Virus record (IMG/VR): IMGVR_UViG_2660238349_000007
Reading direction: 5' to 3' (one strand)
DNA length: 41,649 nt
From: a virus
Taxonomy: Duplodnaviria > Heunggongvirae > Uroviricota > Caudoviricetes
Shown here: in pieces, positions 1 through 41,649 of the stretch
Layout: the number at the start of each line of letters is the position of its first letter
Numbering within the stretch: the first letter of the stretch is position 1
Position numbers and translations under genes: made by a program
The notes under the pieces: generated by a model
Told to the model about the DNA's origin: nothing
What the model saw: the letters and a program-made list of their open reading frames with translations, nothing else
Database searches by the model: none

Positions 1-270
<270 letters not shown>

Positions 271-469
271 TTACCGTTAAATCATTTTAAAATCAGTAAG
301 TTGTATCGAGTTTGTATGCTTTACTGTCATTAACTTACTGTATGTTGATCCAGTGTATTTAACCTTGATAAACTCAGTCCAGCAACACAAAACCGCAACA
401 CATTGCATTTTGTCCCGTAGAAAAGACTTGTATGTGTGAGCTTGTTTTCTGCGCCTACGCAGATAAGGA

Positions 470-1873
470 TTGAGAATGCCGCGCACTGTAACACATAATC
501 CGGATAGCCCCAATAATGACGATGTTTTAGCCGCATCTGAAAAATGGGACGCCTGTAAACCCCCCTATACCAGCGCACACATGAAAATCTGTGTTGCTGC
601 CGCCAAAATCATCCTCGCTGCTTCCGGCGTGGCTCGCCGTTCCAAATACGAAAAAGAGAACTATCTCCGTATCGATTTCAGCAAAGCCGGTAAGGTTACA
701 TTTTACGCCGAGTTTCCAAAAAAGATGGGCCTCAAGGGTAAAAAGCTCGGCGAGTGGCCGGAGCTCGCTATCCAGCTGGCGCGCGAAAAAGCGCTAGGTA
801 TGGCTGACGGTGGCCTGCGGGCAGAGTCCGTACATGCAGCGCTGGAAATGTACCGGGATGACCTCAAAGCCAAAGTCGCCCGGCAGAAGCTGAGCCCGGA
901 CAGTTTCACAACCTACGGGGTGCGTATCGACCGGATTAAAGCCACGTTCGGCGAGCGCGAGGTGTTCAGCGACGTAACATACAATCGGCTGGTGGAAGTG
1001 CTGGACGAGTGGATCGCCACTCGCTCGAACAATAACGCCCTGGAGTTGTTTGCCGAGCTCCGTCGGTTCTGGAAGTTCTGCGCACCTACTCTTTGCAATG
1101 GCCGCAATGTTGCCGCCAGTCTGCCAGATGATTATGTTTCCTCCCGCGTACAGAAACCCACCCCCACACGGCTTTTTACCGATATTGAATCAATCGCCCG
1201 ACTCTGGCTCAATGTTGCTGCCTGCACCTCTGTACACCAGAAGAATGCTGTTCGCTTCATGATCATCACTGGTGTTCGTCCGATTAATGTCCATAACCTG
1301 CGCTGGGATTACGTTCACGAGGAGGCTGGTGAAATTGTTTATCCGGAAGGGGTTATCGGCATGCGAGGGGCTATGAAAACACAAAAGGCTTTCCGCCTGC
1401 CGATAACGCCTGAGATCCGGCGGATTATCGACGAGCAGAAAGCCTGGCGTGATTCAGTTCCTGAGTGCAACAGGGATTATGTATTTTTGCAGCCACGTGA
1501 TCCAATGCAGCCATTTTCAAAACGATCACTGGATAAGCTGGTGAAAACATACAGCCCGGACGGGGCTGTAAAAGGAATAAAACATGATGGGACTGTTAAA
1601 GGGAAAGACGGTGCATTTAATACGATGTGCCGTAAATTCCTTAAGAGCAATGTTATTGCCTTGATGAAGGAAAGAGGCTATTCCCGCTCAGACCGAAGGG
1701 AAATCAGCCTCCTTTGCCTTCACCACTCCAGCAAGTCAGATGACCCGATGGCAGAACATTACGACTTTTCTGATGAGATTTTACAGGAAGAGATTGCGTT
1801 GAAGCGCGAAGCTTTCGAGGCTCACGAGCGGAGCATACTTGCGCAGGTGGCATTGCTACGGCGGCGAGGTTAA
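470..1873 (+). CDS. int: Tyrosine-type phage integrase
   Basis: 467-aa ORF with AAGGA RBS 8 nt upstream; C-terminal catalytic region with conserved R, H and HY tyrosine (…LCLHHSSK…AEHYDFSD); sits at the prophage edge. Confidence 0.8.
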   Translation: MRMPRTVTHNPDSPNNDDVLAASEKWDACKPPYTSAHMKICVAAAKIILAASGVARRSKYEKENYLRIDFSKAGKVTFYAEFPKKMGLKGKKLGEWPELAIQLAREKALGMADGGLRAESVHAALEMYRDDLKAKVARQKLSPDSFTTYGVRIDRIKATFGEREVFSDVTYNRLVEVLDEWIATRSNNNALELFAELRRFWKFCAPTLCNGRNVAASLPDDYVSSRVQKPTPTRLFTDIESIARLWLNVAACTSVHQKNAVRFMIITGVRPINVHNLRWDYVHEEAGEIVYPEGVIGMRGAMKTQKAFRLPITPEIRRIIDEQKAWRDSVPECNRDYVFLQPRDPMQPFSKRSLDKLVKTYSPDGAVKGIKHDGTVKGKDGAFNTMCRKFLKSNVIALMKERGYSRSDRREISLLCLHHSSKSDDPMAEHYDFSDEILQEEIALKREAFEAHERSILAQVALLRRRG

Positions 1874-2070
1874 TACTGGCTGCGACATTTTTGAATAAAA
1901 GCGTCGACATTTCGGCGCTCATAACGAACTACTTTTGCACTGAAACGAATTGGTGCCAGGATAGCCCGATGACGATGCTTAATATTCCACTCACATAGCG
2001 TTTTCTGTGTAATACCTAACTTTTGGCATACTTCATCCGGGGTGAGTAAATCGTCGGGTTTCTCGCTCAT
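1870..2070 (-). CDS. xis: Excisionase / AlpA-family HTH DNA-binding protein
   Basis: 66-aa ORF beside int with an AlpA-like helix-turn-helix (LLTPDEVCQKLGITQKTLCEW); start overlaps the stop of the upstream helicase gene. Confidence 0.6.
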   Translation of the reverse strand: MSEKPDDLLTPDEVCQKLGITQKTLCEWNIKHRHRAILAPIRFSAKVVRYERRNVDAFIQKCRSQY

Positions 2071-3458
2071 GCTATACCTCTCTTTTTCATGGCATCGAGC
2101 AGGATGTCCTGCACTGTTCGTTTTGAGTTGCGCCGCTCCATCACCATTTCGTCCATAGTGTCGGCAGCAATAATGTGGTGAATAAATACCGGACGATTGT
2201 GTCCGGCCTGTATCTGTCTGGTTGGGCCGATACGTTCAATAATTTGCTGATACTGCTCCAGGTCCCACCAATGTGAGAAAAATACCAGTATGTTTCCGCC
2301 GTCCTGCATGTTCAGACCGTGGCCCGCGCTGGCTGGGTGTGCAAAGAGAACAGGAATCTTTCCGGAATTCCAGTCACGTAGTGTCTGTGGATCCTGGTCG
2401 AGGTGACGACCGCGAGGAAATGCTTTAAGCAAGCGTTCAAGATCGTGTTTCCAGTGATAAGCAACCAGCACAGGTGCGCCAGCTGCTTCGGTCAGTATGC
2501 TGTCCAGCGCCTGTAGTTTGGTGTCATGCAGTTCTGACCAACTTCCGGTGTCATCTGTGTATACTGCGCCGCTGGCGATTTGCAGACACTTCAGTGTCTT
2601 TGCCGCGGCGTTCGGTGCTTCTATGCCTTCGCCATTCAGCTCGAGGAACATTTCCTTTTCCATTTCACGATACTGCTGACGGGCCTTCGGCGGCATATCC
2701 ACGCGGATTACGTTATGGATGGGGTCTTTGATATCGAACCAGTCGGTCGCATCCAGCGAGAGGGTCACATCGGCTAACGCTCGCTGTATTTCACCCTGTG
2801 AGTGAGCAAAAGGCTCCAGTTTGGTCCAGCTCTGCCCCGGAAACTGTATCGATTTGAACCAGCGTGAGGTAAACGCGCCGTAAGTGCGCCCGAGACGTTG
2901 CCCCAGGTCCACAAACCACGATTGTCCCCACAAATCTACCAGGCCGTTCGGTGCTGGCGTACCGGTGAGATTTATCCAGCGCCGGACATACTTGTGCGCC
3001 ACTTTGCCCAGCGCCGCCGCGCGCTTACCACCACCTCGCAGCCGGAAGGATTTTAGCCGGGTGCTTTCATCCGGAATGACAGTACCGAACGGCCATCGTT
3101 CTCCCAATTCTTCAACCAGCCAGACAAGGTTATCGTAGTTGATGGTGAACACGCTTGCGTTGCTGTTCGCCAGCGCCGTAGAGCGCGCTTTGACATTACC
3201 AACAATCGGCTGTACCTCGATATTGCGCAGATGCTTCCATTTCAGCGCTTCATCCGGCCATGTGCTTGCTGCAACGCGTAGCGGCGCGAGGACCAGTGCG
3301 GGGCGTGTTTCTGCCCCTGCCATAAAGAGATCTTCCAGCGTAGTGAGCGTTGCCACGGTTTTACCCATCCCCATCCCTGCCCAGATGTTGCCGCGCAGGG
3401 TCTCGATTTGATGATTGATGATGAGATCTTGGTAGGGACGTGGTTTAAAAGTTATCAT
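2067..3458 (-). CDS. SNF2-family (DEAD/DEAH-like) helicase
   Basis: 463-aa ORF with Walker A GMGKT, a DEST box (VIPDESTRLK) and LTGTPAPN motif III. Confidence 0.8.
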   Translation of the reverse strand: MITFKPRPYQDLIINHQIETLRGNIWAGMGMGKTVATLTTLEDLFMAGAETRPALVLAPLRVAASTWPDEALKWKHLRNIEVQPIVGNVKARSTALANSNASVFTINYDNLVWLVEELGERWPFGTVIPDESTRLKSFRLRGGGKRAAALGKVAHKYVRRWINLTGTPAPNGLVDLWGQSWFVDLGQRLGRTYGAFTSRWFKSIQFPGQSWTKLEPFAHSQGEIQRALADVTLSLDATDWFDIKDPIHNVIRVDMPPKARQQYREMEKEMFLELNGEGIEAPNAAAKTLKCLQIASGAVYTDDTGSWSELHDTKLQALDSILTEAAGAPVLVAYHWKHDLERLLKAFPRGRHLDQDPQTLRDWNSGKIPVLFAHPASAGHGLNMQDGGNILVFFSHWWDLEQYQQIIERIGPTRQIQAGHNRPVFIHHIIAADTMDEMVMERRNSKRTVQDILLDAMKKRGIA

Positions 3459-3481
3459 GAAGAAAATCCCTGATTAGAAAG

Positions 3482-4084
3482 GTGCTCTTGAACATCATGA
3501 ATGTAAAAGATTTATCAATTACAACGGTTCTCTTGGCCGCCCTTTATTTTATGGCTTTTTCTTTTTACAAAGGATACAGCTCATTTTATGGATTCCCTGT
3601 AAGTTTTATTTCTATTGGGATTGAGGAAATAGTTAAGTTTTCTGTTATTGCATTAGGACTTTTGTGCACCTTAGTCGCTTTGCTGCATATTGATACTGAA
3701 GAGAAGAATATTCCATGGGGGGTGTATTTATTTTTCTTCATTTTGGCCTCTTTGCTTTCATACTGGACAATGTATTTATATGGCGGTAGCTCATACCTTT
3801 ATGAAAAATCCATAAGGGATGTGGCTACCCAAGCAATACTATTGGGATTTATTAGCCCTATCAGTGTCAGGGCAGTATCTGTTTTTATTAGGAATGAATT
3901 TAGAATAAAAAACAAAACTCATGGGGTTATGTTTTTTATATCCATAGCAATGCTTCCTTCAGTCCTTGGGTGGGCATGGGCATACTTATCAGATGAGCCT
4001 CTTTTTTATTCTAAAAAATATGATGCTTATATTATCGAAAGCTATAACGGAAAATTTGTCTTGGGGAACTGTAAAAAAAAATAG
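3482..4084 (+). CDS. Hypothetical polytopic membrane protein (AT-rich moron, opposite strand to the surrounding operon)
   Basis: 200-aa ORF with four to five hydrophobic segments; visibly AT-rich; start uncertain (TTG 3482 or ATG 3497). Confidence 0.5.
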   Translation: MLLNIMNVKDLSITTVLLAALYFMAFSFYKGYSSFYGFPVSFISIGIEEIVKFSVIALGLLCTLVALLHIDTEEKNIPWGVYLFFFILASLLSYWTMYLYGGSSYLYEKSIRDVATQAILLGFISPISVRAVSVFIRNEFRIKNKTHGVMFFISIAMLPSVLGWAWAYLSDEPLFYSKKYDAYIIESYNGKFVLGNCKKK

Positions 4085-4213
4085 CTCTGAATTTATGAGT
4101 GTCGAAGGAATTGAGGGGAAATTAATTCCTGTAAGCATAAAAGAAACACAACAACTAAAAGTATGTTTTTTAAAAGCTTCTAAGCTCAAGAAAAATCGCT
4201 CAGAATGATTGTC

Positions 4214-4483
4214 TCACAATATCCCCTCTAAATTTTTGCTATCCAGTACTACCACGGTAAAGCCCAGCTTTCGCAGACGTTCATGCTCGCGCAACTGGTC
4301 AGGCCGTGGTGGTTTGCCGGGGGATTTACATTCAACGAAAACGATACGACCACCGGGTAGCAGGACAATGCGATCCGGTACCGAGCGGTGACCGGGAGAT
4401 ACAAACTTAAAGGCCACTCCGCCAGCTTTTTTCACTTCAGCGACGAGGTGCTTTTCGATAAGGCTTTCACGTTCATAGGCCAT
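4214..4483 (-). CDS. VRR-NUC domain nuclease
   Basis: ORF matching the VRR-NUC pattern (PD…VECK…, basic C-terminus) as recalled; start trimmed to the ATG at 4481-4483, just after the upstream stop. Confidence 0.65.
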   Translation of the reverse strand: MAYERESLIEKHLVAEVKKAGGVAFKFVSPGHRSVPDRIVLLPGGRIVFVECKSPGKPPRPDQLREHERLRKLGFTVVVLDSKNLEGIL

Positions 4484-4772
4484 CTGAATCCCACTCTTCA
4501 AAAAGCACATTCAATTCCAGTTTCTCTGCCAACGCGTTTTCTGCACGTGCGCCGGCAGAGTACTCCCACTCTTTGAGCATATAAATCGTATCGGCACAGC
4601 GAAGCATTGCGAGGCAGATGTCCATGTACTGAGCCTGTGTCAAACCATCGGGTAAAGTTGCGGGGTTAAGCACAATATATCCCTTGTCCGTTAGCCTCTT
4701 TGCTGCGGAATGAAAAGCCGGGCGGTTAAATTGCTCGTAACCGCTCATCGGCCCGGCAACGTAAACGATCAT
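4473..4772 (-). CDS. Nucleoside 2-deoxyribosyltransferase-like protein (DUF4406/DUF1937-like)
   Basis: 99-aa ORF beginning MIVYVAGPMSG, a pattern typical of this fold; commonly found beside phage DNA polymerases. Confidence 0.45.
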   Translation of the reverse strand: MIVYVAGPMSGYEQFNRPAFHSAAKRLTDKGYIVLNPATLPDGLTQAQYMDICLAMLRCADTIYMLKEWEYSAGARAENALAEKLELNVLFEEWDSDGL

Positions 4773-4984
4773 TCTTCGACCACCTTACGCTTTTCACGCA
4801 TATTCTGCATCAGGCAAAAATCAGATCTGCGTTCACTCCATTCCTGATTCAATTCGTGATGTGATTCGCGGTTGGCTTTTGCCCAGACCTTCGCTGCCCG
4901 GTCATATTCGCCGGATTGTTCAAGTCGCAAAGCCTCCCTTGCGGCCCTGTAATAAAGTGGATTGTCCCGGTATTTAAATGACAT
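4769..4984 (-). CDS. Small hypothetical protein, possibly a PerC-like regulator
   Basis: 71-aa ORF translationally coupled to neighbours; the YYRAAREALRLEQSGEYDRAAKVW stretch resembles PerC/Pch-like proteins from memory only. Confidence 0.3.
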   Translation of the reverse strand: MSFKYRDNPLYYRAAREALRLEQSGEYDRAAKVWAKANRESHHELNQEWSERRSDFCLMQNMREKRKVVEE

Positions 4985-4989
4985 AGGAG

Positions 4990-7053
4990 TTAATCCTTAC
5001 GGTAGTGGTACGCCTCAAAACCGCCAGCGTTCAGTGGGATATCGGGTGCCCATTCGGGGTTAGTGGAGAGAAGCGCGGAAAGCGCTTTATCGTTGAAATC
5101 TTCTGTGTCAGGTGCTTCGGTGATCACCTCGTCGTGTACCGTCAACACAATGCTGTAACCGGCATCTTCGATAAGCGGCATGTTTCCGGCCAGAACGTCG
5201 CGGGCGGCTGCCTGGGTGACGTTCTCCACCAGCTTTCCGCCGTAGGTTTTGAGTCGTTGCCATTTACGCGAATAAGAGTTAACACCCATGTAGGTGATAT
5301 TTCCTTTTTCGATAACCGGAGACGGGTAGCATACAGCGCGTCCGGATGGTAGCTGTATGCGCAGCCACGCGCCATCACGTCGGATTTTAAGATAGCCGCA
5401 ATACAATGTTTTTTGCGGTGTGGCGATTGCTGTGCGGACGGTGCGCTCCAGTTCGTACCAGAAATCGCAGGTCGCCGGGTGCGCCCTGCGCCAGAGACGT
5501 TTAAGTGAGTCGCAGGCGATAAATACCCGTTCAGAAAGCCCGTAGGTTGACTTGCGTTTAACCGATTCGTCGTACCAGCTTTTCGCCTCGCGGATAACAT
5601 CGCGGGGAATGTTTGGTAGTGCGGCGTTCGCCAGCTCGTCGAGATCGAGACCGTAAACCAGTGCAAAAGTGATGAAGGCCGACACACCACCACCATAACC
5701 CAGACCGAGTTCCATGACTTTACCGATCTGACGCATGTGTTTATCAACATCATCTGGTGCAATATCGAAAGCTTTTGCATACGCCAGTTTATATAAGTCC
5801 GGACCCGTTCCGGCGTCGTACTCTCTGAATGCATTCAGTTTCCATTCTTCTCCCGCCAGCCATGCCAGCATACGGCCTTCAATGTTCGACAAGTCACTTA
5901 CCACCAGCTTTTTGCCTGTTGGCGCGATAATGCAGCCACGTAACGCTGAACTGGTTAGTTCCATGATATTGTCAAACAGCAGGTCTGCACATCCGGCTTT
6001 CAGTGCTTCGATGCCTTCGTCTATTTGTTCCTGTTTTAGTGAAGGGCGGGGAAGGTTCTGGGGCTGGAATAGCCGTCCGGCCCAACGACCGGTACGTGAC
6101 GCCCCGCAGAACTGTAGCGTACCGCGTAAGCGCCCGTCGTGGCTTACGCCTTTCATCAGTGCCTTGTATTTACTGGTGCTGGTAGTACTGGCCTGCAGGC
6201 GGATAGCCAGCAGTTCTTTCACGGCAGATGGTAAATCGGGGTCGGCAATACGACGTTCCAGAGTACTGCGTTGCATGTCTGGTAGCTCCACACCGTAGGA
6301 TTCAACAATGTGCTTAATCAACGCGTCTCGTTGTGTGGCTGCCTGCACTTCGCCATCAGTCATTTCCTGTGTACGCTTTGCTAGGCGCTTTTGTTCCTGG
6401 TCTACCGCTTCGATCGCAGCGCGTGCGAGTTGCATGTCCATGCAGACGCCCCGGTCATTGATCTGCTGATCACGATGCCAGAGCGCCAGTTCTGTCCCCT
6501 GATAATTCCACTTCGGCAGACGTTTATAGACTTCGCGCATTGCCTCGATATCCAGTCCGGCGTAAGCAACAAAGCGCCGCCATTCTTCCGGGTGGGTTTT
6601 ACTGGTGGCCCGACGCAGTTTGCTGTTTTTCGGGCGTGGCTTACAGAACAGCTGGATCAGCGCTTTACCTTCTTTGTCCTTCGCTTTGTCTTGCGGGACG
6701 CCTAGTACTTCGCAGAGTTCCCCCAGAGACCCCGGGAGACCGTGCGCCAGCGCCTGCACCATCGTGTCGCGCCAACGTTCGACTGGCGGTGCCAGTCGCG
6801 GCATTGCATAACGCAGAACGGTGCGGTCGAAGTGAGAGTTATGGAAATAAAGCAGGGTTTCAGGGTCTGCGATTGCTTCGTATAAGCCGTGTGGAATACC
6901 ACCACCGGCAGTGATATCCCACACGTTTACTGGCCCGTCGTTGATAGCCCATGCGAAAAGCATCACTTCAACGCCTTCGGCATACGCATGGGTACCGTTG
7001 TTGATCGGAATGTCACAATAGGTTTCCAGGTCGCCCCATAGTATATTGGACAT
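4990..7053 (-). CDS. Family-A DNA polymerase with N-terminal 3'-5' exonuclease domain
   Basis: 687-aa ORF; N-terminal exonuclease-like region (WGDLETY…) and C-terminal family-A palm motifs (…[12 protein letters not shown]…, …LTVHDEV…); GAGGA RBS. Confidence 0.88.
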
Positions 7054-7114
7054 AAAATATCCTCATATGGTATATGGTTAAATGCTAGATATCATGAATT
7101 AAAGGAGACAACTA

Positions 7115-7804
7115 ATGACTGTGGGTAATAAGAGACAGCCTAATGGATTACCTGAATATTATTGTCACCGTGGTAACGACATAAAAGATGCGATAGTTCG
7201 GGATTTTATTATTCAGCCTGTTGCACACCTGAAACTTATTACTGGACAAACTAAAACCAGTTATTCCGGTTATCCGTTAACCGATCAGTACTATTGTTTT
7301 TCATTTAAAAAACGCTCTGATGAAAATTGTACAGGGGCTTTTTTCTGTGGTAGAGATGTTGCAAAGGATTTCATTCGGCGTATCGGTTGTACAGAGCTGC
7401 CGTTATTTAATCCTATGAAATCGGATACCAGTGCAGCAATAGAACGTTCCGGTTCTGGCTCAGGTAGTTCTGGTATTACTGTCAAGCCAAATGCTGACAA
7501 AAAGCTATTTATAGACGCAGCTCGTCTGTTAATGACGCTGTGGGATTCAACAAGTAAGGGACAAACCCCACTGGCGTCGGTTCTTAATGAAGCAATTTCT
7601 GGTGGTATAGATAAACCTCCAGAAATTAGACATGTAGTGGCGGTTAATACAATGTTGGGTAACACAAAAAATACTTTAACTGGTTTGCTGGATAAAGCAA
7701 GAGCGAAGTATCCTGATGTGTTATTCAGAGATTTTGATTTCACGCCTCTTAACGAGATTGTAAAACGTTCAAAATCATATAATAAGCATCCCCCTTGTTA
7801 TTGA
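7115..7804 (+). CDS. Hypothetical two-domain Cys-rich protein (moron on opposite strand)
   Basis: 229-aa ORF with strong RBS AAAGGAGA; Cys/His-rich N-terminal half, SGSGSGSSG linker, helical C-terminal half; AT-rich compared with flanks. Confidence 0.5.
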   Translation: MTVGNKRQPNGLPEYYCHRGNDIKDAIVRDFIIQPVAHLKLITGQTKTSYSGYPLTDQYYCFSFKKRSDENCTGAFFCGRDVAKDFIRRIGCTELPLFNPMKSDTSAAIERSGSGSGSSGITVKPNADKKLFIDAARLLMTLWDSTSKGQTPLASVLNEAISGGIDKPPEIRHVVAVNTMLGNTKNTLTGLLDKARAKYPDVLFRDFDFTPLNEIVKRSKSYNKHPPCY

Positions 7805-8439
7805 GTATCAGACACTGTATTGGTAGGAAGGCCTATCATTTCATTTAATGTCTCTCGATGTACTGCTGGTGCTAAAGGGACTGGCGGTGCGTCTGTTGGA
7901 AGCAGTTCTTTAGCTTCGGGCCATACATCCAGTAATCGTTTTACTGTCCGAACTTTATTTAGAGCCGCGCTGACGTTCTGTATGATTTCGGTTTCATCAC
8001 TTTTAATTTGTGTGTAGAGAGCATCAAAGCTATAAAACTCCGTTACCAGAGGATCTTCGCCAAGTAGAGTAAATTCTGCAGGTGCTATTTTATTAATATG
8101 CTCGGGGGCTCCTGATTCATAACCTCTGTAGTTGCCATTGAAATAAATGTTTGCTCTGGCTCCAGCCAGATTGAGATATATGCAGCAATCTTTTCGAATT
8201 AAAGAACTATTGGTTTTTAATGAATCAGGGATTTTTGTTACCATGGATTCAATCTTTTTTATATTTTTTAATATTTCAGCTTCTTTCTCTACGCCCCCGA
8301 TAGCTGCAAGCCGAACACGTTCGGCCCATTCAACACGAGCAGCTCGTAGTGCTGATTTACGTTTGGGGATACCCGCTTTCTCAAGTGCGTTATTGATGAT
8401 TTGAGTTTTAAGGTGATTAGTTAATACGGGCTGTGACAT
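7798..8439 (-). CDS. Hypothetical protein
   Basis: ORF in the early-left operon; start trimmed to MSQPVL with GAGGGA RBS; no recognisable motif. Confidence 0.5.
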   Translation of the reverse strand: MSQPVLTNHLKTQIINNALEKAGIPKRKSALRAARVEWAERVRLAAIGGVEKEAEILKNIKKIESMVTKIPDSLKTNSSLIRKDCCIYLNLAGARANIYFNGNYRGYESGAPEHINKIAPAEFTLLGEDPLVTEFYSFDALYTQIKSDETEIIQNVSAALNKVRTVKRLLDVWPEAKELLPTDAPPVPLAPAVHRETLNEMIGLPTNTVSDTQ

Positions 8440-8490
8440 TATTCTTTCCCTCATGAGATACCCCAGCACGTAGCTGGGGGATGAATATTT

Positions 8491-9039
8491 TTAAATTAGT
8501 GCTTCAGCATCAGCACCTTCGCTGATATCGTCGAAATCGTCAGCGCTTGCCACTCCGCCGCCAGCGAATGCATCGCCGTCTCGCAGGAACTGGACTCCTC
8601 CGAGTGAGGCATTAATGCGTTTACCGAAATTATTGTCCTGTGCCCAGATATCGATAACGGCGTTTACATAGCACCCTGCATAGGGACGTCCATCAGCCTG
8701 AATTAGTGGCGAACGATCGCGATCAAGAACAGCTGGGCGCGCTTTGTTAGCAGCGTTCAGGAAGAAATTGCCGGGAAAGCCTTCATACTCTGCTTTTTCA
8801 TCACCATCATGCAGGCACAGATTGAGTTTTTTCTCCAGCTGGTTATAAATGGACTCCCACTTCTCCCCCCATTTTTCCTTCGCTACCTGCTTCATAGCTT
8901 TACGGATTTCTTCCAGTTGTGGGTGTTTGGGTGACATTAAAAATACTGCGGAGAAACGTGGATCGCCTTCGCCGTTTACTGTTTTAGCTTCAAACAGAGA
9001 CGGGAAGGCCAGACGAACATTGTTCAGCTTCAGTTTCAT
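8491..9039 (-). CDS. Phage SSB-like protein (DUF2815-like)
   Basis: 182-aa ORF with acidic C-terminal tail (DDFDDISEGADAEALI) typical of SSB partner-binding tails; sits beside the DUF2800-like nuclease. Confidence 0.55.
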   Translation of the reverse strand: MKLKLNNVRLAFPSLFEAKTVNGEGDPRFSAVFLMSPKHPQLEEIRKAMKQVAKEKWGEKWESIYNQLEKKLNLCLHDGDEKAEYEGFPGNFFLNAANKARPAVLDRDRSPLIQADGRPYAGCYVNAVIDIWAQDNNFGKRINASLGGVQFLRDGDAFAGGGVASADDFDDISEGADAEALI

Positions 9040-9054
9040 GGGTATTTCCTTAAA

Positions 9055-10356
9055 TCAGATGAGGTCTGCGGTTAGCGTATCGTCGGATACGTCGTCGAAA
9101 TCATTTACAGGGTTGATATTGAGTGCGGGGCGTGGGTCTGACTCGGGAACGACGGTGGGTTTACCATCAGCTCGTGTTATCAGTGCCTCGACTTTTGACC
9201 AACGGCGCGGACTGGCCTTTTTGATAAGTTTTTCGGCTTTTGTGGGACTAATAAGTTTAAAGTCGAATACTTCTTCAGTTTTGTACCTGAACTGGTCCTT
9301 CAGAAGTGCGCGAGCTGCCTCTTCATCAATCCAGGCCCGGTTACCTTGTTTTCCTGTTACCAGTTTAAACCCCGGTACCGGATGTCCGGCATTGAGTTCA
9401 TTGTGAACCCGGTCCCGTACTGCCTTTAGCCAGGATTCAATAAAGTCGGCCTGGCTATAGATCTCCGCAAGCTGCTCAATGGTTAACAGAGGTACACGTG
9501 CACTGGCATTGGTGATTATTTCGCTGACAGGCTTTGTCAGATCTTCAAAATCGCTGGCCGCTGTTTGTAAATGCTGCATTTTCTGGGCAGTGCAAATAGC
9601 TTTTGCTTTACAGAAGCGGCACTGTTTTTCTCCAGGTATGAAGTTTTCCAGCGGTAGTGTCTCAATGCCTTCGCATTCAGCAATATTGAGAACAAGGATC
9701 GCACTGGTTGCGGCCTCCTGTGCCCGTTCACCGAAAGACTGAAGTTCCTGTACGGTTAACGACCATTCTGAAACGTGGTTGAGCCTTGGCTGGTGAATAA
9801 ATAATCTTACAGTCTCAAAGTCATACAGCATGCTGAATTGTTCGAGCGCACCCAGAGCATACAGTTGTAGTTGCTCATTTTGTTCTGCATCAATGCGGAC
9901 GCCTTTGCCATATTTCAGGTCGTGGATTTGTAATTCGTTACCCGCGATGATTATGCCGTCGGCAGTTCCGAAAGATTCTTCCACACCCGTTATATGTGAG
10001 AAATCAACACGTTGTTCAACCAATAGTTCATTATTCTGTGCAAGAGTCCAGACCGTATCAACATACCGGCCAACGGCTTCGACCATTTCATCATCCACCT
10101 GTGGGCCAGATGTATCATCAGGATTTTCGCGAAGGGGGTATGAGCCGAGAAACATAGAAACATTGCATCCGGCGTAGTGTTCCGGATGGCTTTGCCTGTT
10201 TCGTAGAACTTTTTCAGCAAGCGCGTGCGCTGCAGTGCCCTCGATTGCAAAAGTTGTTTCTTTATCCGGTTGTGTAGCCTCCAGCGCCAGACTTCCTGGG
10301 CAGCGCATCCATCGATGCGCTGATGATGGAGAAAGTTGTGCATGAACGTCTGGCAT
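9055..10356 (-). CDS. PD-(D/E)XK / Cas4-like nuclease (DUF2800-like)
   Basis: 433-aa ORF; N-terminal [14 protein letters not shown] and a C-terminal Cys cluster (CRFC…C) match the RecB/Cas4-type nuclease pattern. Confidence 0.65.
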
Positions 10357-10358
10357 GA

Positions 10359-11261
10359 TTAACCCTCCAGTGCTTTTTCAGCCAGGGTGATTACTTCAGC
10401 GAGATTTTCATCCGTTACTTCACCAAGTTTCCTGGCTCCCTGTTTTTCCAGAATTGCAATAGCTTCTGCCCGGTAACCCCCTTTTGCTAACTGGAGGATC
10501 AACCCTTCAGCTTGTTTGCGTAGTGCCGCGAAATCAATTGTATGGTCATCTTTGGCGTCATTATTCTGGCTGGAATTTGCTGCGTCTCTGCGTGCAAATT
10601 CTTCCTGCAGCTGAAGGTACTCAACACGGTTGATCTCGATATGGCCTTTTTTCAGCATCTCGTTCAACTTGCGTAAGGTGTGGAGTTCACTGGCTGCTGT
10701 GCCGGATACATTTTTGACGTAAAACGGCCCCGTGCGTTCTCCATCTTTGTTACTGGCCTTTTTCGGCTTAACTTCATCACGCCCATCCGCAGGTGCATCA
10801 AGTAGCTGCTCGGCAAAAGCACGCCGCTCGCCGATGGTTGGCAGGTCGTCCCAGAACTTAAGGATGTTACGGGACAGGTCCAGGAGAGCTGGTTTAAGCA
10901 GCGCCCTGGCTCGTTTGACGCCCTGCAATGCGCTGTCGAGAGCATCAATCTGAACTACTCGTTTATCGCCTTCAGCATCACGGTAGGCAACAGCACGTTG
11001 CAGCATGTCTTCTGTGATAGGGGTGGCTACCGGGTAGAAACCAGCCAGTGCGATAACGTCGCTGAACTCCAGATCATCCAGTGTCATTGCCGCTGACATA
11101 TTTTCAGTTTCAGTTGCTGTATCCCGACATTCCTGCACTCGTGAAATCGTGTCAGGATGCATAACAATACCTGATGCCATTGTGCGGATAAGACGTTCAA
11201 GCAGCGCATTATGTTGTGCCAGAAGTTGATTATTAAGTTCGAGACTGGTTTCTAAACTCAT
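10359..11261 (-). CDS. Hypothetical early protein
   Basis: 300-aa ORF, codon usage consistent with neighbours; translationally coupled to the upstream small ORF (ATGA overlap). Confidence 0.5.
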
Positions 11262-11407
11262 ACTGTGGTCCTCGCTACAAGGAGAATGAAAGTGATGATC
11301 AGACCGAGCGCAGTGGCAACGGCCAGACCGGTCATCAAATCGAAGTTTTTACGGCGATAACGGAGAACATCGCGCCCCGTCAGTCGATAGAGGTGTTCAG
11401 GTTTCAT
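11258..11407 (-). CDS. Small single-pass membrane protein (49 aa, absent from the ORF track)
   Basis: Manual translation: [49 protein letters not shown]; hydrophobic C-terminal helix; stop overlaps the downstream start. Confidence 0.35.
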   Translation of the reverse strand: MKPEHLYRLTGRDVLRYRRKNFDLMTGLAVATALGLIITFILLVARTTV

Positions 11408-11523
11408 CGGTTGTATTCCTTTTTTCATATCGGGGAGCGCGCTGTTGCGAGTGCGCTTTCAGACATAAAAAAGCCCGTCACTTGCGGCGGGCAAAGACTA
11501 CACACAGCAATTACATGGATGAT

Positions 11524-11718
11524 TCAGTTGGTATTGTGCGTACGTGGTACCACAAGGTTGAAGCGGACACGCCAGTGCGTTGCAATGGTATGCAGGAAAG
11601 CACCACATCCAGGGCAGTGCTCATAACATTCGTTGATTTGGTATCGTTTTGGCTTTGGTGTCTGAAGCTGTGTTTGGCAAGCAGGGCATTCACCTTTGAG
11701 CGGTTTATACGTTTTCAC
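11524..11718 (-). CDS. Small zinc-ribbon protein
   Basis: 64-aa ORF with GTG start and AGGAA RBS; CPAC…(20 aa)…CPGC four-Cys motif. Confidence 0.4.
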   Translation of the reverse strand: MKTYKPLKGECPACQTQLQTPKPKRYQINECYEHCPGCGAFLHTIATHWRVRFNLVVPRTHNTN

Positions 11719-12040
11719 GCCGTTTCCTCATTCAGTTCACTTTGGTGGTTCGGCAGCTTCGACTTGTATCAGTAGACAGTGCTTCGCCGCACCCCAAAGG
11801 GAACTTACTGACCCGTATTGCCGACATCCTGTCCCGCCACGGTCCCGACGCATGGTTTAGAGTCGCGCCGTTCGACTTGTGGCTAAAGATACAATTTGAG
11901 TTGTATTGTGTAAACCACAAATGTGGTATTTTGTGGGGTGTGAATACTACTTTATTGATATTTAAGTGAATTTAATTTGTAAGACTTTACAAATGGGGTA
12001 AGGGAGGCTGTTACGCCTCCCGATATTTACGGTGGGAATA

Positions 12041-12664
12041 CTAACGTTTACGGCGGTAAATACGGTGTTCGATCATTACACCTATGATCTGTAAGTTCAT
12101 ATCTGCACTACGAAAAATAGGGTAATCAGGATTTAGGGGGATTAATTCAAAGTCGTCGATGCCGATTCCTAATGGACGGTATTTTTTAAATGTAGCTTCG
12201 TGACCGTCGTTTTTGGCGACAACAAACTCCCCTGGTGCAGGACATAGATCAGGATCGATGATAACAATGTCTCCTTCTTTAAACTCTGGTTGCATGCTGT
12301 CGCCATCGATACGTAATGCGAAGCATGTTTCTGGAATGTCAGAGTCTGCCAAAATATATTCAAATTCCCCTGTCAGATCTGTTATGTCTCTTGCTTCTGT
12401 AAGCTCTCCTGCCTGAACGTAACTTAATATAGGTATGCGTCTGGTACTTATCTCCGCGAGAGGCATAATATTTTTACCGTTCAGTAGCCAGTCTGGGCTA
12501 CATTTCAAGGCCTTAGCCAGATCCAGAAGATTGCGTGGCTTTCTGGTTCGTCCACTTTCGATGGATTCTATGGATTGTTGGCTAACCCCTGCAGAATTCG
12601 CTACTTCCACTTGAGTCATTCCTAATTCCAAACGACGTGCTTTAAAACGGGCTGCGAGAGACAT
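12041..12664 (-). CDS. cI: CI-like repressor (HTH-XRE plus S24 LexA-like peptidase domain)
   Basis: N-terminal HTH (LGMTQVEVANSAGVSQQSIESIESG); C-terminal autocleavage domain with catalytic Ser/Lys context (GDSMQPEF…KKY); start trimmed to MSLAARF. Confidence 0.85.
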   Translation of the reverse strand: MSLAARFKARRLELGMTQVEVANSAGVSQQSIESIESGRTRKPRNLLDLAKALKCSPDWLLNGKNIMPLAEISTRRIPILSYVQAGELTEARDITDLTGEFEYILADSDIPETCFALRIDGDSMQPEFKEGDIVIIDPDLCPAPGEFVVAKNDGHEATFKKYRPLGIGIDDFELIPLNPDYPIFRSADMNLQIIGVMIEHRIYRRKR

Positions 12665-12784
12665 GGGATTAGTCCTTCTGGGTTGTATTAATGTGTATCT
12701 CCACATTAAAAACAATTTTTGTTGTATTTGACAAACCTCGTTTGTTGTTGCTAAATACCACTAAAATTGTATGAGGTGAAAGCA
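12665..12784. promoter_or_regulatory. Divergent immunity control region (PRM/PR-like) with operator palindromes
   Basis: Intergenic between divergent cI and cro; perfect palindrome TTAATGTG-tatctc-CACATTAA at 12688-12709; repeated GTTGTATT; TTGACA at 12728-12733. Confidence 0.5.
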
Positions 12785-12997
12785 ATGACCTTAGCGACCC
12801 GAGTAAAAGAACGACGTAAAGAACTCAAAATGACGCAAGTTACGTTGGCTGAGCTCACAGGAGTGAGCCAGCAGGCAATAAACAGAATTGAAAGTGGTGT
12901 TATTGCTCGGCCACGTTATCTTCTTGAAATGTCTATAGCATTGGATTGCGACCCTAATTGGCTGTTGTATGGCTCACAAAACGATAAAAAGGCTTAA
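12785..12997 (+). CDS. cro: Cro-like HTH-XRE regulator
   Basis: 70-aa HTH protein (MTQVTLAELTGVSQQAINRIESG) divergent from cI; GAGGTG RBS 6 nt upstream of ATG 12785. Confidence 0.65.
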   Translation: MTLATRVKERRKELKMTQVTLAELTGVSQQAINRIESGVIARPRYLLEMSIALDCDPNWLLYGSQNDKKA

Positions 12998-13000
12998 CCC

Positions 13001-15193
13001 ATGTCCGATAGCAAACCATGGGGAGCTACGCCTGATGAGTGGTTTCATTTCGACCTGGTATTGGGGAGAACTGATCATCTTCTGCCAGTTGTATGTAACC
13101 CCGGTGCGACCATATCCCCTGATAGTAAACTGAAAGCGTTGGGTAAGACGCCGAGTCGCTATAACCGGGACCGCCAGGTCACCGGTATTGCTCAATGGAC
13201 CGGGCATGTTGTTACTGAGCATGATTTTGCCCGCTGGTCGAATGAACCGGATTATGGCATCTGCGTGCGTACAGGCCATGGCTGGCTGGCGCTGGACTGT
13301 GATAGCGAAGATGAAGACATTCAGGCAGATATTCGTAAAACGCTTGTGCAACTTCTGGGTGAGTTGCCGCCACGACGCTGGCGAGCAAACAGTAATAAGT
13401 GTCTGTATCTGCTGGCCGTTGATGGTGATTTCCGTAAGCGTATCCATCGCCTGGCGGGGGATATGGGCATTATCGAGTTGCTGGCGAACGGGCAGCAGTT
13501 CGTTGCCTGCGGTACGCACAGCAGCGGCGCGCGTATTGAATGGGACGGCGGTTTGCCGGATGAACCTCCGGCTATTACTGGTGAGCAGCTTGAAACGCTG
13601 TGGCAGCGCCTGGCTGAACAACTCCCTGTGTCGGTAACCACCGAAGCGGGCAACACGAAGATGCGCGACCGATCAGCATTCACGCCCGGCGCGACGGATG
13701 ATACAGCTGAATATCTTGATGCCAATGGCTGGACGCTGCTGGATGGTGCAAATGGTGAACGATATATCCGCTGTCCGTTTGAAGACGGCCACAGTAGCGG
13801 GGGCGATCCAACAAGCACAGTTTATTTTCCTGCGGGAACCGCGGGCTTTGAGCAGGGGCATTTTAAATGCCTGCATGCCAGTTGTGCGCATCGTGATGAC
13901 GGAGATTTCCTTAATGCCATCGGGATCCGCAACGACGATTTCGAAGATCTGACCAGCACCGAAGTGGCGGAACCTTTACCGCTGCCTGCTTTCGAGCGTG
14001 ATAAATGGGGGCGTATCGAGGCAACCATCAGCAACGCAGCCAAAGCAGTAGTACGCCCTGATTTTGTGGACATCGATATTCGCTTTGACCTGTTCCGCGA
14101 CGAAATCATGTTTGCCCCGGCAGGATCCGGACAATGGCGGGCATTCACCGATGCGGATTATGCGCGCCTGCGCATCACGATGGAAAAGCGGGGATTTAAA
14201 CCTGTTGGCCGTGAACTTATTCGCGATGTGGTGTTACTTGCAGCCGATGAACAACCATTCGATTCAGCGATCGCCTGGCTGAACGGACTGGAGTGGGATG
14301 GGGTGCCGCGCATCGAATGTTTCTACCATACGCACTTCGGTACCGCCGACACGCCTTATACCCGTGCGGTGTCTATGTACATGTGGACCGCGTTGGCGGG
14401 GCGAGTACTGGAGCCAGGCATCAAAGCGGATATGGTGCCGATCCTCGTTGGTCCGCAGGGCTGCGGTAAGTCTTCCGGAGTGGAGGCACTGAGCCCTGAT
14501 CCTGCGTTTTTTACTGAAATCTCTTTTGCCGAAAAAGACGATGATCTCGCTCGAAAAATGCGTGGTCGGCTGGTGGCAGAGATTGGTGAACTGCGCGGAC
14601 TTAATACCAAAGAGCTGGAGTCAATCAAAGCGTTTGTGACGCGTACTCACGAAAACTGGATCCCGAAATACCGGGAGTTCGCCACCCAGTTTCCTCGTCG
14701 CCTGGTGTTCGTTGGTACCACCAATGAGGACGAATTCCTTGCGGACAAGACTGGTAACCGTCGCTGGCTCCCCGTGGAAGTGTCGAAAGTCGACGTGAAA
14801 GCGATAAAAAGAGATCTCCTTTTACTTTGGGCTGAGGCTCGTGAGGTGTTTCAGCGTCTGGGGGGTATCCAGTTCCGTGAGGCTGAACAACTGGCAGCGA
14901 GTGTCCATGAACAGTACACCATCAAGGATGCTTGGCTTGAAACGGTAGAGAAATGGCTCGACACGCCAGACCTGATGACTAATGAACTTCCGCGAAATTG
15001 CGAATTTTTACGCGCAAGTGATGTTTTGCGTGATGCGATTGGGCTAAATCCTGACCGCATCGGAAAACGCGAAGAAATGCGAATTAGTAATGTTTTGCAA
15101 AATTGCGGGTATAAGCGTGCCCAAAGGCGAATTGGGGGGAAAATGACTCGAATTTTTGAGGCGGTGTCCCAACCTGTACCAGCCTCAAAATAG
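13001..15193 (+). CDS. Primase-helicase (primase/polymerase N-domain plus D5/VirE-type P-loop NTPase)
   Basis: 730-aa ORF; Walker A GPQGCGKSS, Walker B-like RLVFVGTTNE; N-terminal acidic primase-like motifs (LALDCDSEDED). Confidence 0.75.
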   Translation: MSDSKPWGATPDEWFHFDLVLGRTDHLLPVVCNPGATISPDSKLKALGKTPSRYNRDRQVTGIAQWTGHVVTEHDFARWSNEPDYGICVRTGHGWLALDCDSEDEDIQADIRKTLVQLLGELPPRRWRANSNKCLYLLAVDGDFRKRIHRLAGDMGIIELLANGQQFVACGTHSSGARIEWDGGLPDEPPAITGEQLETLWQRLAEQLPVSVTTEAGNTKMRDRSAFTPGATDDTAEYLDANGWTLLDGANGERYIRCPFEDGHSSGGDPTSTVYFPAGTAGFEQGHFKCLHASCAHRDDGDFLNAIGIRNDDFEDLTSTEVAEPLPLPAFERDKWGRIEATISNAAKAVVRPDFVDIDIRFDLFRDEIMFAPAGSGQWRAFTDADYARLRITMEKRGFKPVGRELIRDVVLLAADEQPFDSAIAWLNGLEWDGVPRIECFYHTHFGTADTPYTRAVSMYMWTALAGRVLEPGIKADMVPILVGPQGCGKSSGVEALSPDPAFFTEISFAEKDDDLARKMRGRLVAEIGELRGLNTKELESIKAFVTRTHENWIPKYREFATQFPRRLVFVGTTNEDEFLADKTGNRRWLPVEVSKVDVKAIKRDLLLLWAEAREVFQRLGGIQFREAEQLAASVHEQYTIKDAWLETVEKWLDTPDLMTNELPRNCEFLRASDVLRDAIGLNPDRIGKREEMRISNVLQNCGYKRAQRRIGGKMTRIFEAVSQPVPASK

Positions 15194-15346
15194 AGGTTGG
15201 TACATTTTAACTAATTGAATTTAAAGGTCAGTACCAACTGTACCATCTGTACCAACCTAATTACTAAGAACCCCATATATATGTATAAGTCGCTTGGGGA
15301 AAAGGTTTGAAAAGAGCTGGTACAGGTGGGTACAGGTTGGTACAGG
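15172..15346. repeat. Iteron array (TGGTACAG motif, inverted and direct copies); candidate replication origin
   Basis: TGTACCA at 15175, 15230, 15239, 15248 (about 9-bp spacing) and GGTACAG at 15319, 15329, 15339 (10-bp spacing), flanking an AT-rich core with CCCCATATATATG. Confidence 0.55.
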
Positions 15347-15474
15347 CCGAACAAGGAATTTTTTGCACATAACAGCGTGTAATAAGCGAATCGGAACTGC
15401 GTTATCCACACCCACGGATAAACAGACGTGGTTCTCAGAAAATTTTTTCGTAGCAAAACGTAGAGGTCAGAGCT

Positions 15475-15897
15475 ATGCGTAATATTCAACAGGTTTTAGA
15501 GCGCTGGGGTGGCTGGGCAGCGAGTGAAGGTGGTAGCGTCTACTTTCCTCCTGTTGCAGCCGGGTTTAAGAATCTGCTACCCGCGACGCAGTCTGGAAGG
15601 CTGAAATGCAGTGACAATGACGGTCTTATCATCAACTCCGCTATGAGCTGCCTGAAGAAAAAAGATCCGTATCTGTGCACGCTCCTTGAGTGGCATTACG
15701 TCCAGGCCATGCCCGTGCGGGCGATGGGTGAGAAGCTCGGCGTATCTCACACCCACGTTCTGAAGAGGCTTCAGGCGGCAGAGGGATTTATTGACGGTTG
15801 CTTAGCCATGCTGGATGTGGTGCTCGAAATGGATCAGTCGGTTCAGTCAAAGCCTCAGGCTATCAGGACTTTGCGTAGGAGCTGCTCGGCGGCATAA
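15475..15897 (+). CDS. Q: Late-gene antiterminator Q-like protein
   Basis: 140-aa ORF resembling Q/QuuD-type antiterminators as recalled (MR.IQ.VLERWG.WAA…, Cys pairs); sits upstream of the lysis cassette. Confidence 0.6.
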   Translation: MRNIQQVLERWGGWAASEGGSVYFPPVAAGFKNLLPATQSGRLKCSDNDGLIINSAMSCLKKKDPYLCTLLEWHYVQAMPVRAMGEKLGVSHTHVLKRLQAAEGFIDGCLAMLDVVLEMDQSVQSKPQAIRTLRRSCSAA

Positions 15898-15928
15898 TAT
15901 CCAGCAATCAATCACGTAAGGGAACCAG

Positions 15929-16270
15929 ATGGCTCTGATCAGCGTTCGCAACAGATTTGAAAGCTTCATGGAACAGAGGTACCCAGACCTGTCGTTGCAG
16001 GTCAAAGGTAATATTAGCGCATCAATGAAGGCTCAACTTGGCATCAGGATTGAACGAGAATTGTACAGTGAAGATGTTACTTACTGTGATTCAGCAGTTC
16101 AGTTGATGTGGACACTCTTTCAGGCAGGTGTTCTGGCCGAACGAAGAGCTACCAGCGTTACGCTTCCTGCGCTGAAGGCAAAGCCGGATAGCTTCTACGA
16201 TGCGGGTTATAACGAAGGTATTCAGGACTGTCGTAAACATCTGACGGCATCAGGCATCAAGGTAAGATAA
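15929..16270 (+). CDS. Hypothetical protein
   Basis: 113-aa ORF with AAGGGA RBS between Q and the late-promoter/terminator region. Confidence 0.45.
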   Translation: MALISVRNRFESFMEQRYPDLSLQVKGNISASMKAQLGIRIERELYSEDVTYCDSAVQLMWTLFQAGVLAERRATSVTLPALKAKPDSFYDAGYNEGIQDCRKHLTASGIKVR

Positions 16271-16337
16271 AAAATAGTTGTGGAATTCCAAAAAGCCGAT
16301 TAGCCTGATATCCGTTGAAAACAGTTCATCACGAAGA

Positions 16338-16361
16338 GGCTTCCGCAAGGGGGCCTTTTTT
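16338..16361 (+). terminator. Candidate intrinsic terminator (GNRA-type loop plus T6)
   Basis: GGCTTCC-gcaa-GGGGGCC stem-loop (two G-U pairs) followed by TTTTTT. Confidence 0.4.
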
Positions 16362-16589
16362 ATTGCCCCATTCTGGGGAAAAGTTAATAAAACAGGGCTT
16401 TCGCTGCGAAAAAACGCTATGCAGTTTTTGCCCTTTTTTATGCACCTTTTATTCACTCGAATTTCGTCATTCTGGACCACTTAAGTTGATTAAATAGGCC
16501 TTTCATCGCAAATCTATTGCGAGCGGTGATCGTGTGGTTCCTATAACGTACATTATGTTAAATAACTTCCTTTTTTAACAAATTTAACA

Positions 16590-16614
16590 AGGTTCGCTAT
16601 GGCGAACTTTTTTT
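16590..16614 (+). terminator. Intrinsic terminator, tR'-like, ahead of the lysis genes
   Basis: GTTCGC-tatg-GCGAAC perfect hairpin followed by TTTTTTT. Confidence 0.6.
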
Positions 16615-16715
16615 GTATTCAGGGCCCACCGAAGGACGGCTCATAACCCAATCCTACGGGCGTATACGCAGGGCCCGCCTTTCAACAACACCCCGTAATG
16701 GCGGAGGTGGGAAGT

Positions 16716-17057
16716 ATGAAAATGCACAATGCTCCTCATTCCTGGCCTGACTTACTGGAACTCTTACAAAGTTGGTGGCGTGGAGATACGCCGTTGGGCG
16801 CAGTGGTTATGTCAATTGTTATGGCTGGCTTGCGCATTGCCTATTTTGGCGGTGGCGGCGGCTGGAAACGAAAAACGCTTGAGATTTTGCTCTGTGGTGC
16901 TCTGACGCTGACCTTTGCATCCGCTCTTGAGTATGTTGGATGGCCTAAATCTCTTTCTGTTGCCATTGGTGGTGGTGTTGGGCTGATCGGTGTCGATGCT
17001 ATTCGTGGGGCTGCAATGCGAGTAATCGGTAACAAGTTTGGTGGCTCTAAGGAGTAA
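16716..17057 (+). CDS. Holin, class I with three transmembrane segments and dual Met-Lys-Met start
   Basis: Three hydrophobic segments; GGAGGTG RBS 7 nt upstream; MKM dual-start motif as in lambda S107/S105; the track start at 16698 is probably untranslated. Confidence 0.7.
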   Translation: MKMHNAPHSWPDLLELLQSWWRGDTPLGAVVMSIVMAGLRIAYFGGGGGWKRKTLEILLCGALTLTFASALEYVGWPKSLSVAIGGGVGLIGVDAIRGAAMRVIGNKFGGSKE

Positions 17058-17060
17058 TTC

Positions 17061-17537
17061 ATGCAGACACTAAATTCCCAACGTAAAGCTTTCCTGGATA
17101 TGGTGGCATGGTCAGAAGGAACGGATAACGGGCGACAACCGACACGTAATCACGGTTATGACGTTATCGTCGGAGGTGAGTTGTTCACTGATTACTCCGA
17201 TCACCCTCGCAAACTTGTCACGCTAAACCCGAAGCTTAAATCAACAGCTGCAGGCCGGTATCAACTTCTTTCACGCTGGTGGGATGCCTACCGCAAGCAG
17301 CTTGGCCTGAAAGATTTTTCGCCAGAAAGTCAGGACGCTGTGGCGCTGCAGCAGATTAAAGAGCGTGGCGCTTTACCGATGATTGACCGTGGCGATATTC
17401 GTCAGGCAATCGACCGTTGCAGCAATATCTGGGCGTCGTTACCTGGTGCAGGTTACGGTCAGTATGAACATAAAATCGGTGACCTGATTTCCAGGTTTAA
17501 AGATGCTGGTGGGGTGGTAAATGAAGCTGACTTATAA
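17061..17537 (+). CDS. R: Endolysin, lambda R-type lytic transglycosylase
   Basis: 158-aa protein nearly collinear with lambda R as recalled (QRKAFLDMLAWSEGTDNGRQ…NHGYDVIVGGELFTDYSDHPR…). Confidence 0.9.
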   Translation: MQTLNSQRKAFLDMVAWSEGTDNGRQPTRNHGYDVIVGGELFTDYSDHPRKLVTLNPKLKSTAAGRYQLLSRWWDAYRKQLGLKDFSPESQDAVALQQIKERGALPMIDRGDIRQAIDRCSNIWASLPGAGYGQYEHKIGDLISRFKDAGGVVNEADL

Positions 17538-18045
17538 GATTGTCATCGCGGCATTTTTCTTCTCTGCCTTTGGGGCGCTCGTCTGGTCTGCAAACCATTA
17601 CCACAGCAAGTATCGGGCAGAAAAGTTGCGGGCTGATAAAGCGGAAGGTGAAGCTGAATATCAAGGGAAAGTGATAGCTAATCAGGCATTAAACTTCAAT
17701 CGCTTTAACCAGATAGCAGAAAACGCAAGCCGATTAAATTCTCTGGTCGACATCGGTCACGAGAAGACAGTCATCAAATACCGTGAGGTTCTGCTCCGTG
17801 AAAAGAACTGTGATTTCCCTGTTCCTGTTGATATTGCTGTCGGGGTGCTCAACTACGCGAACCGTTTACGTGCCAGCGCATTGCACGCCGATTCCGGGGA
17901 CATTGACTCAGCCGGTGATCGTGCCACTACCACCAGAACGTTGACATATTGCCAGGCTGTTCTGTGGATTAACCCACTGTTGGCAGCCATCGAGAAGGCG
18001 AATAACCAGTTGGCTGGTGTCCGACAAGTAGAACAGTCCCGGTAA
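17521..18045 (+). CDS. Rz: i-spanin (Rz-like)
   Basis: 174-aa ORF after the endolysin with N-terminal TM anchor (IVIAAFFFSAFGALVW) and a helical periplasmic domain. Confidence 0.7.
   Translation: MKLTYKIVIAAFFFSAFGALVWSANHYHSKYRAEKLRADKAEGEAEYQGKVIANQALNFNRFNQIAENASRLNSLVDIGHEKTVIKYREVLLREKNCDFPVPVDIAVGVLNYANRLRASALHADSGDIDSAGDRATTTRTLTYCQAVLWINPLLAAIEKANNQLAGVRQVEQSR
17798..17944 (+). CDS. Rz1: o-spanin (Rz1-like lipoprotein) embedded in the +1 frame of Rz
   Basis: Manual translation from GTG 17798 (GAGG 9 nt upstream): MKRTVISLFLLILLSGCSTTRTVYVPAHCTPIPGTLTQPVIVPLPPER; lipobox LLSGC and Pro-rich mature part. Confidence 0.65.
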   Translation: MKRTVISLFLLILLSGCSTTRTVYVPAHCTPIPGTLTQPVIVPLPPER

Positions 18046-18106
18046 TAGCATTACAGAAGCTCTTCCAGGAGGGGCTTCGATAATGACCTGATAACTGGAA
18101 AATAAA

Positions 18107-18679
18107 ATGACTAAGAAGCTGAAAGCAAAACACGAGGTGTTTTGTCGCGAGTTTCTTGTCGATCTGAATGCTACACAAGCAGCTATTCGCGCAGGCTACG
18201 CCTCCAGGCGAGCACATGTTACGGGGGCTGAACTATACGGTAAACCTGAGATACGCGCCCGCATCAACGAGCTAAAGCAGGAGCGTATTGATCAACTGGG
18301 CATTGATGCGAATTATGTGCTGATGCGACTGGTTGAGATCGACAGGCTCGATGTGGCTGACATCCTGGAGGACGATTTAAGTATTAAGCCTCTGTCTGCG
18401 TGGCCGGAATCGTGGCGTCGGTACCTGAGTGGATTTAACCTCGCTGAAATGTTTGAGGGGCGAGGAGATGACAGAGAAATGGTCGGGATCCTTAAAAAGA
18501 TTAAGTGGCCTGATAAGGTTAAAAACCTTGAGTTGCTTGGGCGTCATGTTTCTGTTCAGGCGTTTAAAGACAACGTCAAAAATGAAGTGACTGGCGCTGA
18601 TGGAGGACCAGTCAGAACAGAAATTACCAACTTAACGCCGGAGCAGGCTGCAGAGGCGTATAGAAAAATGATGGGCTAA
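18107..18679 (+). CDS. Terminase small subunit
   Basis: 190-aa ORF upstream of the large terminase; N-terminal motif ([22 protein letters not shown]) typical of P27-family small terminases. Confidence 0.7.
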
Positions 18680-18681
18680 GT

Positions 18682-20304
18682 ATGCCGTTACCATTCCCCT
18701 TCGATTTTAAACATCCTGATTACCAGATGGTTTTTGAATGGCGGATGGAACGCCTACAGCGCATTCGCCAGAATCCTGAAATATTGCCTGCACTAAAACA
18801 GTTTTACCGAACCAATCCGGCTCAGTTCATCATCGACTGGGGCATGACAACGGACCCGCGTAATATTGATTATGGCCTGCCGGTGACCATTCCGTTTTTA
18901 CTCTTCCCTAAGCAGGAGGAGTGGATCCACTGGATTATGGAACGCTGGAGCAATCGGGAGAATGGTATTACCGAAAAATCCCGTGAAATGGGACTCAGTT
19001 GGACCGCGATCGGACTGGCATGTTCGCTTTGTCTCTTCAACAAAGAAATGGTTATCGGTTTCGGCTCCCGTAAAGAGGAATACGTCGACAGCACCGGTGA
19101 CCCGAAAGCATTGTTCTGGAAGGTGCGCAAGTTCGTGGAAACACTGCCTGTAGAGTTTCGCGGTTCGTGGAGCGAGAAGAAGCACGCGCCATATATGCGT
19201 GTTGAGTTTCCTGAAACTGGTGCCGTTATCAAAGGCGAGGCTGGCGATAATATTGGTCGTGGTGACCGTACCACGCTTTATCTGGTTGATGAGGCTGCAT
19301 TCCTTCAGCGTCCTCTGCTGATTGATGCGGCGTTGTCACAAACGACGCGTTGCCGTATCGACCTGAGTTCAGTTAACGGCATGGCGAACCCGTTCGCTCA
19401 GAAGCGTCATGGCGGGAAGATACCGGTATTCACATTCCACTGGCGGGATGATCCTCGCAAGGATGAAGAGTGGTATCGCAGGGAATGCGAGAAAATCGAT
19501 AATCCGGTGGTGGTGGCACAGGAACTTGATCTGAACTACAGCGCATCAGCGGAAGGCGTCCTGATTCCATCCGAATGGGTACAGGCTGCCGTTGATGCGC
19601 ATATCAAACTGGGTATCCAGCCAACAGGCAAACGACTTGGCGCGATGGATGTCGCCGACGAAGGCAGGGACAAAAATGCCTTTTCCACCCGTCATGGCTT
19701 CCTCCTGGAAAATGTGCGGGAATGGTCCGGTGTGGGCAGCGACATTTATCAGTCCGTCGAGAAGGTTTTCGGCTTTTGCGAACAGGATAACCTCGAAGAG
19801 TTTCGCTTTGACGAGGACGGGCTGGGCGCTGGCGTTCGCGGCGATGCACGCGCTATCAACGAACTGCGTAACGCTGTGCGTCGACCGTCAATACTCGCCA
19901 CACCGTTTCGAGGTAGTGGCGCGGTATTTGATCCGGATGATGAAGCTGTTCGCGGGGACAACGGGCAAGCCGCACGTCTGAACAAGGACTTCTTCGCTAA
20001 CGCCAAAGCCCAGAGCTGGTGGCGGTTACGTAAACTTTTTCAGAATACCTGGCGCGCCGTGGTTGAAGGTATGGCTTACAACCCGGACGAAATCATCTCA
20101 ATCAGCAGTAGCATGGCACTCAAAGATAAACTCATCATCGAGCTTTCGCAGCCGACCTATTCCATTAATGGTGTGGGAAAAATCGTTATTGATAAACAGC
20201 CTGATGGAACCCGATCGCCAAACCTTGCCGACTCGGTGATGATCAACTATGCCCCAATGAATTCAGCCCTGAACATCTGGGAGCTGCTAGGGAGACAGGC
20301 CTGA
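18682..20304 (+). CDS. Terminase large subunit
   Basis: 540-aa ORF with Walker B-like LYLVDEAAF and a C-terminal nuclease-like region; position between TerS and portal. Confidence 0.8.
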
Positions 20305-21770
20305 TGGCACGAAACAAACAAGCCCTGCGGCGAACTGCGCAGGCCACAGCTGATGGTTATGAGAATTTTATTGCCCGCGTAGGGATGCAGACACCTAACC
20401 AGCACTCAGCATCCACCTACCGGGCTAATTTCACCAGTCGTAACCGCATGCTGGTGGAATGGTCCTATCGTTCATCCTGGATCATCGGCGAAGCAGTCGA
20501 TGCTATCCCGGATGATATGACCCGCAAAGGCATTCGCATCACTTCGGAAATTGATGCAAAAGATCGTGGCATTCTCGAATCACAACTGGATGAGTTGCAA
20601 ATCTGGGATGCGCTGAATGACGTGCTGAAATGGTCGCGCCTCTACGGCGGCGCGGTGGGTTTCATCATGATTGAGGGGCAGGCACCAATGACCCCGCTGC
20701 GACCCGAAACCATCGGTAAGGGCAAGTTTAAGGGGATTCTCCCGCTCGACCGCTGGATGATTGCCCCGGTACTGACCCGCCGCATTAAAGATATGGGGCC
20801 GGACCTGGGTAAACCTGAGTTTTATGATGTGGTGACCACAGCAACGGGAATTCCTGCCTGGCGCATTCATCACAGTCGCCTGATTCGCTTTGATGGCGTC
20901 ACGCTGCCATTTCAGCAGAAGATGACCGAGAACGAATGGGGAATGTCGGTTGTAGAGCGTATCTGGGATCGTCTTACCGCGTTCGACAGCGCTACTGTCG
21001 GTGCGGCGCAGCTGGTCTACAAGGCGCATTTGCGTACCTACAGCGTGGAGAAGCTACGCGAGCTTATCGCACTTGGTGGTCCTGCGTATGAAGCGTTGCT
21101 GAAGAATATTGACCTGATTCGACAGTTCCAGAGCAATGAAGGTATGACGCTCATGGACTCGCGGGATAAGTTTGAAACCCATCAGTACAGCTTCAGTGGT
21201 CTGGATGACATCCTTTCACAGTTTGCAGAACAGATTAGTGGCGCTGTTGGTATCCCACTGGTGCGGTTGTTCGGACAGTCCCCGAAGGGATTTTCTACTG
21301 GCGATGCAGACCTTGCCAACTATTACGACCGGGTAAGTTCGTTGCAGGAGAGGCGTTTACGTCTTCCGGTGCGGCGGATACTGGACATCATGCATCGTTC
21401 GGAACTTGGCAAGCCGCTCCCGGATGATTTCACATTTGAGTTTAACCCGCTCTGGCAAATGTCTGATGTCGATCGTTCAACGGTGGCATTAAATACCACC
21501 AACGCAATCAGTACAGCGCTGGGTGATGGTCTGATGACACTGAAAGCTGCTATGACTGATTTGCGCGAAAATTCTGACGTAACCGGCATAGGGGCATCCA
21601 TTACCGACGAGGACATCGAGAATGCCGAAGATGAAGCGCCGCCCGGCATCGGCGAACCTGATGACGAACCGCAGGAACCGTCAGGCGGAAATCCGCTATC
21701 GAACCAGCCTACGCAGGATAGCGCGGGCGGTCGGGGACATCGTAAATGGTCGCTACGATGGTTCAAATGA
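20304..21770 (+). CDS. Portal protein
   Basis: 488-aa ORF directly after TerL with an acidic C-terminal tail; call is by position and size. Confidence 0.7.
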   Translation: MARNKQALRRTAQATADGYENFIARVGMQTPNQHSASTYRANFTSRNRMLVEWSYRSSWIIGEAVDAIPDDMTRKGIRITSEIDAKDRGILESQLDELQIWDALNDVLKWSRLYGGAVGFIMIEGQAPMTPLRPETIGKGKFKGILPLDRWMIAPVLTRRIKDMGPDLGKPEFYDVVTTATGIPAWRIHHSRLIRFDGVTLPFQQKMTENEWGMSVVERIWDRLTAFDSATVGAAQLVYKAHLRTYSVEKLRELIALGGPAYEALLKNIDLIRQFQSNEGMTLMDSRDKFETHQYSFSGLDDILSQFAEQISGAVGIPLVRLFGQSPKGFSTGDADLANYYDRVSSLQERRLRLPVRRILDIMHRSELGKPLPDDFTFEFNPLWQMSDVDRSTVALNTTNAISTALGDGLMTLKAAMTDLRENSDVTGIGASITDEDIENAEDEAPPGIGEPDDEPQEPSGGNPLSNQPTQDSAGGRGHRKWSLRWFK

Positions 21771-22395
21771 CAGTATCACGGAAATTATTGAGGCGCTGGA
21801 ACGCTACAGTGAAATCATAACCCCCTGGGCGACAAAGGTCGCGGAAAACTTTACCGCCGACATTGTGCGCAAGAATGATGAGCAGTGGCGTAAACACAGC
21901 AAAACCATCAGCCGTGAGCTACGCAATCTGGTAAACAGTGCCCCTCCAGGGCAGGTGATGAAATCCATCGTTGCTGAACAGGTTAAGTACATCAAATCGC
22001 TACCCCTCGAGGCGGCTGACAGGGTGTACGACATCCAGAATCGGGCGATTGATGCTGTTGTGACCGGTGGGAGAGCGGAACATTTTGCTAAAGAAATAGC
22101 CGCATCGGGTGATATAGCAAAGTCCAGAGCTGACCTGATTGCCCGTACTGAACTTGGACGTGCAACCGGCGCGCTGGATCAGGCGCGTGCGCTGTCAATT
22201 GGTTCGAATGGTTATATCTGGCGTACAGCCGAAGATGGTGACGTCAGGCATTCTCATCGGGAAATGGAAGGTAAATTTGTCGAATGGGGCAAACCTCCAA
22301 CGCTTGATGGCATGACCGGTCACGCTGGCGAGCTCCCGAATTGTCGCTGTTATAAAGAAATCGTTTTTCCCACCTCCCATTCTTATCCCGCCTGA
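21622..22395 (+). CDS. Head morphogenesis protein (Mu F / SPP1 gp7-like)
   Basis: ORF after portal with C-terminal HSH…CRC motif typical of MuF-like minor head proteins; 5' end overlaps the portal ORF in another frame, true start uncertain. Confidence 0.6.
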   Translation: MPKMKRRPASANLMTNRRNRQAEIRYRTSLRRIARAVGDIVNGRYDGSNDSITEIIEALERYSEIITPWATKVAENFTADIVRKNDEQWRKHSKTISRELRNLVNSAPPGQVMKSIVAEQVKYIKSLPLEAADRVYDIQNRAIDAVVTGGRAEHFAKEIAASGDIAKSRADLIARTELGRATGALDQARALSIGSNGYIWRTAEDGDVRHSHREMEGKFVEWGKPPTLDGMTGHAGELPNCRCYKEIVFPTSHSYPA

Positions 22396-22409
22396 ATCGC
22401 AGGTAACAC

Positions 22410-23630
22410 ATGAAATATTTTTTCAATACCCGGCTGGGGGAAACCCGCTATCAGCTGGCTGACGGCTCGTTGCTGTGCAAAGACGTGCCGATAGGACGAA
22501 CAGGTAAGCAGCTCTATGGTGCTGATGACCTGCCAAAACTGAAACCCGATAAGTTCGGTGAAATAGTCGTCACGCGTTCTCCTGAGCAGGTATTCCATCC
22601 CGCCACGCTTGCCTCATTCGAAGGAATGAGTATCACGGTGTTGCATCCCGAGGATGAAAACGGGGATGTGCGGCTGGTGAATCCAGAGAACTGGAAAGAG
22701 CTCGCGGTCGGGCATCTTCAGAATGTCCGGCGCGGGGCGGGTGTGCAGTCTGATTTGATGCTGGCTGACCTTATCGTCAAAGACGAAAACGCCATTCAGC
22801 TGATCGAAGATGGCCTGCGCGAAGTGTCGTGTGGCTATGACGCGGAATATAAACAGGCTGAGCCGGGTAAGGCTCAGCAGGTCGATATTACCGGAAACCA
22901 TGTGGCTCTTGTCTCTAAAGGCAGAGCCGGAAATCGTTGTGCAATTGGAGACAGAGACACAATGGCAAATCAAAAGAAAAGCTGGTGGACCCGCATGCGC
23001 ACGGCCATCAAAACGGGTGACGCTGACACCATGAACGAACTGGTGGAGTCGGCTCCCGCATCGGTTACAGGAGATGAGGGGGATTTGCCGCAGGGCGTTA
23101 ATCTCAACATCAACCTGTCCCCGCAGCAACCGCTACCGGACAAAGCACCAGAGATGGGCGGAGGTCCAACCGGCGACAGTGATGATGACCTCAAAACATT
23201 ACTGAAAGCCCTGCTGGCTAAGCTGGAAGGAAATGCGACGGGCGATAACGACAATAAGCCTGACGATAATCCGACCGGTGACGGCGAGGACGATGAAGAG
23301 GAAACCACGATTACTGGTGACTCAGCCTGGCGTGCCGAAGTTATCGTTCCGGGTATCGATCTGAGCCGTAAGATGAAACCGACCGCGTTCAAACGCGAGG
23401 TTCTGGCTTCTGCTGACAAAACGCTGGTTCGCCAGATAGTCGGTGATGCGGATATCCGCAAATTACCGAAACAATCGGTCGACATGGCGTTTAATGCCGT
23501 GTCTGAGATTGCCAAAGGGCGAAACACCCGCGCCACCACCGGCGATGCACAGCGCCCAAACATGGGCATGACCAGTATCGCTTCCCTGAACAAACAAAAC
23601 GCTGAATTCTGGGCAAACCGTAAAGGGTAA
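22410..23630 (+). CDS. Putative head scaffolding / prohead maturation protein
   Basis: 406-aa ORF between the morphogenesis protein and major capsid; long acidic low-complexity middle region (GDSDDD…DGEDDEEE) typical of scaffolds. Confidence 0.5.
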   Translation: MKYFFNTRLGETRYQLADGSLLCKDVPIGRTGKQLYGADDLPKLKPDKFGEIVVTRSPEQVFHPATLASFEGMSITVLHPEDENGDVRLVNPENWKELAVGHLQNVRRGAGVQSDLMLADLIVKDENAIQLIEDGLREVSCGYDAEYKQAEPGKAQQVDITGNHVALVSKGRAGNRCAIGDRDTMANQKKSWWTRMRTAIKTGDADTMNELVESAPASVTGDEGDLPQGVNLNINLSPQQPLPDKAPEMGGGPTGDSDDDLKTLLKALLAKLEGNATGDNDNKPDDNPTGDGEDDEEETTITGDSAWRAEVIVPGIDLSRKMKPTAFKREVLASADKTLVRQIVGDADIRKLPKQSVDMAFNAVSEIAKGRNTRATTGDAQRPNMGMTSIASLNKQNAEFWANRKG

Positions 23631-23633
23631 AAA

Positions 23634-24140
23634 ATGAATAATGTATTTCTGTACCGGATGCCTGTTGGCATTGCCGGGGCCGTCTCTCGCCCGCAGGACT
23701 TAACCGTCGAACCGGTGGTCCTTAAATCCGATAACGCCTTCGCTGCCTATGGGCTGGCTGGTAAATACGATGATGACGGTTTTTTCGTACCGCTGGCAGA
23801 TGGTGATACCGCAGACAAGGTGAAGGGGATCTACGTGCGCCCTTATCCGACCACTTCGCAGCCGGACATGGTTCGCCAGGTGGGGAGTGGCAAGAACTTC
23901 CCGGGCGACGCCATGAAGCGTGGCTACGTGACCGTTAATCTCGGTTCTGATTTTGATGCCAGCACCATCAAAAAAGGCGACCCGGTATACGTTGTCGTCT
24001 CCACTGATGAATCCATCAAAGTGCCGCTGGGTGGATTCATGTCCACGTCAGTCAGTGGCAAAAATGTGGTGCTGACCAACGCTGAATTCACAGGTGCCGG
24101 TGATGCTGACGGCAATGCAGAAATTTCCTGGAAGATTTAA
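23634..24140 (+). CDS. Putative head decoration / structural protein
   Basis: 168-aa ORF immediately upstream of the major capsid gene; call by position only. Confidence 0.4.
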   Translation: MNNVFLYRMPVGIAGAVSRPQDLTVEPVVLKSDNAFAAYGLAGKYDDDGFFVPLADGDTADKVKGIYVRPYPTTSQPDMVRQVGSGKNFPGDAMKRGYVTVNLGSDFDASTIKKGDPVYVVVSTDESIKVPLGGFMSTSVSGKNVVLTNAEFTGAGDADGNAEISWKI

Positions 24141-24151
24141 GGAACAGACGA

Positions 24152-25093
24152 ATGATTACTTTTGATCAGGCAACCGTTGACAGCTCTGGTGCCTTTCTCA
24201 TCGGGGAGCTGGAGCGACTCGACCAGACGCTGAACCTGCCACTGGTGGGGTACACCTGGACCCGCGATATTCAGTTGCGTGAAGATGTCTCCATCGCAGA
24301 TGACATTTCCAGCTGGACGAATACCAGCTTCGCCGCTGCGGGTACTGGCGCAAATCCGAATGGGAAAAACTGGGTAGGCAAAGACTCAACCGCTATTGCT
24401 GGCGTGAACGTGGATATCGGCAAATCCGGTAACCCGCTGAACCTGTGGGGGATGGAACTTGGCTGGACGGTCATAGAATTGCAGGCTGCTCAGCAGGTCG
24501 GCCGCCCGATTGATACGCAGAAGTATGACGGTATGCAACTGAAATGGCAGATGGATAACGATGAACAGGTATATGTTGGCGATTCAGCATTAAACCTGAA
24601 AGGCCTTGTTACCCTGGACGGCGTGCCTGTCAACAACGCTGCCAAAACGTGGGCAACCTCAACACCGGACGAAATCCGCGCGAGCATTAACCAGGTACTG
24701 TCTGATGCGTGGGCCGCTTCCGGTTACTCTGTGGTTCCGCGTGATTTGCTGATCCCGCCTGAGCAGTTTGCTCTGTTGTCCAGCATCATCGTTTCATCTG
24801 CGGGTAACCAGTCCCTGTTGACGTACCTTCAGACCAACACCATCAGCTATCACCAGAACGGTGTTCCGCTGAATATCCGCGCGGTTAAATGGCTGAAAGG
24901 CCGTGGTGTGGGGAATAAGGATCGCATGGTTGCGTACACCAACGATAAAAAATACGTCCGCTACCCGCTGGTTCCGCTTCAGAGCGTGCCGGTGCAGTAT
25001 CGCGGTCTGTATCAGATCGTCACTTACTACGGCAAGCTGGGTGCAGTCGAGCCAGTGTACAAAGAAACCCTTTCGTACGTTGATGGCATTTAA
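24152..25093 (+). CDS. Major capsid protein
   Basis: 313-aa ORF in the expected position and size for a major capsid protein; GC and codon usage consistent with the late operon. Confidence 0.7.
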   Translation: MITFDQATVDSSGAFLIGELERLDQTLNLPLVGYTWTRDIQLREDVSIADDISSWTNTSFAAAGTGANPNGKNWVGKDSTAIAGVNVDIGKSGNPLNLWGMELGWTVIELQAAQQVGRPIDTQKYDGMQLKWQMDNDEQVYVGDSALNLKGLVTLDGVPVNNAAKTWATSTPDEIRASINQVLSDAWAASGYSVVPRDLLIPPEQFALLSSIIVSSAGNQSLLTYLQTNTISYHQNGVPLNIRAVKWLKGRGVGNKDRMVAYTNDKKYVRYPLVPLQSVPVQYRGLYQIVTYYGKLGAVEPVYKETLSYVDGI

Positions 25094-25134
25094 CAGCCAT
25101 ATGGCCCCCTGGCGGGGCCATTAAGGATGACCCG

Positions 25135-25356
25135 ATGGCAAAAAATAATGCAGTAATACACGTACATACCCCGTTTGTGCTCACGCTTCCCGACGGTTCG
25201 CGGCGCGAGTTTGTTAAAGGCCGTCATGCTGTGGAGGAAGACGTTGCCACGCACTGGTTCACTCGTGCGCACGCGGAAGTATCCGTTGGCAAAGCCACAG
25301 ACGCGCGTAACGAGGTAAAAAATGCCAAAGAATCAAAGTCTGCCAGCGGTAAGTGA
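25135..25356 (+). CDS. Small hypothetical head-region protein
   Basis: 73-aa ORF with AAGGATGA RBS. Confidence 0.35.
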
Positions 25357-25729
25357 TTTTCGCCGCGACTTCCCGCAGTTTGCTGACCCTGCCAAATATC
25401 CCGAAGCGCAAATCCAGTTTCGTCTGAATCTGGCCGATGAACTGCTGAGTGAAAACGTCACCGGCAAAAAGTTGTTTCCGTACTTTGCCGGATTGTTCGT
25501 TGCGCACTACATGACGCTCTGGGCGGCAGACAGCAGAGCGATGCTGGCTGGTGGTCCGGGCGGTTCAACCAATGGTGTTCAGTCCTCAAAGTCCGTTGAC
25601 AAGGTAAGCGTCAGCTATGACACCAGCGCGACGCTGAATCCTGATGCAGGTTTCTGGAATAACACCCGATATGGCGCTGAATTTTATCAGTTGATCACGA
25701 TGTTCGGTGCAGGCGGTCGCCAGCTATGA
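25322..25729 (+). CDS. Putative head-tail connector / adaptor protein
   Basis: 135-aa ORF in the neck gene block between capsid and sheath. Confidence 0.4.
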
Positions 25730-26280
25730 GTTTCAAAAGCGGTGTAACAACGAGGGTGGATAACGCTAAGGCCATTCTGGATGCGCTCAGGTCGTTAACC
25801 AAAAAAGATGTGCTGGTCGGCATCCCTTCGGAAGACAGCGAGCGGGATGATGTTCCGTTTGGTAATGCGGGCATCGGTTACCTCAACGAATACGGCTCAC
25901 CAGAGCAGAACATCCCGCCACGACCTCATCTGGTCCCCGGCGTTAAATCGGCAGAAGAGCAGACGGTGCCGCAGCTCAAAACCGCGGCGCAGGCTGCTCT
26001 TGATGGTAATGCTGCGGGAGCAGAACGCGCACTCAACCGTGCCGGAACGCTGGCCGCTAATGGCGTCAGGCGTTACATGACTATTACCGGCTTTACGCCG
26101 CTTGCTGACAGCACTGTTGAAGCCCGGGCTCGTCGGGGGCGCAAGGGGGCAACACTGGAACTTGCCCGGCGTGTTGCTGGCGAATCTCCCGGAACCGATC
26201 TGGCGAAACCATTAATTGACACCGGGCAATATCGCAGAGCTATTACCCATGTAGTGAGGGATAAAGATGCCGACTCTTGA
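25726..26280 (+). CDS. Putative head completion / neck protein
   Basis: 184-aa ORF translationally coupled to neighbours. Confidence 0.4.
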
Positions 26281-26656
26281 TGTAACAGATGTGCTTTTTG
26301 ACCCCGATTTTTGCGACTTCAATTTGTGGGTAACACGCCGAGTGCAAACGGTGGATGAGGACGGGATCGGCAGCGACAGTGAAGTTGAAAAGCAGTTTGC
26401 CGGAGTCGTAACTGTTGATCGCTCTCTGGAAAACCGCCGTATGCAGGCAGGGCAGGTAATCAGTGGTGCAATTCTGATTGTGACGACTGAGCGACTGACG
26501 CAGGGACAGACTGGCCGTGATGCCGATATCGTGACGTATCAGGGCCGTGATTATCGTGTGACCTTCGTCGACCCGTATACAGCTTATGGGGCCGGATTCG
26601 TTCAGGCGCATTGTGAGTTGATGCCGTTTGATGGGGGAACTCCGGTTGAGCAATAA
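26267..26656 (+). CDS. Putative neck / tail completion protein
   Basis: 129-aa ORF with RBS; position only. Confidence 0.4.
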   Translation: MPTLDVTDVLFDPDFCDFNLWVTRRVQTVDEDGIGSDSEVEKQFAGVVTVDRSLENRRMQAGQVISGAILIVTTERLTQGQTGRDADIVTYQGRDYRVTFVDPYTAYGAGFVQAHCELMPFDGGTPVEQ

Positions 26657-27194
26657 CACCAGTACAGAGCGCGGATGGTTAATACCAACCAGTGGCGATC
26701 CGGATTATGACGAAGCGCTCGACAGGCTTTTAAGCCAGTGGATGCGTAACGTTTCCGGTCTGTCTGCCGGGATGGTTCGTCCGCGCTGGCAGAAAGAGCA
26801 ACCGCCACTGCTACCGGCTGAAACGAACTGGTGTGCGTTTGGGGTTATCGGATGGTCAGGTGATGACAGTCCGGCATTCACCAGACAGACCGATGATGGC
26901 TCTCAGCTCTGGCGGCATGAAACGATTGAGTGTATGGCTTCGTTTTATGGTCCGGCGGGGATGGTGTATGCGTCCCGGTTTCGTGACGGTATATCTGTAC
27001 CGCAGAACAACGCAGCACTGAATGCGCTGGGGCTGTCTCTTGGCGATTACACAGGTCTGACTCCCTTCCCTGAACTTATTAATCAGCAATGGGTCCGCCG
27101 CTACGATATGACGGTGCGTCTGCGCCGGAAGGTTGTGCGCGAGTACGGTATTAAATCGCTGGTGGAAGCACCAGTCATCTTTTTCGGAGATTAA
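26631..27194 (+). CDS. Putative tail completion / sheath stabiliser protein
   Basis: About 187-aa ORF immediately upstream of the sheath gene; start ambiguous (TTG 26628 or ATG 26631). Confidence 0.4.
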   Translation: MGELRLSNNTSTERGWLIPTSGDPDYDEALDRLLSQWMRNVSGLSAGMVRPRWQKEQPPLLPAETNWCAFGVIGWSGDDSPAFTRQTDDGSQLWRHETIECMASFYGPAGMVYASRFRDGISVPQNNAALNALGLSLGDYTGLTPFPELINQQWVRRYDMTVRLRRKVVREYGIKSLVEAPVIFFGD

Positions 27195-27197
27195 GCT

Positions 27198-28343
27198 ATG
27201 GCACAGGGCTTGCCTGTATCAAACGTTGTTAATGTTGATGTGATCATGTCGCCGCGTGCAGCATCAGGGCGAAATTTTGGTGCATTACTCATTCTCGGCC
27301 CGTCCACAATCATTCCGGTAAGTGAGCGCATTCGCCGTTATTCTGCCGCGGAAGATATTGGAAAAGATTTTGGCGTGGAATCACCAGAATATAAGGCTGC
27401 GCAGGTGTTTTTCTCACAATCACCGAAGCCTCAGGAGGTTTTTGTTGGTCGTTGGGTGAAAACGAAGGGAGACAGCGAACAGGCCACGCCTGAGACGCTG
27501 GAGCAGGCTGTGAATGCCATGCTTGATTATACTTCATGGTATGGGCTGGGGATTGCAGACGATGCAGATATTCCGGATGCAGACTGGCTGAAAGTGGCTG
27601 CGGCGATCGAATCCTCTTCTGTAAGCCGTATTCTGGCGATTACGACAAGCGATGAGAAATGCCTGCAGACTGCATCCAGCGATGATTTGGCATCAAAACT
27701 GAAAACCGCCGGATATTCACGCAGTTTTATTCAGTATTCATCGGGTAATAAATACGCTGCGTTATCTGCATTTGGCCGGGCATTCACGGTTAATTTTAAT
27801 GGCAGTAATACCGCGATTACGCTCAAGTTTAAGCAGGAGCCGGGTGTCGGGTATGAAACACTGACAGTCAGCCAGGCATCGGCACTTGATGCAAAAAACT
27901 GCAATGTATTCGTGTACTACCAGAATGATACAGCTATCCTCCAGCAGGGAGTGATGACCAACGGTGATTTCTTTGATGAACGCCACGGCCTGGACTGGTT
28001 ACAGAATTATGTGCAGACCAACCTCTATAACCTGCTTTATACCAGCACCACGAAAGTTCCCCAGACTGAAGCCGGTATTACCCGACTGTTATCAAGTGTT
28101 GAAAAATCACTGGATCAGGCCGTTCAGAATGGACTGATTGCTCCGGGCGTATGGAACGGGGGCGACCTTGGCCAGTTGTCATCAGGTGACACGCTGCCCA
28201 AAGGTTATTACGTATACGCCCAGCCGCTGGATGAACAGGCACAATCAGAACGTGAAGCCCGTAAGGCTCCGGTGATTCAGGCTGCAATAAAACTTGCAGG
28301 CGCGGTTCATTACGCTGACGTACAGATTAACGTTGTTCGCTAA
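27198..28343 (+). CDS. Tail sheath protein
   Basis: 381-aa ORF directly upstream of the tube gene; size and position typical of a contractile sheath. Confidence 0.65.
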
Positions 28344-28353
28344 GGGGAAGTGA

Positions 28354-28794
28354 ATGTCTACCTATTCTTTTATGGATGTCACTGCGACGCTGACCGGGCC
28401 GACCGGTTCGATTGACCTCGGGTACGGTTCGGCAAGTTCTGAAGAGGGGATTGTGGTTGCGATGGGCGGTCCTAAAAACACCATGACCATCGGTGCTGAT
28501 GGCGAAGTGATGCACAGTCTCCATGCAGATAAAAGCGGGACGATTACCGTTAACCTTCTGAAGACATCACCGACAAATAAAAAATTGTCGCTGGCGTATA
28601 ACGCACAGAGCCAGTCTTCTGCCACATGGGGGAATAACGTTATCGTGATCCGCAACAAGGTCAGCGGCGACATCATCACGGCACGCAGTGTTGCGTTCCA
28701 GAAACAACCGGATAACGCCAACGCTAAAACCGGTAATACGATGCCGTGGGTGTTTGACTGCGGCAAGATTGACCAGGTTCTCGGGGAGTTTTAA
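28354..28794 (+). CDS. Tail tube protein
   Basis: 146-aa ORF between sheath and chaperone. Confidence 0.6.
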   Translation: MSTYSFMDVTATLTGPTGSIDLGYGSASSEEGIVVAMGGPKNTMTIGADGEVMHSLHADKSGTITVNLLKTSPTNKKLSLAYNAQSQSSATWGNNVIVIRNKVSGDIITARSVAFQKQPDNANAKTGNTMPWVFDCGKIDQVLGEF

Positions 28795-28797
28795 TAC

Positions 28798-29250
28798 ATG
28801 GAATTCGAAATCAAAGGCGTGAAATATCGCGTGGCAAAACTCAGCGTTTTTGACCAGCTGAAAGTGACCCGCAAACTTCTGCCGGTGCTGGCAGGAATGA
28901 TGTCAGATTTCGGGAGCATTCGCTCCCGTTTGCCTGCTGATGGCAAAATCGACACCGTGAAATTCGAGCAGTTAAAACCGGTGTTTGAAACCATGCTCCC
29001 GCGTATCGCTGAGGAACTGTCTTCCCTGACCGAAGATGACACCGATGCGATTATTCATCCCTGTCTTGCGGTGGTATCGCGGCGTCATATGGACGGATGG
29101 GTTCCGGTATTTACCCGGGGCGAACTGATGTTTGATGATATTGACTTGCTGGTCATGCTGCAGCTGGTGGCGCGGGTGGTCGCCGATTCGCTGGGAAATT
29201 TTTTGCCTACACCCCTTACCAGCACGACGCAGAGCCTGCAACAGGGCTGA
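28798..29250 (+). CDS. Tail assembly chaperone (G-like)
   Basis: 150-aa ORF immediately upstream of the tape measure gene; carries a slippery site near its 3' end. Confidence 0.6.
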   Translation: MEFEIKGVKYRVAKLSVFDQLKVTRKLLPVLAGMMSDFGSIRSRLPADGKIDTVKFEQLKPVFETMLPRIAEELSSLTEDDTDAIIHPCLAVVSRRHMDGWVPVFTRGELMFDDIDLLVMLQLVARVVADSLGNFLPTPLTSTTQSLQQG

Positions 29251-29438
29251 CGTTTAACAGCCTGCCGGACGGGCTGTCCTACCTTCTCAATCCGGTTGAC
29301 GCCGGGTTAATTCCTTATACAGCACTTAAAGATGGCTCTGTCGATTTGTACGATATTGCTCTTTTGAATGACCATCTGGCGGTAAAAGCGGATAACCAGC
29401 GGCGCATTGAGAAATGGAGAGAGGATAATGAACGCTGA
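29193..29438 (+). other. Programmed -1 frameshift site and GT-like chaperone extension
   Basis: Tandem slippery heptamers G_GGA_AAT (29193-29199) and A_AAT_TTT (29196-29202); -1 frame is open from 29145 to a TGA at 29436-29438, adding about 78 aa. Confidence 0.5.
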
Positions 29439-31416
29439 AACTATTAAAGATTTCCTCGTCTCGCTTGGCTTCAGTGTGGATGATGCAGGAGCGAAAAAGT
29501 TCGGTTCTGTCCTCGCCGGTACAACTGCAAATGTCATCAAAATGGGGCTGGCCGTTGAAGGAGCCGCGCTGTCCGTGGTGGCCTTCACGGCTAAGATCGC
29601 CTCCGGTCTGGATAATCTTTACTGGGCGTCACAGCGCACTGGAGCGACAGTCCAGGGAATTCAGTCTATTGGCTATGCGGTTTCGCAGGTTGGCGGCAGC
29701 GTGGACGCTGCGCGATCTTCTCTGGAAAGCCTCTCCCGGTTTATTCGCAACAATCCCGGTGCAGAAGGCTTTCTGAATCGCCTGGGCGTACAGACCCGTG
29801 ATGCCAGCGGTAACATGCGTGACATGGCCGCTATCTTTACGGGCGTTGGACAGAAACTCAGTAGCATGCCGTATTACCGGGCTAACCAGTATGCGCAGAT
29901 GCTGGGTATTGACGAAAATACCCTTATGGCGATGCGTCGGGGTGTGGGTGGTTTCTCCGGGCAGTACAGCGCAATGGCGAAAGCTATCGGCTTCAATGCT
30001 GACGAGGCGGCCAGAAGCTCCAACAAATTTATGACCTCCCTGCGTGAGTTTAGCGCGATGGCAGGCATGGCCCGTGACAAAATCGGCTCTAATCTTGCGG
30101 GTGGACTTGCGGGTTCGCTGGACACCCTGCGCCGCCATATCCTGGACAACTTCCCTCGTATCGAGCAGACCCTGACGAAAGCCATAAAAGGCATTCTGGC
30201 GCTCGGGGATATTATCGGGCGGCTGTTCTTCAGACTGATTGAGGGGACATCAGGCCTTATCACCTGGTGGCAATCGCTGGATAAGCAAACGCGGGAGTTG
30301 ATCTCGCTGTTTGGCGCACTGACGATTGCGCTGCGCATTCTGAACAGTACGTTCTGGATGTCGCCGGTTGGCCTCATTACCGCGCTGGCGGCGGGGATTG
30401 CCCTCCTGTGGGAGGACTATCAGACCTGGAAGGAAGGCGGCGACAGCCTGATTGACTGGGGCAAGTGGAAACCGGAGGTCGATGCCGCGCTGAAGATGGT
30501 TCGTGACCTTAAAACGACCGTTAACGATCTGGCGAAAGCGCTGGCGAAACTACTCAATATTGACCCCAAATCATGGTCCCTGAAGTGGGATTTCAGCAAC
30601 TTCATCGACCAGATGGGCGAATTCAGCAAAATGCTGAACATGATCGCCGACCTGCTCAACGCTATCAAAGATGGACGCTGGGCTGATGCCGTCAGCATCG
30701 GCAAACAGATACTTAATCAGGGCAGCGAAAATCCGTCAGCGATGCCGATGGTTACAGACAGCGCTAACAGTACTGCCGACTGGATTAAAGAGCACTGGGG
30801 ATTCGATCCCCGCAGCGTGGGCCGGACGGTACGCGGCTGGTTTGGTGATGATGAGCCGGAACAACATGCACAGGCTACGAAACGAGGAGAACGGAATAAC
30901 AATCCGGGAAACCTTAATTTTGCTGGTCAGGCAGGGGCTTCTCTTGAACGCCCGGGCGGGCGATTTGCCAGATTTGAAACTGCCTTTGATGGATTACGGG
31001 CTCTTGCTCGTCAGTTAATGCTGTACGCCGGACGGGGAATAAACAGTGTGGAGAAAATTATCTCTACCTGGGCACCTGCGTCTGATAATAACAACACAAC
31101 TGCGTATATCAGGGCTGTATCGCAACGACTGGGAGTGGATCCCCGGGCTGCCCTGAATATGAGCGATCCGCAAACCATGTCAGCATTGATGAGCAGCATT
31201 ATCCAGCATGAAAATGGAAGAAATATCTATTCTCGAGAGCTGATTAATAAGGCTGCCGTGGCGGGAATTAGTGGCAAAATGACAGAGGTTAACCAGCAAA
31301 ATACTTACCACATTTACGGTGGCGGAGATCCGCACGCTGTCGGTAATGAGGTTGCACGTCGGCAACAGTCTGCAAATGCTCAGGTCATGCGAAGTAATCA
31401 GGTGAGGGTGGGTTAG
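29428..31416 (+). CDS. Tail tape measure protein
   Basis: About 662-aa ORF after the chaperone; Ala/Gly-rich helical N-terminal region and hydrophobic central segments; GGAGAGAGG RBS before ATG 29428. Confidence 0.8.
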   Translation: MNAETIKDFLVSLGFSVDDAGAKKFGSVLAGTTANVIKMGLAVEGAALSVVAFTAKIASGLDNLYWASQRTGATVQGIQSIGYAVSQVGGSVDAARSSLESLSRFIRNNPGAEGFLNRLGVQTRDASGNMRDMAAIFTGVGQKLSSMPYYRANQYAQMLGIDENTLMAMRRGVGGFSGQYSAMAKAIGFNADEAARSSNKFMTSLREFSAMAGMARDKIGSNLAGGLAGSLDTLRRHILDNFPRIEQTLTKAIKGILALGDIIGRLFFRLIEGTSGLITWWQSLDKQTRELISLFGALTIALRILNSTFWMSPVGLITALAAGIALLWEDYQTWKEGGDSLIDWGKWKPEVDAALKMVRDLKTTVNDLAKALAKLLNIDPKSWSLKWDFSNFIDQMGEFSKMLNMIADLLNAIKDGRWADAVSIGKQILNQGSENPSAMPMVTDSANSTADWIKEHWGFDPRSVGRTVRGWFGDDEPEQHAQATKRGERNNNPGNLNFAGQAGASLERPGGRFARFETAFDGLRALARQLMLYAGRGINSVEKIISTWAPASDNNNTTAYIRAVSQRLGVDPRAALNMSDPQTMSALMSSIIQHENGRNIYSRELINKAAVAGISGKMTEVNQQNTYHIYGGGDPHAVGNEVARRQQSANAQVMRSNQVRVG

Positions 31417-32003
31417 TGGATATTCTCTCTACACTTTTTCATCAGCAGAGCAGAAAAATAGGAATGATTGTTCCCAGTGTTGTTATTTCAGAGAAGCATA
31501 CAGATATGCTTGAAATAACAGAGCATCCGGTAGAGGTTGGGGCCGCTGTCGCTGATCATGCCTATAAAAAACCGTCAGAAGTGGTGATGGAGGTTGGTTT
31601 CGCCGGTGGCGGCGCATTGCTGGATTTTGCCAGTAATCTGACGGCTACCAGCCTGCTCGGCCTGAGTCCTCAGCAGACGTATCAGGAGCTACTGGATCTG
31701 CAGGAAAGCCGTATCCCCTTCGATGTGGTAACCGGTAAACGACTGTACAGCAACATGTTGATCCGGGCGTTGGAAGTGACGACGGACAAGACAACCGAAA
31801 ACGTCCTGTCCGCCGTCCTCACCCTGAGGGAGGTCATTATCTCCCGGACACAGCAGATTACCGTCGCGGATAAAACCAACATGAAGGAAGGGGCCAGCAC
31901 GTCGGCGGTACAGAACAGCGGCAACAAAACCACAAAGCCTCCAGATACTTCACTGCTGAAAAGCATCACGGGTAACGTGGCGTCATTACTGGGGGGCGGC
32001 TAA
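31416..32003 (+). CDS. Putative tail / baseplate protein
   Basis: 195-aa ORF translationally coupled to the tape measure gene. Confidence 0.4.
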   Translation: MDILSTLFHQQSRKIGMIVPSVVISEKHTDMLEITEHPVEVGAAVADHAYKKPSEVVMEVGFAGGGALLDFASNLTATSLLGLSPQQTYQELLDLQESRIPFDVVTGKRLYSNMLIRALEVTTDKTTENVLSAVLTLREVIISRTQQITVADKTNMKEGASTSAVQNSGNKTTKPPDTSLLKSITGNVASLLGGG

Positions 32004-32305
32004 TGACAATTCAGGAAATTCCGCTGACAGCGGACAACCAGCAGTTCAGCATCGTCCTGGGGGGGGGCACCTGGCGGATTAGCATCATATGGCGCGATCT
32101 GTACTGGATTATGGACCTGCAGAACGACAGAGGGGAGCCGGTAATCTCCGGTATTCCTCTTGTCACTGGTGCTGACCTGCTGGCGCAGTACGCCTGTATG
32201 GAGCTTGGTTTTAAGCTGGTGGTGGTCTGTGATGACAACACACAGGATTACCCCACAAAAACTGACCTGGGCGGTCGCAGCCATTTACTGGTATCAACGG
32301 AGTAA
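32003..32305 (+). CDS. Putative tail protein (contains a G9 homopolymer tract)
   Basis: 100-aa ORF; nine consecutive G at 32058-32066 encode GGG. Confidence 0.4.
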   Translation: MTIQEIPLTADNQQFSIVLGGGTWRISIIWRDLYWIMDLQNDRGEPVISGIPLVTGADLLAQYACMELGFKLVVVCDDNTQDYPTKTDLGGRSHLLVSTE

Positions 32306-32307
32306 GC

Positions 32308-33369
32308 ATGTCACAGAACTGGATGAGACATTTCGAGCTGCAGCTTGTGGACGGGAACGGTCAGGGAATTGAGCTAAGTGATTTCAAAGTCACCTTTACG
32401 ATCGACTGGTTCAACATCAGCAGCGCGTCCCGGGTAGGGACTATCAAAATTTATAACCTCTCGGCAGATACTGTGAACCGAATTACCGGGCAGGAGTTTT
32501 CGAAAGTGCGTCTGATTGCGGGTTACGACGGTATCGCGCCGGAGGTGTCAGCAAGCGACGTAGGGACCGTGCGGGAAGTTGACGCGGCGGACGTGGGCCA
32601 GAGAGATGGCCGCAACTACGGACTGATTTTCAGCGGTGAAATTCGCTACTCGGTCACAGGAAAAGACAGTCCGGTTGATACCTACGTCCTGATTCAGGCA
32701 GCAGATACTGATCTGGCTTTTGCCACCAGTATAACCTCACAGACGCTGGCTGCCGGTTACACGGTCGCTGATGTGAACCGTGCGCTGATGAAAGACTTCG
32801 AAGCCAAAGGCGCGACCGAAGGCCTGACGCCTGAAATGCCTGCTACTGTATTCCCCCGGGGGCGGGTACTCTTTGGCATGACGCGGCATCTAATGGATAA
32901 CGTAGCCGGACAATGTGGCGCAACATGGCAATTCGTGGACGGTCAGCGCCAGATGGTGGCGAATAACGAATATGTTCACGAAGCGATTGTGCTCAACAGC
33001 GCTACCGGGCTTATTGGCATGCCGCAGCAGACTATCGGTAACGGCGTAAACGTCCGCGCGCTTATTAATCCGAACATCCGGGTTAACGGGCTCATTCAGC
33101 TGGATCAGGCTTCCGTCTATCGTACCGCGTTGTCGAACAACGATATTGCGATGGTTGGTGGTCAGATCACCGACCAGAACACGGACGGAAATATCACGCT
33201 CAGCGGCACCACATCGCAGCCTGCCAGCATCGCAACGGATGGCGTTTATATTGTGCGCGGGATTATGTACACTGGCGACACAAGGGGCCAGGCGTGGTAC
33301 ATGGATATGATGTGCGAAGCGCGTGGCGCGGCGGATCTGTATACGCAATCGGCTTTGCAAAGGGGATGA
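32308..33369 (+). CDS. Putative baseplate hub / late-control-D-like tail protein
   Basis: 353-aa ORF in the baseplate block; call by position and size. Confidence 0.45.
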   Translation: MSQNWMRHFELQLVDGNGQGIELSDFKVTFTIDWFNISSASRVGTIKIYNLSADTVNRITGQEFSKVRLIAGYDGIAPEVSASDVGTVREVDAADVGQRDGRNYGLIFSGEIRYSVTGKDSPVDTYVLIQAADTDLAFATSITSQTLAAGYTVADVNRALMKDFEAKGATEGLTPEMPATVFPRGRVLFGMTRHLMDNVAGQCGATWQFVDGQRQMVANNEYVHEAIVLNSATGLIGMPQQTIGNGVNVRALINPNIRVNGLIQLDQASVYRTALSNNDIAMVGGQITDQNTDGNITLSGTTSQPASIATDGVYIVRGIMYTGDTRGQAWYMDMMCEARGAADLYTQSALQRG

Positions 33370-33372
33370 GCA

Positions 33373-33717
33373 ATGAGGGGTATTATTTTTCTGTTAGCTG
33401 CCTTTTCTGCGTGCAGCGCGTGGGCGGATGGCTTCACGGTTAAATGCGGTGGCTACACTATGGTTGCAAACCAGGGCGAGTTATCGACTATCAACGGTGA
33501 AAGAGTTACCTCTCAAAAAATCACCGAACTGGGTACCAATGGTTTGAAAGTAGACATGGGGCTTATGCCTGCCAAAGACGGTAACAACTACGGCTTTGAA
33601 TACATTCGTCGCCCTGGTACCGAAACGCGATTCCTGAATGTCCAGCTTCTGCAGAACAGCATGGATGCGCCGAAAATCATCGGATCTTTCCCTTGTAAAA
33701 AAGTGGCTGGGCGATGA
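33373..33717 (+). CDS. Secreted or lipoprotein-like small protein (moron in tail module)
   Basis: 114-aa ORF with N-terminal signal peptide MRGIIFLLAAFSACSAWA (lipobox-like FSAC or AxA cleavage site). Confidence 0.5.
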   Translation: MRGIIFLLAAFSACSAWADGFTVKCGGYTMVANQGELSTINGERVTSQKITELGTNGLKVDMGLMPAKDGNNYGFEYIRRPGTETRFLNVQLLQNSMDAPKIIGSFPCKKVAGR

Positions 33718-33720
33718 TTT

Positions 33721-33880
33721 TTGACGTCCATAATATTATGGATGAACTGTTGCCAATTGCGCTAAATTTAACAAAATAATACTGGTTAACGCATTTTTTG
33801 AACCATCTGTACACAGTAGTTGTCTATACTTTACCTTAAAGGTAAACTCTGCGCTCCACTGATGTTCACTATGGGAGGGG
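33721..33880 (+). promoter_or_regulatory. AT-rich promoter/operator region of the moron cassette
   Basis: TTGACG at 33721-33726; perfect 16-bp palindrome TCCATAATATTATGGA at 33727-33742; second palindrome TTTACCTT-a-AAGGTAAA at 33830-33846. Confidence 0.45.
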
Positions 33881-33882
33881 AT

Positions 33883-34122
33883 ATGAGGAAAATCGTTAAT
33901 CGTTACTTAGCCGCTGCCGGTAGTGTTATGGACATTATGCCGACTACAGATTACTGGCAATATGCTGCTTCTGGATCTGATTGTCGGGCAATAAGAAGTG
34001 ATGTTAAAGTCATTGCAAGTGACATGAACAGAGTTATCAGGTATGAGTTCAAAACCCCGCAAGCAGGCGGCCGTTCTCAAAAAGCATCAGGAAAACAAAG
34101 CGTCGCAAAAAGCCGTTCCTGA
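33883..34122 (+). CDS. Small hypothetical protein
   Basis: About 80-aa ORF with strong RBS GGGAGGGG before ATG 33883; 3' end overlaps the next ORF by 80 nt in another frame. Confidence 0.35.
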   Translation: MRKIVNRYLAAAGSVMDIMPTTDYWQYAASGSDCRAIRSDVKVIASDMNRVIRYEFKTPQAGGRSQKASGKQSVAKSRS

Positions 34123-34615
34123 TTCGGATGGTATCGACGAAGATATTGATTCCTCGGAATATGATGAGTCTCAGGAAGTAGTGGAAAAGCTGTCTGCAGT
34201 TGCCAACCTTGATCCTGAGCTAAAATCGAAGTTAACACCTGAACTTCTTGAGAGAGTTTCTAAGAACCCGAAGGTTATTGCCATGTTTCAGCAGGAGTCT
34301 TTTCAGGGACCACTCCCACCTCCTGCTATGCTCTTACAATATAATCAAATATTACCCGGCGGCGCTGAGAGAATTTTCAGGCTAACCGAAAAAGAGCAAG
34401 AGCATAGGCATAAGACGCAAAGTGATGCATTACTTGGTGCGGTTTCACGCGACAAACGTGGGCAATGGATGGGATTTTGCATTGCAATGGTAGTGCTTAT
34501 AATGGCTGCGTTTTTTGCTAATCGCGGTAACACTTGGTTCGCAGGTACTCTTGCTACTTTAGATCTCGTAGGATTAACTACAGTGTTTGTTTATGGTAGG
34601 AAGAAACCTAAATAA
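34043..34615 (+). CDS. DUF2335-like membrane protein
   Basis: 190-aa ORF with charged N-terminal region, conserved-looking LLQYNQILPGGAERIFRLTEKEQEHRH stretch and two C-terminal TM helices; family assignment from memory. Confidence 0.5.
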   Translation: MSSKPRKQAAVLKKHQENKASQKAVPDSDGIDEDIDSSEYDESQEVVEKLSAVANLDPELKSKLTPELLERVSKNPKVIAMFQQESFQGPLPPPAMLLQYNQILPGGAERIFRLTEKEQEHRHKTQSDALLGAVSRDKRGQWMGFCIAMVVLIMAAFFANRGNTWFAGTLATLDLVGLTTVFVYGRKKPK

Positions 34616-34630
34616 TCCATACATCCTTTC

Positions 34631-34654
34631 AAACCCGCTTCGGCGGGTTTTTTG
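34631..34654 (+). terminator. Intrinsic terminator ending the moron cassette
   Basis: CCCGC-ttcg-GCGGG hairpin followed by TTTTTT. Confidence 0.7.
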
Positions 34655-34672
34655 CTTTCTGGAGCCTACTAA

Positions 34673-35425
34673 ATGGCCGTATCTGACCAGACCCGCAGCG
34701 GCGACCTTGCCGAAACATTCAAATCTGAACGGGAAACAACAAAGAACCAGATCCGTGTCGCCTTGCCTGGCATTATTCAGTCATTCGCTCCTGATGCGGT
34801 GACGGCGGTTGTACAGCCTGCTATCCGTTACGTTGAAATTGATAACGACGGCAACCGCATTACCAAAAATTACCCATTGCTGGTGGATGTGCCAGTGGTA
34901 TTCCCGCGTGGCGGAGGCTGTACGCTAACGTTTCCAGTTAAAGCCGGTGATGAATGTTTGGTGATTTTTGCCGATCGTTGTATTGATTTCTGGTGGCAGA
35001 GTGGCGGGATACAGGAGCCGGTCGATGACAGAATGCATGATTTATCGGATGCGTTTTGTATTGTCGGTCCCCAGTCGCAGGCAAGGAAGATTAGCGGTAT
35101 TAATACCAGTGCCACACAGTTGCGTAGTGATGACGGCAGCACCTATTTTGAGCTTAATCCTGATACCAGGAAAATTAAAATTGTCGCTCCGGGGGGCCTT
35201 GATGTGGTTGCCCCTCTGGCTGATTTTTCTGAGAAAGTAACCATTCATGGCCTGTTAACCTGGATGGGAGGCATGGTGGGGTCTGTTGTTTCTGGTGTGG
35301 CTTCAAAAATCACTGGTGCTGTTGAGTTTTTGGGTAGCGTGAAGGCTAACGGCAAGCCAATCGATGATACGCACACTCATGGTGGTGTTCAGCGCGGTGG
35401 AAGCAATACCGACGGAGTAAACTGA
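34673..35425 (+). CDS. Baseplate spike protein (P2 gpV-like)
   Basis: 250-aa ORF with C-terminal THTHGG…GG motif resembling the gpV apex. Confidence 0.7.
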   Translation: MAVSDQTRSGDLAETFKSERETTKNQIRVALPGIIQSFAPDAVTAVVQPAIRYVEIDNDGNRITKNYPLLVDVPVVFPRGGGCTLTFPVKAGDECLVIFADRCIDFWWQSGGIQEPVDDRMHDLSDAFCIVGPQSQARKISGINTSATQLRSDDGSTYFELNPDTRKIKIVAPGGLDVVAPLADFSEKVTIHGLLTWMGGMVGSVVSGVASKITGAVEFLGSVKANGKPIDDTHTHGGVQRGGSNTDGVN

Positions 35426-35778
35426 TGCGATACAGACGTGAAGACGCCGATGGCGATTACACCTTTGGCAGCGGTGATGACACCTGGCTGATTAACTCAC
35501 CGGAGGCCGTGGCGCAGGCGGTAAAAACGCGATTCGAATTGTGGTATGGGCAATGGTTTCTCGACACCACTGAGGGGACTCCGTGGATCCAGTCCGTACT
35601 CGGTAAGCAGAAGCCGGAAACCTACAACCTGGCGATCCGTAAGCGCATTCTGGAAACGCAGGGCGTTAAATCAATCCTCTCTTTCAATACGACGGTGGAT
35701 ACCACGACCCGACGTGTCATGTTTTCCGCTGAAATCGACACTCTCTATGGAATAACGACTGTTACATCGGAGGCGTAA
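35425..35778 (+). CDS. Baseplate wedge protein (gpW/gp25-like)
   Basis: 117-aa ORF coupled between spike and J-like genes. Confidence 0.5.
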   Translation: MRYRREDADGDYTFGSGDDTWLINSPEAVAQAVKTRFELWYGQWFLDTTEGTPWIQSVLGKQKPETYNLAIRKRILETQGVKSILSFNTTVDTTTRRVMFSAEIDTLYGITTVTSEA

Positions 35779-36977
35779 TGGCTCTGAACCTTGATTCTCT
35801 CGGTTTATCTGCAAAGGTAACCGCGGAGGGGATCAGTGCGCCTGATTATCAGACGATACTCAGCACCCTGATTAGCTATTTTCAGCAGATTTATGGCAGT
35901 GATGCCTACCTCGAACCGGACAGCAAAGACGGCCAGATGGTGGCTCTGATGGCGCTGGCGATTCATGATGCCAATAATATGGCGATAACTGTCTACAACT
36001 GTTTTTCACCGGCAACCGGCTATGGGGCTGCACTGACCAGTAACGTGAAAATAAATGGTATTTCACGTAAAGGCGCGACGAACTCTACGGTTGATTTGCT
36101 TCTTACAGGAACTGCCGGAACAACCATCATTAATGGCAGCGTGAAAGACAGTAATAATGTGATATGGCGTTTGCCTGCTTCAGTGGTGGTCGGCGTGGAT
36201 GGTACAGTGATGGTGACCGCAACATGTTCCGTCAGTGGTGCAGTGGCGGCGCTGGCTGGAACTATCACTGAAATTAATACGCCAACCCGTGGCTGGGTTT
36301 CGGTAACTAATCCTGCTGCGGCTACTGTGGGCACTCCGGCAGAAACTGACGCTGAGTTACGTATCCGCCAGTCGCAAAGTGTTGCGTTGCCATCATTAAC
36401 CCCATTTGAAGCACTGGATGGTGCTGTTTCTAATGTTATCGGTGTAACCCGCCACAAACTCTATGAAAACGATACTGGTTCGGAGGACGGTAACGGATTA
36501 CCGCCACACTCTGTTGCTGTAATTGTGGATGGCGGTGATGTGACGGATATTGCTCAGGCTATCAGAGGGAATAAAGGCCAGGGGACAGCCACTCACGGTA
36601 CAACATCCGTTACGGTTCCGGATAAATACGGCAATCCCCATGTAATCAAATTCTCGCGTTCCAGTGATGTGCCTGTTTATGCCCGGATTAAATTAAAAGT
36701 TTTTACGGGTTATACCTCACAGATAGGACAGCAGATCCAGCAGGCTATTTCCGACTATATCAATAGTCTGACGATTGGTGATTCGGTCCTTTTGAGTCGC
36801 ATTTACTCACCGGCGAATCTTGGCGTGGTGAGTGGCGGGAATGCACGCTATTACGATATTCAGGAACTGACGATTGGGAAATCCCCGGGGGCTTTGTCGT
36901 CATCAAACATTGATATCAGATACAACGAATCTGCGTCCTGTACCCCGGAAAATATCGTTATAACGGTGGAGTCATGA
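35778..36977 (+). CDS. Baseplate protein J-like
   Basis: 399-aa ORF in canonical V-W-J-I order. Confidence 0.65.
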   Translation: MALNLDSLGLSAKVTAEGISAPDYQTILSTLISYFQQIYGSDAYLEPDSKDGQMVALMALAIHDANNMAITVYNCFSPATGYGAALTSNVKINGISRKGATNSTVDLLLTGTAGTTIINGSVKDSNNVIWRLPASVVVGVDGTVMVTATCSVSGAVAALAGTITEINTPTRGWVSVTNPAAATVGTPAETDAELRIRQSQSVALPSLTPFEALDGAVSNVIGVTRHKLYENDTGSEDGNGLPPHSVAVIVDGGDVTDIAQAIRGNKGQGTATHGTTSVTVPDKYGNPHVIKFSRSSDVPVYARIKLKVFTGYTSQIGQQIQQAISDYINSLTIGDSVLLSRIYSPANLGVVSGGNARYYDIQELTIGKSPGALSSSNIDIRYNESASCTPENIVITVES

Positions 36978-37654
36978 GCAAATACACCGAACTAATCACG
37001 AACTACCACGCCACCAAACCTAAATTTCTTGCACATGTTGATCTGATGACCCGGCCGCTTATTGATGTTGCGGCTGCCACCAGAGGGCTGATTACTGTAT
37101 TTGATATTGACTCTGCGGTTGGTGTGCAACTTGACATTCTTGGATTGTGGATCGGACGTAGCCGTGTTGTCAGCCAGCCTATCTCAGGTGTCTATTTCCG
37201 CTGGGATACCGACGGGCTTGGATATGATCAGGGGGTATGGCAGGGGCCATATGATCCTGATTCAGGATACATGTATCTCAGCGATGAAACTTATCGTGTC
37301 ATTCTTAAAGCGAAGATTGCGATTAATAACTGGGACGGACGGAATGATTCGCTTCCGGCAATCCTTGACGCTGCAACAGCAGGATCCGGACTGCGAATGC
37401 AGATTGTCGATAACCAGGACATGACGATATCGGTCTGGGTCTTTCCTGATACTGATATTTCAGATGTATCGCGTGAGTTAATTGCTGCAATTAAACAGGG
37501 ATATCTCACAGTAAAAGCCGCCGGGGTGTGGGCGGGTGGCATTGAAACACCTTCGGTGGAAACCCCATCGGAAGGTTCAAAATTTTTTGGTTTTGATATG
37601 GATAACGAATTTATCAGTGGTTTTGATCTAGGGGCATGGGGAGTATTACTCTGA
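36974..37654 (+). CDS. Tail protein I-like
   Basis: 226-aa ORF between J-like and tail fibre genes; stop overlaps the tail fibre start (TGATG). Confidence 0.55.
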
Positions 37655-38325
37655 TGGCAAAAAATGACTTTAAAGCATTCGCAACGGGTAAAAATGCCAA
37701 TGTTATGTCGCAGGAGGAATGGGAAGCGTTGCCTGCGCTTTTATCTGGATTTACAGCAGGGAAAGCCTCCAGTGCGCAAGTCAATAAGGTTATTCGGCAG
37801 GCCAGCTTTATTGCTGCAGCTCTGGCCCAGTTTGTAAGTGATAAAACGCAACGGGATGTGCTTGATAATGGTGATCTGCCCGGTTTTGTTGAATTGCTGG
37901 GATCGGGGTTTGCTGTTGAATACCTGAGCCGCAAGAATCCGTTTGGTGATATCAAATCGGATGGCACGGTGAAAACGGCTCTCGAAAACCTTGGTTTGGG
38001 AGAAGCGGCAAAACGAAATGTGGGAACAGGGGAAAATCAGATACCTGATATGTCATCATATGCATCAGGTTCAGGCTGGCGAAAAATGCCAGATGGTTCA
38101 ATTGAACAGTGGGGACGAATTAGTTTTCCTGGTGAACACGGGCCTGTATCCGCCAATGTTTCATTCCCAATTCCATTTACACAGACACCGGGCATTGTAA
38201 TTGTGTGCGATGGTGGTTTCGGGGGCGGGAATATGTGGGGGGCGACCAACTGGAGCACTACCGGCTTCATAGCTCACTGCAATTATGGTCTTGAAGGTGG
38301 TGCGTTTTTCGCTAAGGGCTGGTAA
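37654..38325 (+). CDS. Tail fibre protein (constant N-terminus plus variable C-terminus in current orientation)
   Basis: 224-aa ORF followed by a Tfa gene; the recombination site at 37986-38005 lies inside it and encodes NLGLGE. Confidence 0.65.
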
Positions 38326-38768
38326 TGATGAAATATCTGTACGTAAACAACCTGGCATATCCTTACGAACTTCAGTCTCTTTATGTTGAAAAAGGTGAAT
38401 GGCCTGAAGAAAAAGGTGTTGATATAGACGAAGTAATTTTCAGGGAATATTTCTATGATACACCACCAGAAGGAAAATACAGATGTGTCGGAGAGGATGG
38501 ACTGCCTGCATGGGCAGATATTCCTCCACCAACACGTGAAGAACAAATTGCATCAGCCGAAACTAAAAAGCAGCAATTGATTAACCAGGCCAACGAATAC
38601 ATCAACAGTAAACAATGGCCAGGTAAAGCATCAATTGGTCGTCTGAAAGGTGAGGAACTGGCGCAATATAATTTGTGGCTGGATTATCTGGACGCACTGG
38701 AACTGGTCGATACTTCCGGTGCGCCAGATATTGAATGGCCTACGCCTCCGGCAGTTCAGGCCAGATGA
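38325..38768 (+). CDS. Tail fibre assembly protein (Tfa/U-like)
   Basis: 147-aa ORF with C-terminal Tfa signature (…LWLDYLDALELVDTSGAPDIEWPTPP). Confidence 0.7.
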   Translation: MMKYLYVNNLAYPYELQSLYVEKGEWPEEKGVDIDEVIFREYFYDTPPEGKYRCVGEDGLPAWADIPPPTREEQIASAETKKQQLINQANEYINSKQWPGKASIGRLKGEELAQYNLWLDYLDALELVDTSGAPDIEWPTPPAVQAR

Positions 38769-39342
38769 CGTCCGGCGCTGTGCTGGTATCTGTTGCCGTC
38801 ACCGCGTCAATGTAATCCAGCACAGCGTTAAGTCGGGTGTTTTCTGGCTGCGTCAGCTTCCGCCCAGCCTGTAATTTCAGTTGAATCAGACTGATGGAAG
38901 CCATTGCAGCATCAATCAGCGACTGGCGCTGTGCTTCTGCCGCTTCTACTGCGGCGCTATGCTGTGCCTCGGTATCGGTCACCCATTTCTCACCATCCCA
39001 TTTATCGTATGGCGTTAATGGGGCGATAGTGGTTGTATTTTCGGGGTAATCACCCGGAGTTGTGATTTCTTTGGCGTCTCCCGTTTCGGTGTTATAGACG
39101 ATTTCTCCGCGATGGTCTGGCACATATTCCCATGAGTTTAAATCCGCAGAGCGGCAGATGGCATAACCAGCTTTATATGTTCCTGGTGCATCTAAACAGG
39201 AACATGCCGGAATACCGACACCAACAGCAAGATATTCAGTTGATGTGGAAATATATTCTCGTGTTTCACCATTATAATTATAGACAGTAATATCCCCCGC
39301 CTTCGTGGCAATAAACTCGCTATTTAATACGGCATTATCCAT
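38740..39342 (-). CDS. Alternative tail fibre assembly protein (U'-like)
   Basis: 200-aa ORF with the same C-terminal signature (…LNAVLDYIDAVTATDTSTAPDVIWPELP), inverted relative to the other Tfa. Confidence 0.7.
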   Translation of the reverse strand: MDNAVLNSEFIATKAGDITVYNYNGETREYISTSTEYLAVGVGIPACSCLDAPGTYKAGYAICRSADLNSWEYVPDHRGEIVYNTETGDAKEITTPGDYPENTTTIAPLTPYDKWDGEKWVTDTEAQHSAAVEAAEAQRQSLIDAAMASISLIQLKLQAGRKLTQPENTRLNAVLDYIDAVTATDTSTAPDVIWPELPEA

Positions 39343-39855
39343 TATGCAGCCCTCACGATGTAATTAAATGAAAGGTTACGAGGGCGCATTGATATCCATG
39401 CCCCGGTAAAATTATCCTCCGCTGTCCTTTGAGTACCCGTTATGGAGTTATCTGCTGATGCAGGAACATAATCGCTATTATTTCCTGCTTTAGGATTAGC
39501 TGGGTTTCCAACAGTTATAACAGAATCAGCAGTAGCAAAAGCGATACCTACTTTGACATTAGTATTCAGATCGTAACCGTAATAATCCTGCAAAGCTGTA
39601 CGAATAAATGTTGCAGCCTGACCACTTAGCAATGAACGCCCCGTATCAATCCCTCTAGAATCATCCCAGCCACGAATAAACTCACCACGTAAATCAGGCA
39701 ATTTATTTGTCGGGTAAGCCTTTGCCAGTTCCGGGTATTCTTCAGCAGAAAAAGCTGCTCCGTTGCATTTCAGCCAGCCTGTTGGAGGTGTCTCTGAAGG
39801 CCACGGAACAGGTGCACCAACAGGTAATGCTGAACCTTCTCCCAAACCAACGTTT
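39342..39855 (-). CDS. Alternative tail fibre C-terminal segment (Sv'-like), promoterless in this orientation
   Basis: Minus-strand ORF whose 5' end is the right inversion site; reading frame across the site (NVGLGEG) matches the left site (NLGLGEA). Confidence 0.55.
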
Positions 39856-39917
39856 AAGAAAATGCAGAGATTACGGCTAACTGGCATCATCCCCGGTTTT
39901 TATTCAGGGGATCCATC

Positions 39918-40313
39918 ATGCTTATTGGCTATGTCCGCGTATCAACAAATGACCAGAATACAGAATTGCAGCGTAACGCGCTGGAGTGCGCAGGATGTGA
40001 ACTGATTTTTGAAGATAAAATCAGCGGAACAAAATCAGCCAGACCGGGATTGAAAAAACTGCTCAGAACGCTATCAGAAGGAGATACGCTGGTTGTCTGG
40101 AAGCTGGACAGACTGGGGCGCAGTGTGCGGCATCTTGTCGTGCTGGTGGAGGAGTTGCGCGAACAAGGTGTTAATTTTAGTAGTTATGTTATTACAGGTG
40201 GGGGATTTCTCCCCCTTATGCAGATTTTCTCGTTAACTATTGGCGAAGTGGCCATATTTTTCTGTTTTTTAAAAAACTATCTTCAACTATATAACTGCAA
40301 CAATGTTCACTAA
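39918..40313 (+). pseudogene. Truncated serine DNA invertase (Gin/Hin/Pin family)
   Basis: First ~87 aa match the invertase catalytic domain (MLIGYVRVSTNDQNTELQRNAL…LVVWKLDRLGRS…GVNF); downstream sequence diverges into AT-rich unrelated sequence with no HTH domain. Confidence 0.7.
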
Positions 40314-41082
40314 GGCCATAAAAACTAATTATTCCATATTTATGAGAAGCTATATCAGACAGTTCTGCTAATACTGTGGCAAGCCAACGAGCGATGCTAA
40401 GAGAATAGAATCTTCCCCACTTTTGAACAATGGTATTTTGTCCAGTACGGATGGAGGCTGATATAAGGTCTTGCATAATGTTGGTACTTTCATTCATATA
40501 CATGACCGTTGTATACGGTGAAAGAGTGGCATTGATAAACCTAGCATTTTCTTCAACACGTCTTTGTTCAACTGTATAATAATAATGTTTTTCAAGGATA
40601 CTCTCGGCTACTTCTCCCCACCATTTATTAATAGGTTCATTATTGGTTAAATTGGGGCTGCTTAATGAGGAGAAATTTGCGTAACGTCCCCGTCGGGCAT
40701 CAGCAAAGGAATCTAAACATTCAAGTATTTTGTAGGTAATTTTATGTGTAGGACGTGAATATCTCAGAGATAGTTGCATTTTTTTAGAAATACTATCAAC
40801 CTCGTTGGTTAATTCAATGAGCTTGTGTCCAAATTTTCTTACAATATTCTCGTCAGGCATTTTTCCTTTGTGTTCAATGGCATAGTGTGCAACAAGTATT
40901 AGTTTAGCAAGTCTCTCAAAACCTACAGAAAGCCCAAAAAATGCTGTGTAATATTCACCTATTTTGTCTGCATAATTGGCTTTACCTATGGCTGTTGCCC
41001 CAGAACCAATGAGCTGTGTTACTAAAGATGCTTCTCGGCCCAGAGCGTGCCATGCTGGAATATCCCAGGGATTTTTATTCAC
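40237..41082 (-). CDS. Hypothetical cargo protein, AT-rich (candidate accessory or defence gene)
   Basis: 281-aa ORF in AT-rich DNA replacing the 3' part of the invertase gene; no motif I can assign. Confidence 0.5.
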   Translation of the reverse strand: MNKNPWDIPAWHALGREASLVTQLIGSGATAIGKANYADKIGEYYTAFFGLSVGFERLAKLILVAHYAIEHKGKMPDENIVRKFGHKLIELTNEVDSISKKMQLSLRYSRPTHKITYKILECLDSFADARRGRYANFSSLSSPNLTNNEPINKWWGEVAESILEKHYYYTVEQRRVEENARFINATLSPYTTVMYMNESTNIMQDLISASIRTGQNTIVQKWGRFYSLSIARWLATVLAELSDIASHKYGIISFYGLSEHCCSYIVEDSFLKNRKIWPLRQ

Positions 41083-41210
41083 TTTATTATTTTCCTTTGC
41101 TCATAAATTTAAATTGTTTGAGTATCTCATAAAATATAAGGAGGTGGTTAAGGTTGTTGATCGCATATAATAGCTATTGAAAGTCAAGAACTCGGTTTTA
41201 TGTTCTACCA

Positions 41211-41249
41211 CTAATTAATATATTGTGAGTCTGACAATATATTAATTAG
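41211..41249. repeat. Perfect 16-bp inverted repeat with 7-bp spacer
   Basis: CTAATTAATATATTGT-gagtctg-ACAATATATTAATTAG in the intergenic region between the two cargo ORFs. Confidence 0.6.
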
Positions 41250-41382
41250 TATGATCAAACCAGCCATCAACTGATTCCTTGTATCTTTCAGAGTCTCCAG
41301 AACAAAAGCCTTAACGAATTCCTTATTTGTGAGTGCATTACAAAAAGCCATTGTTGCAGGGAACGAGTATAAAACTCGCCAG

Positions 41383-41649
41383 CTACTGGAGCAGGCTACC
41401 TGATTGTCGATCGATTCCTGCGTCCATATAGTCGATGGTCTTCTGGAGCTCTTCGATTAGGGCAACAGCTTTTGCTCGAGAAATACATATTAGTTGATCC
41501 GGAAATTCTTGTAAGGGCCAGTTTGGTATACAGGCCATGTTATCAGTGAAGGATGCAGACAAGTAAACTTCATTGGTAACCAGAGAATAGCTTACCTCAA
41601 AATTGGTGAGTTCCGGCAAACTGCTAACGTTTGACTCTTTTCTGCGCAT
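41383..41649 (-). CDS. Hypothetical protein, possibly truncated by the window edge
   Basis: 88-aa ORF whose ATG coincides with the last 3 bases of the window; AT-rich. Confidence 0.3.
   Translation of the reverse strand: MRRKESNVSSLPELTNFEVSYSLVTNEVYLSASFTDNMACIPNWPLQEFPDQLICISRAKAVALIEELQKTIDYMDAGIDRQSGSLLQ

Follow-up and report, generated by a model that had tools for sequence, protein, structure and literature searches.

What has taken the place of the 3′ half of the tail-fibre invertase gene in this prophage, and what does the gene installed there do? The window, i.e. the whole stretch of 41,649 nucleotides that was analysed, is a complete E. coli prophage of 41.6 kb, inserted in the 5′ end of yfhL. 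The prophage is a temperate myovirus of the SEN34-like (Brunovirus-type) kind. One copy of the att core TTCACACATATCACAATT is located at positions 213-230, and the second copy ∼210 nt beyond the window end. An earlier note on this DNA described positions 40180-41649 as an AT-rich cargo island, and regarded it as a candidate locus for an accessory or defence function.

The left boundary of the island lies within the invertase gene, directly next to an invertible tail-fibre segment (Table 1). This segment is delimited by the crossover inverted repeat TTGGTTTGGGAGAAG, which was located by a script search, and holds convergent pairs of tail-fibre and tfa ORFs. The orientation of window positions 38464-39021 is reversed in the sister phage vB_EcoM-611R5. 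The invertase ORF (39918-40313, plus strand) matches Pfam PF00239 at residues 3-89 only, covering profile positions 2-98 of 145, and phrog_125 of PHROGs over residues 1-89; the similarity to Gin/Hin-type recombinases had previously been placed in the first ∼87 residues. Residues 90-131 gave zero family matches, and the C-terminal helix-turn-helix domain is absent. The remnant retains the catalytic-serine start YVRVSTNDQ, but its catalytic domain is incomplete and lacks the end of the E-helix, so that a complete resolvase domain is not present. Compared to other invertases of the Pin/Cin/Gin/Hin group, the first 89 codons are 84-92% identical at the DNA level to the beginning of pinE and P1-type cin genes, and the remnant directly adjoins a segment with crossover inverted repeats, but as a pseudogene it has lost everything past codon 89, with the remainder of the catalytic domain and the helix-turn-helix. 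DNA alignment showed that similarity to an intact P1-type cin and to intact pinE genes of sister prophages vanishes after base 40184, and the breakpoint is therefore placed at 40184/40185, after codon 89. The replacement of the 3′ half by foreign DNA, as first suspected, is thus borne out by the alignment. The possibility of a full-length invertase with a divergent C-terminus was rejected, since the match to the catalytic domain already ends at profile position 98 of 145 and no helix-turn-helix follows. RefSeq also annotates the ORF as a pseudogene without a C-terminus. The read-through tail of the ORF runs antisense to the last part of the cargo gene, and is no real coding extension.

Table 1. 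Features of the invertible segment and of the region between the invertase remnant and the window end.
Feature	Coordinates	Strand	Evidence
Invertible tail-fibre segment (alternative fibre C-termini, assembly genes)	37991..39850	.	inverted crossover repeats 37991-38005, 39836-39850
Serine invertase remnant, Pin/Cin/Gin-type, codons 1-89 only	39918..40184	+	PF00239, phrog_125, DNA alignment
Read-through tail of invertase ORF, 42 unrelated codons	40185..40313	+	no invertase similarity beyond 40184
GC hairpin GGGGGA-TTTC-TCCCCC, 6-bp stem, 4-nt loop	40200..40215	.	sequence, folding
Cargo gene, 281-aa all-alpha protein WP_001039127 / A0A0V9G3J7	40237..41082	-	
Leader and putative promoter of cargo gene	41083..41160	-	sequence, blastn, promoter scan
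AT-rich palindrome, 20-nt arms, 1-nt spacer	41210..41250	.	repeat finder, folding
Decayed dinI-like 3′ fragment, ∼40 codons, two frameshifts	41245..41365	-	nucleotide identity, translation alignment
Complete 88-aa gene, phrog_17793	41383..41649	-	PHROGs, SEN34_31, sister prophage

The DNA beyond the breakpoint is AT-rich, as the earlier note had it. The GC content of positions 40185-41649 is 37.7%, compared to 50.1% for positions 1-40184, and this is the lowest-GC stretch of 1.46 kb in the window, ∼3.3 sd below the mean. Recombination fused this foreign DNA to the invertase gene. The same event deleted the last ∼95 codons of the invertase and most of a dinI-like gene, and installed a single self-contained gene with its own ribosome-binding site. 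The island is not uniform, however. A sister prophage at the same site sets the right bound of the variable region at ∼41367, and the variable cargo assigned to 40180-41649 is accordingly upheld for 40185-41367 (∼1.2 kb) and not for the right third. The island is a mosaic, with the cargo gene on the left, the dinI pseudogene in the middle and phage backbone in the right third. In nucleotide sequence, the dinI remnant is ∼75% identical to genes annotated as DinI-like in ∼700 E. coli genomes. Aligned to WP_001217553 it covers only the C-terminal ∼40 codons, with two 1-nt deletions and the N-terminal half missing, and an intact reading frame of ∼82 aa is not found. A 46-aa ORF at 41211-41351 was considered as a gene and rejected as part of this pseudogene. 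In phage Fostie, an intact dinI directly follows a homologue of the 88-aa gene.

The ORF thought to be cut by the window edge turned out to be this 88-aa gene, complete, with an ATG in the last three bases of the window and a match to phrog_17793 over positions 1-88 of 91. It is equal in length to SEN34_31, which adjoins the integrase, and is 95% identical in a sister prophage carrying different cargo. It is conserved backbone beside attR/attP and not cargo. A LexA-box-like site, CTGTGATTATGTACAG, is located 15-30 nt upstream of it, just past the window (L001, positions 13815-13830). Further cargo beyond the window end, for which 10 kb downstream had been proposed for scrutiny, was rejected because the chromosome resumes after ∼210 nt; yfhH, pgpC and tadA follow, and nothing else is present within that distance.

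The slot between the invertible tail-fibre segment and the attR-proximal gene is a cargo hotspot in this lineage, and the earlier suggestion to this effect agrees with the differing contents of the slot in sister prophages. The baseplate module is present at an identity of at least ∼95% in 332 E. coli genomes, while the 281-aa gene is found in 44. In sister prophages, the slot holds a gene for a GIY-YIG protein behind an intact pinE, a serine acetyltransferase gene together with an invertase C-terminal remnant (at the yfhL/yfhH site), or an IpaH effector gene, or it is empty; SEN34 carries an acyltransferase gene. The cargo of the slot is not always defensive, as exemplified by acetyltransferases and IpaH. 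The old/tin and Z/fun loci of P2 and the moron slots of temperate phages are likewise variable slots at fixed positions with unrelated accessory genes (PMC9122126), and both P2 slots are occupied in some cases by homologues of the 281-aa gene itself. Compared to the P2 loci, the slot described here belongs to a SEN34-like myovirus, lies between the invertase and the attR-proximal gene, and has received an insertion that destroyed the invertase.

The cargo gene starts with GTG, preceded at 10 nt by an AAGGA Shine-Dalgarno sequence, and both are conserved. The gene is carried by 44 of 5426 complete E. coli genomes, each with an intact ORF, and these copies are at least 98.6% identical. Compared with homologues in seven other genomes, dN/dS is 0.05-0.14; synonymous sites were saturated in the comparison with an eighth. 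Its GC content is 5-14 points below that of the surroundings in every host examined. Judging from these coding-sequence comparisons, the 281-aa ORF is a real gene under purifying selection. Only the gene and at most 37 nt upstream are common to the homologue loci elsewhere: in blastn comparisons, homology ended at 41119 (Enterobacter) and 41098 (Serratia), which leaves 41083-41119 as the only shared flank. A promoter scan found sigma-70-like hexamers at 41160-41133 and 41113-41086, whose 9 of 12 matches are weak evidence of a promoter.

Two minor elements were also confirmed. The hairpin announced for the junction lies 15 nt inside the breakpoint and 21 nt past the stop of the cargo gene. For a 61-nt segment that includes it, the folding energy is -14.6 kcal/mol (minus strand, z -2.6); it has no U-tract and received no terminator call, and homologue loci from other genera lack it. 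A function as 3′ stabiliser or weak terminator is possible. The long palindrome, also reported earlier, is unique in the window. Its arms are 95% complementary and fold at -18 to -20 kcal/mol (z -4.4 to -4.6), the upper arm (41234-41250) runs into the 3′ end of the dinI remnant, and the sister prophage that occupies the same att site lacks the palindrome. An Rfam scan of the island gave no family and only a chance miRNA match on the palindrome. A role as repeated operator was rejected, with the half-site found nowhere else in the window, and the palindrome may form a stem-loop at a transcript end or be the scar of a recombination event. Both elements were rejected as parts of a mobile cassette, as the sequence shared with other genera extends no more than 37 nt beyond the ORF.

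The 281-aa protein had been listed as lacking a recognised family, and searches of Pfam, NCBIfam, PADLOC and PHROGs gave zero matches, with nothing in PADLOC-DB v2.0.0 at E-values up to 1. Nor did we find a match to a housekeeping or structural family, the outcome that had been named as speaking against an accessory role. The accession and two motif strings are absent from the DefensePredictor supplements, and literature searches by accession and name returned nothing. At 50% identity, the family divides into 959 clusters. All are stand-alone proteins of ∼275 aa, and they occur in Gamma- and Alphaproteobacteria, with sporadic members in Mycobacterium, Nitrospinota, Binatia, Gemmatimonadota and Desulfovibrionaceae. 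Pfam and PADLOC scans of 33 close and 45 divergent relatives gave no meaningful match; among these 78 members, only two matched CARF_HEPN_mCpol, at an E-value of 0.014. Foldseek against PDB returned nothing significant for the 281-aa protein, and the family profile gave only noise against PDB sequences. As far as such searches reach, neither sequence nor profile connects the family with a HEPN family of Pfam, a PADLOC model or a solved structure.

The AF2 model (pLDDT 95.6, pTM 0.93) contains an N-terminal four-helix up-and-down bundle with the core fold of HEPN proteins, and ∼20 of the 60 top fold matches belong to the HEPN/KNTase-C superfamily, including YutE, the SO_3166 HepN toxin, AF0298, sacsin, MtlR, Csm6, AbiV, AbiA and HepS. 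The C-terminal part (∼150-281) is outside the assigned fold. A tandem-HEPN arrangement was rejected, as hhalign of the N-terminal against the C-terminal half revealed no internal duplication. The activity expected of a catalytic HEPN protein is metal-independent endonucleolytic cleavage of RNA, usually by a dimer. E17, E56, R57, K60, H86, Y134, W154 and R232 are invariant among members of 25-48% identity, W154 and R232 lying in the C-terminal part. E56 and K60, invariant in 45 of 45 divergent members, form an E-R-x-x-K sequence on helix 42-70 and thereby the acidic motif Ex3[KR] (E56-x3-K60), which has been described for many HEPN families (PMC3710099). H86 is equally invariant (45/45) and located at the N-terminus of helix 88-101, in a [RK]82-x3-H86 arrangement; position 82 is occupied by R and K in 22 sequences each and by Q in the remaining one of the 45, and the x3 spacing is one residue short of the canonical Rx4-6H. 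Variant Rx4-6H arrangements are known from AbiV, AF0298 and Parep1/8 (PMC3710099). From the alignment, the invariant histidine at a helix N-terminus after a conserved basic residue resembles the Rx4-6H motif.

We consider it somewhat better than an even chance that the 281-aa protein is a solo HEPN-like abortive-infection RNase, representing a new family of a known kind. The same fold is used by proteins that bind ligands or RNA, or that regulate, without catalysis, such as MtlR/YggD and the substrate-binding domains associated with nucleotidyltransferases, and a protein of this type could serve in lysogenic conversion or regulation. We regard this as unlikely, as an invariant His together with Ex3K at 25-48% identity is the pattern of a catalytic HEPN family, and as the gene moves alone, with a shared flank of at most 37 nt and no conserved partner to regulate.

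The genomic context of homologues is of the type associated with defence genes, and it is from this signature that we infer a defence function, in line with the candidate status first given to the locus. Homologues are located inside or directly after type I restriction-modification (R-M) operons in 11 independent loci, including Enterobacter, Pseudidiomarina and a metagenome; they lie between hsdS and hsdR in L034, L063, L067, L069, L070 and L072, and after hsdR or hsdS in L004, L033, L059, L050 and L057. In 8 of 33 species-level loci, the two genes closest to the homologue on either side include some for type I R-M subunits, and type I R-M domains clearly lead the list of neighbour families. 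The only other families seen more than once are the CAP12/Pycsar TIR domain and Fic, with two neighbours each, and Fic and RhuM genes occur in the same neighbourhoods as R-M-linked homologues. Outside R-M operons, homologues were found in the P2 gpA-gpQ hotspot of Serratia, once beside a PvuII R-M system (for the definition of the hotspot, see PMC9122126), in the P2 slot of Morganella that is flanked by tail-fibre assembly and sheath genes, behind the ogr gene of P2 in Citrobacter, at a lambdoid prophage end in Klebsiella, and in a nin region near a KwaB-like gene. One homologue is ∼3.5 kb from a Thoeris system and another is found amid VapBC modules, and some are singletons among housekeeping or metabolic genes. 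A 33%-identical homologue of 273 aa is encoded in the maintenance region of ∼130 IncX-type conjugative plasmids, and a distant branch of the family in the IncX1 conjugative plasmid backbone. The latter location would also fit another role in conflicts between elements. No R-M genes are present near the window copy, neither in the prophage end nor in the flanking chromosome.

Part of this distribution could be produced by a factor for counter-defence or inter-element competition, which would aid its prophage, island or plasmid against systems of the host or of rivals, for example through modulating restriction or excluding competitors, and not kill the infected cell. The gene is carried by several prophage types and an integrative island as well as by the IncX-type plasmids, and its R-M neighbours might be explained by a role in regulating restriction. 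However, anti-restriction genes are not normally found co-directional between the hsdS and hsdR of their target, chromosomal singletons occur outside mobile elements, and the invariant E, R, K and H on a HEPN-like core have an enzymatic appearance, and we judge such a factor to be quite unlikely.

A toxin of an addiction module, with an antitoxin small RNA or peptide encoded upstream, possibly involving the palindrome, would stabilise the prophage end without any anti-phage role. The homologue among VapBC modules, the strong palindrome and 300 nt of AT-rich non-coding DNA upstream are compatible with such a module, but the upstream region, palindrome and hairpin are not conserved in other genera, there is no conserved small neighbour among ∼45 loci, and Rfam gave no match, which makes the idea improbable. 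That the island is inert recombination debris with an unexpressed or non-functional ORF, as its position between two pseudogenes (the invertase and dinI remnants) at a decaying prophage end might suggest, is barely credible given the dN/dS values, the intact frames of all E. coli carriers and the conserved GTG and Shine-Dalgarno sequence.

Under the HEPN-like RNase reading that we favour, the protein would be a latent, metal-independent endoribonuclease, acting as a stand-alone enzyme with H86 as catalytic base and E56, R57, K60 and R/K82 in support. It would be made in the lysogen and activated by a cue from an infecting phage. Once active, it would cleave RNA of the host, with tRNA or mRNA as the most plausible targets, and halt translation before the invader finishes its cycle, and this abortive infection would protect sister cells and the resident prophage. 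The R-M-linked homologues probably form a second line, set off by failure or inhibition of restriction, in the manner of PrrC.

The anticodon nucleases PrrC and RloC carry a HEPN C-terminal domain, and prrC lies between hsdS and hsdR in the EcoprrI locus (PMC3710099). Homologues of the 281-aa gene share this position, which suggests that they, too, are latent RNases that support restriction. The two kinds of protein have no sequence similarity, and PrrC-type nucleases possess an N-terminal regulatory ABC-ATPase domain whereas the 281-aa protein is all-alpha and has no match to a P-loop or ATPase family. Unlike prrC, the window copy is without any R-M neighbour, and it is the homologues only that share the operon arrangement. 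A second relative in kind is HepS, a solo HEPN Abi protein on the Gifsy-1 prophage of Salmonella (PMC13043305). HepS has no detectable sequence similarity to the 281-aa protein and displays a canonical RX4-6H (R100-H105), in place of which the present family has [RK]x3H and ERxxK. Its chain is 218 residues, while the 281-aa protein has an extra C-terminal domain of ∼130 aa, and HepS is not reported to be R-M-linked. The stand-alone HEPN Abi proteins AbiV, ApeA and AbiD/F (Abi_2) differ from the family in length and motif pattern, and their Pfam and PADLOC models matched 0 of the 78 family members.

A bolder version, which we offer tentatively, is that the family constitutes a portable ‘restriction guard’. 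This would be a minimal HEPN-like RNase without an ATPase or regulatory domain, which in type I R-M operons would be kept latent by the Hsd complex or would monitor it, and would fire when phage anti-restriction proteins disable Hsd. It would have been captured repeatedly by temperate phages, in P2 hotspots and the tail-fibre/att slot, where it may work alone or exploit a resident type I system.

Single-gene candidates for HEPN-type defence are now frequent finds, and the 281-aa protein is a candidate among them. SEN34-like coliphages are documented here to possess a cargo hotspot at the tail-fibre/att position, and exchange of its cargo has destroyed the fibre invertase repeatedly. With its two habitats, the prrC position in R-M operons and the cargo slots of prophages, the family is a convenient system for studying the coupling of latent RNases to restriction and the capture of such genes by phages. 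If the proposed RNase function is correct, a Pfam-less family of ∼960 clusters would gain a function, and solo HEPN-type immunity proteins one more member. If the guard reading also applies, PrrC-type second-line immunity would be far more widespread, and simpler, than its single classical example suggests.

Recombination joined foreign AT-rich DNA to the tail-fibre invertase gene at 40184/40185, and brought one self-sufficient gene into a slot for accessory cargo in this phage lineage. The region 40180-41649 is a mosaic. The earlier note had described it as one island replacing the 3' half of the invertase gene; the foreign AT-rich DNA at the junction stands, but the single island does not, as the region includes a conserved backbone gene for an 88-aa product. 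GC content falls from 50.1% to 37.7%, the lowest for a stretch of that size within the window, in agreement with the AT-richness reported there.

Four complete E. coli chromosomes match the last 1.8 kb of the window at 100% identity, and ∼40 further ones at 96-99%; this stretch also matches three induced phages (vB_EcoM-606R2, -611R5, and -683R1). RefSeq annotation of one identical strain describes a complete temperate myovirus. Homology to prophage-free E. coli picks up again ∼210 nt past the window end and a second copy of the att core is present, which places all of 40180-41649 within the attR end of the prophage. Past attR the genes are all chromosomal (yfhH, pgpC, tadA). The integration site falls in the first ∼17 codons of yfhL, and the phage provides a substitute 5' end (window 213-261; 14010-14057 in L001, the sequence running past the window end), so that yfhL stays intact in the lysogen. 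The start of yfhL in the window reads MSLLITKR..., and the displaced original at attR MALLITKK....

Features of the prophage and of its attR-proximal region (window coordinates)
Feature	Position	Strand	Remarks
yfhL and tyrosine integrase	left prophage end		RefSeq annotation of identical strain
att core, 18 bp, TTCACACATATCACAATT	213-230 and position equivalent to 41859-41876		inside 5' end of yfhL
Replication, lysis, head, and tail modules	after left end		RefSeq annotation of identical strain
229-aa ORF	7115-7804	+	
Second variable slot	∼33718-34672		tail module
DUF2335 membrane protein ORF	34043-34615		in second slot
Baseplate module	35778-37654		
Invertible tail-fibre segment	37991-39850, just before 40180-41649		RefSeq annotation of identical strain
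Invertase ORF	39918-40313	+	remnant, 39918-40184
GC hairpin	40200-40215		
281-aa cargo gene	40237-41082	-	WP_001039127
Palindrome, 20-nt arms	41210-41250		
dinI remnant	41245-41365	-	prophage dinI-like gene, only its C-terminal ∼40 codons, with frameshifts
88-aa gene	41383-41649	-	phrog_17793; conserved backbone

The truncation of the invertase, proposed from the sequence alone, was confirmed. The resolvase catalytic domain match is confined to residues 3-89, and alignment to intact P1-type cin and to the intact pinE genes of sister prophages ends cleanly after 40184, which fixed the junction. RefSeq lists the ORF as a pseudogene without its C-terminus. Only 89 of ∼185 codons remain, and the prophage is therefore unable to flip its own fibre segment. 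This segment lies in opposite orientations in the window and in vB_EcoM-611R5, and the truncation is common to both; either inversion preceded truncation, or related host-resident invertases act in trans. Gin, Cin, Pin, and Hin cross-complement one another. Between the same two sequences, the invertase remnant is more diverged (88%) than the adjoining cargo (98.8%).

The last ORF, previously taken to be cut by the window edge, is complete: it encodes 88 aa, and the final three bases of the window are its start codon. A sister E. coli prophage with other cargo at the same yfhL/yfhH site retains 41368-41649 at 95% identity and nothing left of 41368; the 88-aa gene is thus conserved backbone, and the variable region is 40185-41367. 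Homologues of this gene adjoin attP and integrase in Salmonella phage SEN34 and phage Fostie, and in Fostie an intact dinI follows directly. The dinI remnant shows ∼75% nucleotide identity to DinI-like genes in ∼700 E. coli genomes, and at its 3' end overlaps with one arm of the palindrome (41234-41250). A 46-aa ORF (41211-41351) was rejected as a gene, being a fragment of the dinI pseudogene. The sole match to CTGT-N8-ACAG in 25.8 kb is a LexA-box-like site, CTGTGATTATGTACAG (L001 13815-13830), 15-30 nt upstream of the 88-aa gene and just past the window end. This site suggests that the att-proximal 88-aa/dinI backbone module is probably SOS-controlled, and SOS-driven transcription might continue into the cargo gene. 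The earlier note's 281-aa minus-strand ORF, long palindrome, and GC hairpin were all confirmed. What the window shares with relatives of the 281-aa gene (in Enterobacter, Serratia, Klebsiella, Chromohalobacter, and others) is the ORF and at most 37 nt upstream; hairpin and palindrome lie outside this stretch and were rejected as parts of a mobile unit.

The idea of a cargo hotspot just past the tail-fibre genes holds for this lineage, as the contents of the slot differ between sister prophages. Among 5426 complete E. coli genomes, the baseplate module (identity ∼95% or more, coverage 80% or more) was found in 332 and the 281-aa gene in only 44. In one sister prophage, the chromosome directly follows an intact pinE. 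In E. coli 98201, an intact pinE is followed by a minus-strand gene (11756-12529 of locus L038) for a LEM-3-like GIY-YIG protein, a candidate for another nuclease-type accessory gene. Other occupants are an IpaH effector in a sister prophage and an O-antigen-type acyltransferase in SEN34. At the same yfhL/yfhH site, E. coli S1-IND-01-A (locus L041) carries a serine acetyltransferase, a 215-aa gene, and an invertase fragment with only the C-terminal HTH, the reverse of the N-terminal remnant in the window; cargo turnover has therefore struck the invertase gene from its other end in an independent event.

Variable content was also seen elsewhere in the prophage. The second slot is flanked by the spike gene and a small gene of the baseplate region; with near-identical flanks, sister prophages carry DUF4282, Arc/Arc/antirepressor, a YafO-toxin pair, or further genes of no assigned function there. 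The 229-aa ORF is flanked by Nmad5-like and DNA polymerase genes, and its strand is opposite to theirs. It sits in the one further stretch of the window with GC under 40%, matched nothing in Pfam or PADLOC, and may be another cargo gene.

The 281-aa ORF is a real gene under constraint, and belongs to an unnamed family. In line with the earlier note, which recognised no family, the protein had no match in Pfam, NCBIfam, PADLOC, or PHROGs; every source names it 'hypothetical', and searches of full-text literature by accession and name, and of the DefensePredictor supplements by accession and motif, returned nothing on it. All 44 E. coli copies are intact, with at least 98.6% identity. dN/dS was 0.05-0.14 against homologues in seven other genomes, synonymous sites being saturated against an eighth, and in every host examined the GC content of the gene is 5-14 points under that of the surrounding DNA. 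A word-indexed search identified 486 homologues, and an exhaustive profile search 959 clusters at 50% identity; among the best 150 clusters listed, nearly all are either full-length proteins of 265-290 aa that stand alone, or shorter fragments. Members with 44-60% identity occur in Actinobacteria (Mycobacterium paraense), Nitrospinota, Binatia, Gemmatimonadota, and Desulfovibrionaceae, and the patchy spread of the family points to wide horizontal transfer.

Genomic contexts were compared for 14 individually fetched and 33 species-level loci, with consistent outcome. Homologues occupy several prophage cargo positions: the P2 gpA-gpQ hotspot (defined in PMC9122126) in Serratia, once beside PvuII R-M; in Morganella, the P2 slot flanked by tail-fibre assembly and sheath genes; the position after P2 ogr in Citrobacter; a lambdoid prophage end in Klebsiella; and, close to a KwaB-like gene, a lambdoid nin region. 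Others have further defence-type neighbours, and lie ∼3.5 kb from Thoeris, among VapBC modules, or adjoining IS110. The most telling association is with type I R-M. Its domains clearly outnumber all other neighbour families at the species-level loci, where just two others recurred, the CAP12/Pycsar TIR domain and Fic (2 neighbours each). At 8 of these 33 loci, co-oriented type I subunits lie within two genes of the homologue, and in five Alphaproteobacteria among them (four Sphingomonadales and one Robiginitomaculum MAG) the homologue is between hsdS and hsdR. A metagenomic contig has the same order (junctions overlapping or 13 nt), and in Pseudidiomarina and on an integrase island of Enterobacter the homologue comes directly after hsdR. 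The order hsdS-homologue-hsdR puts the gene where prrC stands in the EcoprrI locus, and PrrC/RloC genes, too, typically have Fic/RhuM in their neighbourhood (PMC3710099). As counter-examples, some homologues are singletons among housekeeping or metabolic genes, and a 33%-identical branch resides in IncX1 plasmid backbones. Its representative on NZ_CP024290 (L030, 3968-4789; 273 aa, WP_000901799) belongs to the backbone of ∼130 other conjugative IncX-type plasmids, between resolvase and hns/hha/topB genes.

An AlphaFold2 model built from close homologues had pLDDT 82; one built from 45 divergent members (pLDDT 95.6, pTM 0.93) is all-alpha save one small hairpin. Residues E17, E56, R57, K60, H86, Y134, W154, and R232 are invariant among members at 25-48% identity. 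E56-x3-K60 corresponds to Ex3[KR], which in a survey of HEPN proteins (PMC3710099) is a second hallmark shared by many families. H86 begins a core helix at its N-terminal end, and a conserved R/K precedes it by four residues, an arrangement similar to the HEPN Rx4-6H motif with spacing one residue short; comparable deviations occur in AbiV, AF0298, and Parep1/8 according to the survey. The N-terminal ∼130 residues are therefore predicted with fair confidence to be HEPN-like. The C-terminal ∼130 residues were assigned no fold, and were rejected as a duplicate of the first half.

Slot variability, a constrained unnamed family, and defence-type neighbours support the locus as a candidate for an accessory or defence function, within a mosaic. 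We lean, by a little, towards a defence or abortive-infection effector, and hold its specific RNase chemistry with somewhat less confidence. The prophage would express the product as a latent HEPN-like endoribonuclease; an infection cue would switch it on, and the activated protein would halt translation, causing abortive infection. HepS of Gifsy-1 (PMC13043305) is the closest characterised parallel in lifestyle, and PrrC the closest for the R-M-embedded homologues. Cargo in the slot of sister prophages is not exclusively defensive. Rival readings of the protein are a counter-defence or competition factor, a non-catalytic HEPN-like binder, and an orphan addiction toxin. Inert debris is essentially excluded, being contradicted by the selection data. 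On present evidence the gene is not a categorically new type of system. It is a credible, uncharacterised candidate for a new family within a known kind, the HEPN-type abortive-infection nucleases that act solo or are linked to R-M, and it merits phage challenge as a candidate defence gene.

What the first reader, a model, noticed from the sequence alone, without database searches (positions are those of the whole stretch)
41211..41249. Perfect 16-bp inverted repeat between the two cargo ORFs
CTAATTAATATATTGT and its exact reverse complement flank a 7-bp spacer in the promoter-proximal region of the 281-aa cargo gene. A 39-bp perfect palindrome is unlikely by chance even in AT-rich DNA. It could be an operator for a dimeric regulator, a bidirectional terminator or a recombination-site remnant.
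Basis: seen in the sequence. Interest (0 to 1): 0.45.

Follow-up and report, generated by a model that had tools for sequence, protein, structure and literature searches.

The report
Lineage-specific hairpin repeat at cargo seam
A real, far-beyond-chance 17-bp perfect inverted repeat sits where a decayed dinI-like gene meets the leader of a cargo gene in one E. coli prophage lineage, but nothing shows it to be an operator, a terminator or a recombination site, so it is most likely an ordinary hairpin-forming by-product of DNA replication.

Summary
The repeat is real and slightly larger than reported. It has perfect 17-bp arms (41210-41226 / 41234-41250) around a 7-nt spacer, and it is the only perfect repeat of 10 bp or more in the window. 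About 3e-6 are expected by chance.

It lies in the cargo slot of a SEN34-like prophage integrated in yfhL. It starts at the stop codon of an unannotated, frameshifted dinI-like remnant. It ends 128 bp upstream of the GTG start of the 281-aa gene, which is a former integron cassette.

- **Distribution:** one copy in 43 of 5,426 complete E. coli genomes, three phages and six IMG/VR contigs, all the same cassette.
- **Absent where function would predict it:** sister prophages with other cargo, and all 37 homologue upstream regions scanned.
- **Not a canonical terminator:** 2 G:C pairs in 17 and no U-tract on either strand.
- **No sign of an operator or recombination site:** no second site or half-site, no recognisable regulator nearby, and no homology breakpoint at the repeat.
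- **Variation:** the arms are no more conserved than the flanks, while the hairpin tip is a substitution hotspot.

Best reading (0.45) is a template-switch by-product, possibly with incidental promoter or RNA-hairpin effects. Interest is low.

The parts
41210..41226 (.). Left arm of the inverted repeat, ACTAATTAATATATTGT; this is the arm nearer the 281-aa gene
   Evidence: Invariant in 14 compared sequences.
41227..41233 (.). 7-nt spacer, the hairpin loop: GAGTCTG, with natural variants GAGTTTG and GAATCTT
   Evidence: Three of the 7 positions vary among relatives (Fisher p = 0.005).
41234..41250 (.). Right arm, ACAATATATTAATTAGT. Its outer ~11 nt (41240-41250) align with the stop-codon region of dinI-like genes (CAC TAA TTAA, continuing ..TA in strain TUM9812)
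   Evidence: One natural variant, C41235T, occurs in strain 357900.
41240..41360 (-). Unannotated dinI-like pseudogene remnant: the C-terminal half, with three 1-nt deletions and a 2-nt insertion before the stop
   Evidence: About 75% identical to about 700 E. coli dinI-like genes over 41242-41360. The nhmmer dinI profile gives E = 1.4e-17 over 41240-41360.
41136..41162 (.). Left arm of a weak outer inverted repeat, nearly co-centred with the perfect one; status uncertain
   Evidence: 27 nt, 78% complementary to 41300-41326. Local alignment beat all but 7 of 1000 shuffles. Global symmetry z = 3.3. The 40 nt next to the perfect arms show no symmetry (z = 0.08).
41300..41326 (.). Right arm of the outer inverted repeat; it lies inside the dinI-like remnant
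   Evidence: Six of the 54 outer-arm positions vary among relatives, so there is no sign of constraint.
41122..41128 (-). Position aligned with the integron attC R' core (GTTAGGC in relatives, GAGATAC here); the 5' edge of the former integron cassette
   Evidence: Alignment of upstream regions. blastn similarity to homologues reaches 41098-41119 only. attC sites flank metagenomic homologues.
40237..41082 (-). 281-aa cargo gene with a GTG start, a conserved RBS (AAAGGAAAAT) and a 5-codon mini-ORF just upstream
   Evidence: No Pfam, PADLOC, PHROG or NCBIfam match. Predicted all-alpha fold with no PDB match.
41383..41649 (-). 88-aa ORF (phrog_17793), conserved next to attP/attR in SEN34-like prophages; the cargo slot starts about 15 bp after its stop codon
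41217..41245 (-). Promoter-like TTAATA-N17-TATATT inside the repeat; its mirror image on the plus strand is at 41215-41243
   Evidence: 9 of 12 consensus matches. This is a consensus match only.
41133..41160 (-). Second promoter-like site, TCAACA-N16-TATATT, between the repeat and the 281-aa gene
   Evidence: 9 of 12 consensus matches.

Best explanation
The element is a hairpin- and cruciform-capable perfect inverted repeat with no dedicated protein partner. It lies at a seam in the prophage's cargo slot, where the 3' end of a decayed dinI-like moron abuts the leader of a former integron cassette, the 281-aa gene. The outer ~11 nt of one arm are inherited from the dinI stop-codon region (ACTAATTAATA). 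I infer that the rest was built, and is kept perfect, by intramolecular template switching during replication, in which the nascent strand copies the opposite arm. This is the general process proposed to create and homogenise short perfect inverted repeats in E. coli non-coding DNA. Shown here: the anatomy, the dinI ancestry of one arm, restriction to a single cassette lineage, single-copy status, lack of terminator features, lack of extra constraint on the arms, and a substitution hotspot at the hairpin tip. Inferred: the template-switch origin, and the claim that any activity is incidental. Such activity could be a 17-bp RNA stem-loop in transcripts reading from the 88-aa ORF towards the cargo gene, or sigma-70 promoter-like hexamers in very AT-rich DNA.
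For: (1) Ancestry. The dinI profile aligns to 41240-41360 at E = 1.4e-17 and ends inside the right arm (alignments). DNA from 41120 to 41239, including the other arm, has no relative in 5,426 E. coli genomes, 50,697 phage records or 72,556 plasmids outside this cassette. (2) Distribution. The 101 bp centred on the repeat occur once per genome in 43 of 5,426 genomes, always chromosomal. They also occur in three phages and six IMG/VR contigs, all with the same cassette at 97-100% identity. (3) Absence where function would predict presence. Sister prophages at the same yfhL site, and Salmonella and Citrobacter relatives, share the 88-aa gene but carry other cargo and have no such repeat. None of 37 homologue upstream regions scanned has a perfect repeat with arms longer than 8 bp. 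(4) No extra constraint. One of 34 arm positions varies, against 14 of 268 flank positions (not significant). Four of the 9 tip positions (41227-41235) vary, against 14 of 300 elsewhere (Fisher p = 0.0009), as expected if the hairpin forms in DNA and exposes its loop. (5) No partner. There is no second site or half-site, and neither neighbour is recognisable as DNA-binding. (6) Precedent. Perfect inverted repeats of 13 bp or more are about 150-fold over-represented in E. coli non-coding DNA and are conserved beyond expectation; this is attributed to template switching rather than to function at each site (PMC5941160, read).
Against: No ancestor lacking the second arm was found, so the template-switch origin is an inference and not a reconstruction. 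An alternative origin is equally open: a pre-existing repeat could have joined dinI by recombination at the shared, self-complementary TAATTAA. The diversity is shallow (14 sequences read in detail, at most 3% divergence), so a lack of significant constraint is weak evidence. Two homologue upstream blocks carry AT-rich imperfect repeats at a similar distance and share words with the arms (TTAATATATTG in L062, TATTAATTAATAT in the Klebsiella type). If these are homologous, the repeat could be an inherited cis element. The similarity is only marginal, however (p about 0.05 each; no nhmmer hit). The repeat carries matched -35/-10-like hexamers with 17-bp spacing on both strands, and the cargo gene, as a former integron cassette, should need an outside promoter.
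Confidence: 0.45

Rival explanations
1. The repeat is the promoter, or a bidirectional pair of promoters, that drives the 281-aa gene. A former integron cassette has no promoter of its own, and this very AT-rich symmetric DNA offers TTAATA-N17-TATATT on both strands. RNA polymerase could therefore start leftwards near 41210 into the cargo gene leader and rightwards near 41250 into antisense of the dinI remnant.
For: Promoter-like matches (9 of 12) with optimal 17-bp spacing occur on both strands inside the repeat. The 750-bp region holds 7 promoter-like sites against 2.0 expected. No promoter-like site was found on the minus strand upstream of the 88-aa ORF. The cargo gene family comes from integron cassettes. 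Symmetric bidirectional promoters are enriched in horizontally acquired AT-rich DNA (bioRxiv 10.1101/2020.01.31.928960).
Against: These are consensus matches only; the -35 is weak (TTAATA) and there is no TG extension. An equally good candidate, TCAACA-N16-TATATT at 41160-41133, lies closer to the gene. The implied divergent start sites would be about 40 bp apart, outside the 7-25 bp range described for bidirectional promoters. A promoter does not need 17 perfectly matched pairs. The arms are not more conserved than the flanks.
Confidence: 0.2
2. The repeat acts in RNA. In a transcript running from the 88-aa ORF through the dinI remnant, the 17-bp stem-loop serves as a 3'-exonuclease barrier, an RNase III target or a leaky insulator. 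It would separate the conserved phage gene from the cargo gene without being a canonical intrinsic terminator.
For: The RNA hairpin is stable for its composition (-20.1 and -18.0 kcal/mol, z about -5). It sits directly after the stop codon of the former dinI gene, where 3'-end hairpins usually lie. In sister prophages the cargo gene follows the 88-aa ORF by only about 58 bp on the same strand, which suggests co-transcription through this slot. The wider region 41120-41340 folds into one long hairpin (plus strand -61.4 kcal/mol, z -5.7; minus strand -53.3, z -3.8).
Against: There is no U-tract on either side and only 2 G:C pairs, and the terminator scan found nothing. No Rfam family matches beyond noise. 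The outer stem varies freely among strains, at 6 of 54 positions. There is no evidence that the region is transcribed at all.
Confidence: 0.15
3. The repeat is an operator bound by a dimeric regulator, either host-encoded or one of the two uncharacterised neighbouring proteins, that controls the cargo gene.
For: It has dyad symmetry and lies upstream of the gene. Spacer substitutions are tolerated while the arms stay intact in 13 of 14 sequences. Possibly related imperfect repeats lie at about -150 to -120 upstream of Klebsiella-type and L062 homologues, and the L062 differences improve pairing.
Against: No half-site or second site exists anywhere in the phage. The 281-aa protein is an all-alpha fold with no match, and the 88-aa model is four strands plus a helix; neither has a helix-turn-helix or ribbon-helix-helix signature. 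The 88-aa gene occurs in many prophages without the repeat. Homology to the homologues' repeats is unproven. Seventeen perfect pairs is more than protein recognition needs.
Confidence: 0.1
4. The repeat is a lox/FRT/dif-like core site (two recombinase-binding arms around a 7-bp crossover region) used by a tyrosine recombinase to exchange cargo in this slot.
For: The 17-7-17 architecture resembles recombinase core sites (13-8-13 for loxP and FRT; recalled knowledge, not tested here). It lies in a slot that demonstrably swaps cargo. The cargo gene family is mobile and integron-derived.
Against: It is single-copy in every genome, with no partner site. The homology breakpoint between cargo variants is at 41367/41368, 137 bp away. 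The phage integrase uses an unrelated core, TTCACACATATCACAATT. There are no attC R''/R' cores. The only nearby recombinase is a truncated serine invertase.
Confidence: 0.04

Closest known systems
Short perfect inverted repeats (corrected quasipalindromes) of E. coli non-coding DNA, attributed to replication template switching (Lavi et al. 2018, PMC5941160)
   Same: Perfect arms, a short spacer and a non-coding location. The length is far beyond chance. The arms stay perfect while the surrounding DNA diverges, and there is no associated protein.
   Different: At 17 bp it is at the long end of that class (all repeats in that study had arms under 20 bp; mean 5.75). It is extremely AT-rich (GC 0.20). 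It is in recently acquired prophage cargo rather than core intergenic DNA. Part of one arm can be traced to a specific pseudogene end.
Intrinsic and bidirectional terminators at moron boundaries, for example AAAGCCATCGATA-N4-TATCGATGGCTTT in the sister prophage of strain 96_1414B (L020 3339-3368)
   Same: A stem-loop directly after a stop codon, between modules of a prophage cargo region.
   Different: It has no flanking A or T tracts and only 2 G:C pairs in 17, and it is not found by the terminator scan.
Symmetric bidirectional sigma-70 promoters of horizontally acquired AT-rich DNA (Warman et al., bioRxiv 10.1101/2020.01.31.928960)
   Same: AT-rich acquired DNA with symmetric -10-like elements on both strands. 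Each arm contains the self-complementary AATATATT.
   Different: The best-spaced hexamer pairs imply start sites about 40 bp apart, not the 7-25 bp described. Perfect 17-bp symmetry is not a feature of that class. No start-site data exist for this locus.
Tyrosine-recombinase core sites (loxP, FRT, dif) and integron attC sites
   Same: Inverted arms around a 6-8 bp central region, in a genomic neighbourhood of mobile cassettes.
   Different: There is no partner site, no cognate recombinase, no breakpoint at the site, and no R''/R' core motifs.

Membership tests
Intrinsic (Rho-independent) terminator | G+C-rich stem of about 5-14 bp | tested here: not met
   Two G:C pairs in 17 (direct reading). 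The scan requires at least 3 G:C pairs and found 0 sites.
Intrinsic (Rho-independent) terminator | Run of U immediately 3' of the stem, on one or both strands | tested here: not met
   The 3' flanks are GGTAGAAC on the minus strand and ATGATCAA on the plus strand.
Operator of a dimeric transcription factor | Dyad-symmetric site in the control region of the regulated gene | tested here: met
   Perfect dyad 128-168 bp upstream of the GTG start at 41082.
Operator of a dimeric transcription factor | A cognate DNA-binding protein encoded nearby or otherwise identifiable | tested here: not met
   The 281-aa and 88-aa proteins have no Pfam, PADLOC or NCBIfam DNA-binding domain, and their predicted folds have no PDB match. 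A host factor cannot be excluded.
Operator of a dimeric transcription factor | The site, or related half-sites, recur with the regulated gene or elsewhere in the regulon | tested here: not met
   No other match with up to 3 mismatches in the window. The site is absent upstream of homologues. A possible relation to the imperfect repeats of the Klebsiella-type and L062 blocks is not significant.
Operator of a dimeric transcription factor | Specific protein binding | not testable with these tools
   This needs EMSA, footprinting or a DNA pull-down.
Tyrosine-recombinase core site (lox/FRT/dif type) | Two inverted binding arms around a 6-8 bp crossover region | tested here: met
   17-7-17 architecture.
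Tyrosine-recombinase core site (lox/FRT/dif type) | A partner site and a cognate recombinase | tested here: not met
   One copy per genome in 43 genomes. The integrase core is TTCACACATATCACAATT. The nearby invertase is a truncated serine recombinase.
Tyrosine-recombinase core site (lox/FRT/dif type) | Homology between variants breaks at the site | tested here: not met
   The cargo boundary is at 41367/41368. No record breaks at 41227-41233.
Integron attC site | R'' (RYYYAAC) and complementary R' (GTTRRRY) cores at the base of an imperfect hairpin | tested here: not met
   True attC sites flank metagenomic homologues (GCCTAAC...GTTAGGC). The repeat has neither core. The nearest R'-equivalent, GAGATAC at 41128-41122, lies 82 bp away and has no complementary partner.
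MITE or IS remnant | Terminal inverted repeats with target-site duplication and multiple copies | tested here: not met
   Single copy. The flanks ...TACC and ATGA... are not duplicated. The only other near-exact match is one Bdellovibrionales MAG.
Known structured RNA family (Rfam 15) | Score at or above a family's gathering threshold | tested here: not met
   The only hits are eukaryotic miRNA-precursor models at 19-22 bits, against thresholds of 80-135.
Template-switch-generated perfect inverted repeat (corrected quasipalindrome) | Perfect arms with a short spacer in non-coding DNA, far longer than chance | tested here: met
Template-switch-generated perfect inverted repeat (corrected quasipalindrome) | An imperfect or one-armed ancestral state, converted in a single multi-nucleotide event | tested here: inconclusive
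   One arm is partly dinI-derived. No relative carries the pre-event state.
Bidirectional sigma-70 promoter | -35 and -10 hexamers with 16-18 bp spacing on both strands | tested here: met
   TTAATA-N17-TATATT on both strands, 9 of 12 matches. This is a consensus match only.
Bidirectional sigma-70 promoter | Mapped divergent transcription start sites | not testable with these tools
   No expression data are available.

The most novel reading that the evidence does not exclude
The perfect repeat is a functional cis element that the former integron cassette acquired when it settled in the prophage. One form would be a cruciform or hairpin switch that doubles as a symmetric promoter, making expression of the putative defence gene respond to DNA supercoiling or to replication and SOS state; the element is fused to the end of an SOS-type dinI gene. 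Another form would be a descendant of the AT-rich imperfect repeat seen about 120-150 nt upstream of Klebsiella-type and L062 homologues, which would make it a conserved regulatory site for this uncharacterised gene family.
Probability: 0.07. Interest if true: 0.5.

Novelty: new member of a known kind. Interest (0 to 1): 0.15.

Why it matters
The practical value is negative. A statistically striking palindrome in AT-rich prophage cargo need not be an operator, a terminator or a recombination site. Here, comparative data (single lineage, single copy, no partner, no extra constraint) argue that it is a mutational by-product. It does give a small natural example of a hairpin-tip substitution hotspot and of a repeat arm traceable to a pseudogene end.

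The surroundings are more useful than the repeat. The 281-aa cargo gene turns out to be a widespread former integron cassette that recurs as a lone gene in known defence hotspots, and it is a reasonable candidate for an untested anti-phage gene.

Tried and rejected
- **A second, inverted dinI 3' end forming the left flank, making the repeat the centre of a tail-to-tail dinI duplication.** The dinI nhmmer profile finds only the minus-strand remnant, with no second hit at E up to 100. The left flank against EDL933 dinI is at chance level (433 of 1000 shuffles score as well). The 40 nt next to the arms show no symmetry (z = 0.08). Only the 27-nt outer repeat stands out, and it varies freely.
- **The repeat as the window's version of a conserved upstream element of the 281-aa gene family.** A MAFFT alignment suggested this. 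However, a profile of the conserved block finds nothing in the window, and pairwise scores are marginal (p = 0.046, 0.055, 0.33, 0.58). This remains a lead, not a result.
- **The repeat as part of an attC site.** It has no R''/R' cores.
- **Spacer inversion between variants, a template-switch signature.** The variants GAGTCTG, GAGTTTG and GAATCTT are point changes, not inversions.
- **A cognate regulator.** Family scans and two structure predictions with PDB fold searches were uninformative. The 88-aa model has low confidence (pLDDT 64.6), so its fold search carries little weight.
- **The near-identical palindrome in a Bdellovibrionales MAG (L019).** It lies upstream of an uncharacterised 164-aa ORF with no Pfam hit. 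I treated it as a chance match in very AT-rich DNA.
- **Rfam.** Only noise.
- **CRP, LexA, Fur, C-box and hix/gix sites.** I compared these by eye from recalled consensus sequences. None fits, but none was formally tested.

Full report
**Observation.**
The sequence at 41211-41249 is as described. The complementarity extends one pair further, giving perfect 17-bp arms: 41210-41226 (ACTAATTAATATATTGT) and 41234-41250. They flank the 7-nt spacer GAGTCTG. No other perfect inverted repeat with arms of 10 bp or more and a spacer of 12 or less exists in the 41,649-bp window.

In 500 dinucleotide-preserving shuffles of the AT-rich segment 40237-41649, the longest arm was usually 6-8 and never above 14. 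The analytic expectation for arms of 17 or more is about 3e-6. The hairpin is stable for its composition: DNA -12.2 kcal/mol (z -6.2); RNA -20.1 and -18.0 kcal/mol on the minus and plus strands.

**Where it lies.**
The window is a 41.6-kb prophage of the Salmonella phage SEN34 (Brunovirus) type, inserted in the 5' end of E. coli yfhL between yfhL and yfhH.
- The 18-bp att core is TTCACACATATCACAATT. It lies at window 214-231 and again about 210 bp beyond the window's right end.
- Reading the minus strand inwards from attR, the order is:
  - the 88-aa ORF (41649-41383);
  - an unannotated dinI-like remnant;
  - the repeat;
  - about 127 bp of leader;
  - the 281-aa gene (41082-40237, GTG start);
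  - a DNA invertase gene truncated at its 3' end.
- GC content falls from about 50% in the phage to 38% over 40237-41649 and 33% in 41083-41382.

**The 88-aa ORF is a phage gene, and the slot after it is a cargo slot.**
The ORF belongs to phrog_17793. It lies next to attP in SEN34 and next to attR in E. coli, Salmonella and Citrobacter prophages. Downstream of it these relatives carry different cargo:
- a 215-aa protein, with or without a serine acetyltransferase;
- an acyltransferase-3;
- HicAB plus a glycosyltransferase.

Homology between the window and sister prophages at the same yfhL site ends at 41367/41368, about 15 bp after the stop of the 88-aa ORF. None of these relatives has the repeat.

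**One arm comes from a dead gene.**
A sensitive search with 41083-41382 found the whole region in only 43 genomes. It also matched about 700 dinI-like genes at about 75% identity over 41242-41360. Alignments show the C-terminal half of a dinI-like gene with three 1-nt deletions and a 2-nt insertion just before the stop codon.

The conserved gene end CAC TAA TTAA corresponds to the outer part of the right arm (ACTAATTAA.., 41250-41242). A dinI nucleotide profile aligns to 41240-41360 (E = 1.4e-17) and nowhere else. So the outer ~11 nt of one arm are inherited from the dinI stop region. The rest of that arm, the spacer, the other arm and the DNA down to about 41120 have no detectable relative outside this cassette. 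That holds for E. coli genomes, phages and plasmids.

**Distribution.**
- The 101 bp centred on the repeat occur once per genome, always on the chromosome, in 43 of 5,426 complete E. coli genomes. Eighteen copies are identical, 22 have one mismatch and 3 have two.
- The repeat is also in phages vB_EcoM-606R2, -611R5 and -683R1 and in six IMG/VR contigs. All carry the same cassette at 97-100% identity.
- A scan of one genome for each of 185,579 species, allowing any spacer of 3-11 nt, found only an unrelated Bdellovibrionales MAG.

**Does it travel with the cargo gene? No.**
The 281-aa protein has 486 homologues across Proteobacteria but no Pfam, PADLOC, PHROG or NCBIfam family. Homologues at 68-74% identity sit as lone genes in these places:
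- after a type I hsdR (Enterobacter);
- in the P2 gpA-portal hotspot beside a PvuII R-M system (Serratia);
- after ogr (Citrobacter);
- between a SRAP-domain gene and a convergent umuDC-like pair (Klebsiella);
- between the tail-fibre assembly and sheath genes of a P2-like prophage (Morganella).

DNA similarity to the window stops 16-37 nt upstream of the GTG. None of 37 homologue upstream regions scanned has a perfect repeat with arms longer than 8 bp.

**A lead that did not hold.**
Klebsiella-type, L062 and Citrobacter homologues share a conserved upstream block of about 170 nt that moves with the gene. It contains an AT-rich imperfect repeat at about -150 to -120 (for example ACATTGATAATACA TTGG TGTATTAATTAATATG). 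MAFFT aligned the window's repeat to it, with shared words TTAATATATTG and TATTAATTAATAT. However, a profile of the block finds nothing in the window. Pairwise scores are marginal (p = 0.046 and 0.055). I therefore do not treat the repeat as inherited with the gene, although this cannot be excluded.

**Tests of the three proposed functions.**
- *Terminator.* The stem has 2 G:C pairs in 17. The 3' flanks (GGUAGAAC and AUGAUCAA) have no U-run, and the scan finds no terminator. A true bidirectional terminator in a sister prophage has the expected A and T tracts.
- *Operator.*
  - There is no second copy or half-site within 3 mismatches anywhere in the phage.
  - The immunity-region repeats are unrelated.
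  - The 281-aa protein is predicted with fair confidence (pLDDT 80.9) as an all-alpha fold with no PDB match.
  - The 88-aa model (pLDDT 64.6) is four strands plus a helix, also without a match.
  - The 88-aa gene is common without the repeat.
- *Recombination site.*
  - The 17-7-17 layout resembles recombinase core sites.
  - But the repeat is single-copy, and no homology breakpoint falls in it.
  - The integrase core is unrelated.
  - It lacks attC cores.
- *Rfam.* Noise only.

**Variation among relatives.**
I compared 14 sequences over 309 aligned positions and found 18 variable sites.
- Four variable sites fall in the nine positions at the hairpin tip (41229, 41231, 41233, 41235), against 14 of 300 elsewhere (Fisher p = 0.0009). 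These represent three or four events, so the signal is only moderately strong.
- The arms carry one variable site in 34 (C41235T in strain 357900), which does not differ from the flanks.
- The outer 27-nt repeat (41136-41162 / 41300-41326) varies at 6 of 54 positions.

The arms therefore show no extra constraint, and the loop looks like a mutational hotspot. This is what a DNA hairpin with an exposed loop would give, although the shallow diversity limits the power of the test.

**Mechanism.**
Perfect inverted repeats of 13 bp or more are about 150-fold over-represented in E. coli non-coding DNA and are conserved beyond expectation. This has been attributed to template switching that converts imperfect repeats to perfect ones (PMC5941160). 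Several features fit that class:
- an arm seeded by the self-complementary TAATTAA of a dead gene's end;
- perfect pairing that stops abruptly, with the next 40 nt showing no symmetry;
- restriction to a single lineage;
- the absence of any partner.

I put 0.45 on this by-product reading.

Incidental activities remain possible. TTAATA-N17-TATATT occurs on both strands. A former integron cassette needs an outside promoter. Symmetric promoters are common in acquired AT-rich DNA (10.1101/2020.01.31.928960). Against this, an equally good candidate lies nearer the gene (41160-41133), and the geometry is atypical. I give the promoter reading 0.2, an RNA hairpin that acts as insulator or stabiliser 0.15, an operator 0.1 and a recombinase site 0.04.

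**Novelty and verdict.**
This is a real and statistically exceptional but ordinary kind of feature: a lineage-specific perfect inverted repeat at a seam between decayed and imported modules. It is a new member of a known kind, and interest is about 0.15. The more useful by-products of the analysis are listed under things noticed in passing. Chief among them is that the cargo gene is a widespread former integron cassette that recurs in defence hotspots (compare 10.1101/2024.07.02.601686).

Noticed in passing
window 40237-41082 (-); loci L053, L057, L067, L069, L030, L032: The 281-aa cargo gene belongs to a former integron-cassette family. Metagenomic homologues have a classic attC (GCCTAAC...GTTAGGC) right after the stop codon and GTTAGGC about 46 nt upstream of the start. 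Enterobacterial copies keep degraded remnants; in the window these are TAG-TTAAC after the stop and GAGATAC at 41128-41122. The gene recurs as a lone gene in known defence hotspots (after hsdR, in two P2 hotspots, after ogr, beside umuDC). It has no Pfam, PADLOC, PHROG or NCBIfam match and a confident all-alpha model with no PDB match, so it is a candidate untested anti-phage gene.
   Followed up: partly
window 41240-41360 (-): Unannotated dinI-like pseudogene remnant. It is the C-terminal half, has several frameshifts and lacks the N-terminus and promoter. The 46-aa ORF at 41351-41211 is a frameshifted reading of it, not a gene.
   Followed up: yes
window 1-261 and 214-231; L003 44859-44876: The prophage integrates inside the 5' end of the ferredoxin gene yfhL at an 18-bp core and supplies a replacement N-terminus ([16 protein letters not shown] against the original [16 protein letters not shown], which is left at attR). 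Repeats of CAACACA-type words flank both att sites and are probably arm-type integrase sites.
   Followed up: partly
window 39918-40185 (+): The DNA invertase gene is truncated: the Resolvase N-terminal domain is present and the C-terminal HTH is missing. The tail-fibre invertible segment (opposed tail-fibre and assembly genes at about 38740-39890) is therefore probably frozen in this lineage. Salmonella relatives keep an intact 196-aa invertase.
   Followed up: partly
window 41383-41649 (-); L005, L020, L109-L119: The 88-aa ORF (phrog_17793) is conserved next to attP/attR in SEN34-like prophages of Escherichia, Salmonella and Citrobacter. The slot just downstream of it swaps cargo: a 215-aa protein, acyltransferase-3, HicAB plus glycosyltransferase, or a serine acetyltransferase. 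Some gene callers extend the ORF to 113-145 aa.
   Followed up: partly
L032 2815-2965, L048, L049, L058, L062, L030 (about 170 nt upstream of 281-aa homologues): A conserved upstream block travels with Klebsiella-type homologues. It contains a small GC hairpin (GTCCGC-N12-GCGGAC), an AT-rich imperfect repeat, and a long imperfect hairpin ending in GTTAGGC. A similar GTCYGC-N12-GCGGAC element recurs about 125 nt downstream of the gene, so the unit appears bracketed by a repeated hairpin motif of unknown nature.
   Followed up: partly
window 41227-41235: Substitutions among strains cluster at the hairpin tip (G41229A, C41231T, G41233T, C41235T): 4 of 9 positions against 14 of 300 elsewhere. This suggests the hairpin or cruciform forms in vivo and exposes the loop to damage.
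   Followed up: partly
window 41136-41162 and 41300-41326; 41120-41340: A 27-nt, 78%-complementary outer repeat is nearly co-centred with the perfect one, so the whole roughly 200-nt region folds into one long hairpin. The fold is better on the plus strand (-61.4 kcal/mol, z -5.7) than on the minus strand (-53.3, z -3.8). The right arm is dinI coding sequence. There is no constraint among strains, and the origin is unexplained.
   Followed up: partly
window 41083-41103 (-): A 5-codon mini-ORF (ATG AGC AAA GGA AAA TAA) overlaps the RBS and ends 4 nt before the GTG start of the 281-aa gene. A similar mini-ORF is present in Klebsiella-type homologues (ATG ATA AAA GGA AAT TAA). In Serratia the ATG is in frame with the gene. 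This could be translational coupling or an alternative start.
   Followed up: no
L019 1893-1926 (Bdellovibrionales MAG JANMFM010000313.1): A near-identical AT-rich palindrome (TAATTAATATATTGT-N4-ACAATATATTAATTA) lies 17 nt upstream of the start of an uncharacterised 164-aa ORF. This is probably coincidence in very AT-rich DNA.
   Followed up: partly
L026 (strain 357900), L027 (strain CAU16175), L025 (strain PEC411): The cassette is decaying in some strains. An IS3 sits in the 88-aa ORF region, an IS421 lies between the invertase remnant and the 281-aa gene, and PEC411 has only a 342-bp annotated ORF in place of the 281-aa gene. The repeat stays perfect in CAU16175 and PEC411.
   Followed up: no
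window 1-39900 against L003 (strain A4): The window spans 41,649 bp, but the matching interval in strain A4 spans 41,708 bp. A 59-bp length difference therefore lies somewhere left of 39900, even though the right 1.75 kb are 100% identical.
   Followed up: no
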